From NCBI RefSeq assembly GCF_000014265.1, contig NC_008312.1:2760001-2792000 (forward strand): a DNA stretch of 32,000 nt, read 5' to 3'. The stretch's first letter is position 1. Each line of letters begins with the position of its first letter. Positions 1 through 32,000 of the stretch are shown here, piece after piece. Below the pieces are notes generated by a model that was not told the origin of the DNA, made no database searches, and was given only the letters and a program-made list of their open reading frames with translations. The position numbers were made by a program, and so were the translations under genes. Source of the DNA: Trichodesmium erythraeum IMS101. Lineage in GTDB: Bacteria; Cyanobacteriota; Cyanobacteriia; Cyanobacteriales; Microcoleaceae.

Positions 1-169
1 GCTGAATTAGGTCTTCGTCATCTTCTCCTGTTACAGTGCGGATAGTATTTTCAAATCCTACCAAGTTATCCCACTCTCCTGGAACAATGAAGTCTAAAGC
101 ACGTAAAGCTTTAATTGTAATATTGTCACTGGGCAGTTCATCTACTAATTCAAAGATGGGCTTACTCAT
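1..169 (-). CDS. hypothetical protein, N-terminal part only (gene runs off the left edge)
   Basis: ATG at 167-169 on the minus strand, preceded by AGGAG (plus 176-180 ctcct). 56 stop-free codons reach the window edge: MSKPIFELVDELPSDNITIKALRALDFIVPGEWDNLVGFENTIRTVTGEDDEDLIQ. No family recognised. Confidence 0.45.
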   Translation of the reverse strand, partial: MSKPIFELVDELPSDNITIKALRALDFIVPGEWDNLVGFENTIRTVTGEDDEDLIQ

Positions 170-185
170 TTAAGGCTCCTTAATT

Positions 186-213
186 TCAGTTATCGTTGAT
201 CAGTTATCAGTAA
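186..213 (-). repeat. heptamer tract in the leader of the partial gene at 1..169
   Basis: The plus strand reads tcagtta tcgttga tcagtta tcagtaa. In gene sense this is TTACTGA TAACTGA TCAACGA TAACTGA, followed by AATTAAGGAGCCTTAA and the ATG. Confidence 0.75.
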
Positions 214-355
214 CTCTGGCTAACACCGGAGGTTTTAAGTCTGAAATTTCCTTTTTTTATCCTCTTGGAAGGAGAGGTTGTTGACTTTTTTTTAAGGTAA
301 AAGTTAAAAGTGAATAGAGGTAGACACTTTTTTTCGAGTGTTGGGATAGGATTTT

Positions 356-865
356 TTATTTGAGACTAGCCAGACCTCTTAGGTTAAATTTTTTTAGCCA
401 TGCTTCGCGATCATTTGCAGTAAATGAGGGGTCTTTTGATTGAGCTTTTACCTGAAAACGGTTATCTACTAATACTGCAGTAGTTTTTGTACCTTGCTCA
501 ACTGCTGGATATCCTCCTATTTTTTGGCTACTATTTTGGAATTTTTTGGCAGCAGTGGAGGAAGCAGAAATATCATTGATAGACATAACTGCTACTTCTT
601 TACCATCTTTTTTCAGACTTGCTTGAGCAAAACCTTTCTTCTCTTGAGCATAGTTTAGTTTATATCCACCACTTGATGATGGGAAGTACTTGTTTAGACT
701 ACCACCTGATACTTGTTTGGCTTTAGAAGGACGTTCTGTTTTGCTTTGTTGTTGGGCCTGGTCAAAACGACTAGGTTGTTTAGCTCCACCACAAGCAGAT
801 GTAAACAATAATAAGCAGAGCAATATTGGAGCTAGTAACTTCCGGGCATCACGGCTGAGTATCAT
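356..865 (-). CDS. putative secreted lipoprotein, function unknown
   Basis: 169-aa ORF. The N-terminus MILSRDARKLLAPILLCLLLFTSAC has a basic n-region, a hydrophobic core and a lipobox-like TSAC Cys, followed by a Gly/Ser/Gln-rich linker. No enzymatic motif seen. Confidence 0.6.
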   Translation of the reverse strand: MILSRDARKLLAPILLCLLLFTSACGGAKQPSRFDQAQQQSKTERPSKAKQVSGGSLNKYFPSSSGGYKLNYAQEKKGFAQASLKKDGKEVAVMSINDISASSTAAKKFQNSSQKIGGYPAVEQGTKTTAVLVDNRFQVKAQSKDPSFTANDREAWLKKFNLRGLASLK

Positions 866-1256
866 TTTTATTTCTCCTCAATTTTTTAGATGTCTCCTAC
901 CAATTTTTTCTTAAAATTGTGCAATTTGTGTTTACTTAATTTTTTCTGATAACTTAAGAAATTATATCTATTAACGGTATACTCAATTCAGTTAAGTAGG
1001 CCTTGCAGAATTCATTATACATACTTTCAAGCATAAAAGTATATATTCTCTGTTATTTGGAAATATATAATAGTCATTAATTTTCCCTAGCCACTTAGTC
1101 AGTTATCAGTTATGAGTATTCCTGTAATAGAGATGCAAAAAAATAGGAAATCTTTTTATTTCTTAAGAAAAATTAAACCTTTTTTTATACCAAATTTAAA
1201 AAAGATAGTTACAGTATTTGGCATCAAAACTCAGGAATAGGTAAAATCAATAAATT

Positions 1257-2255
1257 ATGGTAGGTAAAATATCTCAAGCTGATAAAAGAAAGGAAGTTAT
1301 TAGAACTCTAGAATCTGCTTATCCAATATCAACTGAAAAAGCAAATTTAGCAATTCTAGGTGTAGGTGCATGGGGTTCTGCTTTAGCAGGATTAGTAAGT
1401 CATAATCAACATAAAATATCTTTATGGTCTCGTAACTTAAATATCAGTTTAGAACAGGTAATAAAAGATGTTGATATGATAGTTTCGGCAATTTCTATGA
1501 AAGGAGTTAATGAAACTATTGAGAAAATTCAAAAGATTGGTTTACCAAAAAAAGTAATTATTATTACTGCTACAAAAGGATTAGATCCAGAAACAACTTG
1601 TACTCCTTCTCAGATTTGGGAAGCTAATTTTCCAAATAATCCTGTGGTAGTTTTATCCGGTCCTAATTTATCAAAAGAAATTGATGATAAATTACCAGCA
1701 GCAACAGTAGTTGCTAGTAAAAATATAGAAGCAGTAACGGCGGTACAAAATATTTTTGCTTCTGGTTTATTTCGAGTTTATAGTAGTTCCGATCCAATAG
1801 GTACAGAGTTAGGTGGAACTTTAAAAAATGTCATTGCTATTGCTAGTGGAGTTTGTGATGGTTTGGAACTTGGTACTAATGCTAAATCAGCTTTATTAAC
1901 TCGTGCTTTGACAGAAATTATTCGTATTGGTACTCATTTAGGCGGAAAAACTGAAACCTTTTTTGGGTTATCTGGTTTGGGAGATATGTTGGCAACTTGT
2001 AGTAGTTCTTTGAGTAGAAATTATCGGGTTGGTTATGGTTTGGCGCAGGGAAAAAATTTGGAGGAAATTTTAGAGGAATTACCTGGTACTGCTGAAGGTG
2101 TTAATACTACAAATGTTTTGATTAATATTGCGAATAGAGAGGAAATTTCTCTGCCTATTTCTAGTCAAGTTTTTTTATTGTTGAACGGTAAAATTACTCT
2201 AGAAGAAGCTGTGGAAGCTCTAATGGGAAGAGATTTAAAATCAGAGTTTTATTGA
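1257..2255 (+). CDS. gpsA: NAD(P)H-dependent glycerol-3-phosphate dehydrogenase
   Basis: 332 aa. Rossmann motif LAILGVGAWGSALAGL. GpsA-typical blocks LSGPNLSKEI, LKNVIAIASGVCDGLELGTNAKSALLTRAL and GLGDMLATCSS..SRNYRVG. Confidence 0.93.
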   Translation: MVGKISQADKRKEVIRTLESAYPISTEKANLAILGVGAWGSALAGLVSHNQHKISLWSRNLNISLEQVIKDVDMIVSAISMKGVNETIEKIQKIGLPKKVIIITATKGLDPETTCTPSQIWEANFPNNPVVVLSGPNLSKEIDDKLPAATVVASKNIEAVTAVQNIFASGLFRVYSSSDPIGTELGGTLKNVIAIASGVCDGLELGTNAKSALLTRALTEIIRIGTHLGGKTETFFGLSGLGDMLATCSSSLSRNYRVGYGLAQGKNLEEILEELPGTAEGVNTTNVLINIANREEISLPISSQVFLLLNGKITLEEAVEALMGRDLKSEFY

Positions 2256-2325
2256 TTTTTAGATTACTCTTGAAAAAAAAGCCCAAACTATTGCAGATTA
2301 GTAATTAGTTTTTAGTTTTAATTGT

Positions 2326-2353
2326 TTGATTAAACAAATATTTGTGATATAAA
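2326..2353 (+). promoter_or_regulatory. sigma70-like promoter inside repeat unit 1 (equivalents at 2589, 2852 and 3115)
   Basis: TTGATT (2326-2331), a 16-nt spacer, then TGaTATAAA as an extended -10 (TG 2345-2346, TATAAA 2348-2353). Units 2 and 4 carry TAGAAA instead of TATAAA. Sequence pattern only, no expression data. Confidence 0.35.
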
Positions 2354-2360
2354 GTAGGAA

Positions 2361-2408
2361 AAATTTCTCACATCCTAATTATCTTTGTGGGAAAATTTAG
2401 TTTTTTTT
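2361..2408 (+). terminator. hairpin plus T8 intrinsic-terminator-like element inside each repeat unit
   Basis: AAATTTCTCACA (2361-2372) pairs with TGTGGGAAAATTT (2386-2398). That gives 12 bp with one bulged A and one G-U pair, and a 13-nt loop. It is followed by ag plus TTTTTTTT (2401-2408). It starts about 8 nt after the predicted -10 box. The same element occurs in all four units. Confidence 0.4.
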
Positions 2409-3740
2409 CCTGATGCTGAATTTTTTTCAGGACTTGTCTAAAGCCCGAACAAAGTGAAACTTAACCCTAAGATTAAAAAAGAGTAAAAAAGAGTAAAAAT
2501 TAGCAAGCCATTGACAGTAAGAATTGAGAGTAAGACAGGAAAAATTTCAAGTATTGCAGATGAGTAATTGGTTTTTAGTTTTAATTGTTTGATTAAACAA
2601 ATATTTGTGATAGAAAGTAGGAAAAATTTCTCACATCCTAATTATCTTTGTGGGAAAATTTAGTTTTTTTTCCTGATGCTGAATTTTTTTCAGGACTTGT
2701 CTAAAGCCCGAACAAAGTGAAACTTAACCCTAAGATTAAAAAAGAGTAAAAAAGAGTAAAAATTAGCAAGCCATTGATAGTAAGAATTGAGAGTAAGACA
2801 GGAAAAATTTCAAGTATTGCAGATGAGTAATTGGTTTTTAGTTTTAATTGTTTGATTAAACAAATATTTGTGATATAAAGTAGGAAAAATTTCTCACATC
2901 CTAATTATCTTTGTGGGAAAATTTAGTTTTTTTTCCTGATGCTGAATTTTTTTCAGGACTTGTCTAAAGCCCGAACAAAGTGAAACTTAACCCTAAGATT
3001 AAAAAAGAGTAAAAAAGAGTAAAAATTAGCAAGCCATTGACAGTAAGAATTGAGAGTAAGACAGGAAAAATTTCAAGTATTGCAGATGAGTAATTGGTTT
3101 TTAGTTTTAATTGTTTGATTAAACAAATATTTGTGATAGAAAGTAGGAAAAATTTCTCACATCCTAATTATCTTTGTGGGAAAATTTAGTTTTTTTTCCT
3201 GATGCTGAATTTTTTTCAGGACTTGTCTAAAGCCCGAACAAAGTGAAACTTAACCCTAAGATTAAAAAAGAGTAAAAAAGAGTAAAAATTAGCAGGCCAT
3301 TGACAGTAAGAATTGAGAGTAAGACAGGAAAAATTTGTGGTCGCTGGGGATATCTAATGTCAATAGTACTAGGGTTATACGAAGTGGCGATCGCTTCAAC
3401 CGACTCAGTACTTGCTTTCAACGGCTCCAAGACATCAATGTGTTGTAAAGCCTTACTATTTCAGCTTCGTGGTATATATAATTATCATAGCTTTCCTTAA
3501 CAAAAATAGTTGGAGCACTTACCGAGTAGTCTTGTCTTTACGTTAATTACTTTTCTCATAAAATAGAGGTATCGGCTTTACGCTACTGTGAAAAATCAGA
3601 AGTTTATATGTATAATTAATCTGAAATATCAAATAAATATGATTAAAAATTTAGGTCAATAGCTTCTCCTTTTAAGGTTTGGGAAAAAAAATGTTCACCA
3701 TACCTATTCTAAGCCTTTGGCTTCAGTAGGAGATAATAAA

Positions 3741-3775
3741 AACTAATAATTAATAACTGATAACTAATAATTAAA
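3741..3775 (+). repeat. five tandem heptamers abutting the tatC start codon
   Basis: AACTAAT AATTAAT AACTGAT AACTAAT AATTAAA, followed immediately by the tatC ATG at 3776. Confidence 0.8.
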
Positions 3776-4633
3776 ATGACACTTCCAGAGGACTTAAATA
3801 AGAATAGTTTAGCACCTACACCTACAGGTCTAAAAAATCCAGAAATTAGCTCTGATAAAGTGGAGGATATTACTTCCCCAGACTTAGAAGATCCCCGGAA
3901 TTCGGAAGCAGATGATAATCTTGACAAAGTTCCTGATGAAGTTGAAATGTCGATATTTGAGCATCTCGAAGAGTTACGAATGCGGATATTCTCTTCTTTA
4001 ATAGGAGCAATAGTAGGTATCTTATGTTGTTTCATTTTTGTTAAACCCATTGTCAAATTTCTAGAAGTTCCAGCTCAAGGAGTGAAATTTATCCAACTCG
4101 CTCCAGGAGAATACTTTTTTGTCACTATTAAAGTTGCTGCTTATGGGGGTCTTCTCTTAGCAAGTCCCTTTATACTTTATCAAATAATTAAATTTGTTCT
4201 CCCTGGTTTAACGACTAGAGAAAGAAGATTTCTCGGACCAATTTTCTTAGGTTCTACAGTCTTATTTGGACTGGGGTTAGTATTTGCTTATTTTGCAATT
4301 GTACCAGCAGCTTTAAAGTTTTTTATTGGTTATGGTTTAGAAGCGGTAGAGCAAGCATGGTCAATTGAAAAATACTTTGAATTTGTATTACTATTAATGT
4401 TTAGTACGGCATTAGCATTTCAAGTTCCAATTCTACAATTATTATTAGGTATTGTGGGAATAGTTAATTCTCAACAAATGTTATCCAGTTGGAAATATGT
4501 ATTGTTAGGATCTGTAGTTTTAGGAGCTGTTTTAACTCCTTCTACTGACCCTTTGACTCAAAGTCTATTAGGTGGAGCTGTAGTTGCTCTTTATCTTGCA
4601 GGTACTTTTGTTGTTAAGTTAATTGGCAAATAA
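3776..4633 (+). CDS. tatC: twin-arginine translocase subunit TatC
   Basis: 285 aa. TatC signature [23 protein letters not shown], followed by six predicted hydrophobic segments and [10 protein letters not shown] near the C-terminus. About 58 aa of acidic N-terminal extension precede it. The internal Met in [10 protein letters not shown] is an alternative start. Confidence 0.92.
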
Positions 4634-5338
4634 AAAATACTGCTAATACTTTAGTAAAAGCAGTAAAAGTTGATAGTTTTTGCTCTATAAGTTCTCAGAC
4701 AATACACAAAATTAACTTAAATATTGTCATGCTTAATCATTTATAATTACAGCCTTATATTAAATTAGGTTATGCCAATGATTTAGCGATAAGTATTGTT
4801 ATATTATTCATTTTTTGAGCTATTTTAAGATTTTAAACTAATCTTTTGGCTCAAATTTATGATATGAAATAGTAGTTAGTCTTGCTCTAGAAAGGGTAGT
4901 TTTGCTATAAAGTTAATTAGGGGATAAAGAATGTTTAGTCTATTGAATAAGTAGTTCATTTGTTAGTTAAAAAAATCTTAGAAAAATGTCTAGAAAAACC
5001 GAAAAAAAATTAATCAAACAGTACCTTTATTTAAGCCTTGATATTATCTATTTGGGAAAGATATATTGTGAGGATAATTATGGAGAATAAGTAGTTAAAA
5101 TTAACCTGTAAAAATATTTATGAACTCAACGGTTGAAAAACTTAAAATAACAGAAAGACTCTAGAGCACGAGCGATGAAAAATTAGATTACAATATAGAG
5201 GGTAAATTTGGGTAAGGAAAAAAAAGACTTAGTTTTGAGAAAGTAATGACTATGCTTACTGAAACTTCCTATGACTGCGATAGAAAGACCTGACCCAGTG
5301 CGATTATAATCACTTTTTTTAGTAATTAATCTTTTTAC

Positions 5339-5370
5339 CCTCTTAAAAGAGGCTTTTTCTCTTTTTTTTT
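5339..5370 (+). terminator. orphan intrinsic-terminator-like hairpin
   Basis: CCTCT taaa AGAGG (5339-5352) followed by cTTTTTcTcTTTTTTTTT (5353-5370). There is no annotated plus-strand gene within 700 nt upstream. Confidence 0.3.
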
Positions 5371-5563
5371 ACTTTTTTGCAGTTTTTTTAATCATTTAAA
5401 TTTACAGTTGAATGAATGACAATAATAAAAAAATTATCATAACTTTTCTTTGAATAAAGAAATCAATTATTGTCAGATTTATTCAGGAAATCCTAGTTAT
5501 ATTTGAATAATAATTAAGACAACTAGAGATAAACATTACTATATCAATTTTTTAGTCTGCTTT

Positions 5564-6694
5564 TCAGCCCTTGAGGTTATTAAGTTCTTCTTTTATCCAA
5601 TCTTGATTAAATATCCTTTTATAGATCTTATTAAATACTTCTAAGCGCCCATCTTTTTTCACAACTAATCCTGACAATGTCAATTTTTGGTAAACATAAT
5701 CATCTTTTGACTCAATACTGCCTTCATTTAATATCCTTTCATATAAATTTAATAAAAGGTGTACTTGCTGTTCTTCTCTCAGACGGTTTCTAATAGTTCT
5801 TAAATGTTCAGGATCGTCTTTTTCTTCACTTAATCCATTTTCAATTATTTTTTCTTGTACTAAATTATCAAGTTTTATTTTTTCTCTTTTTTCTAGAGAA
5901 AAATTCAAACCAGATTTTGCCACTAACTCACATACTTTTTGTGTTAAAAAAGGCTGTCCACTAGTCCAATCAAGAATCCATTGTATAACTAACTCTGGTT
6001 CAAAAGCAACATTTTTTAATCCTGCTGCTAAATTAGAACATTCATGACTTTTAAAACCTTCTAATTTAATAGTTTTACACTGAATACTAAAAAGACTATT
6101 ACCATAATTTTTAATTAAATCAGATGGTGTAGCAACTCCTAATAAACAAAAAGTAAGCCTTCTGTCTTCTTGTCTATTAGAATAAATTTTGTATTCAGAA
6201 TAGCCTCGAATTAAGTCAAAAAAGTTATCTCTCCAAGTGAACTTAAACAACTCATCAATTTCATCAACAAAAATTATAATTTTTATTCTTTTATTAGATG
6301 ACAAAACTTTTTTGAAAAATTCTGTTAAATCATTACATCCAATTTCTCTGTTTTGAGCAATAGCTATATAATTTCTAATATCAAGAGTTTTGTCTATGTT
6401 AGTCTCTAAACATTTATGACCTATCTTTCTCATAAGAGCTTTATAAAAATTTGATTCATCTTTAGGTTGCTCTTGAAGACTATAGTCAATACATAAAATA
6501 TCTTTGTTTTCTTTCAATTTTTCTTTAATATTAACTATTAGAGAACTTTTTCCCATTTGTCTAGAGTTAAATACATAAGAAAATCGACCATTTTTTAATG
6601 ATTTTAGTAAATCTTCATCAGCTTTTCTAGATATATAAACCTCTCGCTTGTTAAAAGGAATAGTTCCACCAATGTGATAGAAATTTTCTGTCAT
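5564..6694 (-). CDS. AAA-like domain ATPase (Pfam AAA_35-type, STAND-like), stand-alone
   Basis: 376 aa. The family-typical N-terminus is YHIGGTIPFNKREVYISRKADEDLLKSLKNGRFSYVFNSRQMGKSSL (Walker A GKS). Walker B is IIIFVDEIDEL. Other blocks are LLGVATPSDL and SGQPFLTQK, and the C-terminal block is LTLSGLVVKKDGRLEVFNKIYKRIFNQDWI. Confidence 0.8.
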   Translation of the reverse strand: MTENFYHIGGTIPFNKREVYISRKADEDLLKSLKNGRFSYVFNSRQMGKSSLIVNIKEKLKENKDILCIDYSLQEQPKDESNFYKALMRKIGHKCLETNIDKTLDIRNYIAIAQNREIGCNDLTEFFKKVLSSNKRIKIIIFVDEIDELFKFTWRDNFFDLIRGYSEYKIYSNRQEDRRLTFCLLGVATPSDLIKNYGNSLFSIQCKTIKLEGFKSHECSNLAAGLKNVAFEPELVIQWILDWTSGQPFLTQKVCELVAKSGLNFSLEKREKIKLDNLVQEKIIENGLSEEKDDPEHLRTIRNRLREEQQVHLLLNLYERILNEGSIESKDDYVYQKLTLSGLVVKKDGRLEVFNKIYKRIFNQDWIKEELNNLKG

Positions 6695-7704
6695 TATTTA
6701 TGTTCGGCTTAGTTGGAATTTAAAAGCTAGAGAAAAATAGTCAAGGTAATTTTTGAGTAGTTAAACTCTAAGTTTAATGTGATTATGTTTATGTTTATTA
6801 GTGATGTGTGTCACTGAATATTAAACCCAGTTGTGAAAATCAAAACCAAGTTCGTTTAGGTAAAAAGCAGCAGGCAATAGACAACAGTATTTTATAGCAG
6901 TTTTCATGCTAGGTAGAATATGTAGGGAAAAAGCTTCAACCCCCAGGTGATGACCACAAACATACCACAAGAATTTTTTTGAAAAGAATAAGGTCAATTA
7001 TAGCTTCTATTATTATTAATAATTGTCAATAGTTGATCTAATAGAACTATTTGTAGTGGGAAAATTTAAAATGTTCAAAATTTTACTCTGTAAGGCTTTC
7101 CAGATTTTAATCCTTAAAAGTACTATAAACTTTAACTGATAATAATTTTAGATATTTTTATGGCTTAATTCCCAACAACTTTAATCAATATTTTTACTGA
7201 TAATTTCCATAATTCTTATTAGGGAAAAGTTTAAATGGTTAGTCTAAGATACTGACCAAATTTGGGTTAAACCGTTTGGCTTTGGCGAAGCAAGTTCGGC
7301 AGCTATATTGCTTCTTGCCATTATCAGCCATAGTCTTTAACTAGAGCTACTTATTCAACTTCATAAGTTATGGTTAATAGCTAGATAATATGCCACTAAG
7401 AATATTCCATAACATCCCGAATGACTTGATCAAGCTTTTCATTCCTTCTGATGAAATATACTCGTTTTAACTCAAAACTTTTCCCGTTTATTTGATGCCT
7501 GCTCATTTCTAGTTACATATAGCAAAGTGCGCTGGTGTATTTACAATTTTTGTTATAAGAATTGACTTTAGAAGCTTTGGACCATAAATATGCCAGAGCT
7601 CACTGCTATACATATATATAACTTAATCCTATTTTATCCTAGAAACTGGTGGCGTAGGTGGTTTAAGTCCTAACTATTTTTGTCTTTTTTTGTAACAAAG
7701 CCCT

Positions 7705-9240
7705 CTATTGCAAAATACTAACAAAATAATCACGATATAAACGACAACGAGGTTTAACCTTGTTATTATTCTGAATAATTAAACCTGCATTCTGTAAATG
7801 AAAATTTGACATTGGCGAATCTAACTTAACATAATCTTGACTATTAACTATTTTTCTTAAGTCATCTGTTAATTTAGCATCATTAACAATGTTGTAAAGT
7901 TGCATCAAATAATCTTTATAAATGCTCTCATTTGTAGTTGCTTTTGCTAAGATATTATCTAAAGATTTTCCTTCAATTGCGACATGATACAAAGTTAGTC
8001 TTACTAAATATGGATGTCCTCCGATAAAAGACATTAACTTTTCAAGTTGTTTAACTCCCCAGTCTAATTGATGCTTATCTGATAATTCCTTAATTTCTTG
8101 ATAACTAAAATCACCTAAATTCCAACCTTCTCCTAAATTAAATAAAGGAGAGCTATTAATATTTGACTTGGGATAATTAGATGTTGAATAAATTAAAATT
8201 AATACCAAATTTATCCACTTATGATCATTTTTGGCTTTGTTATCATGCCAACATCGTAACATGCTCGCAAATTCATTAAAATTGGAATATTCAAATATTT
8301 TATGGAAATTATCAAAGCTCAAAAAAATAGGCTGATTAATCTCAGACAATATGTGTTTTTCAACAAAGAACGTACAATCATAAACACTTTCTATGGCTTT
8401 TCCCCATTCTTTAAGTATCTCTTCTGCATTCAAACCTAACTGTTGACAAAGTTCACGACAAAACCAATCATAAGTTTCAAATTTTTCTTTTTGGAAAGAA
8501 CTAAAATGTTCTGCTAAATCAATATCAACTACTTTAGCCTTATTATTTGTAACTAATTTATTATTTAATAGCCTATTCTTGAAAGATGTTTTACCCCTCA
8601 AATGAGGACCTTTAATCCGAATTAATATAGCTTCCTTTCCTGCATTTTCAATCTTACTCAAACATTGATTTTCTAAATAACAATTTTGGTTATAATATCG
8701 ATATTGATAGTAGGGAGAATAAGTTGGAATAGAACCTCCTGGGTAGGGAATACGCCCTAATAATTCAAACCTGGCTCTAGCTGCAGAAGAAATCCTATAT
8801 TGCTTATATTCAACGAAATATTTCATGACAATGAATAAATCTTCTTCTATATTTCTTGTGCTTTTAACCCTAAATTTATCACATATAGCTCGTAAATGCT
8901 TACTAAGTAAAGCTTTGCTTTTACCAGATGAAGATTTTCGGAAATAATATAAATCTTCCACCTCTAATTTGAGTTTTTTGAGCTTTTTAATTTGATTATC
9001 ATTTTTGTCTTTTTGAGCTTTTATTTTATCAATTTTTATATTGATCTGTTCGACTATATCTTTAGGGTTATTATACTTATATACATTGAGATATTCATAT
9101 ACATTTAAATTGAACCAAACTGTTTCATCTGTTCTGATCTCCTCATTTGTTTTACCATCTAATATTCTATTTAAAATTCTTTTGAGAATAGGAGTTAACT
9201 CTTCCTGTTCAATGCGTTCAAACTGGTCCCTGCTTAACAT
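7705..9240 (-). CDS. AAA-like domain ATPase (AAA_35-type) with about 170-aa N-terminal extension, possibly HTH
   Basis: 511 aa. The core is RIPYPGGSIPTYSPYYQYR...IRIKGPHLRGKTSF, which gives Walker A GxxxxGKT. The Walker-B-like block is IFLSFDNF. Other blocks are GGHPYLVRLTLYH and the C-terminal LQNAGLIIQNNNKVKPRCRLYRDYF. It is a paralogue of 5564..6694. The N-terminal pieces LTPILKRILNRILDGKTNEEI and KALLSKHLRAICDKFRV resemble the two halves of a LuxR-type HTH, separated by a Lys-rich coiled-coil-like insert. Confidence 0.7.
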   Translation of the reverse strand: MLSRDQFERIEQEELTPILKRILNRILDGKTNEEIRTDETVWFNLNVYEYLNVYKYNNPKDIVEQINIKIDKIKAQKDKNDNQIKKLKKLKLEVEDLYYFRKSSSGKSKALLSKHLRAICDKFRVKSTRNIEEDLFIVMKYFVEYKQYRISSAARARFELLGRIPYPGGSIPTYSPYYQYRYYNQNCYLENQCLSKIENAGKEAILIRIKGPHLRGKTSFKNRLLNNKLVTNNKAKVVDIDLAEHFSSFQKEKFETYDWFCRELCQQLGLNAEEILKEWGKAIESVYDCTFFVEKHILSEINQPIFLSFDNFHKIFEYSNFNEFASMLRCWHDNKAKNDHKWINLVLILIYSTSNYPKSNINSSPLFNLGEGWNLGDFSYQEIKELSDKHQLDWGVKQLEKLMSFIGGHPYLVRLTLYHVAIEGKSLDNILAKATTNESIYKDYLMQLYNIVNDAKLTDDLRKIVNSQDYVKLDSPMSNFHLQNAGLIIQNNNKVKPRCRLYRDYFVSILQ

Positions 9241-10452
9241 TACTTACTCTCTCCATATATTTACCAGAAAATAAGATTTCATACCAAGTTTAGTTTGGTA
9301 TGATGCATCAAAAAAGTTTAGGAATGAGCAGATGATAAACCTCTGCGGAAACTAAGTTTTTATCCAGTTAGTTGAAGAGTTTGAGATTAATTATCCCAGA
9401 GGTCTTTCCAGAGGGCTCATAAGCCTATCCCACTAATAAATTTAGATTAATTCAAATATTTATGATAGTAGTATAATTACTACATATGCTGTGTTACGCC
9501 CAAAATTCATTAAAGCAATCAGCAATATACTCTTATCGTAAGACCCACCGTCAATATTTGCATTGAAACCAACCAAAGCATCGCTTTTGTTAAAAACGTG
9601 GTAAGGAAATTTTGATTGGTCGTTCTCTTTTTCTGTTTACCTTAAAAACTATTTTTGGCAGTTATGGTTTTATGGTTAAGCCAAAGGAGAATTACTAGTT
9701 AATAGTAGATAAATATAGCTATTGGTGGTAACCACTTTGAATCTCTTTCTAGATATTAGATGTGGGCCAGTACTGACTTTGATTATCTATCATGTTTAGT
9801 ATTTATTCTCTTTCATTGCTATTGTCTGCTTTGGTAAAGTTAGCTAGGCAATACATTGTCTTCTGTTAAAGTATGGATCTAAGTTCTTAACTGGAAAGAT
9901 GCCATATCTGGTAGCATCCTTTGTCTTAAAAATTCAGTGACAAGTGACAATTGAAAGAAACCCTTCTACCTCCAAAATTTTAGACCCTGTCTTCTTTCAA
10001 CCCAAGTATAAGTACTCCACCAGACATGAGATAACCTAGCATTAACAGAAACTAAACAATAGGAATTACTAAAAATGGCTATAATTTTTCTTGATCTATG
10101 ACTCTGGACAGGTCTGATAGCTTGATTTAGTAATGTGACAAATACCAAGAAAATAATTATAAAAGCTTCCGTTACTGGGGCAGACATTCAGTCTGTGCTA
10201 GGAATTTAACTTTTGATTTCTCCTCTTAAGTGGGGTAATGGAAGGAGATTGACTTCTAACTTCATATGTATTAAAGCTCTTGTGAATTAAGTCCACAAAA
10301 TAGCTAAAATCCAAAACAAGTCCCGGTTTAAGGGTTCTTTTGAGCATAAAAATCATGAAAGCTTTATAGTGTAAGCTTTTAAGAATTTTCAGTTCTCTCA
10401 CAACTAACAGAAATATTATATCACTGTTCTTGACTCCAAACTTTTATCAAAT

Positions 10453-11763
10453 TTAATTTATCGAAAAAAAATGATTTCTCTTACTATCTCCTAAACCTAA
10501 GCGATCGCCATTAATCTTAGGAGTAATGGCTCTAGGTGATATTGTTGATCCCCACCTATTAACTAATTGTTGTAAAAACTTATCTTGTTCTGCTCGTGTT
10601 TCCTGCCAGTAAGGGCTGCGGTTCACTATCGTAAACCAAACTAAACCCTGTTCCCGGGTTGGAAAAACTCCCGCTAAAGCAATAACATCATTCAAAGTAC
10701 CAGTCTTCACCACTGTTCCTTGGGGAATAGTTCTTGACTGATCGGTTAAAGTTCCTGTATCGTACCCAGATACCGGAAATAGATCAGCAATAACCCACTG
10801 AGAAGTTTGTAAATGCCGTTGAATAGCTATGAACATTGCAGTGACAGCTCTTGGGGAAATTTTATTCCCTAACCCCAACCCAGAACCATTAACTAATTGT
10901 ATTTCAGCTTCCGGTACTCCAGCACCCCAAGCAGCTTTTTGTTGTACAACTTTTGCTCCTCCCAAACTTTTCGCCAATGTCTGAGCTAAATTATTCTTAC
11001 TTTCTACATTCATTGTTTTAAGAATATATATTAGGGGTAATGACTTGTGTCTAATCATGGGCTTTGTTTGAGATACAGATTTTTGGGATATAACAGAACC
11101 AGCAATTACTACTGTTGGCTTTGGTGTTCCTCGTGGCATTCGGTTATAGATACTTTTGACATTTCTTGACCAAGTTGCTGAATTTATACCTTCTTGTAAA
11201 AACTTACCAGCTAACACATGGTTATACTGGTTATTCATCCAAAAATTACCTACTATAACTAAATTGCCCCTAACTTGATTAATGCCCAATTTTTGTATAG
11301 CGTTACCTAGGGCGATCGCTTCTTCCCAGACAAAATAGGGGTCACTACCTCCATTAATAACTAAATCTCCTCGTAAGATGCCATTGGTAATTGGACCAGT
11401 AATACTAATCAAGGTTTCAAACTGATGTTGCGCTCCCCAAGTTTCAAGTGCAGCTAAAGATGTAGCAATTTTAGTTAAAGAAGCACTGGGAATGAGAGTT
11501 GTACCTTCGTGGCTATTGAGGGGTCTTAGTTCTGACTGGATCCAAATACCCTGAGTATTAGGAGTTAGTAGTCCTTTTGTTTTTAAGCCTTCTAAGTATT
11601 CATCTACTTTTAAAGTTAATGTTTCATCTGAATTTTCAGGGGAAATTAGTTCAGGTATACCTGCTTGCCATTTGAGTATAGCTACAGTATTTTGGCCGAT
11701 AGTTTGCATTCCTGCCATCTCTAACCACAGATGTATTACTCCGTAGCTGAACAATTCCCACAT
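10453..11763 (-). CDS. dacB: D-alanyl-D-alanine carboxypeptidase/endopeptidase, PBP4 (S13) family
   Basis: 436 aa. SxxK motif in PSASLTKIATSLAAL, SxN-region block LVNGSGLGLGNKISPRAV, and KTG motif in VVKTGTLNDVIALAGV. The true start may be one of the downstream Met codons (MAGMQ). Confidence 0.85.
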   Translation of the reverse strand: MWELFSYGVIHLWLEMAGMQTIGQNTVAILKWQAGIPELISPENSDETLTLKVDEYLEGLKTKGLLTPNTQGIWIQSELRPLNSHEGTTLIPSASLTKIATSLAALETWGAQHQFETLISITGPITNGILRGDLVINGGSDPYFVWEEAIALGNAIQKLGINQVRGNLVIVGNFWMNNQYNHVLAGKFLQEGINSATWSRNVKSIYNRMPRGTPKPTVVIAGSVISQKSVSQTKPMIRHKSLPLIYILKTMNVESKNNLAQTLAKSLGGAKVVQQKAAWGAGVPEAEIQLVNGSGLGLGNKISPRAVTAMFIAIQRHLQTSQWVIADLFPVSGYDTGTLTDQSRTIPQGTVVKTGTLNDVIALAGVFPTREQGLVWFTIVNRSPYWQETRAEQDKFLQQLVNRWGSTISPRAITPKINGDRLGLGDSKRNHFFSIN

Positions 11764-12336
11764 AACTCAATCCAATCTTTTCAAAACTGTTGTATTTTAA
11801 CAAACTTCATTGATACTAACTCTCTTAAGGGGATGAAAAAAAATATTTGATTCAATATTTCCAGCCGGACGTTGAAGGTGTTCGGTACTATTTCCTGATG
11901 GGATATGAAAAGCCTAGTTATAATCATTGAAATGGTCATAAGAATGGCCATTTTAGTGATCATACTTATGTCCCAGATTTGGCTTCTACTCTTTTGGCAG
12001 AAAATTAATGATTCAGAAGCTAGTTTAATCGTTTAATCAAAAAAAACTTGTTAATCACTATTTCTTCATGGACAATAGTTAAGGATCAAATTTTTGTTAA
12101 TAATTAACTTGAGCTGACCTATCCTTGTTAGTTAAAATACTTAGTAGAGTATGATTAACGTAAATATACTTACGCAGTTACACAGTCTATGTTTTGACAG
12201 AGAATATTTTTCTTTGATGAATTATCTTAATGTCATATCAAACAAATCTATGTATCAAAGTAATTTTTCTCAAGACAAAAAGGAATAAGTAATCAATTAG
12301 CTGATAGAATTCTAAAGGTTTATCTAACTTTGATAA

Positions 12337-13359
12337 ATGGGAACAATACCTACAAAAATCGCAATTGACGCTATGGGTGGGGACTATGCCCCATCAGAAA
12401 TTGTTGAGGGAGCAATCAAGGCCCAAGAAGCTTATGGTGTCAAAGTCTTACTAGCTGGCGACCCTCAGCAAATTAAAGCCTCTATGAATCATAGATTAAG
12501 TCAACCTCTGCCAGAGATAGTTCCTGCTGAGGATATAGTGGAAATGCACGAAGAACCTTTGATGGCTGTTAGGCGCAAGCCCAAAGCATCAATTAACATC
12601 GCTATGAAGTTAGTAAAGGATAAACAAGCAGATGCTGTAGTTTCCGCAGGTAATTCAGGAGCAGCAATGGCCTCTGCTTTGCTTCGTTTGGGAAGAATAC
12701 CAGGAATTGATCGTCCTGCAATTGGGGCAGTCTTACCTACTATGATTCCGAAAAAACCAGTTCTGATCCTTGATGTGGGAGCAAATGTGGACTGTCGCCC
12801 AAAATATTTAGACCAGTTTGCAGTGATGGGGACAATTTACAGTGAATCTGTTCTAGCCACTGATGAGCCAAAAGTGGGACTACTTAATATTGGGGAAGAA
12901 CCATCAAAAGGAAATGATTTAGCAGTTAGGACTTACCAAATACTACAAGAAAATAATCAAATTAAATTCATCGGTAATGCAGAAGGTCGTGATGTTCTGT
13001 CTGGTAAGTTTGATGTGATAGTTTGTGATGGTTTTGCTGGTAATATTTTATTAAAGTTTGCGGAGGCAGTTGGTGATGCTGTGCTGCAAATGATGAGGGA
13101 AGAATTGACGCCTGGTCTTAGTGGGAAAATAGGTACGGCAATATTACGACCTAATTTAAAAAACATGAAACAAAGAATAGATCATGTAGAACATGGAGGA
13201 GGATTATTATTAGGGGTTGGAGGAATTTGTATTATTAGCCATGGTTCTTCTAAAGCACAATCTATATCTAACGCAGTTCGTTCTGCAAAAGAAGCTGTTG
13301 AAAATAGAGTCTTGGAACGAATTAATTCCAAGTATTTACTTGAAGTTGAAAATCAATAG
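12337..13359 (+). CDS. plsX: phosphate acyltransferase PlsX
   Basis: 340 aa. KIAIDAMGGDYAP, VVSAGNSGAAMA, DVGANVDC, VVCDGFAGNILLK and GGLLLGV are all canonical PlsX blocks. Confidence 0.95.
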   Translation: MGTIPTKIAIDAMGGDYAPSEIVEGAIKAQEAYGVKVLLAGDPQQIKASMNHRLSQPLPEIVPAEDIVEMHEEPLMAVRRKPKASINIAMKLVKDKQADAVVSAGNSGAAMASALLRLGRIPGIDRPAIGAVLPTMIPKKPVLILDVGANVDCRPKYLDQFAVMGTIYSESVLATDEPKVGLLNIGEEPSKGNDLAVRTYQILQENNQIKFIGNAEGRDVLSGKFDVIVCDGFAGNILLKFAEAVGDAVLQMMREELTPGLSGKIGTAILRPNLKNMKQRIDHVEHGGGLLLGVGGICIISHGSSKAQSISNAVRSAKEAVENRVLERINSKYLLEVENQ

Positions 13360-13776
13360 TTAGTAATTAATAATTCCTCATTTTTAACGAATTCAAAAAT
13401 TATAACTTTTTGGAAGCTATAATGAGGATTTAGTAAACTTAAATATGAATTTTTTTGATGATAAAAATTTAGTTTGAAAAAGCTTTGAGAAGCATTGAAT
13501 ACAAATAGTAAAGTTGACAGTAAGAAGTGAAAATTATACATATTGAGAAGTAAGTGAAAAAAATTACATCATAAAAATTTAGCAAAACCTAGAGATTGAT
13601 AATTTGTGGTAGTGGTAAATAAATAATTATTTTTCTAGTCTACCTCGCTTAAAATTAAAGGGCTTTAGCAACTAATATCAAGAAAAGTTTAGGAATGTCG
13701 AAAGTTGTAGATTAAGTCTACATTGATATGAATAATAAACAATACTAGAAAATTAATAATAATTAAAAACAGATAG

Positions 13777-14766
13777 ATGACAAATATAGGCGTTTCTATA
13801 ATTGGAAGTGGTTCTGCAATACCAAAAACATCTCTAGATAATCAACAATTATCCCAAATAGTAGAGACTTCTGACGAATGGATCATTTCTCGCACTGGAA
13901 TTAATAAGCGACAGCTAGTAGATACAACAGAATCATTATGTAGCCTTGCTACTCAAGCATCTCTAGCAGCTCTTAACCAAGCAAATATTACTCCTAAAGA
14001 TATTGACCTAATTATTCTGGCTACATCTACTCCTGATGACTTATTTGGTACTGCATGTAAAATTCAATGGGAGTTGGGCGCACAGAAAGCAGTTGCTTTT
14101 GACATAACTGTGGCTTGTTCTGGTTTTCTCTTTGCTCTGGTTACAGGAGCGCAATTTATTCGTAATGGAGTTTATCAAAATGTTTTGTTAATTGGGGCAG
14201 ATATTCTCTCGCGTTGGGTAGACTGGGAAGACCGACGGACTTGTGTTTTATTTGGAGATGGGGCAGGGGCAGTACTTTTACAAGCTTCAGAAAGCGATCG
14301 CCTGCTGGGTTTTGAACTTGGTAGTGATGGTAGTCAAAATAGCTGTTTAAGTCTTTCTTACCAACCCCAAGAAAAGAGAATAATTGAGGGAGTAACTGTT
14401 AGTCAAGGTACTTATCAACCAATAGCTATGAATGGTAAAGAAGTCTATCGTTTTGTAGTACAAAAAGTACCGGAAGCTATAGAAAAAGCTTTATTAAAAG
14501 CTAATATTGATATTGATAAACTTGACTGGTTGCTATTACACCAAGCTAACCAAAGAATCCTTGATGCTGTTGCTAATAGATTGAATATTCCACCAGAAAA
14601 AGTTATTAGTAATCTACGAAATTATGGCAATACTTCTGCTGCTTCTATACCGCTAGCTTTAGATGAAGTTGTTAGGGAAGGACTTGTTAAATCAGGAGAC
14701 ATTATTGCTGCTTCTGGCTTTGGGGCTGGATTAAGTTGGGGTGCAGTAATTTTTCAATGGAACTGA
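13777..14766 (+). CDS. fabH: 3-oxoacyl-ACP synthase III
   Basis: 329 aa. Active-site Cys in DITVACSGFLFAL, His in LLHQANQRIL and Asn in YGNTSAASIPLAL. Confidence 0.95.
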   Translation: MTNIGVSIIGSGSAIPKTSLDNQQLSQIVETSDEWIISRTGINKRQLVDTTESLCSLATQASLAALNQANITPKDIDLIILATSTPDDLFGTACKIQWELGAQKAVAFDITVACSGFLFALVTGAQFIRNGVYQNVLLIGADILSRWVDWEDRRTCVLFGDGAGAVLLQASESDRLLGFELGSDGSQNSCLSLSYQPQEKRIIEGVTVSQGTYQPIAMNGKEVYRFVVQKVPEAIEKALLKANIDIDKLDWLLLHQANQRILDAVANRLNIPPEKVISNLRNYGNTSAASIPLALDEVVREGLVKSGDIIAASGFGAGLSWGAVIFQWN

Positions 14767-14778
14767 TAGGATTAATAT

Positions 14779-14800
14779 CAAGATTTTCATCTTGCTTTTT
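14779..14800 (+). terminator. weak intrinsic terminator after fabH
   Basis: CAAGAT tttc ATCTTG (14779-14794) followed by cTTTTT. The stem is AT-rich, so this is a tentative call. Confidence 0.35.
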
Positions 14801-15239
14801 ACTTTATTCAAAATTTATACCAAAAAAATTTCTCTGAAATATCGTCCATAAGTGGGCGAATTTTTTGTTTTTTTTTCAATAAATATGTAATAGTAAATGT
14901 TAATAGTGTAAAACTAAAATTATCAAGACAAAATTTTAAGTATGGCATATATTAAACACCAGGAAAAAAATACTGAAAGCACAAAAGAAGGGCATTTTTG
15001 TGTCTGTATTATTGAGAATAATAGTCTAGTAAAGAAAGTGAAAAAAATAAGTTAGGAGAAAAAAATCAACTAATTTTGAAGGATAAAAGCTTTTTATTTC
15101 TCAAGCTAAAGAGAATGAATAAAAAGAATGGTTATCAAAAGTTTCAGTTGTATGATTGCAGCAATATTTGAGAGATTTAAACCAAGTCGATCAAAATTTA
15201 TTGACTTTGTACGGGCTCCCTTTTTTAAGGTCCTTGGGT

Positions 15240-15790
15240 AAGGGAAAAAGTAGACATATTTTAAATCCAAAACTCACGCCCCAGGAAATCACCGGCTAAC
15301 TTCTAGTTTAGTTTACTTACCAGAGTATTTAAGTATATCAAGAAAAACCATATTTAGCAAAGATTGGAAAGTTTTAGATGTTTGGGTATTGACCATTCTT
15401 CAGTAACAGTAATTAAAAATTCAGCTAACAGATATTTTTTGAATTTTGTAGTAGAAATACAGTCAGAAACTTTATCTAAAAATGATAATTCAATTGGAAT
15501 AAATTTAGGACTTAAAACTTTTGCAAGAGTAGGAAGTTTGATAAAAAGCTAGACCTCTCAAGCACAAGAATAGGAATGTTTAAACTCTGGTGGCTAACAG
15601 CAATGGTCGTGGAAAATACAGTAATAAAAATATTAATTGTTCCTTGGGCAAAAGGAGATAAAAAAACGGAGGTGGAGGTAAAGGTAACTCACCCTCACCA
15701 AGAATCTGTGAAACTTCAACCTACATAGGAGCTACGACTTTGTCGTTTCTGTGCGCTGGCGCAGCCGAGGAGGATCTCAACTAATTCCTA
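15240..15790 (+). pseudogene. collapsed TnpB (IS200/IS605 OrfB-family) relic
   Basis: Fragments lie in different frames. HILNPKLTPQEIT resembles the TnpB N-terminus (rlyPt.eQ). SSVTVIKNSANRYFLNFVVEIQSE...SIGINLGLKTFA (15364-15552) matches the block leading into the RuvC-I GIDLG motif. TSQ..ECLNSGG (about 15553-15597) resembles the SSQ.C..CG zinc-finger region. Most of the roughly 400-aa protein is missing, and no TnpA or intact ends were seen. Confidence 0.5.
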
Positions 15791-15869
15791 AAAACATGAA
15801 CATAATTATTTAGTTAAGTAATACTAGAAGAGCTAAAAAGTTAATCATTGAAAATTTGTATAAAACCCT

Positions 15870-16505
15870 GTGACTAGAAACCGTGAACCACTTAAGAATT
15901 TGCTTCTTTATCGCTTATTAAAATGGTCAGTAATAGTTCCTATACTGCATTTTTATTTTCGCAATAATATTTATGGTGCTGAAAATGTTCCACAACAAGG
16001 ACCTTTACTCATAGTTAGTAACCATGCTAGCGATCTAGACCCCCCAATTTTATCTGTTTGTGTCAGAAGACCTGTTGCTTATATGGCAAAAGAGGAATTA
16101 TTTAATATACCTATTTTGAAGGAGGTAATTACTTTATATGGTGCTTATCCTGTAAAAAGGGGAGCGGCAGATAGAAGTGCTATTCGTGCTGCTATGAATA
16201 GTTTAGCAGAGGGATGGGCTGCGGGTATCTTTCTACAGGGAACTAGAACTCCTGATGGTAAAATAACAGAACCAAAGTTGGGCGCTGCTTTAATTGCTGC
16301 AAAGGCAAAAGTACCATTGTTACCAGTTTGTGTTTGGGGTACTCATGCAGTGAAACGTCAAGGTCTAATAGCTAATGCTGTACCAGTAACTGTCAGGATA
16401 GCAGAGGTGATACCTCCTCCTGAGTCAACTAAAAAAGAAGAATTAGAACGGGTTAGTCTCAAGTGTGCGGATATAATTAACAAAATGCATGATTTGGGAC
16501 GTTAA
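15870..16505 (+). CDS. plsC: 1-acyl-sn-glycerol-3-phosphate acyltransferase
   Basis: 211 aa with a GTG start. Acyltransferase motif I is NHASDLD, and motifs II-III are YMAKEELF and FLQGTRTPDG. Confidence 0.88.
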   Translation: MTRNREPLKNLLLYRLLKWSVIVPILHFYFRNNIYGAENVPQQGPLLIVSNHASDLDPPILSVCVRRPVAYMAKEELFNIPILKEVITLYGAYPVKRGAADRSAIRAAMNSLAEGWAAGIFLQGTRTPDGKITEPKLGAALIAAKAKVPLLPVCVWGTHAVKRQGLIANAVPVTVRIAEVIPPPESTKKEELERVSLKCADIINKMHDLGR

Positions 16506-16525
16506 TAAATTTAATTACAAAAAAA

Positions 16526-16834
16526 ATGCAAGATATTAAAAAACAATTAGCTGAAAATTTGGATGTAGCTGAATGGAACTGGTTAGTACCTCATGTTAAA
16601 CGTGATTCTGTGGTAATTATAGACCAAAAATTGGATTTGCTAGATGTGGGAGTGGCGATCGCTTCTGATCATAAGTCTTCTGTAGAAAATTGGATCAGCC
16701 AAGAACTTATTTATAAGCCAACAACAGAACAGTTATCGACGTGGAATAGCAATGATACTAAAAAGTTTAATGCTTTGATAGTACAACCTTTTGTTTTAGT
16801 CCAAGAATATGAGGAAACTCAAGAGGAAAACTAA
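16526..16834 (+). CDS. conserved small protein, DUF2288-like
   Basis: 102 aa. The blocks AEWNWLVPHVKRDSVVIID..LDLLDVGVAIASD, VENWI and FNALIVQPFVLVQE match my memory of DUF2288. Its TAA stop (16832-16834) overlaps the TAG stop (16831-16833, minus strand) of the convergent gene. Confidence 0.6.
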   Translation: MQDIKKQLAENLDVAEWNWLVPHVKRDSVVIIDQKLDLLDVGVAIASDHKSSVENWISQELIYKPTTEQLSTWNSNDTKKFNALIVQPFVLVQEYEETQEEN

Positions 16835-17406
16835 TGGAGAAGGTTGGCTCCTGTATAACCAGTAGTTAACCAAAGAATTCCTCTAATTCCATCTCGAATT
16901 GCTTTTTTTATGGGCTCGGGGGATCGCCCGGAGGGAACTGGTAGGGGCTTAAAAGCAATACCCCTACTACTCAAAACAATTTTGCCGATAACTATAGCGC
17001 GACGCATATGGTCATCGGAGGTAACTAAATAAACACTTGTAATACCTTGAGATTTTAGTTTATCTACTGTTGTTGTGAAATTAGTGACGGTATCTACGGC
17101 GTCATAGTCTAAATGTAAACGGGTTTGTGATATGCCAGCTTGGGAAAATAACCACTCTGCGTATTCTGGGTTACTGCCAGAAGATACCCAAATATCTAAG
17201 TTAGGATGTTGGCGGGCAAATTCGGCGGCAAATGCTTCTCTTTCTATGGCTCCACCAAGTACTAATAATGCTTGAGGAGGTTTAATGGTACCACTAATTT
17301 GTTGGTAACTAATCCAAAGAGTAGCTAAAAGTCCTAATAAAAACCACGAAATTAGAGAAATTTTTAATCTATGTAATTTCGTATTGGAAGTTACCCTCAA
17401 AACCAT
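16831..17406 (-). CDS. DUF218 / YdcF-family protein
   Basis: 191 aa. One N-terminal TM segment, then ALLVLGGAIEREAFAAEF...IWVSSGSNPEY...DAVDTVTNF...VYLVTSDDHMRRA, typical of the DUF218 (ElyC/YdcF/SanA) fold. Confidence 0.8.
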   Translation of the reverse strand: MVLRVTSNTKLHRLKISLISWFLLGLLATLWISYQQISGTIKPPQALLVLGGAIEREAFAAEFARQHPNLDIWVSSGSNPEYAEWLFSQAGISQTRLHLDYDAVDTVTNFTTTVDKLKSQGITSVYLVTSDDHMRRAIVIGKIVLSSRGIAFKPLPVPSGRSPEPIKKAIRDGIRGILWLTTGYTGANLLH

Positions 17407-17982
17407 ATGTTTTCAAATCAAAAACCACCTGTAGTTTTACAGATGGAAATAGCTTCAATATCAATATTCAAAAAGTACTATCTACCATCCGGAGTTAGAA
17501 GTGGGGAAGTAGGGAAATAGTGAGCAACATTCTATCAAAATCCCTACAGATGGAGACTTTCCATGGAACTGTCTGAGGTTGGAAGTGAGAATTATAGAGA
17601 GGGTAGTCGAATATATTTCTGCCTTGATTTTTTTGCATATTTATAGGTATAAAAAAACGACTTGAGTCAATATCAACTTATTTTTTGAGGTTTATTCAGT
17701 CAGCCTCTGATTTTTGGAGGAAAACTATGTTTTATAAATATCTTTCTTCAGATAAGACTTGACAAAAAATATAAATTGTGCATTTGGTGTTATATTAATT
17801 ATATGATTGTTTTTCTACAGTAAATTTATTTCAAAATTGGTTTTTTTCTGCCAGGCCTAATTCTTTGCTCATTCTCTGTCCCTCCCGCCCGTTTCCAGAT
17901 CCCTCTATTCAGAACAAGCCTTTAGGAGTCCCAGGGATAGGAAGATAGGGAGGTTGAGTTTTGACTTTTGAATTTTGATTTA

Positions 17983-18301
17983 CGGGACTGGCGCGATTCG
18001 AACGCGCGACCTAGCGCTTCAGATTTGTGTGAGTTTCCCCACTCTCTGGACTATCCCTTCACCATAGCTTTTATAGCTTTAGGTGGTGGCCTAACGCTTC
18101 AGGAGAATTATCATTACTCCTTACAACTCTAGTCTCTGCACCTTCTTTACCTCATTAGGGGTAAAGCTTGGCTCAAGATTACCTTATCTTTGTAAATGAC
18201 TTAGGCTTCCTTGAGTTTGACCACATTCACTCATGGAGTTTCCTCACATGGTGCCCGATACTTCAGGAGGCGCTTGCTCTATCCATCTGAGCCACAGCCC
18301 C
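17983..18301 (-). tRNA. tRNA-Arg(CCU) interrupted by a group I intron (exons 18301..18265 and 18019..17983)
   Basis: Joined exons give a perfect 74-nt cloverleaf:
- acceptor stem GGGGCTG/CAGTCCC with one G-T pair
- D arm GCTC-AGATGGATA-GAGC
- anticodon stem AGCGC/GCGCT with loop CT-CCT-AA
- variable loop AGGTC
- T arm GCGCG-TTCGAAT-CGCGC
- discriminator G, no encoded CCA
Exon 1 ends in U36 and the intervening sequence ends in G, as group I splicing requires. Confidence 0.88.
18020..18264 (-). ncRNA. group I intron (tRNA-type, IC3-like), 245 nt
   Basis: In RNA sense the intron reads GAAGTATCGGGCACCATGTGAGGAAACTCCATG..., with these elements:
- P2 hairpin with a GAAA loop
- P4 pairing CTCAAG/CTTGAG (the P and Q elements)
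- R element GCAGAGACTAGA and S element AAGGGATAGTCC, forming P7 (GACTA/TAGTC)
- P3 pairing GTGGTC/GGCCAC
- P9 hairpin GAGT-GGGGAA-ACTC
- terminal G
Length and motif order match bacterial pre-tRNA introns as I remember them. Confidence 0.85.
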
Positions 18302-18789
18302 ATTGTAAAGCTATAGAAATCTATTAACTTTCAATATACAAAATAAAGATTAGCAGTTAAAATTGCTTTCTTATTTATTTATAATAAAATCTAGTTATAA
18401 AATTTGTTGTAATTTTAACATTAACTTAATTAACTACTTATATATCTGTATTTGCCTTTCAATAACTAACTATTGGACTGGGCTTCAGTTAACTTCTGAT
18501 GTCTTAAATTAACAACTAATTTTATTTGTGCGTAATATCACTTAAAAAATAAAACGCTTGATAACTATAGCATGAATTTTGTGGGTTTGTCTATTATTAT
18601 TAAAGTTTTTTTTCCCAAAAATGATTATTCTTTGATTCAGTCAATATTCTAGACTGGTTTCTGAATGACTAATTAATAATTTTTGGCCTGCTTGACTAAA
18701 AAATAAGGTCTCAAAATTGCTCTTTCAAAGTTCGGGGGAAAAAAATAAATTTCAGTATTTGGCTGCAGACTTCAGCTAGAGGTACTTAC

Positions 18790-18810
18790 TAACTGTTAAC
18801 TGATACTAAA
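18790..18810 (+). repeat. heptamer tract in the leader of the STAND gene
   Basis: TAACTGT TAACTGA TACTAAA, ending 15 nt before the ATG at 18826. Confidence 0.7.
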
Positions 18811-18825
18811 ATAACAAAACATTAT

Positions 18826-21759
18826 ATGCTCGGTTTCTTTTTGGTATTTGACTGCAAAAATTATCCTCCTCAAGGGGATGTTGTTTTTGTTCATGGTTTG
18901 GCTGGTCATCCTTGGGGTACATGGCATCCTCAAAATAAAAAGGATAAAGAAGATGTTGACTTTTTGCTGTGTTGGTTGGGTGAAGAACTACAAGCACATG
19001 GAATAGATGTTAATGTCTGGAGTTTTGGATATGATGCTCCTGGTTTTCAATATTTTGGTCAGGGAATGCCGCGTTTTGATCTGGCTAGTAATTTACTGGA
19101 GTATCTTCAGGTTTATGATATTGGCAAGACATCCACTAGTTTCCCCAAACGCCCATTGATATTTGTAACTCACAGTTTGGGTGGTTTGGTGGTGAAGGAG
19201 GTAATTCGTACAGCTCAAAGTTTTCCTGAGTATCTAGCTATTGTTAAACAGGTTAAAGGAATTGTATTTTTGTCTACTCCACACACGGGAACTCATTTGG
19301 CTAATTTAATTGATCACGTCGGTTTTTTGACTAGACCTACAGTGAATGTTGAAGAGTTAAAAGAACATTCCCCTCAACTGCGAGATCTTAATGAATGGTA
19401 TCGACAAAATGTTGGCAAGTTGGAAATTAAAACTAAGGTTTTTTATGAAACAAAGTCTCTGAATGGGGTTTTGGTTGTGAATGAGGATAGCGCTAACCCT
19501 GGTATTCACGATGTTAAACCTATTGCTGTTTCAGCAGAAGACCACAACTCTATTGCTAAACCTGGAAAAAATGATTTGGTTTATCTTTCGGTGAGAAAGT
19601 TTTGTCAAGATATTTTTGCTTTAGAGGAAAGCACTTCTTCTCAATATCTTCACCAAAAATACTATATTCCTGGGGAGGCTAGCTTAGAGAATAAAGTTTT
19701 TGTAGGTAGGGAAAAAGAATTAGCTGATGTCGACAAGTTACTCAAAAATTATCAGCGGGTTTCTATTGTTTCTGTTTCTGGAATGGGTGGTGTTGGTAAA
19801 ACAGAACTTTGCCGCCGATATGCTTATGCTCATAAGTCTGCTTACCCTGGAGGTATTTGTTGGTTGGAAGCGCCGACAGAAAATGCAGGTATTCAGATAC
19901 TTAGGTTTGCTCAGAATAATTTCCAGCTTGTTTTCTCTTCAGATCAAGATTTACCGGAAAGGTTGCGCTACTGTTGGCAAAAGTGGTCTGAGGGGAATAC
20001 TTTGCTGATCTATAATGATGTAACTGACTACAATACTCAGGCCAAGCCTTTTTTACCTCCGGACTTGTCTCGGTTTCGGGTGTTGCTGACCACTCGTAAA
20101 AGTTTTGGCTCGGCATTTCCGGAGTTGCGTCTCGATGTGTTAAAGCCTTTGGCGGGGATGAAGTTGTTAAGGTCTATTTTGGGTAGAAAGAGACTTTTGC
20201 TAGAACCTAGGAAGGCTAGAGAACTGCTGATTTTTTTGGGTTATTTACCTTTGGGAATTGAATTGGTGGGGCGATATTTGGATGAGTATTGGCAGAGTTT
20301 GAATAGGGATGGTTTGGCTTTGACAAAAATGCTTAAGCGTTTAGAAAGAAAGAGTCTGGAACATCAGGCTATGTCATCTAATGAGTTAATTAATTATCCT
20401 TATGGTGTGGCGGAGGCGATCGCTTTGAGTTGGGAGATGTTGGATGAAAATACTCAGGAAATTGGGTTGAAGTTAGGTTTATATGCTTTGGCACCTATTC
20501 GTTTGTGGTGGGATGGGATAGAAGATGATGAAGAGTTGGAAGGTTGGGAAATTGCTCTTGGGAATTTGGAAAATCTGCATTTACTGAAGAGTGTTGAGCC
20601 TGGTGTTTATATTTTGCATTCTCTAGTGCGAGAGTTTTTGCAGATGAAGTTGAAAGAATATCCAAGGGCAGATGAGTTAAAGCGGGGTATTTGTCAGGTA
20701 GTGGCAGAGGCGGCTAGGAATATTCCTGATAACATTACAGTGGAGCAAGTTAAGGAAGTTGAGGTTGATATTCCTCATATTACGGAAGTGGCGGCAGTTT
20801 TGACTGAGTATTTGAGTGATGATGATTTGATTTCTCCTTTTAATGGACTAGGTCGGTTCTATCTAGGTCAAGCATTGTACTCACAGGCACAACTTTGGTT
20901 AGAGACAGGTAAAGAAATAGCAGAAAAACGGCTAGACAAAGATAATGCTGACATTGGGAATATCTACAACAGTCTGGCTTTATTATATAAGTCTCAAGGA
21001 AAATACGAAGCTGCAGAACCTTTGTACCTACAAGCTATTGAAACCGCAAAAATAGCCCTCCCTGAAAATCATCCATCTATTGCCACAGGCCTCAACAACC
21101 TGGCAAATTTATATTATTCTCAAGGAAAATACGAAGCAGCAGAACCATTGTACCTACAAGCTCTTGAAATCAAAAAAATAGCCCTCCCTGAAAATCATCC
21201 ACAACGTGCCAGCGGCCTCAACAACCTGGCAGGTTTATATTATTCTCAAGGAAAATACGAAGCAGCAGAACCATTGTACCTACAAGCTCTTGAAATCGAC
21301 AAAATAGCCCTCCCTGAAAATCATCCACAGTTTGCCACTCACCTCAACAACCTGGCAAAATTATATAGATCTCAAGGAAAATACGAAGCTGCAGAACCAT
21401 TGTACCTACAAGCTCTTGAAATCGACAAAATAGCCCTCCCTGAAAATCATCCACAGTTTGCCACTCACCTCAACAACCTGGCAAAATTATATAGATCTCA
21501 AGGAAAATACGAAGCTGCAGAACCATTGTACCTACAAGCTCTTGAAATCAACAAAATAGCCCTCCCTGAAAATCATCCAGATATTGCCACTGACCTCAAC
21601 AACCTGGCTTTATTATATGAGTCTCAGGGAAAATACGAAGCTGCAGAACCTTTGTACCTACAAGCACTGAAGATATTAAAACAATCATTAGGAGAAGAAC
21701 ATCCTAATACTCAAACAGTTCAGAAAAACTATCAAAATTTCTTAAATGAGAAAAAATGA
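18826..21759 (+). CDS. NLR-architecture STAND protein: N-terminal lipase-like alpha/beta-hydrolase, NB-ARC ATPase, C-terminal TPR array
   Basis: 977 aa, in three parts:
- Hydrolase: VVFVHGLAGHPWGTW, nucleophile elbow FVTHSLGGLVVKE (GxSxG-type), and candidate Asp/His in VVNEDSA and AEDHNSIAKP.
- NB-ARC: P-loop GMGGVGKTEL (nt 19781-19810), kinase-2 LLIYNDV, RVLLTTR, and GLPL-like GYLPLGIELVG.
- TPR: six 42-aa TPR_10/12-type units of the form LNNLAxLYxSQGKYEAAEPLYLQALEI. Confidence 0.9.
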   Translation: MLGFFLVFDCKNYPPQGDVVFVHGLAGHPWGTWHPQNKKDKEDVDFLLCWLGEELQAHGIDVNVWSFGYDAPGFQYFGQGMPRFDLASNLLEYLQVYDIGKTSTSFPKRPLIFVTHSLGGLVVKEVIRTAQSFPEYLAIVKQVKGIVFLSTPHTGTHLANLIDHVGFLTRPTVNVEELKEHSPQLRDLNEWYRQNVGKLEIKTKVFYETKSLNGVLVVNEDSANPGIHDVKPIAVSAEDHNSIAKPGKNDLVYLSVRKFCQDIFALEESTSSQYLHQKYYIPGEASLENKVFVGREKELADVDKLLKNYQRVSIVSVSGMGGVGKTELCRRYAYAHKSAYPGGICWLEAPTENAGIQILRFAQNNFQLVFSSDQDLPERLRYCWQKWSEGNTLLIYNDVTDYNTQAKPFLPPDLSRFRVLLTTRKSFGSAFPELRLDVLKPLAGMKLLRSILGRKRLLLEPRKARELLIFLGYLPLGIELVGRYLDEYWQSLNRDGLALTKMLKRLERKSLEHQAMSSNELINYPYGVAEAIALSWEMLDENTQEIGLKLGLYALAPIRLWWDGIEDDEELEGWEIALGNLENLHLLKSVEPGVYILHSLVREFLQMKLKEYPRADELKRGICQVVAEAARNIPDNITVEQVKEVEVDIPHITEVAAVLTEYLSDDDLISPFNGLGRFYLGQALYSQAQLWLETGKEIAEKRLDKDNADIGNIYNSLALLYKSQGKYEAAEPLYLQAIETAKIALPENHPSIATGLNNLANLYYSQGKYEAAEPLYLQALEIKKIALPENHPQRASGLNNLAGLYYSQGKYEAAEPLYLQALEIDKIALPENHPQFATHLNNLAKLYRSQGKYEAAEPLYLQALEIDKIALPENHPQFATHLNNLAKLYRSQGKYEAAEPLYLQALEINKIALPENHPDIATDLNNLALLYESQGKYEAAEPLYLQALKILKQSLGEEHPNTQTVQKNYQNFLNEKK
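20950..21705 (+). repeat. six in-frame 126-bp tandem units encoding the TPR array, including a perfect 2 x 126-bp duplication at 21271..21522
   Basis: The landmark tctcaagga recurs at 20992, 21118, 21244, 21370, 21496 and 21622, a period of 126. Segments 21271-21396 and 21397-21522 are identical base for base. Confidence 0.93.
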
Positions 21760-22523
21760 ATCAAAACTCCTTCAAATATTGAACTTGCCAAATAATTTGA
21801 TGACCCGCCTTACCTCCAGCAATAAAATTCTACCCACCCATTAAAAAGTAACCTTCACCTTAAACTTACCTAGGTTTTCTACCTACTATTTATTCAATTT
21901 CCTTAGTAGTCAAAATCAAACCTTTTTCACAACAGACAGTCAGAAAAATCTCAGGATATTAGTTGATATATCCCTGAAATTATCATCAAGTAGACGAGAA
22001 AAATGATTGCTTGTTTACAACCACCCCAAACATTTGTTTAATCATCTATATTTTTCTCACAGACACTCAAAATATTCGGGATGCAATGATCACAAACCCC
22101 ACAATTTTCAGGTATATTTGCGATCTTCCTAAATATCCCTAACAGCGCTTTTAAAATTCATGAACTACATCCCCATAACTAAAACCTCGTAAGAACTTAG
22201 GAACTTTGGATGTAGAGACGCATCAGGTCGTCCCCACCGTCCTCTACCGATATTAAAACTGCAGCAAAAAGCCAGACTTGAAAAACCCCCCCACTTTTTC
22301 AGAGAAGAAGAGCTAAAACAGTAACCCATAGATTAAATAACTGCCAGATATCACCAAATATCGGTTAAACCTTCAAAAATTAATCATGATAAAATGCTGC
22401 AAAACTCAGGAAAACTTATAGAAATTTCTGACAGAAACACTCAATATTTTCCCAAAAATAAACAATATATTTCAGCTAAATTGAGCAAAAGTCATTATTG
22501 ACTGCCAACTTGTAAACATTCAA

Positions 22524-22544
22524 CCATCAGCCATCAGCCATCAA
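22524..22544 (+). repeat. heptamer microsatellite (CCATCAG)x3
   Basis: CCATCAG CCATCAG CCATCAA read directly from the sequence. Confidence 0.85.
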
Positions 22545-22574
22545 CTAGAACAAGAAATTAGCCTCCCAGAAAAA

Positions 22575-23117
22575 TTAAAACTCCCACAGCAAAAAAATTA
22601 AATACTGACTGCAAACTTCACCCCAGTCAGGAAGATAGACACCATCAACATTAAGCACTTGTTCAATATTTTGTAGCAAACTTCCTAACCCTAGATATTT
22701 TTGCCCTCTAGGTAACATGTCTATACTTAACTTACTTACCTCTTCCTTAGCCGCCAACCTTGCAAAAAAATTAAACAAAAAAATTAAACATAAGATAAAT
22801 AGCAATATCTGCCGCGAACTTATCCCCTGGCAACCAACTTTTATCCTCTAAAACATGATCATTGAGTACAGTAAAACCTGCTTTTAACCTTAGGAAAACC
22901 TCAATAACTTCCCTTTCTTTCCCTGCCAAACCCCCAAAGCAAATTGGAGACATAAGTTCCCATCAACAGAAAGTAACCATATTTTTAACTTCAGATACCT
23001 CTTGGCAAACTATAGCTTTTTTAACTAGTCTTACCAAAAATTCCCACTCAGGAAAAAGAGAATCTAAATATGGTAAAATAGCCATAGATATCACGTACCC
23101 AAAAACCTCCATGTTTT
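22575..23117 (-). pseudogene. possible decayed gene of unknown family
   Basis: Three consecutive minus-strand open pieces. The first is MEVFGYVISMAILPYLDSLFPEWEFLVRLVKKAIVCQEVSEVKNMVTFC, which ends at an in-frame TGA. The second is the 22771..22953 ORF. The third is the 22575..22805 ORF, in a shifted frame and overlapping by 35 nt. No family recognised. Confidence 0.3.
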
Positions 23118-23582
23118 AGTAAAAGCGCTCTACCACAATAGCTTCAAGCTAAATAATTAAGTTGCTTATATTCCGCAGTAAATGGAGCTAAATTATGAGT
23201 AGTATAATAATATTATGAATTACTAAAGCGAGGAGTACTCCCCAAGCAAAAAAACCACCTTAAAAGCTAAAAAATTCTATTATTAGACATCTTTTATTGA
23301 ATATTATTCCTAATAAAATCATAAGAGCTTAGTCTTTTCATCCTATTTTTTCTCCTAGGCTTGGATACTAAAGCTCCTAGTATCAAATATTCCAACATAT
23401 TTTGGTAAAAGATTTGACTTTTTTTAAATTTTTAAGTATAGTATTACTTATGGCTATCAAATAAAAAAAGCTTAGGAAAATGGAATAAACAATTTCCGAC
23501 TTCTGCAGAATCCGAAATTTATTTCTAATCCTATGCTTTGATTTCTAGATAAGATTATTACATAATATGTGTAACAAAGTTA

Positions 23583-23636
23583 GGCGCTTTTATTTTTTGT
23601 TTAACCAAGAAAAAAGACGCCTTTATTTCTTCTTTG
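23583..23636. terminator. long imperfect hairpin with T-rich tail, about 150 nt beyond the chlP stop
   Basis: GGCGCTTTTATTTTTTG (23583-23599) pairs imperfectly with CAAGAAAAAAGACGCC (23606-23621), followed by TTTATTTCTTCTTTG on the plus strand. Its orientation and the gene it serves are unclear. Confidence 0.3.
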
Positions 23637-23782
23637 TCTATGGCCAAGAATAAAAATTCCCTGGAGATAGGGAGAAAAAAATTAGCTGTAACATCAAGCT
23701 GTTCAGGCTTTCCACCAGAGAAATTAACCAGAACAGCAAAGTCATCCCTGTAACCGGCAAAAAGCTCAGGGTCTTGAGGAAC

Positions 23783-25003
23783 TTACGGAGCTAAAGCATG
23801 ACCCCGGAGCATACTACCAATAGTTTTAGCAGTTATCTTCATTTGAATTAAAGGGTTAGCAGGAACAACAGTCTTGTACAAATAACTATCAAAAGTTAAT
23901 TTCTGCACATCCCTATCAGCGCACATTTCCACAAATGCCTCTCGAGTCGCATCAGAACGATAGAATACCCTCTGCAAAATATCCAATACTTTGTAAGTCA
24001 TGCCATATTTCTTATCCCACCGTTTCAGATAAAGCTTTAAGTCTGCTTCAGTAGGAATAATAGCACCATTGTTAGAAGCCTCAACAATAGTTTCAGCACA
24101 CATCCGAGCAGACTTAGCTGCAAAATAGATACCCTCACCAGAAGACTTAGTAACAGTACCCGCAGCATCTCCGACTAAAGCAACTCTGCCACGAACCCTA
24201 TGGGGACGAGGATGTTCAGGAATAGGATGAGCTTCTACCTTAATTATTTGGCCACCTTCGAGGCGTTTAGCTGCACGAGCTCGAATACCTGCTTGTAGCT
24301 GTTTAATTTTTGCCTGGTGAACCTTCATTGTACCAGTACCTACAGCCACGTGGTCATATTTAGGAAATACCCAAGCGTAGAAGTCTGGGGAAACATCATC
24401 CCCCACATACATTTCTGCAAGGTCTTCGTAGTATGCCATAAGATGGTCAGGGAGGCGGATACGCTCTTGGAAAGCGATCGCGTAGTTATAGTCTCCAGCA
24501 TCAATAGCTTTAGCCACACGGGAGTTTGCCCCATCTGCTCCAATAACTAAATCTACTTTTAAGGTTTTAGCCGTTCCTTGAATATCTCCTTGTGAATGGT
24601 CAGAATAATGAATAGTGTAGGGTTCTCTATCATTATTAGGAAGATCAAGTTTATAAACAGTACCATTAATGAGGTTAGCTCCTAGGGAAGCCGCCCGGTC
24701 TCTGAGGAAGCCATCTAATACTTCCCGACGGCACATACCGATATATTCATCTTCTTTTTCTATATGAATATCTACCTCAACATTGGAGGGAGATATCATT
24801 TTCATTTTTCTAACTCGGCGATCGATAATTTCTGGTGGGAGATCAAATTCACTGACCATACATAGGGGAATAGCTCCACCACAAGGCTTAGCGTTATTTA
24901 GTTTTCGCTCAAATAAATAAGTTTCAATACCTGCTTTTACTAAAGTCTCGGCAGCAGAGGAACCCGCTGGACCTGAACCTACAACAGCAACCCTTAAAGT
25001 CAA
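23783..25003 (-). CDS. chlP: geranylgeranyl diphosphate/chlorophyll reductase
   Basis: RVAVVGSGPAGSSAAETLVKAGIETYLFERKLNNAKPCGGAIPLCMVSEFDLPPEIIDRRVRKMKMISPSN is near-identical to cyanobacterial ChlP as I remember it. The longest ORF starts at a TTG at 25036. I prefer the TTG at 25001-25003, which lies 6 nt after AAGGAG and gives about 406 aa beginning (M)TLRVAVVG. Confidence 0.93.
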   Translation of the reverse strand: MTLRVAVVGSGPAGSSAAETLVKAGIETYLFERKLNNAKPCGGAIPLCMVSEFDLPPEIIDRRVRKMKMISPSNVEVDIHIEKEDEYIGMCRREVLDGFLRDRAASLGANLINGTVYKLDLPNNDREPYTIHYSDHSQGDIQGTAKTLKVDLVIGADGANSRVAKAIDAGDYNYAIAFQERIRLPDHLMAYYEDLAEMYVGDDVSPDFYAWVFPKYDHVAVGTGTMKVHQAKIKQLQAGIRARAAKRLEGGQIIKVEAHPIPEHPRPHRVRGRVALVGDAAGTVTKSSGEGIYFAAKSARMCAETIVEASNNGAIIPTEADLKLYLKRWDKKYGMTYKVLDILQRVFYRSDATREAFVEMCADRDVQKLTFDSYLYKTVVPANPLIQMKITAKTIGSMLRGHALAP

Positions 25004-25310
25004 AGGTTTTCTCCTTATTTTTATTTTTATATACAAGTTGGGATAGTACCACGGACTTAAGACTTGTGATTGATTTTGTCAGGGTATATGAAGAAAATGC
25101 AATAGACTTTAATATTTTGATACTAAATGCTATGGTTTTTGATGGACTTTTACCTATAAGAACTTAAAAACTAAAATGCAAAATTCAGTTTTTCTTTATT
25201 AAGATTTTCTTTTATATTTTAGTAAAATATGTAATAAATTAAGCTTTGTTAAAAGTTGGGAATTTGGGGTTAGTAAATAAAGGTATGATCAAGAAGGAAT
25301 GCGATCGCTA

Positions 25311-25364
25311 AAAAGTTAAAAGTAGTTACAAGTAGTTAAAAGTAGTTAAAAGTAGTTAAAAGTT
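25311..25364 (+). repeat. decamer tandem repeat (AGTAGTTAAA), about 5 copies
   Basis: aaaagttaaa agtagttaca agtagttaaa agtagttaaa agtagttaaa agtt, starting 3 nt after the HIP1 site at 25301-25308. Confidence 0.9.
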
Positions 25365-25681
25365 TTTGAGCTAATAGTATTAGGGACATCTCTGAATTTA
25401 AGAACTATGAATTAATAATTTCAATTATTTAGGATTAAATAAAGCAAATACTTATCTATATTACTTGAATTATTGAGTCTATTTTTTACCTCTTTGTGTG
25501 GTATTTCCTATGAGCCTCAGATAATGCTACCTTCTCCTTCTCCTCGGGTCTAAGAGTAAGTTGATCGGGGTTAGGGGCCTAACCCTGAACTATACAATAA
25601 TTATTAAACCAAATTTCAACTTAATTGCTTATTGTGAGTTGGAGCTATGGCTTGAGGCAAGGTACTAGGTTTTAACCTTTG

Positions 25682-26209
25682 CTAAGTATTGGTTTTGAGT
25701 TCCTTCAGCTTTTCTCTAATAGTTTCGACTCGTTCCCGGTTAACACCCAGATCTGATTGTCCCAGACGAGAAGCAGAGCGGACTTGAATAGCATTAGCTT
25801 CTTGATCCACATAAAACTCGACATCATCCACATAGCCCATAATTTTCGTAGCAAATTCAGCATACAAATAATTCTCTTCTTCCTTTACAATATTAGTTCG
25901 AGGCATTGATTCAATTATTTGTTTTAAATTAGCGATCGCCATCTGCGGTTCAGAGTCATAACTCAGAGAAGCAATACCATGTTCTACATCTTGGCTATAA
26001 CTACTCACACAATTTGGACTACCAGGACAAGGTGCAAGACGTCCAGAGTTTACACCAATATTATCAGGTCTAGTACCTGCAAATAAAGTGAGTTTGCCAG
26101 AAGTGGCAATATTTATTCCGACAACAATGAGAATTATTACTAATAAGAGGGCTATAATATTAAGCATTTTCTGAATTAGGTTAGAGGAATTTTTTTCTGT
26201 TGTTTCCAT
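25682..26209 (-). CDS. DUF1499 domain protein
   Basis: 175 aa. N-terminal TM segment, then LAPCPGSPNCVSS, GYVDDVEF, VRSASRLGQSDLGVNRERVETIR. These are the hallmark DUF1499 blocks. Confidence 0.8.
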   Translation of the reverse strand: METTEKNSSNLIQKMLNIIALLLVIILIVVGINIATSGKLTLFAGTRPDNIGVNSGRLAPCPGSPNCVSSYSQDVEHGIASLSYDSEPQMAIANLKQIIESMPRTNIVKEEENYLYAEFATKIMGYVDDVEFYVDQEANAIQVRSASRLGQSDLGVNRERVETIREKLKELKTNT

Positions 26210-26300
26210 AGTCTATCAAAGAAATAATTTGGTTAAGTTTACCAAGTATTATCTTAACCCCAATCATAACAATTATTGTGGCTCTAAAGCAAAAAAAATT

Positions 26301-26687
26301 ATGAAAGACGAAAACCAAGAAATTTTAGAAGTAAACCAAGCATTTTATCGAGCTTTTGAAAAACGGGACATTATAGCTTTGCATGGCATTTTGTCTCAGG
26401 GCATTAGTACAGTTTGTATCCATCCAGGCCGTGGTGCAATTTGTGGTTTTGAGAATATTCGTAATTCCTGGGATTTAATATTTAAAAATACGGATTATAT
26501 TGAAATTGATACTGATGTTATTATAGCAGAAGTTAATGGAGATATTGGTTATGTTATTTTGGTAGAAAATATCATGCAAATTAGTAGAGATACGACAATA
26601 AAAGATAAGTCTATAGCAACGAATATTTTTGAGAAGATGGGTGGAAATTGGTATTTGATTAATCATCATGCTAGTCCTGTGTTATAG
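26301..26687 (+). CDS. NTF2/SnoaL-like (DUF4440-type) protein
   Basis: The ORF track begins at a TTG at 26229. The ATG at 26301 (MKDENQEILEVNQAFYRAFEKRDIIAL...) matches the usual start of this fold family, and the protein ends ..GNWYLINHHASPVL. Confidence 0.7.
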   Translation: MKDENQEILEVNQAFYRAFEKRDIIALHGILSQGISTVCIHPGRGAICGFENIRNSWDLIFKNTDYIEIDTDVIIAEVNGDIGYVILVENIMQISRDTTIKDKSIATNIFEKMGGNWYLINHHASPVL

Positions 26688-27020
26688 TAATTAAACTCGA
26701 ATTTAACGATAAAATTTTACAGTTTTTTTTCTTTAGTCTAAATTAAACTAATTTTGAAGTTGATGATGTACAAAGTTTGATAATGCTTTTCAGATAAAAT
26801 AATCTCACAAAAAACTTTTATAGGAGCCCTAAAGTGGTCTAAACATATGAATTATTTGCCAAAAATTTTTCTATATTTGAGTCGATAGATATAGTTTTAT
26901 GTGGAGTTTTTGCCGGGACAAAAATATGACTATCTTTGACTAATTTTTGTGTTGTTTAATTAATTGCTAATTTTTGAAGTAAGATTACCTATTCATTTTT
27001 CTGTTGCATGAGCTATCCAC

Positions 27021-27061
27021 TAAAAAAATTAGGGTAAGTATTCAGCTATTGAATGCTTACC
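27021..27061 (-). terminator. intrinsic terminator on the minus strand
   Basis: GGTAAGTATTCA (27033-27044) pairs with TGAATGCTTACC (27050-27061) at 11 of 12 positions, with a 5-nt loop. On the minus strand the hairpin is followed by cTAATTTTTTT (plus-strand A-run 27022-27028). It lies just downstream of the relic at 27136..27761. Confidence 0.55.
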
Positions 27062-27135
27062 AAAAATTAAACAACTGCTTGAGGATTTAATTGTAATTCA
27101 CATTGCGTAAAAATATAATTTACTACAGCAAATAG

Positions 27136-27761
27136 TTAGTCTAAATCTTGAAAACTGTAAAAAGTAATATTTTTGATAAAACTATCTGCTGTTAATTTAG
27201 CAAATTGTCAAATTGTGGCATTTGAAACAATGCCAAAAACTATCAATTCTAGATTGTTATTTAATTTTTGATCAGCCACCATTTCTGCTAAATATTTTCC
27301 CAAACCTTCATCAAATTTATCTTTTTTTTGCTATGACTAAAAGTAGATAAGGTTTGTCAAAGATAACTTTTCCTAGAGGATAAGGTTTAGCCTGAATATA
27401 TTCATAAAATCCAAACAGATGATGATTGTAAATTAGAGATTGATAACTCCATAAAATCAACTTACTGCAATAAGACTTCCATATTTATTTTAAAACTGGA
27501 TAAATCAAATTTTCACAGAATTTTCACAGATAGCAAATTCTGAATTATCAACTATATTTATTTTAAAACTGGATAAATCAAATTTTCACAGATAGCAAAT
27601 TCTGAATTATCAACTATTCCTTCCCCTATGACTATTTGTATGTCATTTTTGAAATACTCAGGAATATTAAACCTTGTCTCAATAATAAAATCAGTTTCTT
27701 TGTAAATAATCTGAATTTTTTGGAGAACTGCACTAATACTTTTGTAACAACTAAAAGACAT
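27136..27761 (-). pseudogene. PD-(D/E)XK / HsdR-N-terminal-like nuclease-fold gene, disrupted
   Basis: The 67-aa ORF 27558..27761 ends ..NSEFAICENLIYPVLK inside a tandem duplication. Downstream pieces in other frames read LWSYQSLIYNHHLFGFYEYIQAKPYPLGKVIFDKPYLLLVIAKK and KDKFDEGLGKYLAEMVADQKLNNNLELIVFGIVSNATI(stop)QFAKL. These resemble the cyanobacterial family pattern ..viEAKk.d...G..Q..aYm.a......vyGivTnG..W.F.kL. There is at least one frameshift and one in-frame stop. Confidence 0.4.
27481..27615 (+). repeat. 62-bp tandem duplication with a nested 11-bp duplication
   Basis: Copy 1 is 27481-27553 (73 bp, containing attttcacaga twice). Copy 2 is 27554-27615 (62 bp). They are otherwise identical. 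Neither length is a multiple of 3. Confidence 0.9.
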
Positions 27762-27807
27762 ATTTTTTTAGATACAAAATTACTTATATTTTTGTGGGTT
27801 GGGTTTG

Positions 27808-27843
27808 AAAAACTAAAACTAAAACTAAAACTAAAACTAAAAC
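27808..27843 (+). repeat. hexamer microsatellite (AAAACT)x6
   Basis: Read directly from the sequence. It lies about 220 nt beyond the stop of the deacetylase gene. Confidence 0.9.
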
Positions 27844-28061
27844 TAATAAGGATATAAAGAGGGAATTTAATATCTTTTTATAAGCTGTTTTAATAGCTAA
27901 ATTTAAAATAGCTAAATTAAAGGGATATTACCTTGATTATTTTGAATATCAATTTCAATTTATAAATCTCTCACCCGAAAATTTTAGGGTGGAGAATGAA
28001 AACTTCCTAGTTCTGACTTCGCGGCTTCTGACTTCTGAGTTGCCCGTAGCCCTATAACTTC

Positions 28062-28973
28062 TCAAAGCCGATACTGGTAAAACACGTCTCGGGCAGCACG
28101 ATGCAATAATGAATGAGTGTAAACCAATGAATTCATATCCTTAGTATAGCCACCGCCAATGACAGAAGCCACTGGATAACCTTTTCCTAGACAGGTACTT
28201 AATACTTGCATCTCCCGCCGGAATATTCCTGTATCTGTTAAAGCTAATTTTCCTAAAGCATCATGGATATGGGTATCAACTCCCGCATCATACAATACCA
28301 AATCTGGCTTGACTTCTGATAGCAAATATGGTAAGTGTTGTGCTAATGTCTGGAGATAAAGCTCGTCATCCATTCCTTCTGGTAAAGGTACATCTAGATC
28401 GCTAACTTGTTTTCTACTAGGAAAGTTTATACCACAGTGCATAGAAAATGTAAATACAGTAGGATCATCTTGAAATATCCAGGCAGTGCCATCTCCTTGA
28501 TGTACGTCTAAATCTACTATTAAAACTTTTTCAACTAATCCTAATTTTTGCATCACACGAGTGGCGATCGCTAAATCATTAAAAATACAGAACCCAGATC
28601 CATAACTGGGAAATGCATGATGAGTACCACCAGCAGTATTACAAGCTAAACCATGTTTGAGGGCTAACTGTGCTGTTAATATTGTACCACCCACAGCAAT
28701 GCAAGTTCGATTTGCTAATGCTTGACTCCAGGGCAAACCAATACGTCTTTGTGCTTTTGGGTCTAAAGTTCCCTGACAATATTTTTTTATATAGTTGGGA
28801 TGATGTATTAATTCTATCCATTCTAAAGGTGGAAAATTTGGAGTCAAGAAATAGTTTGTTACCTCATCTACCAATAACATTTCATAAAGTAATTGAAATT
28901 TTGCCATGGGAAAGCGATGACCAGGTGGAATTGGTGCCACATAATTAGGATGATAAATAACTGGTAAATTCAT
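28062..28973 (-). CDS. histone deacetylase-family (Zn-dependent deacetylase/amidohydrolase) protein
   Basis: 303 aa. GGTHHAFPSYGSGFCIFNDLAIA carries the catalytic His pair, DLDVHQGDGT carries the Zn ligands, and VIGGGY is also present. Confidence 0.9.
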   Translation of the reverse strand: MNLPVIYHPNYVAPIPPGHRFPMAKFQLLYEMLLVDEVTNYFLTPNFPPLEWIELIHHPNYIKKYCQGTLDPKAQRRIGLPWSQALANRTCIAVGGTILTAQLALKHGLACNTAGGTHHAFPSYGSGFCIFNDLAIATRVMQKLGLVEKVLIVDLDVHQGDGTAWIFQDDPTVFTFSMHCGINFPSRKQVSDLDVPLPEGMDDELYLQTLAQHLPYLLSEVKPDLVLYDAGVDTHIHDALGKLALTDTGIFRREMQVLSTCLGKGYPVASVIGGGYTKDMNSLVYTHSLLHRAARDVFYQYRL

Positions 28974-28983
28974 TAATTAAGTC

Positions 28984-29050
28984 AAAAAATTAAAACTAAA
29001 AAATTAAAACTAAAAAATTAAAACTAAAAAATTAAAACTAAAAAATTAAA
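28984..29050 (+). repeat. 14-bp tandem repeat (AAAAAATTAAAACT), about 4.8 copies
   Basis: Units at 28984, 28998, 29012 and 29026, plus a partial unit at 29040. The array begins 11 nt upstream of the deacetylase start codon at 28973 on the minus strand. Confidence 0.9.
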
Positions 29051-29324
29051 TTTTTTCTAAGTATTCAGGTCTTTGCTGACGTTATTTTTACTTATTCTAG
29101 ATTGTGTCATGGTAATTTTCATGCTTTTGAGATAGGAGATACAAATTCGATGTGTCAAATATTTGCTGTCAAAACAGGAAAAAGTATTGATCAAAAATAG
29201 CTATGAATTGTAATCATAATATCTGAAAATTGGTGAATTGAAATATCCTTCAATTAAAATGAAACAAACTTTCTCTTGAATAACCTAAGTTTTTTTTAAA
29301 TAAATATTTAGGCGATCGCCGAGC

Positions 29325-30863
29325 CTAGCAGACCACCATATCGCCAAAAATAGAAGGTGAAGTTAGTAAAAATATAAACAAATTCACCATATATAGTGCT
29401 ACCCCTAAATTCTGAAAACAATCAAGTAAAAACTTAACTTCTAACTTCCGTTTCCCAATATTCTCCTCTTCCACTAATTGAATATCAACATCATAGTCGC
29501 CAGTATCTAAAAAATTAACTTTTCTGAGAGCTCCAGATACAGACAAATCTAATAATAATTTCTCCCGAACACCTTCAGTATTTGGTTTAGTTTGCTCGCT
29601 AATTGTTTTCCTCAAAGCTATAGTTGCATCATACGCAGTCATAGCTCGCCAACTCACACTTGAGGTTCTCCAAATTTCTTGAGAGCGTTTGAGGAAACTT
29701 GAATTAGTCTGACCTCCTTCAATATCCCATGGCATAGCTACAACCATTTTTAAAGCATTATCTTGACTTTGCTCAATAGTCTTTGCAGAATAGATACCAT
29801 CTCCAGTTACTATTGTTAATTTCCCTTTTTTCCCTCGAACTAATTCCAGAGCTTGATCTAAATAATCTGAACTGATAGCTAGTATTACAATATTTGCTGA
29901 ATTTCTTTTTGCTTTGCTTAGAACATTAGTCGCTTTCTCACCCCAGTCTTCAAGATTTTCTGACCATGTAGCTAGATCGCAGTCTGAGTATTCGCTCAGA
30001 ACAACATTCAAATTCCCTAACTCAGAGATAAATTCTTGACTTAGGAATTTGCTGTAGTTGCTATCTGAGTTATAAAACACTACTAGTTTTAATGAATTTA
30101 ACTGACCTTGAGCATATTTGGCTAAAGCATTTGTCGCAGCTTGATCACTAGGTACAGTAAGAAAAAAATAAGAGGTGTTATCTATCAGATCAACAGAGGT
30201 AATAATAGGAGAAATAGATACAAGCTGATAATTTTGATAACTCTTAGCTGTTGGCAGGGAAGTATCACTTGAGTAATGTTCAACCACTCCTAGTATTTCC
30301 TTTGTCTTTGCTAACTCTGTGGCAACTTCTTCTGCAATTTGTGTACTGTTATTAGGATCATCATCATCATCAACAATTGTTACCTTCAGCATTCTGCTAT
30401 CAACTAACCTAGAGTTGTTCCCATGAAACTGAGCATGGGGAACTCCATGCAAAACTTCTAGAGAACCATTCAAATTACTACTAATTTGCATAGATACAGC
30501 TATGGTATAGTAGGGATATTCGACTTTTAGATTATTGATAAAAATTCGTGCTTCTGGATGATTAGGTTTTGATTTCAAGTAATTAGTGAAAATTTTAATT
30601 GCATTATCATAATTGCCGTCGGCAACTGAACGAACTGTTTTTTCTCTTTGAAGTTTAAAGCTTTTTTGGGCAAATGCTAATGATTTTTCTCCAAATGTAA
30701 TATTATCTGAAACAGTGCTAACTTCAGGTTGAAAAGGATTAAAAACACATAAAATTATAACAAAGAGTATGAAACTAAGGAGTATCAGTCTTAGCAGTTT
30801 AATGTTTAATATTTGGCTCATATAAATAGAAATAAGAAAAATTCCCTTCAAATCAACTAACAT
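29325..30863 (-). CDS. membrane-anchored periplasmic ligand-binding domain protein (LivK/Peripla_BP_6-like), probably the sensor part of a former Ser/Thr kinase
   Basis: 512 aa. TM segment LLRLILLSFILFVIILCVF, then a TPR-like piece, then YTIAVSMQISS..., ILGVVEHYSSDTSLPTAKSYQNYQLVSISPIITS and VVAMPW. These resemble the branched-chain amino-acid-binding fold found in cyanobacterial receptor proteins. The ATG at 30821 (MSQILN) is an alternative start. The odd hydrophobic roughly 35-aa C-terminal tail may be run-on. Confidence 0.6.
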   Translation of the reverse strand: MLVDLKGIFLISIYMSQILNIKLLRLILLSFILFVIILCVFNPFQPEVSTVSDNITFGEKSLAFAQKSFKLQREKTVRSVADGNYDNAIKIFTNYLKSKPNHPEARIFINNLKVEYPYYTIAVSMQISSNLNGSLEVLHGVPHAQFHGNNSRLVDSRMLKVTIVDDDDDPNNSTQIAEEVATELAKTKEILGVVEHYSSDTSLPTAKSYQNYQLVSISPIITSVDLIDNTSYFFLTVPSDQAATNALAKYAQGQLNSLKLVVFYNSDSNYSKFLSQEFISELGNLNVVLSEYSDCDLATWSENLEDWGEKATNVLSKAKRNSANIVILAISSDYLDQALELVRGKKGKLTIVTGDGIYSAKTIEQSQDNALKMVVAMPWDIEGGQTNSSFLKRSQEIWRTSSVSWRAMTAYDATIALRKTISEQTKPNTEGVREKLLLDLSVSGALRKVNFLDTGDYDVDIQLVEEENIGKRKLEVKFLLDCFQNLGVALYMVNLFIFLLTSPSIFGDMVVC

Positions 30864-30989
30864 TAGTTATTAGGGAGATTAGCATATTTTTTTTCACTTC
30901 TCTTCTACTCCCACATTCCCCTTCCTAACGAGGGGTTGAAAGACTTTTTAAACTTTTTTTAGAGAGTAATTGATTTTGATAGCTTGAGT

Positions 30990-31630
30990 TTGAATTAAGT
31001 CAAAATTTTCACCGTCAGTGTTAAGGTGTCCTTTTAGAGCATCCATTGTCAACAAATGCTCCTGAGCCCAGAGGTGGCCATTGTTATCCTGAATAGATTC
31101 CCGGTTTCCATATTACAGGTATCACAAACCGTCGGCAAGCCCGAACATCGTCTTGAAAAGCTTCCAGGGTCTCCATTTATATAAATTACTTAAAGTTGTT
31201 TTGTGTAGGGAAATCTGCCGTTCGATCTTTCTTTGTGTCCAAGTTTGATTAATTTGCTGTCAACCTCGGCCAGAAAATTGCTCTGCTTCTAAAACTTCGG
31301 TTAATAGTTTAATGGCTTCATTTTTTGTTAATCTATTCTTAAAATAAATCTCTTTTGCTAAGTTATGTGCTTCAAGAAATTGTTGTACTAAATAACATTG
31401 CTTTCCCTCTTCAAAATATTCAAAAAATGTAGGTATTTGATTATGTTGTCTCAGATTTTTTTTTCATGTTTAACAATCTTTATTTATGACAAGCTTTTAG
31501 CGACTAGAAAAATTTGTGTTCGGGGATCTGATGAAGGTATTTGTTTGACAATACATTGAGGGTCATTAGGGTGGTCTAAATTAATTGCTAGGTAAGTAGT
31601 TATAAAGTTACCTTTTCCTAACTCAGACTC
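30990..31630 (-). pseudogene. Ser/Thr protein kinase catalytic domain, decayed
   Basis: Minus-strand fragments:
- ELGKGNFITTYLAINLDHPNDPQCIVKQIPSSDPRTQIFLVAKSLS(stop): degenerate Gly loop and VxK region, with no start codon.
- After the A9 run (plus-strand T-run 31456-31464), in another frame: LRQHNQIPTFFEYFEEGKQCYLVQQFLEAHNLAKEIYFKNRLTKNEAIKLLTEVLEA.
- KLFKTMFGLADGL: a DFG-like block reading MFG.
- HLWAQEHLLTMD: a subdomain IX-like block. Confidence 0.5.
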
Positions 31631-31659
31631 CTAAATCAGATATAATTTTACAATGATTG

Positions 31660-31850
31660 ATAAGTATTTTGTTAATCATTATTTTTCTGATGAAGTTAAA
31701 TCAATTTTTATAACTCAGGAGCCATAAAATTAAGTTACAGTAGTTTAATGTTTTTATAAGTATTTTGTTAATTATTGTTTTTCTGGTGAAGTTAAATCAA
31801 TTTTTATAACTCAGGAGTCATAAAATTAAGTTATAGTAGTTTAATATTTT
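31660..31850 (+). repeat. 96-bp tandem duplication, two copies
   Basis: ataagtattttgttaat begins at 31660 and again at 31756. I count about 6 differences between the copies. Confidence 0.88.
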
Positions 31851-32000
31851 AGTTTAAATATGTTGACTTTTGCGGGGGATTATTACTCTATCTACTGGGT
31901 AATATTTTTGACAAATTCTTTGTAAACTGGAATATAAGTTTTAGGTTTATGAAGTACAGCAAAAGTGATTTATCCAGTAGTTTTTGAACTGTTAAATAAA

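Follow-up and report, generated by a model that had tools for sequence, protein, structure and literature searches.

The question raised by this locus is whether one protein of the marine cyanobacterium Trichodesmium erythraeum IMS101, Tery_1822, carries an enzyme, a nucleotide-operated switch and a sensor on a single chain, and what such a protein would be for. The window analysed was the whole stretch of 32,000 nucleotides of contig NC_008312.1 (positions 2,760,001 to 2,792,000, assembly GCF_000014265.1). The predicted product was an exact match to ABG51079.1 / WP_011611454.1 / Q114J5, which is annotated as "NB-ARC"; no mention of Tery_1822 was found in the literature. A preliminary description, made from the sequence alone, had read it as a lipase-like hydrolase joined to an NB-ARC module and a TPR array, that is, as a candidate NLR-type immunity or cell-death switch. 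It placed the protein in a filamentous cyanobacterium, which was correct. All motifs quoted there were located at definite positions by motif search of the translation: VVFVHGLAGHPWGTW (aa 19-33), THSLGG (115-120), NEDSA (219-223) and EDHNSIAKP (238-246) in the hydrolase part, and GMGGVGKT (319-326), LLIYNDV (393-399), LLTTR (420-424) and LPLGIELVG (474-482) in the NOD part. Profile and motif mapping gave the order hydrolase (aa 1-276), NOD (aa ~285-640) and TPR (aa 697-965). In the Pfam searches that had been suggested, NB-ARC (36.4 bits, cut-off 23.5, aa 299-493), Abhydrolase_6 (32.0 bits, cut-off 26.3) and DUF676 (22.5 bits, cut-off 20.3) scored above threshold, TPR_12 (E = 1.8e-85) and TPR_10 (E = 8.8e-68) matched, and PGAP1 fell below threshold (21.3 bits, cut-off 24.3); no DNA-binding or other output domain was found by profile search. 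Profiles, models and motif conservation fully supported the proposed effector-NOD-repeat build, a design shared with immune receptors of plants, animals and fungi. Tery_1822 is best read as an NLR-like receptor, cytosolic and contained in one chain, from the AP-ATPase/NB-ARC clade of STAND NTPases. Feature coordinates are collected in Table 1.

Table 1. Features of Tery_1822, in window coordinates. Conservation counts for hydrolase residues refer to 56 close homologues, 79 diverse homologues and a third set of 46 sequences, in that order; those for NOD residues refer to 40 family members.
Feature	Position	Strand	Basis
CDS Tery_1822, hydrolase-NB-ARC-TPR, 977 aa	18826..21759	+	ORF intact, ATG start
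N-terminal alpha/beta-hydrolase (serine esterase/lipase-like), putative effector domain, aa 1-276	18826..19653	+	Pfam, PADLOC, AF2, Foldseek
Ser117, predicted nucleophile in T-H-S-L-G-G elbow	19174..19176	+	conserved 55/56, 78/79, 46/46
Glu208, probable catalytic acid	19447..19449	+	invariant 56/56, 79/79, 46/46
His240, predicted catalytic histidine (D-H-N-S-I-A-K-P)	19543..19545	+	conserved 55/56, 79/79, 46/46
NOD (NBD, helical domain, winged helix), NB-ARC/AP-ATPase type, aa ~285-640	19678..20745	+	Pfam, AF2, Foldseek
Walker A / P-loop GMGGVGKT (K325)	19780..19803	+	G319, M320, G322, G324, K325, T326 invariant 40/40
Walker B LLIYND (N397-D398)	20002..20019	+	alignment of 40 family members
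RNBS-B / sensor I LLTTR (R424)	20083..20097	+	T422, R424 invariant 40/40
GLPL motif G-Y-L-P-L-G-I-E-L-V-G	20239..20271	+	G472, L474, P475, L476, E479, L480, V481 invariant 40/40
MHD-equivalent L-H-S (H598), winged-helix domain	20614..20622	+	H598 invariant 40/40; aligns with H of AfsR 'FHD'
TPR array (putative sensor), six 42-aa TPR_10/TPR_12 units and C-terminal cap	20914..21720	+	Pfam, TRF

The N-terminal domain was modelled by AF2 (pLDDT 84.5) with an alpha/beta-hydrolase fold, and Foldseek returned 469 PDB matches at E <= 1e-3, the top ones all alpha/beta-hydrolases and the matches including esterases and monoacylglycerol lipases; with the two profile matches, this upholds the fold originally claimed. 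Residue conservation was assessed in three sets of homologues (Table 1) that extend to other phyla and to members with different fusion partners. The proposed nucleophile elbow stood, Ser117 being kept in nearly every sequence and placed after predicted strand 111-116 and before helix 119-130, and so did the candidate histidine, His240, in the loop following predicted strand 233-235. The candidate aspartate in NEDSA did not: D221 was present in only 34 of 56 close and 24 of 79 diverse homologues and is probably not the triad acid. Glu208 is invariant and, as the residue that closes predicted strand 202-208, stands where the acid canonically lies, and the triad is therefore probably Ser117-His240-Glu208, its acid assigned by conservation and topology. 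The H23-G24 oxyanion motif was conserved in 78/78 sequences of the diverse set, and S117, H240, E208, H23-G24 and G119-G120 were essentially invariant throughout. That these motifs (nucleophile, His, Glu, oxyanion) do not vary across phyla argues for catalysis, and the hydrolase looks catalytically competent (Ser117, His240, probably Glu208, HG oxyanion motif). Its substrate would most likely be a membrane lipid, as suggested by weak family similarity (DUF676, PGAP1-like, LCAT, monoacylglycerol lipase folds). Some homologues pass PGAP1-like PF07819 in precomputed annotation, homologues also carry 'SERAC1' labels (JGI), and LCAT is seen in one. A normally monomeric hydrolase fits less readily with activation by oligomerisation, a point against the proposed mechanism.

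The claim of an NB-ARC module with all four classical motifs was likewise supported, the motif residues being nearly all invariant in 40 homologues. The exception is Walker B, where position 397 is D in 33/40 and N in 7/40 and position 398 is D in 32/40 and N in 8/40; N397 is common to the six closest relatives of Tery_1822 and D398 is retained, and Asn at the first acidic position may alter nucleotide handling. The NOD is complete, with P-loop, Walker B, sensor-I Arg, GLPL and MHD-type His. The AF2 model of this region (pLDDT 87) gave as best Foldseek PDB matches Apaf-1 (5e-12 to 2e-11, with structure 3sfz also among the closest), NRC2 (7e-10), ZAR1 and CED-4, the top TM-scores being those of ADP-bound Apaf-1 (1z6t, TMq 0.61) and of the NRC2 dimer (0.58) and tetramer (0.55). 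By sequence, the PDB matches were AfsR (6e-10), the closest solved relative, and NRC4 (0.015).

The repeats are of the kinesin-light-chain type that had been proposed, and they are nearly uniform as DNA. A tandem repeat spans 20982-21665 (period 126 x 5.4, 91 % matches, TRF), the units are 85-100 % identical to one another in DNA, with the 100 % found between units 4 and 5. Amino-acid changes between units are limited to ~7 hypervariable positions (3, 13, 14, 16, 17, 23 and 26), at which pN/pS was 1.5, against 0.05 elsewhere. When the IMS101 allele was compared with that of MAG_R01 at the same locus, the TPR region was the most diverged part (~90 % identity, against 98-99 % for other parts). 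Repeat number appears to vary between alleles from 4 to 11 units, differences that derive from short-read assemblies; in at least one allele (L084, 100 % identical elsewhere) the difference in repeat number may be an assembly collapse.

Comparative genomics strongly supports the reading of the hydrolase as an effector, the domain being shuffled among STAND chassis, adaptors and two-gene operons. The same hydrolase, at ~70 % identity, was found fused to the Death-like domains bDLD3 (P0121) and bDLD1 (P0139) and also to AAA_35, GUN4 and NB-ARC; among 46 long family members, NB-ARC occurred in 12, TPR_12 in 15, AAA_35 in 7 and WD40 in 3, and the full hydrolase-NB-ARC-TPR architecture recurs in Moorena, Hyella and Amycolatopsis. 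Directly downstream of stand-alone hydrolases, a sensor-type protein was encoded in all ten cases tested, nine with a STAND NTPase match (3 nSTAND3, 2 NB-ARC-TPR and 4 NACHT, of which one has an FGE-sulfatase domain in addition) and the remaining one a WD40 protein. In several of these pairs, short motifs at the C-terminal end of the hydrolase are matched at the N-terminal end of its partner, the arrangement known for bacterial amyloid signalling. This two-gene form (L015, L022, L026, L060), with a separate effector gene matched by motif or adaptor on the NLR N-terminus, is not that of Tery_1822, which is the fused 'all-in-one' form. The chassis is shuffled too: the NOD-TPR part of the paralogue P0004 is 76 % identical to that of Tery_1822 but carries EAD4 in place of the hydrolase, with the breakpoint at aa 277, and other paralogues carry EAD4 (P0015), EAD10 (P0010) or TIR_2 (P0061) at the N-terminus. 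The N-terminal module is thus exchangeable on a conserved NOD-repeat chassis, and the hydrolase family is, by sequence comparison, a predicted mobile effector module repeatedly placed under STAND sensors.

We consider it likely that Tery_1822 as a whole works as an effector-switch-sensor receptor with a hydrolase death effector, a model drawn from sequence, structure prediction and analogy. If it behaves like Apaf-1, the NLRs of plants and the Avs proteins of bacteria, its NOD would rest closed, probably ADP-bound, with the hydrolase kept inactive. A protein ligand bound on the hypervariable face of the TPR solenoid would open the NOD, and nucleotide exchange would lead to oligomerisation; the TPR sensors of Avs bind phage proteins, which drives oligomerisation (PMC13581612). 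The N-terminal hydrolases, clustered or released, would then cleave an ester substrate, most likely a membrane lipid, as predicted for alpha/beta-hydrolase effectors of such systems (PMC8195603), and a caspase-paired alpha/beta-hydrolase is known as a latent death effector (PMC12642450). The cell would be killed or arrested, so that an invader would spread less far through the trichome or colony, as in abortive infection or regulated cell death.

In favour of a role in defence, the best PADLOC model was DUF626_VIII (E = 1.8e-15), which bears the name 'putative serine esterase' and belongs to the predicted type VIII retrons, and a Nostoc homologue also matched Lamassu LmuA. Against it, PADLOC returned beyond that model only a weak mad8 match and a generic TPR profile, and no Avs or other complete defence-system model matched Tery_1822. 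No defence island was present in the window and no mobile-element repeats were found around the gene, whose neighbours are of housekeeping type (plsX, fabH, plsC-like, DUF2288, DUF218, tRNA-Arg, geranylgeranyl reductase). Homologues in Moorena and on a marine metagenome contig were also singletons amid housekeeping genes, and at these few loci no enrichment beside known defence genes was seen.

The same switch might answer to an endogenous trigger in place of a phage, the TPRs sensing a host protein or damage signal. The outcome would be regulated cell death tied to stress or development (the collapse of Trichodesmium blooms under Fe/P starvation or high light) or conspecific non-self recognition. 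Autocatalytic cell death is well documented in Trichodesmium and speaks for this, as does the stable chromosomal slot, syntenic in at least three Trichodesmium assemblies and outside any defence island. A further point for it is that fungal NLRs of the same architecture, with internally conserved 42-aa TPRs, act in allorecognition (PMC4986451). Filamentous cyanobacteria are not known to fuse cells, so allorecognition is unlikely here. Hypervariable sensor positions and swapping of the N-terminal module are arms-race signatures, and all bacterial STAND/Avs triggers found in PMC13581612 were phage proteins; on balance an endogenous trigger seems improbable.

We give still less weight to a housekeeping role, in which an NTP-gated lipase or esterase would remodel membrane lipids in connection with the adjacent plsX-fabH-plsC genes. 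Tery_1822 does lie 2.3 kb downstream of this lipid-biosynthesis cluster, an order kept in other Trichodesmium assemblies, and its hydrolase resembles lipid-acting families (DUF676, PGAP1-like and, in a homologue, LCAT). The synteny, however, holds only within the genus; unrelated genes flank both the full-length Moorena homologue and the hydrolase-bDLD3 relative; between Tery_1822 and the cluster lie 1.4 kb, a tRNA gene and a convergent DUF218 gene; and shuffling with Death-like, EAD and TIR modules, pairing with NACHT and nSTAND3, and a hypervariable TPR sensor are atypical of a housekeeping enzyme. It is also very improbable that the protein regulates or scaffolds in the manner of the STAND proteins AfsR, MalT or GutR, its hydrolase binding a ligand or being inactive instead of acting as a death effector. 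Such a role would fit AfsR being nearest to the NOD in sequence among solved structures, and the sub-threshold NCBIfam matches to AfsR and FxSxx-TPR, but those matches are far below their cut-offs, Tery_1822 has no output domain of the kind expected, and the invariant hydrolase motifs argue for catalysis.

Taking Tery_1822 as an effector-bearing NLR-like receptor, its place among known systems can be stated. Bacterial NB-ARC/AP-ATPase and TPR proteins with an enzymatic N-terminus were reportedly noted by Koonin and Aravind in 2002 and by Leipe and colleagues in 2004. The novelty implied in the preliminary description was overstated: bacterial 'all-in-one' alpha/beta-hydrolase-NOD-repeat proteins, and such effectors in multicellular bacteria, have already been described computationally (bioRxiv 10.1101/2020.01.06.895854; PMC8195603), with alpha/beta-hydrolase explicitly among the effectors, whether fused or in two-component form, motif-coupled (BASS) or adaptor-coupled (bDLD3) (Kaur et al. 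2020/2021: PMC7159879, PMC8195603; Dyrka et al. 2020: bioRxiv 10.1101/2020.01.06.895854). The hydrolase-NOD-repeat design is thus already catalogued in filamentous bacteria, and Tery_1822 is a good example of it, not a new kind of system. It shares with that class the tripartite build, NOD clade, 42-aa internally conserved TPRs and phyletic bias (filamentous cyanobacteria and actinobacteria), and fused, BASS-coupled and bDLD3-coupled forms were all found for its hydrolase family. There is no categorical difference; Tery_1822 and its hydrolase family had not been singled out before, an invariant Glu is here taken as the triad acid, and the TPRs were seen to vary between alleles.

Avs (antiviral STAND) proteins such as Avs1-5 and Avs7 (PMC13581612), reportedly described by Gao and colleagues in 2022, are likewise single-gene proteins of effector, STAND and TPR-like sensor, with a similar proposed mechanism (ligand on the sensor, oligomerisation, effector activation, cell death). 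They belong to another STAND clade: in Foldseek, the Tery_1822 NOD model reached E ~1e-11 with Apaf-1 and plant NLRs and only 5e-5 with Avs4. Avs sensors are large and irregular, whereas the TPR units of Tery_1822 are short and regular; Avs effectors are nuclease, SIR2, TIR or protease, not hydrolase, and Tery_1822 lacks both a PADLOC Avs match and a defence-island context. LcHydrolase, a caspase-paired zymogen with HHpred similarity to lipases (Evans et al. 2025, PMC12642450), is an alpha/beta-hydrolase acting as latent death effector below a sensor, as proposed here, but it is a protein of its own that two proteolytic cleavages license, whereas the Tery_1822 hydrolase is fused to the NOD with no protease nearby. 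With Apaf-1, CED-4 and plant CNL-TNL NB-ARC proteins Tery_1822 has the NOD fold and all signature motifs in common, but its sensor is TPR, not WD40 or LRR, and where those proteins have an adaptor (CARD) or a pore-forming CC domain at the N-terminus it has an enzyme.

The parallel drawn in the preliminary description with fungal SesB-like/NB-ARC/TPR NLRs held at the level of architecture (Dyrka 2014, PMC4986451). In both, as in Podospora anserina Pa_2_10340, a lipase-like alpha/beta-hydrolase is joined to NB-ARC and 42-aa TPRs that are strongly conserved among themselves, have hypervariable positions and vary in number, and N-terminal domains are swapped between near-identical NOD-repeat chassis (PMC4986451). 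The fungal proteins belong to another kingdom and are linked to allorecognition. SesB-like is a SERAC1-type lipase (PMC4986451), and the tie of the Tery_1822 hydrolase to it is indirect, through DUF676/PGAP1/SERAC1-type annotations.

It is possible, though in our view doubtful, that in wild Trichodesmium populations the Tery_1822 locus encodes a rapidly diversifying receptor, in which TPR units would be duplicated, lost and reshuffled, selection would act on ~7 ligand-facing positions, and allelic sensors of 4 to 11 units would sit on a near-invariant hydrolase-NOD chassis whose Ser-His-Glu lipase-type executioner kills through membrane-lipid hydrolysis. To our knowledge, that killing chemistry has not yet been demonstrated for any NLR, prokaryotic or eukaryotic. 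If this tentative reading is true, the Tery_1822 locus would match, in bacteria, the repeat diversification with 'high internal conservation' known from fungal NLRs.

The product of Tery_1822 was identical to a protein deposited as "NB-ARC [Trichodesmium erythraeum IMS101]" (ABG51079.1 / WP_011611454.1 / UniProt Q114J5). All motifs quoted in the preliminary description were found in the 977-aa product, and the three modules it had proposed were each matched by Pfam profiles: the hydrolase by Abhydrolase_6 (32.0 bits, cut-off 26.3) and DUF676 (22.5 bits, cut-off 20.3), with PGAP1 scoring slightly under its cut-off; NB-ARC over aa 299-493 (36.4 bits, cut-off 23.5); and the TPR array, strongly, by TPR_12 (E = 1.8e-85) and TPR_10 (E = 8.8e-68). 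Identities as an FxSxx-COOH system TPR protein (NCBIfam, 182 bits against a cut-off of 300) and as AfsR (NCBIfam, 59 bits against a cut-off of 1430) were rejected. A literature search returned no paper on Tery_1822 and no experimental work on it. The gene confirms an already described, computationally defined class, since the "NB-ARC" annotation existed, NB-ARC-TPR proteins with enzymatic N-termini have been known from filamentous cyanobacteria since Koonin & Aravind 2002 and Leipe et al. 2004, the occurrence in bacterial genomes of all-in-one alpha/beta-hydrolase-NOD-repeat proteins beside motif-coupled two-gene versions was stated explicitly by Dyrka et al. 2020, and alpha/beta-hydrolase is among the effectors linked to the bacterial Death-like domain bDLD3 (Kaur et al. 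2021, PMC8195603).

Features of Tery_1822 and of the surrounding window (nucleotide positions relative to the window; aa, residues of Tery_1822)
Feature	Position	Strand	Basis or remark
AAA_35 ('AAA-like domain') genes	5564-6694 and 7705-9240	both minus	
Gap in plsX-fabH ... plsC-like cluster	14767-15869		1.1 kb
Short ORF with 'GINLGLK' stretch	15364-15552		
tRNA-Arg(CCU) gene	17983-18301	minus	ARAGORN
Group I intron in tRNA-Arg(CCU), 245 nt	18020-18264	minus	Rfam RF00028, 68.7 bits
Tery_1822 CDS, 977 aa	18826-21759	+	intact ORF
Alpha/beta-hydrolase	aa 1-276	+	Pfam, AlphaFold2 model
NOD (NB-ARC switch module)	aa ~285-640	+	alignment, AlphaFold2 model
TPR-encoding tandem repeat	20982-21665		Tandem Repeats Finder
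Downstream region	21760-23782		two kb, no ORF >85 aa

The hydrolase domain was modelled by AlphaFold2 from an alignment of 56 homologues, giving a confident model (pLDDT 84.5, pTM 0.88) that resembled solved alpha/beta-hydrolases by the hundred (E ~1e-8, TM 0.5-0.6), esterases, monoacylglycerol lipases and thioesterases among them; a sequence search for a close solved relative of the domain found none. In the model, Ser117 lies within T-H-S-L-G-G, with strand 111-116 immediately before it and helix 119-130 after it, a helical lid spans approximately aa 155-195, His240 comes after strand 233-235, and Glu208 closes strand 202-208, where the catalytic acid canonically sits. Among the 56 close homologues, S117 and H240 were each kept in 55 and E208 in all, with H23-G24 and G119-G120 invariant; among 79 diverse genomic homologues (32-71 % identity, several phyla) the corresponding counts were 78, 79 and 79, with the same two pairs essentially invariant; and 46 long multidomain members kept all three residues in every case (46/46 each), with G119-G120 invariant and H23-G24 at a minimum of 90 %. 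The serine and histidine put forward in the preliminary description are thus near-invariant, but its candidate acid, D221 (NEDSA), was kept in just 34/56 and 24/79 sequences and was dropped. Because E208 is invariant and occupies the canonical acid position, and D221 is poorly conserved, the acid was assigned to Glu208, and Ser117-His240-Glu208 is the probable catalytic triad as judged from conservation and topology.

An exhaustive profile search placed 16,066 representative clusters in the hydrolase family at E <= 1e-3 and 2,182 at E <= 1e-30. Fifty-one of the best 150 clusters were at least 600 aa in length, with the domain mostly N-terminal and at times C-terminal. Relatives at ~70 % identity were stand-alone proteins of ~280 aa or fusions to bDLD3, bDLD1, AAA_35, GUN4 or NB-ARC, and a survey of one genome per species across GTDB found the domain in cyanobacteria, Amycolatopsis, Micromonospora, Duganella, Acidobacteriota, Planctomycetota, Chloroflexota and alpha-proteobacteria. 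Domains carried by the long members included NB-ARC (12/46), TPR_12 (15/46), AAA_35 (7/46) and WD40 (3/46), and the hydrolase-NB-ARC-TPR order was also present in Moorena, Hyella and Amycolatopsis. Very often a stand-alone hydrolase gene had a large co-directional gene next to it downstream, at a distance of -30 to +157 bp, and sensor-type proteins were encoded by all 10 of the 10 downstream partners tested (three nSTAND3, four NACHT, including one that adds an FGE-sulfatase domain, two NB-ARC-TPR, and one WD40 protein with no NTPase match). The chassis of Tery_1822, that is, its NOD and TPR array, recurs at 76 % identity with EAD4 replacing the hydrolase, similarity to the EAD4 protein beginning at aa 277 ("QKYYIPGE"), and further paralogues of the chassis bear EAD10 or TIR. 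The best PADLOC model for the hydrolase was the "putative serine esterase" of predicted type VIII retrons (E = 1.8e-15), and a Nostoc homologue also matched Lamassu LmuA. Taken together, the fusions, the pairing with STAND genes, the N-terminal swapping and the PADLOC matches make a role of the hydrolase as an effector under STAND control a reading that is well supported by comparative evidence.

In several of the gene pairs, hydrolase and partner share a short motif, C-terminal in the former and N-terminal in the latter. At four two-gene loci (L015, L022, L026 and L060), where the partners are nSTAND3 or other proteins, the C-terminal tail of the hydrolase repeats a 20-30-aa motif of the partner N-terminus; the L015 hydrolase reads DNRTGGVYFAD...VVGRDQ and its partner DNRSGGAYFAD...VVGVNQ, and at L060 IPGTVTQTGTGNVIGSGN occurs in hydrolase and partner alike. 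By their sequences, these four pairs fit the arrangement of bacterial amyloid signalling (BASS-type) systems. At a Moorena producens 3L locus (L019, 7938-11575), a hydrolase ORF stops at '...HHIDLCKPG' and the next ORF opens with the remaining hydrolase C-terminus, '...LCKPDSQNSLVYLGVKKFIEECL', and runs on as NB-ARC-TPR. The locus seems to be a copy of the fused architecture split by a frameshift, either pseudogenised or mis-sequenced. In two Cyanobium MAGs (L066, L082) the hydrolase is fused to a further C-terminal domain of ~300 aa and is followed by a 600-aa protein starting 'MTYTA(V/I)(T/A)', an arrangement that may be a different sensor system.

Conservation of the NOD motifs was scored in an alignment of 40 family members, in which the P-loop GMGGVGKT (K325), the sensor-I arginine R424 (LLTTR), the GLPL residues G472, L474, P475 and L476 and the MHD-type histidine H598 (L-H598-S) were invariant. 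Mutations at an MHD-type position are often auto-activating. Walker B reads LLIYND in Tery_1822, with D398 kept; position 397 was D in 33/40 and N in 7/40 sequences, the N being common to Tery_1822 and its six closest relatives, and position 398 was D in 32/40 and N in 8/40. The nearest solved sequence relative of the NOD was AfsR (E = 6e-10), with the plant helper NLR NRC4 matching weakly. The AlphaFold2 model of the NOD (pLDDT 87, pTM 0.80) gave Apaf-1 structures as its top PDB matches (3j2t, 3sfz and 1z6t, E = 5e-12 to 2e-11), the highest TM (0.61) being to ADP-bound Apaf-1 1z6t, followed by tomato NRC2, ZAR1, CED-4 and other plant NLRs. Membership of Tery_1822 in the Avs group of antiviral STAND proteins was rejected, as PADLOC Avs models gave no match to it and Avs4 was a distant fold match only (5e-5 in the PDB comparison). 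On these sequence and fold matches, the NOD belongs to the AP-ATPase/NB-ARC clade, outside the characterised Avs families.

The TPR array consists of six 42-aa units, detected in the DNA as a 126-nt period in 5.4 copies with 91 % matches. Pairwise identity is 85-90 % among units 2-6, and units 4 and 5 match at 100 % in DNA. When units were pooled across close alleles, ~30 of the 42 positions were invariant and positions 3, 13, 14, 16, 17, 23 and 26 were hypervariable; their spacing (i, i+3/4, i+7) would fit one face of helix A. Within IMS101, the seven hypervariable codons hold 97 of 101 pairwise non-synonymous differences, and pN/pS was 1.53 at these codons vs 0.05 at the other 35, a contrast that is descriptive only because the sites were picked post hoc. 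The ratio was rejected as a test of positive selection, as the pooled whole-unit value (0.72) is not >1 and values >1 are confined to the post hoc codons. Strong conservation between the 42-aa TPR units within a cyanobacterial NLR-like protein, and the idea that it allows rapid, fungus-like diversification, have already been published (Dyrka et al. 2020; Dyrka et al. 2014, PMC4986451; PMC13449251).

Unit number in the cluster at >= 90 % identity was 4, 5, 6 or 11 (893, 935, 977 and 1187 aa), and two cluster members occupy the same syntenic slot within 80-kb and 107-kb contigs. Identity between Trichodesmium MAG_R01 and IMS101 was high for the upstream flank (98.5 %), hydrolase (99.2 %) and NOD (98.0 %) and fell to just ~89-91 % in the TPRs. 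A 4-unit variant (L084, ERZ529326), compared with window positions 16000-24000, matched IMS101 at 100 % across flanks, hydrolase and NOD (~7 kb in all) and lacks precisely the identical TPR units 4 and 5. Since it is identical to IMS101 everywhere outside the missing units, L084 may be the same strain with the repeats collapsed in short-read assembly, or else a deletion that arose in culture; it was not counted as a firm repeat-number polymorphism and is a warning against reading repeat number from metagenome assemblies. Allelic TPR variation in Trichodesmium is accordingly given as tentative.

Tery_1822 is surrounded by housekeeping genes (gpsA, tatC, S13 carboxypeptidase, plsX, fabH, a plsC-like acyltransferase, DUF2288, DUF218, geranylgeranyl reductase, DUF1499, a SnoaL-like protein, a deacetylase and a periplasmic binding protein), and no defence island was found around it in the window. 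The full-length and bDLD3-type homologues elsewhere are singletons amid unrelated housekeeping genes, with no conserved operon partner at the full-length Moorena homologue or the bDLD3 form; the consistent housekeeping operon that the preliminary description had named as evidence against its proposal was thus not seen. A mobile island was rejected: no significant direct or inverted repeats flank the gene, its long non-coding flanks are free of NLR or hydrolase pseudogene fragments, and the tRNA-Arg gene, 525 bp upstream and divergent, points away from it (3' end distal). This tRNA gene is split after anticodon position 36 by the group I intron; default ARAGORN found no tRNA in the window, and tRNA-Arg(cct) was called once introns were allowed or the intron had been spliced out in silico. 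Its presence explains part of the 1.4-kb 'empty' region upstream of Tery_1822.

Elsewhere in the window, the two AAA_35 genes sit in the part of lowest GC (27-29 %). AAA_35 is the NTPase domain fused to Tery_1822-type hydrolases in Nostoc and Dolichospermum (loci L007-L012), and the two genes may be further NTPase-based conflict-system genes; in the 511-aa AAA_35 protein, a 180-aa N-terminal region had no Pfam or PADLOC match. The gap in the plsX-fabH ... plsC-like cluster falls at the expected place of fabD and contains no ORF >62 aa; the 'GINLGLK' stretch of the short ORF within its coordinates may be reminiscent of TnpB-type transposase remnants. In the region downstream of Tery_1822, GC skew is strongly negative (-0.32 to -0.37) and AT skew positive. 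This region gave no Rfam match, resembled neither NLR nor hydrolase proteins, and is 94-100 % conserved in further Trichodesmium assemblies (L083, L084); it could be a non-coding RNA or a decayed minus-strand gene.

Beyond the demonstrated modules, conserved catalytic and switch residues, hydrolase-STAND modular coupling and hypervariable sensor sites, a mechanism can be proposed by analogy with Apaf-1, plant NLRs and Avs proteins (PMC13581612), in which the TPR array would bind a protein ligand and the NOD would then swap nucleotide and oligomerise. The N-terminal hydrolases, released or clustered, would by the same kind of analogy cut an ester substrate, with cell death or growth arrest as the outcome. 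A lipid substrate is weakly suggested by the DUF676/PGAP1-like/LCAT similarity, by the monoacylglycerol-lipase-like fold and by Kaur et al. 2021 (PMC8195603), who predicted lipid hydrolysis by alpha/beta-hydrolase effectors. The main membrane lipids of cyanobacteria are MGDG, DGDG and SQDG. An alpha/beta-hydrolase death effector tested in one published study (PMC12642450) differs in being a protease-licensed zymogen, and its substrate was not identified in that study.

Added here to the known class are the assignment of Glu208 as the acid, the breadth of STAND partners found for this family of hydrolases, the precise point of the N-terminal swap, the confinement of TPR variability to certain sites and, tentatively, the allelic variation in Trichodesmium. 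Tery_1822 will be no surprise to specialists and is of moderate interest, and is a good experimental entry point: filamentous cyanobacteria hold very large NB-ARC-TPR repertoires, for which no functional test was found reported in the literature, and the gene is compact, intact and single, with distinct catalytic and switch residues open to mutation (S117, E208, H240, K325, R424 and H598), a hypervariable sensor, and natural two-gene and adaptor-coupled relatives for comparison. If ligand-triggered killing through lipid hydrolysis proved true, it would be the first mechanism for the alpha/beta-hydrolase effectors of NLR-type systems and would tie an NLR-type sensor to regulated cell death in a bloom-forming N2 fixer of ecological importance.

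Follow-up and report, generated by a model that had tools for sequence, protein, structure and literature searches.

Within a window of 32,000 nucleotides from Trichodesmium erythraeum IMS101 (the whole stretch of DNA that was analysed), the gene Tery_1822 encodes what is, as judged from its sequence, a three-part STAND/NLR-like protein with an alpha/beta-hydrolase, an NB-ARC and a kinesin-light-chain-type TPR domain. The TPR domain contains near-identical units whose differences concentrate in seven codons, and this array probably serves ligand recognition in an NLR-like STAND protein (hydrolase effector, NB-ARC switch, TPR sensor) and has probably been shaped by concerted evolution and diversifying selection. 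The original prediction of a rapidly evolving recognition surface is supported by the excess of non-synonymous change at the seven codons, the turnover of units, the placement of the variable positions outside the packing core and the homogenisation of units within the array. The repeat pattern is already known, since it is documented in fungal NLRs and has been reported in bacterial, including cyanobacterial, NLR-like proteins.

Domain architecture and genomic context

Pfam and structure models delimited the alpha/beta-hydrolase at aa 17-265, the NB-ARC module at aa 292-606 and the TPR domain at aa 667-977 (Table 1). This arrangement is that of STAND/NLR proteins, with an N-terminal effector-type domain, an NTPase and C-terminal superstructure-forming repeats, and it is this NLR-like architecture that suggests a sensor role for the TPR array. 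The NB-ARC assignment (36.4 bits in Pfam against a cut-off of 23.5) is accompanied by intact Walker A, Walker B, TTR/sensor-1 and GxP motifs. The closest solved sequence to this module was that of AfsR (E = 4.7e-10).

In the N-terminal domain, the Pfam models Abhydrolase_6 and DUF676 exceeded their cut-offs (22.5 bits against 20.3 for DUF676), and the PGAP1 model stayed under its own (21.3 bits against 24.3). The features of a sesB-like/SERAC1-type domain are present, namely an alpha/beta-hydrolase with a Ser nucleophile elbow that falls in the DUF676/PGAP1 group. S117 and H240 are nearly invariant and H116 invariant among 46 homologues, and the source annotations of homologues read esterase/lipase, DUF676 or SERAC1. 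The AlphaFold2 model of the domain (pLDDT 82.8) retrieved serine hydrolases and lipases in Foldseek. A putative lipase or esterase activity can be proposed for it, and its kinship with fungal sesB is one of shared family labels only (DUF676/PGAP1/SERAC1-like). In filamentous cyanobacteria, the domain occurs standalone or fused to NB-ARC, TIR or AAA_35 modules. The non-repeat part of the gene has a dN/dS of about 1.0-1.3, compared with 0-0.25 in six flanking genes, which could reflect relaxed constraint as an alternative to adaptive change; non-synonymous divergence between lineages is highest in the segment preceding the repeats (aa 625-708). The elevated dN/dS of the non-repeat part and the shuffling of the hydrolase domain among modules compose a conflict-system signature, which we counted in favour of a recognition function for the array.

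The neighbours of Tery_1822 are housekeeping genes (plsX, fabH, chlP), with an acyltransferase as well, and do not form a defence island. PADLOC 2.0 (Avs1-5, bNACHT and others) yielded no Avs or bNACHT match for the protein; its weak matches were DUF626_VIII (N-terminal domain, E = 1.8e-15), a generic TPR model and mad8. The housekeeping neighbourhood and the PADLOC result, like the ambiguous placement of positions 2 and 5 and the short-read origin of the repeat counts (see below), were counted against a recognition function. The best NCBIfam match was FxSxx_TPR, and we rejected an identification as the FxSxx-COOH TPR protein (FxsT, NF040586), which scored 182.1 bits against a curated cut-off of 300 and matched the TPR part only; no FxSxx-COOH system genes were found near Tery_1822.

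Table 1. Features of Tery_1822, in nucleotide positions of the 32,000-nucleotide window.
Feature	Position	Strand	Basis or remark
ORF of 977 aa	18826..21759	+	Tery_1822 (ABG51079.1 / WP_011611454.1 / Q114J5), Trichodesmium erythraeum IMS101
alpha/beta-hydrolase, DUF676 / PGAP1 / 'esterase-lipase' type, putative effector	18874..19620	+	Pfam, conservation, model
Nucleophile elbow T-H-S117-L-G-G	19168-19185	+	Hydrolase domain
Conserved D/H candidates	19480-19503 and 19537-19563	+	Hydrolase domain
NB-ARC (STAND) NTPase module	19699..20643	+	Pfam and motifs
Walker A GMGGVGKT	19780-19809	+	NB-ARC motif
Walker B LLIYNDV	20002-20028	+	NB-ARC motif
TTR motif (LLTTRK)	20083-20100	+	NB-ARC motif
GxPL motif (GYLPLG)	20239-20271	+	NB-ARC motif
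Pre-TPR helices and one degenerate TPR-like helix pair	20698..20949	+	aa 625-708
R1, N-terminal cap unit	20950..21075	+	71-74% aa identity to R2-R5
R2-R5, core of high internal conservation	21076..21579	+	Unit starts 21076, 21202, 21328, 21454; 126 bp each
Longest exact internal duplication	21265..21549	+	21265-21423 = 21391-21549, 159 nt, offset 126
R6, C-terminal cap unit	21580..21705	+	Extra substitutions at positions 31, 35, 36, 38, 40
C-terminal capping helix NTQTVQKNYQNFLNEKK	21706..21756	+	Translation and structure model

Repeat units and their hypervariable codons

The six units of 42 aa described in the original prediction were recovered as in-register units of exactly 126 bp each at the 3' end of the ORF (20950-21705), and Tandem Repeats Finder reported a period of 126 with 5.4 copies and 91% matches (20982-21665). 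They belong to the TPR family (Pfam TPR_12, E = 1.8e-85; TPR_10, E = 8.8e-68), with a KLC1 sequence match at E = 5e-50. Pairwise identity among R2-R5 is 86-98% for amino acids and 88-99% for nucleotides, and R4 differs from R5 by 1 nt. The duplication first described (21271-21396 = 21397-21522) is exact and the maximal exact repeat is longer, at 159 nt (Table 1); the core SQGKYEAAEPLYLQA..KIALPENHP is, as had been claimed, constant across R1-R5. R1 and R6 are more divergent caps (67-76% amino-acid identity), R1 with further differences at positions 3, 6, 8, 30 and 32. In the structure model, the array is flanked by a degenerate seventh TPR-like helix pair before R1 (aa 667-708) and by a capping helix after R6. 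R2-R5 span 168 aa at 86-98% pairwise identity, which corresponds to high internal conservation (HIC, more than 85% identity over at least 100 aa) as described for NLR repeat domains by Dyrka et al. 2014.

Amino-acid differences among R2-R5 are confined to unit positions 1, 2, 4, 5, 11, 14 and 33 (codon offsets +0, +3, +9, +12, +30, +39 and +96 from the unit start). The restriction to seven codons had been proposed for R2-R6; it holds strictly for R2-R5 and fails for R6, which departs at further positions (Table 1) because it is the C-terminal cap. Within R2-R5, 17 of the 18 variable nucleotide columns fall in the 21 nt of these seven codons (hypergeometric P = 2e-16), and the sole column outside them is a silent change in codon 21 (GCA/GCT); the hypervariable codons 1 (CAA/CAG) and 4 (ACA/ACT) show silent changes too. 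Across 31 unique internal units from Trichodesmium orthologues, entropy exceeded 1 bit at the same seven positions only, and the variability within arrays of 67 further cyanobacterial NB-ARC-TPR proteins was highest at positions 11, 14, 33, 4 and 1.

Estimates across units and orthologues by codon group gave a dN of about 0.67 and a dS of 0.39 at the seven codons, compared with a dN of 0.025 and a dS of about 0.12 at the 35 scaffold codons, a seven-codon dN far above the scaffold synonymous rate. These values are to be read with caution, since the Nei-Gojobori method is noisy when applied to seven saturated codons, comparisons between units are not independent and recombination between units violates simple dN/dS assumptions. 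The seven codons require a minimum of 29 non-synonymous events, where the scaffold synonymous rate predicts 9 (Poisson P = 1e-7), so that the few hypervariable positions with excess non-synonymous change typical of HIC repeats are found at these seven positions. The scaffold codons are, judging from their dN/dS of about 0.2, under purifying selection. Concerted evolution, also a property of HIC repeats, is seen in the homogenisation of scaffold silent sites within arrays: scaffold dS amounts to 0.028 among the IMS101 units, 0.10 among those of an Okeania homologue with the same protein scaffold and 0.51 between the two arrays, with a scaffold dN between them of only 0.04.

Five Trichodesmium lineages, one of them (L002) with a locus syntenic with the window, are 95.5-96.6% identical in the non-repeat part, with at most 2% nucleotide difference, and have no internal unit in common; identical arrays in orthologues, which had been named beforehand as telling against a recognition surface, are thus not what we found. 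Orthologue arrays have 1, 3, 4, 5, 6, 10 or 11 units, counts that come from short-read assemblies and are hence confounded. As for the claim that repeat number varies by unequal recombination, the differing counts (1-11 units) come from such assemblies, and unequal recombination is therefore unproven. Arrays of 4, 5 and 6 units stand in three contigs that match the window at 100% in their flanks (more than 5 kb, including intergenic DNA); relative to the IMS101 reference, the two QFATH units are lost or replaced in them, and one of the three has a new Asp codon (GAT) at hypervariable position 11.

Position of the variable residues and likeness to known systems

In the AlphaFold model of the TPR domain (pLDDT 91.4), each unit is a kinesin-light-chain-type TPR with helix A at positions 1-15 and helix B at positions 19-36, and the units stack into a superhelix. 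Positions 1, 2, 4, 5, 11 and 14 lie in helix A, the helix that forms the inner lining of a TPR superhelix. The variable helix A positions face away from the invariant hydrophobic residues A3/L6/L9/A10/Y13 and all seven positions avoid the hydrophobic core; a helical-wheel test by itself was not significant (P = 0.19). The best fold matches of the model were the KLC1 TPR-peptide complexes 6fuz and 6fv0 (TM 0.78). Cargo-contact residues of KLC1 correspond to unit positions 4, 7, 8, 11, 12, 14, 15, 19 and 33 (residue list from PMC6214655). Positions 4, 11, 14 and 33 coincide with these concave-groove contacts, a modest overlap (4/7, P = 0.028), and the invariant Asn7/Asn8 correspond to the KLC1 Asn ladder. 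Positions 2 and 5 are not clearly groove-facing, and the mapping is good but imperfect. Both the model and the KLC1 correspondence argue against a location of the variable positions in the packing core, which had also been named as contrary to the prediction.

Kinesin light chain TPRs (PDB 6fuz, 6fv0, 3zfw, 7ai4) share with the array their 42-residue units (41-45% identity, TM-score up to 0.78) and bind extended peptides in the concave groove through an Asn ladder and variable helix-A residues. However, kinesin light chain serves as a motor adaptor in eukaryotes, its six repeats are not identical and it has neither NTPase nor effector domain; its relation to the TPR domain of Tery_1822 is structural, not functional. 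Fungal HIC-repeat NLRs, such as Podospora anserina Pa_2_10340 (sesB-like lipase / NB-ARC / TPR) and HET-Z/PaPnt1 (patatin / NB-ARC / TPR), have in common with Tery_1822 a lipase-type effector domain, an NB-ARC and 42-residue TPR_10/12 units that are more than 85% identical and have few hypervariable positions. Their variable sites lie on the concave TPR face, with documented repeat-number polymorphism and concerted evolution (PMC4986451; PMC13449251), and the fungal precedent for near-identical hypervariable repeats invoked by the original prediction is indeed on record in sesB-like/NB-ARC/TPR NLRs (PMC4986451). In contrast to these proteins, Tery_1822 is bacterial (from a filamentous marine cyanobacterium), and a part in allorecognition or cell death would be putative for it; fungal repeat counts have been verified by PCR or long reads, whereas those of Trichodesmium derive from short-read assemblies. 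The '42PR' repeats of a P. anserina NLR (PDB 4y6c, 4y6w) belong to the same repeat class (sequence match E about 1e-16) and have been cited as a structural example of highly conserved TPRs in fungal and bacterial NLRs (bioRxiv 10.1101/2020.01.06.895854), but they are a fungal fragment studied for folding, without attached population data. A similar repeat regime has been proposed for bacterial NLRs (bioRxiv 10.1101/2020.01.06.895854; PMC13449251).

Among bacterial systems, Avs families and bNACHT resemble Tery_1822 in combining an N-terminal effector, a STAND NTPase and a C-terminal TPR-like sensor, and the binding of a phage protein by their sensor leads to oligomerisation and cell death (PMC13581612; bioRxiv 10.1101/2022.07.19.500537). 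The Avs sensor is an irregular TPR-like solenoid that wraps around conserved phage folds, whereas Tery_1822 has an array of near-identical cassettes, and its NTPase is of the NB-ARC type. NLR-like sensors diversified by DGRs also bear a hypervariable C-terminal sensor on a STAND protein and occur in multicellular bacteria, including Trichodesmium; an arms-race or kin-recognition logic has been proposed for them (PMC10907252), as for Tery_1822. Their diversity arises by error-prone reverse transcription into a C-type-lectin domain, whereas that of Tery_1822 lies in a TPR cassette array. AfsR (a SARP / NB-ARC / TPR regulator; PDB 8k60) and FxsT share the combination of NB-ARC and TPR but differ in their N-terminal domains.

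Alternative explanations and a putative mechanism

The array might have a neutral history, in which one unit was recently duplicated in tandem and seven unconstrained surface residues drifted without diversifying selection. Exposed helix positions in TPRs tolerate substitution, the single difference between R4 and R5 implies at least one very recent duplication, and the non-repeat dN/dS near 1 fits generally weak constraint. However, drift predicts a seven-codon dN close to scaffold dS (0.03-0.12) and we found 0.4-0.95; many of the seven codons differ at 2-3 bases, the variable positions recur in the 67 other proteins and coincide with KLC1 ligand contacts, and the scaffold is clearly under purifying selection, all of which makes a neutral history improbable. 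We consider it equally unlikely that Tery_1822 has a non-immune function as a STAND regulator or scaffold, a signalling switch like AfsR or MalT whose TPR binds an endogenous partner and whose repeats are kept near-identical by selection for a stable consensus TPR. AfsR as closest solved NB-ARC, the lipid-metabolism neighbours (plsX, fabH, acyltransferase) alongside a lipase-like domain and the lack of a known defence family in PADLOC would agree with such a function. Nevertheless, an endogenous partner favours a conserved surface, whereas here the binding surface evolves fastest and close lineages have no unit in common; selection for protein stability leaves the homogenisation of silent sites within the array unexplained, the N-terminal domain, like effectors of conflict systems, turns up shuffled into NB-ARC, TIR and AAA_35 contexts, and the AfsR family model scored 59 bits against a cut-off of 1430.

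The units themselves, or at least the R4/R5 duplication and the differing unit numbers, could also result from repeat collapse or expansion during assembly. The three contigs with window-identical flanks do carry different arrays, and short arrays resemble in-register fusions of units from longer ones, which graph collapse through the invariant core can mimic. Yet such an artefact cannot create a codon-specific pattern, independent assemblies (among them k127 and k141 contigs with every unit distinct) and homologues from complete chromosomes show the same unit design and the same seven variable positions, and the exact duplicated stretch of 285 bp would fit inside one Sanger read of the IMS101 reference, which we take to be a finished Sanger-era genome. 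An assembly origin, raised at the outset as a possible objection, is therefore very improbable. We give still less credence to targeted hypermutation, that is, to the rewriting of the seven codons by a DGR or another directed mutator instead of recombination and selection. Multicellular bacteria do possess NLR-like sensors diversified by DGRs, Trichodesmium populations harbour varying DGR target alleles (PMC10907252; PMC7517822), and the GAT codon at position 11 appeared in a contig otherwise identical to the reference. However, we found no reverse-transcriptase domain in the Pfam-scanned window ORFs or in the called genes of the syntenic L002 locus and saw no DGR template repeat within the 32-kb window; variation affects all three codon positions by any base swap, unlike the adenine-specific DGR pattern, and the targets of known DGRs have a C-type-lectin fold instead of a TPR array. 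We rejected a DGR target on these grounds.

With the array as a recognition domain, we infer a putative immune or non-self role in which ligand binding, oligomerisation, hydrolase activity and recombination between units would combine as follows. The inner groove would be lined by the invariant Asn7/Asn8 ladder and the variable positions 4, 11, 14 and 33, with positions 1, 2 and 5 at its entrance. Concerted evolution holds the 35 scaffold codons near-identical within an array, silent sites included. Its probable means are gene conversion among the units and in-register unequal crossing-over, and both would also alter the number and order of units. Diversifying selection would retain and renew differences at the seven groove codons, which would account for the different unit set of each lineage. 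If events resemble those in fungal NLRs and bacterial Avs, autoinhibition might be relieved when a protein or peptide that is foreign or altered binds in the groove; the NB-ARC module would then oligomerise, the clustered N-terminal lipase/esterase domains could damage membrane lipids, and the infected or incompatible cell of the filament would be killed or arrested.

The three contigs with reference-identical flanks and differing arrays raise the improbable reading that the array is remodelled within a clone or on the time scale of laboratory culture. Trichodesmium cells are highly polyploid, so variation could arise among the chromosome copies of one filament. If such remodelling were true and the contigs not mis-assembled from short reads, intragenic gene conversion would bring about somatic variation in the recognition surface of a bacterial NLR-like receptor, and an innate-immune sensor of bacteria would contain a repertoire generator similar to a contingency locus.

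Domain architecture and genomic setting of Tery_1822

The window belongs to the chromosome of Trichodesmium erythraeum IMS101, and one of its ORFs was 100% identical to the 'NB-ARC' protein Tery_1822 (ABG51079.1, Q114J5; 7.75-Mb contig). Pfam profiles identified an N-terminal alpha/beta-hydrolase domain (Abhydrolase_6 and DUF676 exceeded their cut-offs, PGAP1 fell just under), an NB-ARC domain also exceeding its cut-off, and a TPR region (TPR_12, E = 1e-85; TPR_10, E = 1e-67). The NB-ARC domain is closest in sequence, among solved structures, to AfsR and has retained the Walker A, Walker B, TTR and GxPL motifs. The N-terminal domain was confidently modelled as an alpha/beta-hydrolase (pLDDT 82.8), with fold matches to serine hydrolases, lipases and thioesterases and a nucleophile elbow (T-H-S117-L-G-G) following strand 111-116; among 46 homologues, H116 was invariant and S117 nearly so.

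This hydrolase domain is common in filamentous cyanobacteria, where it occurs standalone or fused to NB-ARC, TIR or AAA_35 modules and where its homologues are labelled as esterase/lipase, DUF676 or SERAC1. A protein-based search of genome contigs with the non-repeat part of Tery_1822 as query retrieved 55 loci, most of them sharing the hydrolase domain alone (aa 1-261/331); they serve as evidence of domain shuffling. Since the fungal sesB-like effector has been described as the lipase domain present in human SERAC1 (PMC4986451), the three-part layout of Tery_1822 matches that of the fungal sesB-like/NB-ARC/TPR class, with the hydrolase domains linked through shared family labels.

Tery_1822 is flanked by a DUF218 gene and chlP, with plsX, fabH and an acyltransferase gene close by, a neighbourhood that is no defence island. 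PADLOC recognised no known defence family for this protein, and membership of the FxsT, AfsR, Avs and bNACHT families was ruled out by family scores. By analogy, Tery_1822 might have a defence role, bind a ligand, oligomerise and act as a lipase. Elsewhere in the window, two ORFs encode AAA_35 (PF14516) ATPase domains, the second with ~180 N-terminal residues outside assigned domains. They may be further conflict-system genes, because hydrolases of the Tery_1822 type are fused to AAA_35 or TIR modules in other cyanobacteria.

Features of the window (coordinates in nt)
Feature	Position	Strand	Basis or context
Tery_1822 ORF (977 aa)	18826-21759	+	hydrolase, NB-ARC and TPR array
TPR repeat array R1-R6	20950-21705	+	last third of Tery_1822
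tRNA-Arg(CCU) gene interrupted by a 245-nt group I intron	17983-18301; intron 18020-18264	minus	Rfam and spliced ARAGORN
Four tandem copies of a 263-bp unit	2286-3374		between gpsA (1257-2255) and tatC (3776-4633)
ORFs with AAA_35 domains	5564-6694; 7705-9240	minus	Pfam PF14516
Short AT-rich tandem repeats	25314-25363; 27809-27846; 28984-29050; 31660-31850		units AGTTAAAAGT x5, AAAACT x6, AAAAAATTAAAACT x4.8, 96-bp unit x2

The intron-split tRNA gene lies ~520 bp upstream of Tery_1822 on the opposite strand. Its intron matched Rfam Intron_gpI (68.7 bits, E = 1.3e-15). ARAGORN called no tRNA on the raw window; once the intron had been spliced out manually (5' exon ending in ...CUCCU, intron ending in G), it called tRNA-Arg(cct) with 76 bases, two of them added flank. 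The 1.4 kb upstream of Tery_1822 that contain this gene (17407-18825) and the 2.0 kb downstream (21760-23782, with short ORFs only) hold no ORF of at least 120 aa. According to a published transcriptome study, only ~60% of this genome is protein-coding (PMC4143802). The 263-bp tandem copies are 98-99% identical, the last one 89%, and each contains the micro-repeat AAGAGTAAAA x3; across this stretch, the ORF listing contained none of 120 aa or longer, and no Rfam family reached the gathering threshold.

Seven hypervariable codons in a homogenised array

The array of Tery_1822 consists of six in-register units (R1-R6) of exactly 126 bp (42 aa), as the original prediction had described (Tandem Repeats Finder: period 126, 5.4 copies, 91% matches). 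The exact duplication that it had noted is real and is part of a longer maximal exact repeat of 159 nt (21265-21423 = 21391-21549), R4 and R5 differing by a single base. Protein identity among R2-R5 is 86-98%, whereas R1 and R6 are more divergent caps. Among R2-R5, 17 of the 18 variable nucleotide columns fall inside the 21 nt of codons 1, 2, 4, 5, 11, 14 and 33 (P = 2e-16), the remaining one being a silent change in codon 21. The confinement of variation to these seven codons, proposed for R2-R6, consequently holds for R2-R5 but not for R6, which has additional cap-specific substitutions at 31, 35, 36, 38 and 40; R1 has its own at 3, 6, 8, 30 and 32.

In the AlphaFold model of the TPR region (pLDDT 91.4), each unit forms helix A (positions 1-15), a turn (16-18), helix B (19-36) and a loop (37-41). 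The best fold matches were complexes of KLC1, the kinesin light chain 1, with JIP1 and TorsinA peptides (6fuz, 6fv0; TM 0.78, 41% identity). We transferred published KLC1 contacts (PMC6214655) in strict 42-residue register, with 15/15 residue identities verified; they correspond to unit positions 4, 7, 8, 11, 12, 14, 15, 19 and 33. Four of the seven hypervariable positions (4, 11, 14 and 33) coincide with contacts (P = 0.028), and the invariant Asn7/Asn8 correspond to the KLC1 Asn pairs that hydrogen-bond the peptide backbone. On a helical wheel, the six helix-A hypervariable positions average 70 degrees, facing away from the invariant hydrophobic side (245) and lying close to that of the contacts (37); this tendency is non-significant (P = 0.19), with positions 2 and 5 at the edges. 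Homology thus supports a location of the hypervariable positions on the concave TPR face, most directly for the four contact positions, while 2 and 5 are ambiguous.

Nei-Gojobori estimates over 25 unique unit sequences gave dN 0.67 and dS 0.39 for the seven hypervariable codons, and dN 0.025 and dS 0.12 for the other 35 (the scaffold), although these values come from few sites, with the seven codons saturated, comparisons non-independent and between-unit recombination outside the model. That hypervariable dN exceeds scaffold dS agrees with the diversifying selection that had been anticipated. Likewise, 29 minimal amino-acid-changing events were seen in the seven codons versus 9 expected at the scaffold synonymous rate (Poisson P = 1e-7). 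Scaffold dS within arrays was only 0.028 in IMS101 and 0.10 in an Okeania homologue sharing this protein scaffold, versus 0.51 (dN 0.04) between the two arrays; therefore, silent sites have been homogenised inside each array, and from gene to gene the protein scaffold has been conserved. This is the hallmark of concerted evolution or of recent, repeated amplification.

A neutral history, in which units duplicated recently and then drifted at free positions, is unlikely because these positions show 5- to 30-fold greater divergence than the neighbouring silent sites. We also rejected a diversity-generating retroelement (DGR) as the origin of the variation: it is not adenine-specific, and no reverse-transcriptase domain was found in the ORFs scanned in the window or in the genes called in the syntenic locus. 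Overall, the data support the original reading of a rapidly evolving recognition surface with cassette shuffling, the probable mechanism being concerted evolution of the array together with diversifying selection for variety in the groove, in what would be an NLR-like TPR sensor.

Orthologous arrays and unit turnover

Two 90%-identity clusters around Tery_1822 comprise 24 sequences from Trichodesmium cultures, MAGs and ocean metagenomes; none of the 55 loci from the genome-contig search was a closer orthologue than these. The non-repeat 708 residues of the Trichodesmium orthologues are 95.5-100% identical to IMS101. Their arrays, all from short-read assemblies except the reference, contain 1, 3, 4, 5, 6, 10 or 11 units, with lengths that are always whole multiples of 42 aa; the 11-unit locus, from Trichodesmium sp. 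MAG_R01 (L002), is syntenic with the window on both flanks. In a pool of 31 unique internal units, entropy exceeded 1 bit at exactly the seven positions singled out beforehand and nowhere else. No internal unit was common to any two of five lineages, whose non-repeat parts differ by ~1.5-2% in nucleotides.

The non-repeat part (18826-20949) also evolves unusually fast, with dN/dS of 0.95-1.3 between IMS101 and four other lineages, versus 0-0.25 when six flanking genes were compared within the same pair of genomes. Pooled pN/pS was 2.6 in the hydrolase domain and 1.6 for aa 641-708 (small counts, non-independent lineages), and non-synonymous divergence was highest in the helices right before the array. 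All orthologue ORFs are open, with intact motifs.

Repeat number had been expected to vary by unequal recombination. Unit sequences do differ between lineages, and so do the counts; since these come from short-read assemblies and three loci are ambiguous, repeat-number polymorphism is likely but not proven. Short arrays resemble in-register fusions of units from longer ones, which either unequal crossing-over or graph collapse through the invariant core would yield. The ambiguous loci (L005-L007) match the window with 100% identity for 3.6 kb on the upstream side and 1.6 kb on the downstream side (window 17326-23259), and every difference falls within 21298-21516. They carry 5, 4 and 6 units, respectively, none being of the QFATH type (named by its residues) present twice in the reference, and hypervariable codon 11 of L005 reads GAT (Asp), which the reference lacks. 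The three loci may represent the same strain assembled again, or be mis-assembled, or may reflect real and very fast array change; we set them aside as evidence of polymorphism on account of possible re-assembly. The arrays on k127 and k141 contigs (L001, 10 distinct units; L003, 5) are the most credible. An exact-DNA search for the invariant cassette core gave no match in genome and metagenome contig collections apparently lacking the source genome.

A family of putative diversifying receptors in bacteria

Across 112 cyanobacterial NB-ARC-TPR homologues, several from complete chromosomes, the median of mean between-unit identity was 0.74, with 19% reaching 0.80, and within-array variability peaked at 11, 14, 33, 4 and 1 in 67 of them. 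The Trichodesmium array is thus a typical member of a large family and no oddity.

The classic case of innate receptors diversifying by repeat-cassette shuffling is that of fungal NLRs whose repeats are nearly identical. In fungal NLRs, Dyrka et al. 2014 (PMC4986451) found highly conserved TPR, ANK and WD repeats; with a sesB-like/NB-ARC/TPR gene modelled on KLC2, they reported that repeat number is polymorphic and that sites under positive selection lie on the concave face of the TPR. According to a 2020 survey, bacterial NLRs likewise contain WD and TPR repeats with 80-90% internal identity (bioRxiv 10.1101/2020.01.06.895854), and a 2026 study reported that NLR-like architectures are associated with such repeats across every domain of life (PMC13449251). 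These surveys report near-identical repeats in bacterial, including cyanobacterial, NLR-like proteins, for which the same evolutionary regime has only been proposed. A parallel route known in multicellular bacteria is the DGR-based diversification of NLR-like sensors (PMC10907252). Our literature search found no paper mentioning Tery_1822, and the lineage-level evidence goes somewhat past the findings of the surveys in bacteria.

What the locus contributes is one more example and a system for tests rather than any new principle. As a concrete bacterial case, it offers a defined set of seven hypervariable codons, silent sites homogenised across the array, complete unit turnover between near-identical oceanic lineages and a testable groove map. 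Trichodesmium is a globally important nitrogen fixer, and cell death together with viral lysis brings its blooms to collapse. This makes a death-domain-type receptor that diversifies rapidly a reasonable candidate for explaining how strains differ in kin recognition or in resistance to phages.
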